A stretch of 14,441 nt of DNA, taken from NCBI GenBank assembly GCA_048939245.1, contig JBHLPR010000057.1, positions 1-14,441 of the forward strand. Direction: 5' to 3'. The notes under the pieces are model-generated. The model was not told the DNA's origin. It did not search any database and saw only the letters and a program-made list of their open reading frames with translations. The DNA comes from Promethearchaeota archaeon. GTDB lineage: Archaea > Asgardarchaeota > Hermodarchaeia > Hermodarchaeales > Hermodarchaeaceae. Numbering within the stretch: position 1 is the stretch's first letter; each line of letters opens with the position of its first letter. A program made the translations under genes and the position numbers. Below are positions 1-14,441 of the stretch, one piece after another.

Positions 1-1
1 A

Positions 2-1336
2 CCGCTAGAAGCACGAGAGGAAGGAAAAGAATATCCCCTCTTAGGACTGGGACGATGCTATTTCATCCGAAACGATTCAGCACTTATTTTCAAGACCACC
101 CTTCACGAAGATAGAGGCGGGATTGGATTCATCGACTTGACGAATCCACACGAAATTCATCCTGTAAAGGTCACCGGTACACAACATAAGGGGTTAGGTC
201 AACTGGATTGGATGCGCCATATTAGAGACAACCTCTACCTCATTGGATTCAATATTGATGGCTGCAGCTGGGTCTACAAAGCCGAGTTAAATGACAGTTC
301 CACTCCTCCACAATTCCAACTTACCTCGGTTCTCATCGGTAATAAACCCCTAGATAATGGTGTCGAATTGGGAATAGAGGAAGCAATTTCAGCTCAAATC
401 GGAAAAACTAGCGTAGAATACGTAACTGCTTTTACAACTGCCACTTCACCCTCCCAATTATTTCTAATCAATGTTGAGTCAAAAACTCACCCAGTAAGAC
501 AACTCTCAAACGAACGCATCCTTGGAATTGACAAAAAATACTTGGCACCAGGAGAAGATGCCAGCTTCAAGAGCTTTGATGGCTTGCAGATTTCAGCACG
601 ATTATATTTACCATCAAATGAACTGGGATTCAAGAAACCCTATCCACTGATTCTCTATGTGCATGGCGGACCCCAAGGTCAAGAGCGCCCCGATTTCACA
701 TGGTTTTCCATGCCACTCATCCAATACTTCACATTGAATGGATTTGCAGTTTTCGTCCCGAACGTGCGGGGAAGCTCAGGGTATGGACAAGCTTACATGA
801 AGATGGTGGACCGGGATTGGGGAGGCGATGATGCGAAGGATCAGATTGAAGGACTAAAGCACCTTGAGAAAGACAAACGTATTGATTCTAGCCGACGGGC
901 TGTCGTGGGTCGAAGTTATGGAGGGTATATGACATTATGGCTGTCCGCAAACTATCCCGAGTATTGGAAAGCGTCCTGTGACATGTTCGGACCCTATAAT
1001 CTCTTTACCTTCCTTGAGCGCCTTCCCGAAACTTGGCAGACCTATTTCTACCAGGCAGTGGGTCACCCCGAAAAAGACCAAGCCTTTCTTACGGAGCGAT
1101 CCCCAGCAACTCACATGAATAAAGTCAAAGCACCAATGTTGATTATTCAAGGTCGTAATGATCCCAGAGTAGTCGAAGCCGAATCCGCGGATGTCGTGAC
1201 AAAACTGCAAAAACAGGGTGTTGAAGTCGAATACCTTGTTTTCGAGGATGAGGGGCATGGGTTCGGGAAAGTTCCAAACCTGATTAAAGCATACAAGAGC
1301 ATCGTCGCTTTCTTCCGAAAACATTTGATGAGCTAA
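2..1336 (+). CDS. S9 family (prolyl oligopeptidase / acylaminoacyl peptidase-like) serine peptidase, 5'-truncated by the window edge
   Basis: The frame is open from position 2 (PLEAREEGKEYPLLGLG...), so the TTG at 137 is probably internal. Motifs: oxyanion-region HGGP, NVRGSSGYG, nucleophile G-R-S-Y-G-G, catalytic Asp in QGRNDPRV and His in DEGHG. Confidence 0.93.
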   Translation, partial: PLEAREEGKEYPLLGLGRCYFIRNDSALIFKTTLHEDRGGIGFIDLTNPHEIHPVKVTGTQHKGLGQLDWMRHIRDNLYLIGFNIDGCSWVYKAELNDSSTPPQFQLTSVLIGNKPLDNGVELGIEEAISAQIGKTSVEYVTAFTTATSPSQLFLINVESKTHPVRQLSNERILGIDKKYLAPGEDASFKSFDGLQISARLYLPSNELGFKKPYPLILYVHGGPQGQERPDFTWFSMPLIQYFTLNGFAVFVPNVRGSSGYGQAYMKMVDRDWGGDDAKDQIEGLKHLEKDKRIDSSRRAVVGRSYGGYMTLWLSANYPEYWKASCDMFGPYNLFTFLERLPETWQTYFYQAVGHPEKDQAFLTERSPATHMNKVKAPMLIIQGRNDPRVVEAESADVVTKLQKQGVEVEYLVFEDEGHGFGKVPNLIKAYKSIVAFFRKHLMS

Positions 1337-1412
1337 TTAGGGAGCCAGGACCTGGTTCTTTCACCCTATTTTGGTTCGACAATTAACGATTCTTTTCATT
1401 AAGTAACGGCAA

Positions 1413-1424
1413 GCTTTATAACGG
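1413..1424 (+). promoter_or_regulatory. Candidate TATA box (TTTATAA 1415-1421) upstream of the DUF92 gene, within the motif GCTTTATAACGG
   Basis: Archaeal TATA-like sequence in a 200-bp intergenic region, with imperfect AACGG(C)AA direct repeats at 1405, 1420 and 1438. Confidence 0.4.
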
Positions 1425-1536
1425 AATTAAGGTCGAGAACGGCAATTAGAACCATACCCATCGCGATCTATTCCCAACGAAACCCTACCCGCTCTTTAGT
1501 AACTATTTGACAGTAAACAGACAGAGTTGACAGCCC

Positions 1537-2490
1537 ATGATAATGCTTGACTCACTGAGTATTCTAATCGCCTTGGTTGTTATGGCTTTCCTCGCGATTA
1601 TTGCATACAAGGGAAGAATAGTTACGAAGTCCGGACTTGTCGCTGCATTCTTTCTAGGTCTTATAGTCTGGTTGCTCACATCATGGACTTGGTTCTTGAT
1701 TCTGCTAGTTTTCTTCGTGGTCACTGCTCAGTTTACCCATTATAAATACAAGATTAAACGTCGACATGGCGCTGCACAGGAGAAGGGAGGTGCACGAGAC
1801 TGGTCGCATGTTCTTGCAAATGGCGGATTACCGTTGAGCATTGTGCTAGCCGGTATTTTGGCCATTCTGATTTTTGGCCAGATTGACGCCTATGGTCGAC
1901 TTGAAGTAGGTTTTGGGCACATGGTGCTTCCTGCATCGTTGGTGATTGCCCTTGCCTTTGTTGCGTTTTTAGGGGCGGTCGCCACCGCGACTGCTGATAC
2001 TTTGGCTACGGAAATTGGGTTATTAAATCCTGCACCTCCACGCTTAATTACGAACCTGAATGAAGTTGTTCCTCCAGGAACCTCAGGGGGCGTATCTGTT
2101 GCGGGAGAACTAGCCACGGTGCTGGGCACGTTGTTAATCGGTGGAATTGCTGCACTCCTTGCAGCGCCGTTCTGGATTAATTTGTTTGGGACTACATTAA
2201 TGCCTGAACTGGCAGGAATCGCCCCAGTGACTTTTATCTTGATCGCAATGGCAGGTGGAATCGTGGGTTGCACCATTGATAGCATCTTAGGAGCCACAGC
2301 CCAAGGGCATTGGACATGCAATGTCTGTGGGAAACAAACTGAGAAGAAAAACCATTGTGGAGAAAAAGCCACCTATCTTCGTGGGAATCGGCATTTGGAC
2401 AACCACATGGTGAATATGATCTCATGTTTACTTGGAGCCTGTGTAGCCATTGGACTATTTTTACTCCTACTGGGAATTGGCTTTGTATAG
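1537..2490 (+). CDS. DUF92 / COG1836 (TMEM19, VTE6-like) integral membrane protein with a Zn-ribbon-like CNVC...HC segment
   Basis: Multiple TM helices. Family motifs GGARDWSHVLANGG, ATADTLATEIG, PRLIT...VPPGTSGGVS and DSILGATAQ, plus CxxC...HCG and DNHMVN. Confidence 0.9.
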   Translation: MIMLDSLSILIALVVMAFLAIIAYKGRIVTKSGLVAAFFLGLIVWLLTSWTWFLILLVFFVVTAQFTHYKYKIKRRHGAAQEKGGARDWSHVLANGGLPLSIVLAGILAILIFGQIDAYGRLEVGFGHMVLPASLVIALAFVAFLGAVATATADTLATEIGLLNPAPPRLITNLNEVVPPGTSGGVSVAGELATVLGTLLIGGIAALLAAPFWINLFGTTLMPELAGIAPVTFILIAMAGGIVGCTIDSILGATAQGHWTCNVCGKQTEKKNHCGEKATYLRGNRHLDNHMVNMISCLLGACVAIGLFLLLLGIGFV

Positions 2491-2571
2491 ACTATCAGCC
2501 AAGCTGGATGAAAGGAGCACTTTGAGAGATAGGAAGTGTGCTTTCAGTCTTTTGAAAGTGCCGTGAAAAAA

Positions 2572-3237
2572 CTAGACAAGCTGAATGTTGTCTAGATCAT
2601 CGATACGAAGTTTTTTAACACGAGTTGCGGTGTTGAGCACTTGTTCAAGTTCCTTTTGATCGACATCGAGGGTGAAATGTTGTTTTAATCCAGCAATAAT
2701 TTCTTTGATAGTAAGTGTCCGTTTCTTATCGCCATCGAAGAGTTTGATAGTAAGATTCCGTAGATCCTCGAAGCGGTTCCAGAACCAAATGAACCAAACC
2801 CATTCAGACTGCTTTACCGAATAGTAATCGGGTTCATACTCTGAGACCGTCAAATAGAGCATTACGGCGCTTTTGACCTCTTTGGCACCAAGACTGTTGA
2901 CGTAGTTGAGGGTTTGGATAGCTGAACGACCGGTATCAACGATGTCATCGATGATGAGAACGCGTTTTCCTTTGACAGGTAGCGGGGATTGAATTGGAAT
3001 GACGGCATCTTCTTGGTGTTCAGCGGTGGTGTCTAGCCAATGTTCGACTTTCAGGGCATAGAGGTTGGGGTTGCCTAGGAAGTCAGACATTAAGCGACCG
3101 GGGACAAAGCCGCTTCTAGCAATGGCTAAAAGGAGTTCAGGTTCGTAACCAGATTCGGTCACTTTGAAGGCTAGCTGCTTTGACATATCATAGATTTCGT
3201 CAAAGTCGACGAATTGACATTTAATAGGCTCAACCAT
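2572..3237 (-). CDS. Type I phosphoribosyltransferase (archaeal purine PRT-like) with a C-terminal helical extension
   Basis: PRPP-binding motif VLIIDDIVDTGRS, AIARSGFVPGRL and an EPDYY...WVWFIWFWN segment. SD-like AGGAG at 3251-3247 (minus strand). Confidence 0.9.
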   Translation of the reverse strand: MVEPIKCQFVDFDEIYDMSKQLAFKVTESGYEPELLLAIARSGFVPGRLMSDFLGNPNLYALKVEHWLDTTAEHQEDAVIPIQSPLPVKGKRVLIIDDIVDTGRSAIQTLNYVNSLGAKEVKSAVMLYLTVSEYEPDYYSVKQSEWVWFIWFWNRFEDLRNLTIKLFDGDKKRTLTIKEIIAGLKQHFTLDVDQKELEQVLNTATRVKKLRIDDLDNIQLV

Positions 3238-3285
3238 GAGACACAGCTCCTAATGAGCAGGCACGTGCCCACAAGGTTGCACCTG

Positions 3286-3292
3286 CATAAAA
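3286..3292 (-). promoter_or_regulatory. Candidate TATA box (TTTTATG) for the PRT gene
   Basis: Lies ~49 nt upstream of the ATG. The identical heptamer precedes two other minus-strand genes (4325-4331, 6002-6008). Confidence 0.45.
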
Positions 3293-3304
3293 GTGTCTAG
3301 CCTA

Positions 3305-4303
3305 TTAGATACTGGTGAAATGCTTGAGCACATATAATGCCCGAAGGGTAATCCATTTTGAGGGGTTATTCTTTTGCTCAATGTCATGCCAGAACTTGCC
3401 ATTGAATGTGTGTTTTAACAACCATTTGCCATCGGGTTGCTGGGCATGAATGATCACATCAAGCGATTCTTGAATTCGAGGATCTCTGACGCCTAATCGA
3501 ACGAAAGTGCTGAGAACATCTAAGATATCGGAATTGTAAAAGATCGGAAATCCGAAGCGTTTCCACCCAGTCTTTTCCTTTCGGCTTCCATCAGGATTCC
3601 GAAGATACTTGTAGATTTGATTCTCTAAAATTACCTCAACGATTTGGTCAATGATTTTGTTGATTTTAGGGGAACGGTGTTCTGGTGGAAAGACTGAGAA
3701 TCCCTTGAGAACTTTGCAAAGCCCCATATAGCAAGCCTGGGGAAAGACGCCGTCAGGGTTGATTGGGTAAGCGCGGCATTTCCAGCCCCTAGCAGCAGGA
3801 TCATAATGGTCTATAAGAAATTGGATGGTTTTCTGGGTCCGAGGGTCATCAAGGTAGCCAAAGCGAGACAGATAATAGAGAATATTTGCATCAAGACAAC
3901 AGGTATCTCCGATTTTACTTGCATACCCGCGTGGGGTTTTCGGAAGTGTGGTCCTGAAGTGTCCGGAATTAAGTTGAAATTTAAAGAGGTGTTCAATTCC
4001 CTGTTTGATTTCCGGTATAGAGGGAACACCTAATTCCGCGAGTATGAGAAGGGTGTGGGTGGTGGCTTTGTATTTGTGGGCATAGATTGTATTAGGTAAA
4101 TCCCAGTAGCCTCCAGGAGCTTGGGCTTGAAGAAAAGCTTTGACAAGAGAGGATTGAAGGATCGCTTTCTGGGTTTTTTGCACTTCGGAATCCGAAATGA
4201 GTTTATCCTGAAGAAGGTGGAGTGCCCAAAACCGTACACTAGGATTTGATGGCTCAAGGAGCCAATCGATAACCTCTGGACGGGCGAGCTTATGATAGTT
4301 CAT
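3305..4303 (-). CDS. Prenyltransferase/squalene-oxidase-repeat (alpha/alpha toroid) protein of unknown function
   Basis: N-terminal IDWLLEPSNPSVR, QW-like repeats AQAPGGYW, FQLNSGHF and AQQPDGKW, FGFPIFYNSDILDVL and C-terminal PSKWITLRAL. I prefer the ATG at 4303 because the ATG at 4327 lies inside a TATA-like box. Confidence 0.8.
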   Translation of the reverse strand: MNYHKLARPEVIDWLLEPSNPSVRFWALHLLQDKLISDSEVQKTQKAILQSSLVKAFLQAQAPGGYWDLPNTIYAHKYKATTHTLLILAELGVPSIPEIKQGIEHLFKFQLNSGHFRTTLPKTPRGYASKIGDTCCLDANILYYLSRFGYLDDPRTQKTIQFLIDHYDPAARGWKCRAYPINPDGVFPQACYMGLCKVLKGFSVFPPEHRSPKINKIIDQIVEVILENQIYKYLRNPDGSRKEKTGWKRFGFPIFYNSDILDVLSTFVRLGVRDPRIQESLDVIIHAQQPDGKWLLKHTFNGKFWHDIEQKNNPSKWITLRALYVLKHFTSI

Positions 4304-4324
4304 GAGTAGGAATAGGGACTGGAA

Positions 4325-4331
4325 CATAAAA
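4325..4331 (-). promoter_or_regulatory. Candidate TATA box (TTTTATG) implying a leaderless transcript starting near ATG 4303
   Basis: The box ends 22 nt before ATG 4303, a spacing typical of leaderless archaeal mRNAs. Confidence 0.45.
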
Positions 4332-4377
4332 GGGTGAAGCCTTTAATGCTGCAAACAGGTCTGGACGTTCCAGTTCT

Positions 4378-5190
4378 TTATACAGCCCCTTCAAGGGCTT
4401 TTCTGCATTGACATTTGTCTTGTTTTATTGACATATGGGGGATGACTTCGTTAAGAAGTTTTTTGACCTTCCCAAGGTTTTCGGCCATTGTCTTTTGGAC
4501 TTCCCCATGACTTACTGGTTTCTCTGCATAGACATCATAATCTGTAATCATGGAAACATTGGTGAAGCAGATTTGTGCTTCCCGGGCAAGATAGACTTCC
4601 GGATGCAGAGTCATTCCAATGATATCGAAACCTTGGGCCCTATAGAAATGGGATTCAGCAATGGTTGAAAATTGGGGCCCCTCAATCGTGATGATGGTCC
4701 CCTTGTAGTGATGAGGAAGTTTGAGGGCTTTAGCTTTCTTGGCGATGAAGCTGGAGAGCTCGGGACAAAAGGGTTCAGCCATGGAGACGTGTGCCACGAG
4801 TCCTTCTTCAAAGAAAGTTCGTTTTCGGCTTCGAGTCCAATCTACGGCTTGGTCTGGGATGAAAAGATCACCCGGCTTGATTTCATCTTGAAGACTGCCC
4901 ACTGCAGAGACTGTGATGAGCCGTGTTACGCCCAATGATTTAAGGGCCCAAATGTTCGCCCTGTAATTAACCAGATGGGGCGGATAACTATGGCTTCGAC
5001 CATGACGAGGGATGAACGCAACGCGGCGATTTTGTAAGGAGCCGACCATGATCTTATCGGAAGGCGTTCCGAAGGGTGTATAGATTTTGTATTCTTTGAT
5101 ATCAGTGAACACTTCTGGATCGTATACTCCGGTTCCACCAATCATGCCGATTGTGACATTTTCAGGAGGTTTGACAAGCATTTCGTTCAC
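4378..5190 (-). CDS. mtnP: S-methyl-5'-thioadenosine phosphorylase (PNP/MTAP family 2)
   Basis: IGMIGGTG, TPFGTPSD, PRHGRSH..PPHLVNYRANIWAL, SAVGSL, HVSMAEPFCP, IEGPQFST.AES, GMT..PE..LARE and TDYD. The start is GTG 5190 or ATG 5181. Confidence 0.93.
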   Translation of the reverse strand: MNEMLVKPPENVTIGMIGGTGVYDPEVFTDIKEYKIYTPFGTPSDKIMVGSLQNRRVAFIPRHGRSHSYPPHLVNYRANIWALKSLGVTRLITVSAVGSLQDEIKPGDLFIPDQAVDWTRSRKRTFFEEGLVAHVSMAEPFCPELSSFIAKKAKALKLPHHYKGTIITIEGPQFSTIAESHFYRAQGFDIIGMTLHPEVYLAREAQICFTNVSMITDYDVYAEKPVSHGEVQKTMAENLGKVKKLLNEVIPHMSIKQDKCQCRKALEGAV

Positions 5191-5296
5191 ATCGATTCGA
5201 TGATTTATGAGTATGACGGAAAAAGGAAAGGATGTTCTGCTCTTAAGTCTGTATGGTCAGCCAAATAGCTCTCTCTAATTCGGGTAAATGTGTACA

Positions 5297-5953
5297 TTAC
5301 CCCACCAATTGGAAAAGAATTACAAAGAACATTCCCAAGCAAAAGATTACAATTGAAAGAGGAATGTCCAAGCGATTGAATCGCCCAAGTGGAACAAGGA
5401 AGGATGCTTGTTTTTTATAGGCGATGTATTGATCACCAAATTCTTTTGTAAGGTATGACTCTTCAATAAGTGCTAAGATCACATAGATAGCAAACTGAAC
5501 GAACCAAAGGGCAACTGTAGCTTCTTTGGATAACCAGCCCATTCCAAAAGTATTGGAAAGCCACCAGTAGCAATAAGCGGTAAAGCCAAGGGTCATTAGT
5601 AGAAACCCAGCATATTGGGGATGGCGAATGTAGCGATAGAGCCCGGTGGTTACTAATCCGTCTTTTTTATGGCGCTGAAAATAGATTAGTGAATACAATG
5701 CAATGAGAAGGCCCAGGATTGTTAGGAGATTGGCGATGAAAACACTCACCGACATAAGGCTCATTAGAAGAAATTCGGAAATCGCTCCAATAATACTCCA
5801 CGGAAACTGGGTAATAAGAATTACAAGCATCGTTAACAATGGCAGGGTCATTAGACCTGTATAGATACCCAATGTTGGAATCTGTTGAACAAGTGGTATG
5901 AGGTATCCGCTGATGCGAAGGAAAGTGGTACGAATTTTCTGGACTACCGTAAT
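5297..5953 (-). CDS. Isoprenylcysteine carboxyl methyltransferase (ICMT/PEMT) family membrane methyltransferase; start uncertain (TTG 5872 or ATT 5953)
   Basis: LVTTGLYRYIRHPQYAG and EESYLTKEFGDQYIAYKKQ motifs with several TM helices. The frame stays open upstream of 5872 up to a TGA at 5983-5981. Confidence 0.8.
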   Translation of the reverse strand: MTVVQKIRTTFLRISGYLIPLVQQIPTLGIYTGLMTLPLLTMLVILITQFPWSIIGAISEFLLMSLMSVSVFIANLLTILGLLIALYSLIYFQRHKKDGLVTTGLYRYIRHPQYAGFLLMTLGFTAYCYWWLSNTFGMGWLSKEATVALWFVQFAIYVILALIEESYLTKEFGDQYIAYKKQASFLVPLGRFNRLDIPLSIVIFCLGMFFVILFQLVG

Positions 5954-6001
5954 TTTGATCTCCCGTAGAACATCTTTGCTTCATTTTGCATACTCCGCGC
6001 T

Positions 6002-6008
6002 CATAAAA
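6002..6008 (-). promoter_or_regulatory. Candidate TATA box (TTTTATG) with an A-rich BRE-like upstream segment for the ICMT-family gene
   Basis: The minus strand reads AAAAATATAG-TTTTATG in the divergent intergenic region. Confidence 0.45.
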
Positions 6009-6021
6009 CTATATTTTTGAA

Positions 6022-6042
6022 CAGACCAAATTTTACGGTCTG
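6022..6042. promoter_or_regulatory. Inverted repeat CAGACC-N9-GGTCTG, candidate operator
   Basis: Perfect 6-bp arms in the divergent region between the methyltransferase and the wHTH regulator. Confidence 0.4.
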
Positions 6043-6134
6043 AATATTGATAGCCGAAACCTGATTATTAATGAGCAAGTTCGAGAAGATAATTGTTAGA
6101 CATTCTCTAACCATTCAACTGAGAGTGAATTGCG

Positions 6135-6590
6135 TTGAGCCAAGAAGCAGATCAAAAACGGAGTCGAAAGCTCGATTTAGAATCTGAACTGCGCGGAAGA
6201 ACACTCCGCGTATATTTCGAGCTTTTATCCGCGAGAGAGCCCGTAGGTCCCCGTGAATTACAACGGAAGCTGAGCTTATCTTCCCCGAGCCTTGCAGCAT
6301 ATCACTTAGACAAATTAACTGAGCTGGGATTGGTACGCCGTGAGCGTGGAGAGTACATGGTGGAAGAGGTGGTGCAAGTCGGCGTTCTGAAACAGTTTAT
6401 CTGGGTGGGTCATCGAGCTCTGCCACGGCACCTATTCTATGCGGCATTTTTTTCAACCGCGCTTATCATCTTCCTAATAGTATATCCGCAGCATTTGACA
6501 TTTGGAAATCTTGCAGCTTGGCTCTTTGGAGGAAGTGCTTCAGCCTTGTTATGGTTTGAAACCTGGCGTGCGTATAAAACACGTCCATGA
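6135..6590 (+). CDS. Winged-HTH (ArsR-like) transcriptional regulator with two C-terminal TM helices
   Basis: LRGRTLRVYFELL...GPRELQRKLSLSSPSLAAYHLDKLTELGLVRRERGEY (HTH plus wing), then hydrophobic LFYAAFFSTALIIFLIVY and LAAWLFGGSASALLWFETW. TTG start. Confidence 0.85.
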   Translation: MSQEADQKRSRKLDLESELRGRTLRVYFELLSAREPVGPRELQRKLSLSSPSLAAYHLDKLTELGLVRRERGEYMVEEVVQVGVLKQFIWVGHRALPRHLFYAAFFSTALIIFLIVYPQHLTFGNLAAWLFGGSASALLWFETWRAYKTRP

Positions 6591-6650
6591 GAAGAGTGTT
6601 CTAAACTGTAGTCTAATATGGAAGTAAACCCCTAAGAAAGGTGAAATAAA

Positions 6651-6968
6651 GTGTCCAAACGCGAGCCCAAGAAACGATATTGGCGACGAGGAATCTATCT
6701 TATCGCTGGTATTTGTGTAGGAATAACGGTTATGCTATTGCCCGTCCTAGTCCACAACATGATGGGCTCGGCTTCGCCATTTTTCACTAGCTTCACAGAT
6801 TTCCGCATCGTTGCTTCTGAAACGATTCAATCTCCGATTGATGCAATTCTTGAACTTATCTGGCTCGCACTTCCTGGTATTTTTGTAATCTTGGTTCTTT
6901 CCTGGATTGCTAGCCGTCGAACCCGATGGTCAGGTTATGATGAAGCTGTGAAATGGACGCGCCGCTAA
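6651..6968 (+). CDS. Small 2-TM membrane protein, hypothetical
   Basis: GTG start preceded by SD-like AAGGTGA (6638-6644). Basic N-terminus, two hydrophobic helices and a basic C-terminus fit the positive-inside rule. Confidence 0.75.
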   Translation: MSKREPKKRYWRRGIYLIAGICVGITVMLLPVLVHNMMGSASPFFTSFTDFRIVASETIQSPIDAILELIWLALPGIFVILVLSWIASRRTRWSGYDEAVKWTRR

Positions 6969-7084
6969 TAGCCAAATAATTAAAGAGGATTATCTCATTC
7001 AAACCATTACAAAGTTAAGGAACAGGCTATTCTTGACTCCAAGAAAATAGTCATAATCATGTATAATGACCGAGGAAGTTAATT

Positions 7085-8863
7085 ATGCGAATGGTAGCGT
7101 CAGAGCTTCGAAAACGGTACCTACGATTTTTCCAAAAGCGAGGTCATGCAATCATTCCATCCGCTTCGTTGATTCCACAACTAGATCCCACTGTTCTCTT
7201 CCAAAGTGCGGGAATGCAACCGTTAGTGCCCTATTTGTTAGGTCAACGACACCCAGATGGCAATCGCCTCGTCAATGTGCAAAAATGTATCAGAACCGAC
7301 GATATCGATGAAGTCGGAGACACCTTTCACCTCACTTTCTTTGAGATGTTAGGTAACTGGTCATTGGGTGACTATTGGAAGCAAGGAGCCATTGAAATGG
7401 CAACGGAATTCCTCCTTGACCCTCAAGAGGGACTTGGACTCGAAAAAGAATACTTGCACGTGACCGTCTTTGAAGGAGATAGCCAAGTTTCCGCTGATGA
7501 AGAGGCAGCACATGCTTGGGAAAATCTCGGAATTGCACGTGACCACATCCACTATCTATCTTACAAGGAGAATTGGTGGGCTCTAGGTGATACCGGACCC
7601 CAAGGACCTGATACCGAAATTTTTGTCGATACCCTCGAACCAAGTTGTTCAAAGACATGTCGTCCCGGTTGTGGATGCGGGAAATACGTCGAAATTTGGA
7701 ATCTTGTTTTCATGTCTTATGACCGTGCAGAAGATGGAACACTAACACCTCTCAAGAAGAAGAATATAGACACAGGTATGGGCCTAGAACGTGCCTTGCA
7801 GGCTATAAACCAACTTCCTAGCGTGTATGAAACAGATGTCTTCAGACCTATTGTGGAGAAAATAAAAGAACTCGCCCAGATTCAAAATCCTTCAGCAAAG
7901 GAGCAAAAGACGATTAGAATCATCGCAGACCATATCCGTTCCGCAGCCATGGCCCTAGCAGACGACCAGGGACTTGTACCGTCTAATGTGGAACGTGGCT
8001 ACGTAATTCGACGATTACTACGAGTCGCTATTCGTAAGGGATTGCAGCTGGGAATTGATCAATTCTTTCTGACAAAATTGATTCCTGCGGTTATCGAGTG
8101 TCTCGCGGATGAATACGATGAACTTCACCGAAATCAAAAGCATATTCTGATTCAAATTGAAAAAGAAGAAAAACGGTTCCGGAAAACCCTTCGTAGAGGG
8201 CTTCGCATCGCAGAAAAAATTCTCAAAGAGAAAGGAGTGTTAACAGGAAAAGATGCGTTCACGCTCTTTGCTACATATGGTTTCCCCACTGAAATGACTG
8301 TTCAAATCGCTGAAGAAAATGGCCAGAAAGTCGATTTAGAAGAATTCCGAAAAGAGTTCGAACGGCACAGACAAATTTCCCGAGATGCCACACAACAAAA
8401 ATTCGCGAGCGGGCTAGCAGACCACTCCGACGAAGTCATTCGCTTGCATACAGCGACCCATTTGCTCCATGCTGCACTTCAAAAGTTTGTAGGAACTTCG
8501 GTTTACCAGAAAGGGAGCAACATCACTAACGAACGGTTACGTCTTGATGTGCAATTGAATCGTAAACTAACTCCGGAAGAACTCAAGCAAGTGGAAACAT
8601 GGGTTAATGAAATCATAAAGCGTGATTTACCCATAAGTTTCGAAATGATGTCCCCGAAAGAGGCGCGGAAGGCGGGAGCGTTGGGATTCTTTGGTGAAAA
8701 GTATGGCGAACAGGTAAAGGTCTATTCGGTGGGAAACGTGTCCAAAGAAATTTGTAGTGGTCCCCACGTTTCTCATACTGGCGAACTGGGAAAATTTACA
8801 ATAACCAAGCAAAAACGTATTGGTGCTGATACTCTTCGATTACGGGCTATTGTTGAACCCTAA
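7085..8863 (+). CDS. alaS: Alanine--tRNA ligase, short (592 aa) form without the C-Ala domain
   Basis: DPTVLF..AGMQPL, QKCIRTDDIDEVGD..HLTFFEMLGNWSLGDY, EIWNLVFM, IDTGMGLER, IADHIR, PSN..RGYVIRRLLR, TYGFP, editing-site HTATHLLH and EICSGPHV. Confidence 0.96.
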   Translation: MRMVASELRKRYLRFFQKRGHAIIPSASLIPQLDPTVLFQSAGMQPLVPYLLGQRHPDGNRLVNVQKCIRTDDIDEVGDTFHLTFFEMLGNWSLGDYWKQGAIEMATEFLLDPQEGLGLEKEYLHVTVFEGDSQVSADEEAAHAWENLGIARDHIHYLSYKENWWALGDTGPQGPDTEIFVDTLEPSCSKTCRPGCGCGKYVEIWNLVFMSYDRAEDGTLTPLKKKNIDTGMGLERALQAINQLPSVYETDVFRPIVEKIKELAQIQNPSAKEQKTIRIIADHIRSAAMALADDQGLVPSNVERGYVIRRLLRVAIRKGLQLGIDQFFLTKLIPAVIECLADEYDELHRNQKHILIQIEKEEKRFRKTLRRGLRIAEKILKEKGVLTGKDAFTLFATYGFPTEMTVQIAEENGQKVDLEEFRKEFERHRQISRDATQQKFASGLADHSDEVIRLHTATHLLHAALQKFVGTSVYQKGSNITNERLRLDVQLNRKLTPEELKQVETWVNEIIKRDLPISFEMMSPKEARKAGALGFFGEKYGEQVKVYSVGNVSKEICSGPHVSHTGELGKFTITKQKRIGADTLRLRAIVEP

Positions 8864-8908
8864 TTGAAATGACTCTCTAGGTAAAGGAGATTTTCGTTAC
8901 AAAACGTG

Positions 8909-9403
8909 CTAGATATCCTTCTGATCATCCTTTAGCGGGAGTGGCATGATATACATTTGGGAGATGTATTCCGAACCACCGCAGGCACATTCACCTTCTT
9001 TTTTGAAAATGAAGTCATCTTGTTCCCAGACCCGTTCTCTGGTTCGGTTGCATTCCTGACATCGAAGCTGCACCACGACACCGATCTTCTTGTATTCAAG
9101 GATGTATCGATTGAGACGACTATTCACTGTGCCCGCTACTCCATATACAACCATGGATAATGCAAATGTTATGAACATGACATAATAGAACCAACTAGGA
9201 AGGAAGAGCGGTTCAGTGCTCCATAGAAAGAAGAGAAATTGGGTATAAACAAGAATCCCTAATTGTAGCATCAAAGCAATCAGAATGGCAGTAGAGAAGT
9301 AGCCCATGAAGCGACTGGTCCGCGCATAGGACTTAATTCGATTTACCAATCTACGAAGCTGATCAATTGTGGGTTTAGGTTCTTGCCATGGTTCTACGGT
9401 CAT
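8909..9403 (-). CDS. 2-TM membrane protein with a C-terminal Zn-ribbon-like domain
   Basis: Two long hydrophobic segments, then RCQEC...RERVWEQDDFIFKKEGECACGG...ISQMY. Confidence 0.8.
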   Translation of the reverse strand: MTVEPWQEPKPTIDQLRRLVNRIKSYARTSRFMGYFSTAILIALMLQLGILVYTQFLFFLWSTEPLFLPSWFYYVMFITFALSMVVYGVAGTVNSRLNRYILEYKKIGVVVQLRCQECNRTRERVWEQDDFIFKKEGECACGGSEYISQMYIMPLPLKDDQKDI

Positions 9404-9416
9404 TGTCGTCCGAATG

Positions 9417-9440
9417 GCGTTATAAACAAAGGCTTTTAAG
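9417..9440. promoter_or_regulatory. Compact divergent promoter region (TTTATAAC on minus; AACAAAGGC-TTTTAAG on plus)
   Basis: A 78-bp gap between divergent genes, with TATA-like boxes on both strands. Confidence 0.4.
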
Positions 9441-9481
9441 ACTTCCGAAGCCGCACCTCACTTAATAGGAGAAGAATTGAG

Positions 9482-9940
9482 ATGGCCAACTCTAATGATA
9501 AGAAGAAACGTCAAGAATCACCACTTGTAGCCGTGGATGCCGTCATCCAACAAGCAGACCACGGCATAGTGTTGGTCCAACGTCGATATCCTCCCTTTCA
9601 AGGATATTGGGCATTACCGGGAGGTATGGTGGAAATCGGAGAAACCGTTGAGGAAGCACTTATTCGTGAAGTAGAAGAAGAGACCGGCCTGGTTGTCGAA
9701 CCCACTAAATTGATTGGAGTTTTTTCTAATCCGGCACGTGACCCCCGAGGTCATGTGATAAGCATCGCTTTTCTTGTGCAAATTAAAAGTGGCACTTTAC
9801 ATGCTAATAGCGACGCACTTAGTGTGAAATCATTTTTTGACATCCCGAAGCAACTAGCTTTTGATCATCTTAAAATTCTTGAAGCGTCTGGAGCCTTCCA
9901 GAGTGGAGAGGACCGCAAAACTGGCTCAGTTGACGAATAG
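9482..9940 (+). CDS. Nudix hydrolase (ADP-ribose pyrophosphatase-like)
   Basis: Nudix box GGMVEIGETVEEALIREVEEETGL, VAVDAVI, RDPRGHVIS and LAFDH. SD-like AGGAGA upstream. Confidence 0.93.
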   Translation: MANSNDKKKRQESPLVAVDAVIQQADHGIVLVQRRYPPFQGYWALPGGMVEIGETVEEALIREVEEETGLVVEPTKLIGVFSNPARDPRGHVISIAFLVQIKSGTLHANSDALSVKSFFDIPKQLAFDHLKILEASGAFQSGEDRKTGSVDE

Positions 9941-9945
9941 GACTC

Positions 9946-9960
9946 AACAAAGTTTATATG
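9946..9960 (+). promoter_or_regulatory. BRE/TATA-like promoter (AACAAAG-TTTATATG) for the Pro-rich gene
   Basis: Purine-rich segment directly followed by TTTATAT, about 60 nt upstream of ATG 10021. Confidence 0.55.
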
Positions 9961-9979
9961 TAAGCCTATTACATCCTAG

Positions 9980-10019
9980 CTTGCAGTACCCCACGCTGCA
10001 GATGACGGGGTGTAGCAAG
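9980..10019 (+). promoter_or_regulatory. Leader hairpin / inverted repeat covering the SD-like GGGGTG
   Basis: CTTGC (9980-9984) pairs with GCAAG (10015-10019), and GTACCCC (9986-9992) pairs with GGGGTGT (10007-10013) using two G-U pairs. The stem ends 1 nt before the ATG. Confidence 0.5.
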
Positions 10020-10020
10020 A

Positions 10021-10644
10021 ATGTCAGGCTCAGACAAAGAAGCCATATTGATTCGTGTATCTGAATTCCTATCAAAAGCCGTCAACGATTTAGCCGATGC
10101 ACTTAACACTGTTGCTAAACAAGTTACTGAGTTTCAAAAAAGCCTCAATAAGATTCGTAGCGATTTGAAGAGTGCGCAAGTTACACCTATGAGCGCAGCC
10201 AGCACACCATTGATGGCAGCCGAAATTAGCACAGGCGGCCCCTCATCAGATGCAATTTTCGATTTTCTTGAAGGCGATTCAGCCTCCATTGCCACGGCCG
10301 AAGCCGGCGGTGATGCTGAATCCATTCTTTTAGGTGAAGTTACAGCTGCAGCGGTACCTAAAGCCCCTGCAGAAATCCCACCTACAGCCCTGCCCGCAGC
10401 TGAACCACCAAGTGCACCACCAACTGGACCACCTACCGGACCCCCCAAAGCACCAGCTGCTGGACCACCAAAAGCGCCACCAACTTCCCCACCGAGTGCA
10501 CCTCCTGCAGGTACTACTAGTCCACCTCCTGCCGCTACTCCTGTTGCAGCCCCTGCAGTGGCTGCCCCCACTCCTGGAATTGCAGGTCTTCGGAATGAAA
10601 TGATGGCAGAAATCAAGCGGATCAAAGAAATCTTCGAGACCTAA
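10021..10644 (+). CDS. Hypothetical protein: N-terminal coiled coil, acidic DAIFDFLEGD motif, Pro/Ala-rich repeats and a C-terminal amphipathic helix
   Basis: Own promoter and SD, heptad pattern at residues ~8-50, PPxx repeats, terminal GIAGLRNEMMAEIKRIKEIFET. Confidence 0.85.
   Translation: MSGSDKEAILIRVSEFLSKAVNDLADALNTVAKQVTEFQKSLNKIRSDLKSAQVTPMSAASTPLMAAEISTGGPSSDAIFDFLEGDSASIATAEAGGDAESILLGEVTAAAVPKAPAEIPPTALPAAEPPSAPPTGPPTGPPKAPAAGPPKAPPTSPPSAPPAGTTSPPPAATPVAAPAVAAPTPGIAGLRNEMMAEIKRIKEIFET
10405..10512 (+). repeat. Nine tandem in-frame 12-nt units encoding PPSA PPTG PPTG PPKA PAAG PPKA PPTS PPSA PPAG
   Basis: Read directly from the sequence. Codons differ between units while the 4-residue period is kept. 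Confidence 0.85.
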
Positions 10645-10671
10645 ACCACCGGATTCTCGCTGTTATACTCT

Positions 10672-10710
10672 ATGGAAATTCAGAAAGCATAGTGCCAACT
10701 CTATTTCCAT
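10672..10710. terminator. Imperfect hairpin (ATGGAAAT...ATTTCCAT) between convergent genes, possible terminator or processing element
   Basis: 8-bp perfect arms at 10672-10679 and 10703-10710. A pyrimidine-rich tract lies on the minus strand at 10741-10770. Confidence 0.3.
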
Positions 10711-10789
10711 GCTATATCGATATTCACGACTACATCGATGCGAGGAGGGGAACAAAATGAGAGGAGAGGGTTACATGAAACATGGAACC

Positions 10790-11062
10790 CTAAGTTGACA
10801 AGCGCCAAATAGTGTTACTGGCGAGTATGTAAAACATCTCATCCTTGTAAATCACTAGCGCATGATGGTATTTGGCTACTGCCAGAAAGGTTTTGATCTT
10901 TGTTTCCTCGCCATCACGGTACTTCATCTCAACCGTTCCACCGACAGAGCCTTTATTGATACCGAGCTTGTCAATGGCTCGTTCATCCACAATTGGGATC
11001 TTAAGTGCTTTCGCTTCATTGTAGACTGCTTGTCGGAATGCACTAACTGCAGGTTTTGACAT
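10790..11062 (-). CDS. Small hypothetical alpha/beta protein (90 aa)
   Basis: ATG with SD-like GGAGAGA upstream and a TATA-like TATATAT at 11125-11119. Globular-looking composition; fills the gap between its neighbours. Confidence 0.75.
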   Translation of the reverse strand: MSKPAVSAFRQAVYNEAKALKIPIVDERAIDKLGINKGSVGGTVEMKYRDGEETKIKTFLAVAKYHHALVIYKDEMFYILASNTIWRLST

Positions 11063-11169
11063 GGTTTCTTCTCTCCGTTATCCGAGTAAGAGATAGAACT
11101 GACTTTGGAGATTTGAGCATATATAGGTTGCGTCTTATTTGTGGAAAGAAGGTTTGGTTTAATGACCTC

Positions 11170-12831
11170 TCATATCTGGGGATTTGAAAGATATTGAAGC
11201 CGAGACTTAACCAGTGAGGAGTCTGTAAAGGCAAAATATGCAGAAATCCGAGGACCACTATCAGTACCGAAGAAAGCTTTGTATAAATAGCGGAAAAAGG
11301 CGCGTTGTTTTTGCTTGGACATCGATTGGGTTAACTGTTTCATCGCATTGGTGATTGCCTTTTCAGTCCATTCTTGTGGATTAAGTAAATCATAGAGCTG
11401 CTGGTAGAAGGCCCGAAGTTCAGATGGAATTGACTGGTTCAATCCTTTTGGCGGAATGGATAAGGTGATAACGTGATAGGATTTAGGAGCATATTGGGTA
11501 ACCCATGTCTTAGCCCGGCTAAGTCGTTCCGCAATTGCATTCTGCTGATTCTTGGTTAGAGATCCTGGAATGATATCACTACTTTGCAGTTTTTCAATAG
11601 CTACCTCGGGAAGGTTTTCTTCTGGGATAATTTGTGTTAAAAGGACCGCGTGAAGATAGGGGACTTGGAGAGGGGCTTCATCAGGGAGAGAATCAAGGTT
11701 TGCTAATTCATAACTCCGTTTAATGTCATCGATTTCTTGGATTGGAGCTTTAGGAAGATCAATTTGATAATAGACTCGCTCTGCACGTTCGTATTGTCCG
11801 ATATAAGTAGGAATATACTCAAGGCCCAACGTAATCCGTTTCATGGGTCGATTTTTGAGGTACAGATACCTGAGAGCTTCGCCTGATGCGACCGAGACCC
11901 AGGTCTTAGGAGTGAATCCCTTGAAGTCAGAGCTTCCCATATCGCCTTTATCCACACCCTCTTCGATCAATCCAACCCATTCATACGCATAGGGCACGGG
12001 GGGTTTGAAGTTATAGAAATTCTCAGCAATTTCTTTGGCACTATCCCGGGATCCCCCAGGAGTAGCATGATCTTTACCAAAGGGCTCAAATGCAACAGCG
12101 AGTACCTTCCAGAGTGCCGCCCATTCAAGTCGCCACGAGAGTTTCCCATTAACGATGGAAGTGGTTCCCTTGTTACCACAATGATCGCATTGGTAGTCCG
12201 CCGTATAAGCATCTAAATCTACATCCACCACCGTCGTTGTGCTAAGGTGCTGGCACTGCTCACACACGACATCAATAGGGAACCAATTTTTCGGATAGGG
12301 ATTTCGAGCCCGGTATTTATTGATAGTTACTCGTGCTTGTTCGCGATGCTCAATCGTAAATCGCACCAAAGCATGCATTTCAGGTAAAGTGTAAATTTCA
12401 TGGGTGCTGAATACCTGAGCATCACGACTGAAATAATCCAGATAGTCACCAAAGTCCAACCAATAGCGATCAACCCAACTTGCCAACTCACCTTGAGGGT
12501 CGGGGACATCGATTAACCGACGGCCAATATGATCTCGTGCTTCACTCATATCTGAAAATTGGGCGAGCTGTCCCTCTTTCCCTTTCCATTCATCACTCGT
12601 GTAACGAACAATGGTGTGACGTGTTTTGTAGCCACGGTCTTTGAGTTGCTGCATGACTGTATTCGCTAATGTGACTTCACCTCGAAGCCTACCCACATGT
12701 TGTAAACCAGAAACAGAGAGACCACAACTACAGTATAGCTGCGGAGCGTCAACGCCCCAATATTGGATTATTTCTTCAACAAGAGCATCGATCCAATGCT
12801 GATATTTCACATCTTCTGGCACCGAAGTCAC
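11170..12831 (-). CDS. lysS: Lysine--tRNA ligase, class I
   Basis: HWID, GLSVSGLQHVG (HIGH-like), PDP, CEQC...CDHC, GKLSWRLEWAALW, FEPFGKDHATPGGS, KMSKS-like DMGSS and C-terminal FFRYLYKAFFG..SGPR. GTG start. Confidence 0.96.
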   Translation of the reverse strand: MTSVPEDVKYQHWIDALVEEIIQYWGVDAPQLYCSCGLSVSGLQHVGRLRGEVTLANTVMQQLKDRGYKTRHTIVRYTSDEWKGKEGQLAQFSDMSEARDHIGRRLIDVPDPQGELASWVDRYWLDFGDYLDYFSRDAQVFSTHEIYTLPEMHALVRFTIEHREQARVTINKYRARNPYPKNWFPIDVVCEQCQHLSTTTVVDVDLDAYTADYQCDHCGNKGTTSIVNGKLSWRLEWAALWKVLAVAFEPFGKDHATPGGSRDSAKEIAENFYNFKPPVPYAYEWVGLIEEGVDKGDMGSSDFKGFTPKTWVSVASGEALRYLYLKNRPMKRITLGLEYIPTYIGQYERAERVYYQIDLPKAPIQEIDDIKRSYELANLDSLPDEAPLQVPYLHAVLLTQIIPEENLPEVAIEKLQSSDIIPGSLTKNQQNAIAERLSRAKTWVTQYAPKSYHVITLSIPPKGLNQSIPSELRAFYQQLYDLLNPQEWTEKAITNAMKQLTQSMSKQKQRAFFRYLYKAFFGTDSGPRISAYFAFTDSSLVKSRLQYLSNPQI

Positions 12832-12866
12832 CTATTCTACCCGCTCAATTATTGAGTGAGACTTTA

Positions 12867-14006
12867 TCAACAATTCGATTTCCAACCATTCAAATCAGAG
12901 GAGAGATTGGGACCCTCCTTTTCGAATAACTGGCGGATACGGTCGGGGAGACTATCAAGATTCATTTCAGTATGCGCAGAAACAAATACTAAAGGCCGTC
13001 CATACGCATCATTAATCAGCGCTCTTACTTGTTCAGCGTGCTCAGGCTTCACCAAGTCAATTTTGTTGAGTACAAGTAATATCCGTGACATGTCAATTCC
13101 CGTCTCCTTGAGAATCTCCAAGGAACTGCTCAGCTTCATCCGAATAAGTTGTAACGAATCCGAAACATCGACGACAAATAGCACAACGTCCGCACCCCGC
13201 ATATCATCAAGATTCAATTGAAACGCCGAAATCAGCTCGGGATCCAAATCCAGGGCGAAGCCAATAGTGTCAACAAAAAACATCTCAGGATTGCCAGCCA
13301 AAGACCACTTTGACGCCAACGTCGTAAAGGGACGATCACTCACCTCCTTTTCTGCTCCCGTTAATACATTGAAAAGACTTGTTTTCCCAGCATTATAACA
13401 CCCGACCAGGCACACCATCGGAACCCTCATTTCCCGACGTTTCTTCATTCGTCGACGATGCTCTTCACGATACCGGGTTAATTCACCCGTCACCTTAGCA
13501 ATCCGCTTTCGTAACTGTTGCAATTGAGCATGATATGCATACTCACCAGGTCCCCGTCCGCCCCGTCGGGCAGGGCGTTCCTTGAGTAGACGCTCACTTT
13601 CTGTCACCTTGATATAGGGATAACTTTTCTGTAATCCAGCCAGTTCTAATTGTAATTGCGACACCCGATCCCGTGCCTCTTTCCCAAAGACTTGCAGTAC
13701 AACCTCATACCGGTCTAACACGGGGACACCAAATTTACGTTGTAGATTATGTTTTTGCATGGAGCTCAAGACATTATAGACAGCCACAACCTCAATGTTT
13801 TCCAACGCTACAAGCCCGGCAATTTCATCCACTTTACCAGACCCAAATAAGAACCCCCCATGCCTGCGTATCCGTGTCTGTAAAACCGTCTCAATCACTT
13901 CATATCCTGCAGCTTCCACAAGACTCAGAAATTCTTCCAACTGGAGTGGCCACTCAATATGATCATGAACCTGTTGTCGAAGCATTGCGATTAGCGCACG
14001 AGTCAG
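12867..14006 (-). CDS. hflX: GTPase HflX (divergent); probable CTG start at 14006, ATG alternative at 13985
   Basis: EEFLSLVEAAGY, FGSGKVDEI, DRYEVVLQVF, QLQLELAGL, GGRGPGE, G1 GCYNAGKTS, G2 FTTL, G3 DTIGF, G4 NKID and G5 VSA. Confidence 0.9.
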   Translation of the reverse strand: MTRALIAMLRQQVHDHIEWPLQLEEFLSLVEAAGYEVIETVLQTRIRRHGGFLFGSGKVDEIAGLVALENIEVVAVYNVLSSMQKHNLQRKFGVPVLDRYEVVLQVFGKEARDRVSQLQLELAGLQKSYPYIKVTESERLLKERPARRGGRGPGEYAYHAQLQQLRKRIAKVTGELTRYREEHRRRMKKRREMRVPMVCLVGCYNAGKTSLFNVLTGAEKEVSDRPFTTLASKWSLAGNPEMFFVDTIGFALDLDPELISAFQLNLDDMRGADVVLFVVDVSDSLQLIRMKLSSSLEILKETGIDMSRILLVLNKIDLVKPEHAEQVRALINDAYGRPLVFVSAHTEMNLDSLPDRIRQLFEKEGPNLSSDLNGWKSNC

Positions 14007-14074
14007 TGCTCATTCACCTTTGATTTGGAAGTCCTTTATCTACAGGAGTGCGAACCCCCAAAAAGTTCTCTATG

Positions 14075-14087
14075 TATTAAATGTTCG
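14075..14087 (-). promoter_or_regulatory. BRE/TATA-like promoter (CGAACA-TTTAATA) for hflX, possibly an hflX-lysS transcript
   Basis: About 70 nt upstream of the proposed CTG. hflX and lysS are co-oriented with a 35-bp gap. Confidence 0.4.
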
Positions 14088-14344
14088 AAGTATAGATAGA
14101 ATGCACTAATTCTTTAGAATTTAGCACTATAACGGATTAATTTTGAGTAAAAACGCTGAAAAACGCGCGTTCAATGCCCAAAACCAGCCAGAAACAACTA
14201 AACTCCTATTTAACCCCTCTAAGAGAGTTAAGCCCGAAACAAAACCGACTAAAATCCCTTTCTCTACTTTATCAACGTTCCACCCAGCACACAAACGCAA
14301 CCGTTATAAGGCGCCACAACGCAGAGTAGAACAGCGAGAAAGGT

Positions 14345-14416
14345 GGCAGGACAAAAGCCCTGTCTCCAGAGGTTTACCCCGGGAACAAGCATACTTGGCT
14401 TCAACGAGGAAAAGCC
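14345..14416. other. Cluster of four abutting short hairpins, possible structured RNA or leader
   Basis: GGCAGG/CCTGTC (14345-14364), TCC.G.GG/CC.C.GGA (14365-14384), CAAG/CTTG (14386-14397) and GGCTT/AAGCC (14397-14416). Confidence 0.3.
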
Positions 14417-14441
14417 GCAATGCAAGCCTAGAATTTTAAAA

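Follow-up and report, generated by a model that had tools for sequence, protein, structure and literature searches.

A widespread Asgard archaeal protein family with an extremely constrained C-terminal helix and exchangeable anchors

The gene and its locus

The window, the whole 14,441-nucleotide stretch of DNA that was analysed, carries on its forward strand a stop-free frame at 10021-10644 (stop codon 10642-10644) encoding a protein of 207 aa. This ORF is a genuine gene. Its dN/dS was 0.10 over the whole length, calculated from nine distinct same-genus coding sequences at saturated dS. A gene for a 90-aa alpha/beta protein lies 146 bp away on the reverse strand (10790-11062) and is convergent with it. 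An earlier note on this DNA had placed the ORF at 10021-10644, the motif DAIFDFLEGD at 10249-10278 and the start of the terminal helix GIAGLRNEMMAEIKRIKEIF at 10576, and all three coordinates proved exact.

The window neighbours are housekeeping genes, encoding an S9 peptidase, a DUF92 protein, a phosphoribosyltransferase, purine nucleoside phosphorylase, AlaRS, a NUDIX hydrolase, a class I LysRS and HflX. The AlaRS ORF (7085-8863, +) is only 592 aa long and comprises the catalytic domain and SAD. No C-terminal domain is encoded downstream, so this is a short form or a split gene. Three further ORFs of 340, 105 and 164 aa, at 3305-4327 (-), 6651-6968 (+) and 8909-9403 (-) respectively, had no Pfam match above threshold.

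The host genome (2.5 Mb, 122 contigs, 88% complete) is Hermodarchaeia-like, and the nearest relatives of the gene were found in MAGs named Hermodarchaeota or Hermodarchaeia. It encodes lokiactin, profilin, Vps4 and ESCRT-III, in keeping with the earlier suggestion of an Asgard host with actin and profilin.

Searches of Pfam (E <= 0.1) and NCBIfam found no family for the 207-aa protein, and about 120 listed database relatives contained no Pfam domain. PDB sequence profiles returned designed coiled coils and Pro/Ala linkers only, and no PDB relative. Matches in the ESM Atlas were confined to unnamed Asgard clusters. An exhaustive phmmer search of 1.84 billion representatives gave 14 matches at E <= 0.001, several of which were Pro-rich low-complexity sequences and not relatives. 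When the 22-residue end helix was used as the query in a local HMMER search it retrieved only itself, and ungapped matrices were used thereafter. As the earlier note had anticipated, the family is missed by domain searches; this is because it is mostly disordered.

Architecture and conservation of the protein

An AlphaFold2 model built on a 21-row alignment showed no globular fold (pTM 0.24). Residues 3-51 (10027-10173, +) were modelled as one long helix with a pLDDT of about 90. Read off the sequence, the hydrophobic residues between positions 10 and 49 keep an unbroken 3-4 heptad spacing, and R12, V13, F16, L24, F38, L42, D48 and L49 are conserved columns. This helix, which has a dN/dS of 0.058 in the same nine sequences and at the same saturated dS, is probably an oligomerising coiled coil. 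It is confined to the soluble forms of the family.

A disordered region separates the long helix from a short one at residues 77-83, which covers the FDFLEG part of the acidic-hydrophobic motif DAIFDFLEGD (residues 77-86; 10249-10278, +). Residues F80, D81, E84 and G85 are invariant in close homologues, and the family consensus is hydrophobic-F-D-F-L-E-G. Related motifs are EALFDVALGE in the membrane-fused forms and GFDFLAAE at the N-terminus of a second family, both described below. Another short motif, AESILLGE (10315-10338, +), has A99, E100, I102, L103, L104 and G105 invariant in 15 close homologues and was not seen in distant family members.

Disorder was predicted from about residue 84 to 186. 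Most of this region is a Pro/Ala-rich arm (residues about 113-185; 10357-10575, +) with a pLDDT of 44-65 and no secondary structure. The arm is built of PPxAP and GPPx repeats in variable number, and its length and repeat type vary by lineage. P[ST]AP occurs between 0 and 7 times across the family, with two copies of PSAP in the window protein. The longest Pro run in the 207-aa protein is three. No motif is conserved in the arm across the family, only PP doublets, and it therefore resembles a spacer rather than a series of binding sites for profilin or UEV. Its dN/dS of 0.18 (same sequences, saturated dS) is that of the least constrained of the three segments compared.

The protein ends in an amphipathic helix with a putative docking function (residues 186-207; 10576-10641, +), modelled as helical at residues 187-206 with a pLDDT of about 87. 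Its hydrophobic face spans about 180 degrees, with a hydrophobic moment of 0.39-0.51. The net charge of the helix is 0 in the 207-aa protein, within a range of 0 to +2, and four acidic residues are conserved. The end helix is letter-for-letter identical in 15 close homologues, and its core residues L190, M194, E197 and K202 are invariant down to 30% overall identity. With a dN/dS of 0.005 in the nine same-genus sequences, again at saturated dS, it is the most constrained part of the protein.

The earlier note had read the protein as an N-terminal heptad helix, DAIFDFLEGD, a Pro/Ala-rich linker and a terminal helix. Both the sequence and the model bear out this reading, and the four-part layout is a conserved family trait that is kept by members at about 30% identity. 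The conservation of the terminal helix, on which that note had made its proposal depend, was likewise confirmed.

Distribution and exchangeable anchors

The family profile matched 170 of 301 sampled Asgard genomes, including 62 of the 90 high-quality ones. Among the matches listed, the named homologues all come from Asgard MAGs (Loki, Odin [OdinLCB4_007640], Heimdall, Hod, Thor, Sif and Hermod). The 207-aa protein thus belongs to a strongly conserved and previously undescribed Asgard archaeal family.

Not all members are soluble. In GTDB family f21 (Heimdallarchaeota or Hodarchaeales in NCBI records) the family match covers the last 130 residues of 559-570-aa proteins, whose first 360 residues contain about 11 hydrophobic segments. 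A coil, EALFDVALGE, the Pro arm and, as end helix, SIAELRGEMLKELRRLREIFKEE follow this membrane domain. The membrane-fused genes include L037 3825-5537 (+) and L038 3819-5522 (-) and 6104-7783 (-), with a membrane domain of about 360 aa that matched nothing in Pfam or NCBIfam. One Heimdall/Hod genome carries two membrane-fused paralogues in tandem. In lineage f15 a single N-terminal TM helix replaces the membrane domain. The membrane-anchored examples that carry a lineage name belong to MAGs of Heimdall, Hod, Thor and Hermod.

Since the anchors differ while the rest is kept, the invariant unit is made up of FD motif, arm and end helix, with an anchor that can be exchanged. In at least some lineages, the attachment of arm and helix to a membrane domain puts this module on the cytoplasmic side of the membrane. 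The conserved neighbours of the membrane-fused genes encode a PIN-ATPase-KH protein, a tRNA-splicing endonuclease and ribose-5-phosphate isomerase. These were considered as functional partners and rejected, as they look like housekeeping synteny.

A 90-residue neighbour of the soluble form

Clustering covered every ORF up to about 9 kb from a family member at about 30 loci. The 90-aa protein was the sole neighbour conserved across families. Its gene adjoins the soluble family gene in 19 fetched loci from 7 GTDB families, being convergent in f1 (which includes the window), f18 and f20 and divergent in f9, whose records are named Lokiarchaeota.

The occurrence of the two proteins matches closely. 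Both were found in 15/18 cases in f1, and both were present throughout f2 (4/4), f18 (6/6) and f20 (3/3). In f9 the soluble family protein was found in 60/68 and the 90-aa protein in 62/68, and in f23 the figures were 7/7 and 6/7. By contrast, lineages with anchored forms alone yielded no 90-aa protein: f21 has membrane-fused members only (21/21) and f15 single-TM members only (4/5), with the 90-aa protein at 0/21 and 0/5, respectively. The 90-aa protein is therefore a probable partner of the soluble form. As both it and the N-terminal helix are specific to soluble forms, we infer that it works with the N-terminal helix and not with the end helix.

AlphaFold2 modelled the 90-aa protein with a pLDDT of 87 and a pTM of 0.78, in the order alpha, two strands, alpha, three strands. 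It matched nothing in Pfam, NCBIfam or PDB sequence profiles. A fold search with the model gave no clear PDB match (best E 0.1 with Foldseek; best Z 4.4 with VIA-align, wide). One Loki-family genome has four copies of the 90-aa gene. One of these, at L119 (G030 contig 56) 5349-5615 (-), lies about 0.8 kb past genes for ESCRT-III, Vps4, ESCRT-II and EAP30, with a Nip7-like PUA gene between.

A second family with the same end helix

The same genome encodes a 154-aa protein of a second family (G000 contig 71, 16296-16757, equivalent to L137:4297-4758; - strand). It opens with an N-terminal GFDFLAAE, followed by a coil and a Pro-rich stretch; the end helix, whose last residues are FLARRRAALE, precedes an acidic tail. 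Alignment of the two family profiles with hhalign gave a probability of 94.8% and an E-value of 4.9e-8 over 17 columns, which are exactly the end helix. The two families thus have a docking helix and an FDFL-type motif in common. Some second-family members (for example of the GGLMGELKSLLAARRKK type) look nearer to the F-actin-binding motif (FAB) of VASP than the 207-aa protein does. Neither the best 120 of 176 and of 227 database hits nor 200 genomes showed the end helix joined to a gelsolin or GTPase domain, although such proteins may rank lower in the hit lists.

In three GTDB families the second family lies 4-7 kb from genes for Vps4, ESCRT-III and ESCRT-II. The genes between it and Vps4 differ and are unrelated (SIS, PfkB, aminotransferase, Thg1, MFS and VTT). 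Loci of this kind are L168 and L169 (f12), L170 (Odinarchaeum LCB_4), and L171 and L172 (f14). Separately, in f18 the 207-aa family and the second family are encoded about 8 kb apart (G038 C1 2286805-2295146; G047 C58; G070 C24).

Proposed mechanism and candidate partners

Anatomy, conservation and exchangeable anchors together support a general mechanism in which the protein is an adaptor made of an anchor, an arm and a docking helix, and we consider this highly probable. The 50-residue heptad helix would most likely zip copies together, and would probably also hold the neighbouring 90-aa protein. The Pro-rich stretch would act as a long flexible arm. The end helix, perhaps aided by the FDFLEG motif, would dock on a conserved cytosolic protein. 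In other lineages, where a membrane domain carries the arm and helix, the same module would work at or near the inner membrane face.

For the docking partner, an actin-family protein (lokiactin or a paralogue) is our tentative preference. Direct gene linkage is one reason for this choice. In f9 an actin paralogue is encoded downstream of the family gene on the same strand in 10 of 10 fetched loci, either immediately next (126-235 bp away) or beyond a single PIG-L gene. This paralogue scores 291-297 bits on Pfam Actin and is the second-best actin of those genomes; the main lokiactin scores 441-445 bits and is located elsewhere. The conserved order may reflect a single inherited event, and the 126-235 bp gaps do not prove co-transcription. 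In f1 (including the window), f2, f18, f20, f23, f30 and f7, the roughly 9 kb around the family gene contained no actin gene, and the same holds for the membrane-fused genes in f21, f15 and f6. The idea of an actin-associated factor put forward in the earlier note thus finds weak support in the f9 gene lying directly upstream of an actin paralogue, but has no such linkage to draw on elsewhere. In all f9 loci the actin paralogue is followed by a winged-helix-like protein of about 120 aa without a Pfam match (L045 1324-1686 [-], with equivalents in L095-L103). A homologue of that protein is encoded in an f7 genome 1.7 kb from the 90-aa gene (L118 2941-3288, +).

Motif comparison is another reason. 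A 14-residue matrix was built from the family's end helix alone and used to scan the 7342 ORFs of the host genome (1.06 million matrix windows). The VASP FAB (sequence from PMC10340426), a pre-stated comparison, scored 6.9 bits, and only 82 of the 1.06 million matrix windows score as well (8e-5 tail). The earlier note had seen a resemblance to this segment by eye. The matrix agrees to the extent of placing FAB in its tail, but the end helix is without the basic cluster of FAB. A WH2-like end helix, which the note had also proposed, was not upheld, as the VASP GAB scored -16.7 bits and the LKK[TV] motif is absent. Actin is also preferred because soluble multivalent and membrane-anchored forms both make functional sense for a filament, and because the extreme constraint on the end helix fits a very conserved surface. 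With actin as the partner, the soluble oligomer would cross-link or regulate filaments, and the membrane-fused form would tie them to the membrane. Docking is envisaged on the model of the arcadin-2 end helix on crenactin and of the VASP FAB, which together with the coil bundles F-actin. We regard it as very unlikely that the end helix of both families is the archaeal counterpart of the Ena/VASP F-actin-binding motif itself.

The main rival partner is Vps4. Here the end helix would be a MIM1-type motif that binds the Vps4 MIT domain, so that the protein recruits, concentrates or competes for Vps4 and the fused forms do likewise at the membrane. The helix sits at the extreme C-terminus behind a flexible linker, as such a motif would. 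With the family-only matrix, the best non-self match in the genome was the C-terminus of an ESCRT-III protein, SELEKEIERLKEEG (16.1 bits), and the other host ESCRT-III tail, RELERLKKEVKE, was among the top 25 matrix windows. A post hoc pattern, E-[LI]-x-[RK]-[LIM]-K-[KE] within the last 20 residues, occurs in three ORFs only, namely the two ESCRT-III proteins and the 207-aa protein. A helix of this type also ends the ESCRT-III tails of five other Asgard genomes, and Asgard ESCRT-III tails have been described as MIM1-like, with Ile replacing Leu (Lu et al. 2020, PMC7240154). Against the consensus (D/E)xxLxxRLxxL(K/R), residues M194, I198, I201 and K202 of the end helix fit. However, the invariant E197 stands at the consensus Arg and R191 at the first acidic position; Asgard ESCRT-III tails deviate from the consensus in the same way. 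Amphipathic helices rich in Lys and Glu are common, and convergence may explain the likeness; a reciprocal matrix built from the ESCRT-III tails of other genomes ranked the 207-aa protein only 157th of 7342. A MIM1-like helix, which the earlier note had offered as its alternative, does at least as well as FAB at motif level. The body of the protein gave an hhalign probability of only 1.3% against 13 Asgard ESCRT-III proteins. Genomic context is divided: the second family carries the helix within 4-7 kb of Vps4 in three GTDB families, but the intervening genes are unrelated housekeeping genes, and at about 35 loci of the 207-aa family no ESCRT-III or Vps4 gene was found within about 9 kb. When residues 1-82 of Vps4 (its MIT domain; 24-row alignment) and residues 172-207 of the 207-aa protein were modelled as a complex, the ipSAE was 0.02; run without controls, this prediction speaks neither for nor against. 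On balance Vps4 is an unlikely partner, but a serious rival to actin.

The two remaining explanations need no filament or ESCRT protein. The end helix could dock on the 90-aa protein, forming a closed two-part system without an actin or ESCRT partner. The very tight neighbourhood and matching distribution of the two genes favour this, and the small alpha/beta protein, confidently modelled, could offer a groove. Yet the membrane-fused lineages keep the end helix and FD motif almost unchanged where the 90-aa protein was not found (f21 and f15), the second family has the same helix without this neighbour, and the 90-aa protein co-varies with the N-terminal helix instead of the end helix. We thus hold a closed pair to be quite unlikely. 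Alternatively, the end helix could lie in the plane of the membrane, as in MinD or FtsA, making the protein a membrane spacer or crowding element. Its broad hydrophobic face and hydrophobic moment would suit this role, and the membrane-fused relatives do put the family at the membrane. A net charge of 0 argues instead for a protein target rather than lipid; the charge runs from 0 to +2, with four conserved acidic residues. Its invariance also far exceeds what lipid binding needs, and a protein with 11 TM segments has no obvious use for a second membrane anchor. In-plane membrane binding is accordingly highly improbable.

Significance

The family bears on how Asgard filaments or the ESCRT machinery are linked to the membrane. 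It is widespread in the phylum, its 20-residue helix is extremely constrained, and its anchors are interchangeable between a coiled coil with a 90-aa partner, one TM helix and an 11-TM domain. If actin or Vps4 is the partner, the family could be a new component of that system. The only Asgard actin regulators named in the literature cited here are profilin and gelsolin-type proteins. Should the end helix of both families prove, improbably, to be the archaeal counterpart of the Ena/VASP motif, Asgard archaea would possess coiled-coil-multimerised and membrane-anchored actin-filament binders, served by a dedicated 90-aa cofactor without a clear PDB fold match. With profilin and gelsolin as the first two, these would make up a third class of actin regulator in Asgard archaea, and possibly a forerunner of EVH2. 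If the partner is neither actin nor Vps4, the family still defines a new Asgard-specific two-gene module.

Comparison with known systems

Membership of the Ena/VASP, WH2 or ESCRT-III proteins was ruled out because the defining features of each were looked for and are absent. No EVH1 domain was found in the 207-aa protein (Pfam E <= 0.1), whose N-terminus is a single long helix. The WH2 arrangement of a helix followed by LKKT/V is absent too, as the end helix runs to the C-terminus, and the protein contains no LKK[TV] or LRKV as in a WH2-like GAB. An ESCRT-III (Snf7) core gave no Pfam Snf7 match, in line with the low hhalign probability above. Profilin-type GPPPPP runs are likewise missing, PPP being the longest run and the repeats consisting of PPxAP/GPPx doublets. 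The lack of LKKT and of long poly-Pro, both entered as caveats in the earlier note, was thus confirmed, while its suggestion of a profilin-binding Pro region found no fixed profilin-type motif. According to published work, the binding of polyproline by Asgard profilins is weak or absent (PMC8410842). A role as a P(S/T)AP late-domain adaptor of ESCRT-I was also considered and rejected; the motif is not conserved and is absent in several family members. A search for UEV gave no match in the 88%-complete host genome or in any control genome.

Like the EVH2 region of Ena/VASP (GAB, FAB and a tetramerising coil; PMC10340426), the family joins a probable oligomerising coil to a Pro-rich region and to a short amphipathic helix. 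In an alignment, VASP FAB and the end helix coincide at G, L, E, M, A and R. The coil is C-terminal in Ena/VASP but N-terminal in the 207-aa family, and the basic RRRK cluster is absent here although present in the second family. Homology is not demonstrable. The MIM1 tails of ESCRT-III proteins (Vps2/24/46 class, Asgard included; PMC7240154) are likewise terminal amphipathic helices after a flexible linker, and have the core hydrophobic-x-x-E-[IL]-x-[RK]-[LI]-K in common with the end helix. They differ in that the end helix is more hydrophobic and continues I-F or I-M.

Arcadin-2 of Pyrobaculum (PDB 5LY3, PMC5173319), a crenactin regulator compared by its published description, is also an archaeal protein of about 200 aa with a C-terminal end helix (its residues 187-203). 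That helix is its only mapped interaction element and binds the groove of an actin homologue: the last 17 residues occupy the hydrophobic groove of crenactin (PMC5173319). The arcadin-2 gene lies beside the actin gene. The match therefore extends to protein length, helix position and, in f9, an actin-adjacent gene. Unlike arcadin-2, the 207-aa family is actin-adjacent in one lineage only (f9, 10 of 10 loci) and not in the window. Neither a Pro-rich arm nor a membrane-fused form has been described for arcadin-2.

For the membrane-fused relatives, a further parallel in layout is offered by tethers. Those of the ZipA and TonB type consist of a membrane anchor, a Pro-rich spacer and a C-terminal binding element. 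The terminal element is a folded domain in these proteins but a single helix here, and there is no sequence relationship. By analogy, the membrane-fused members would work in the same way, with an anchor, a long Pro-rich spacer and, at the end, an element that captures a cytosolic partner.
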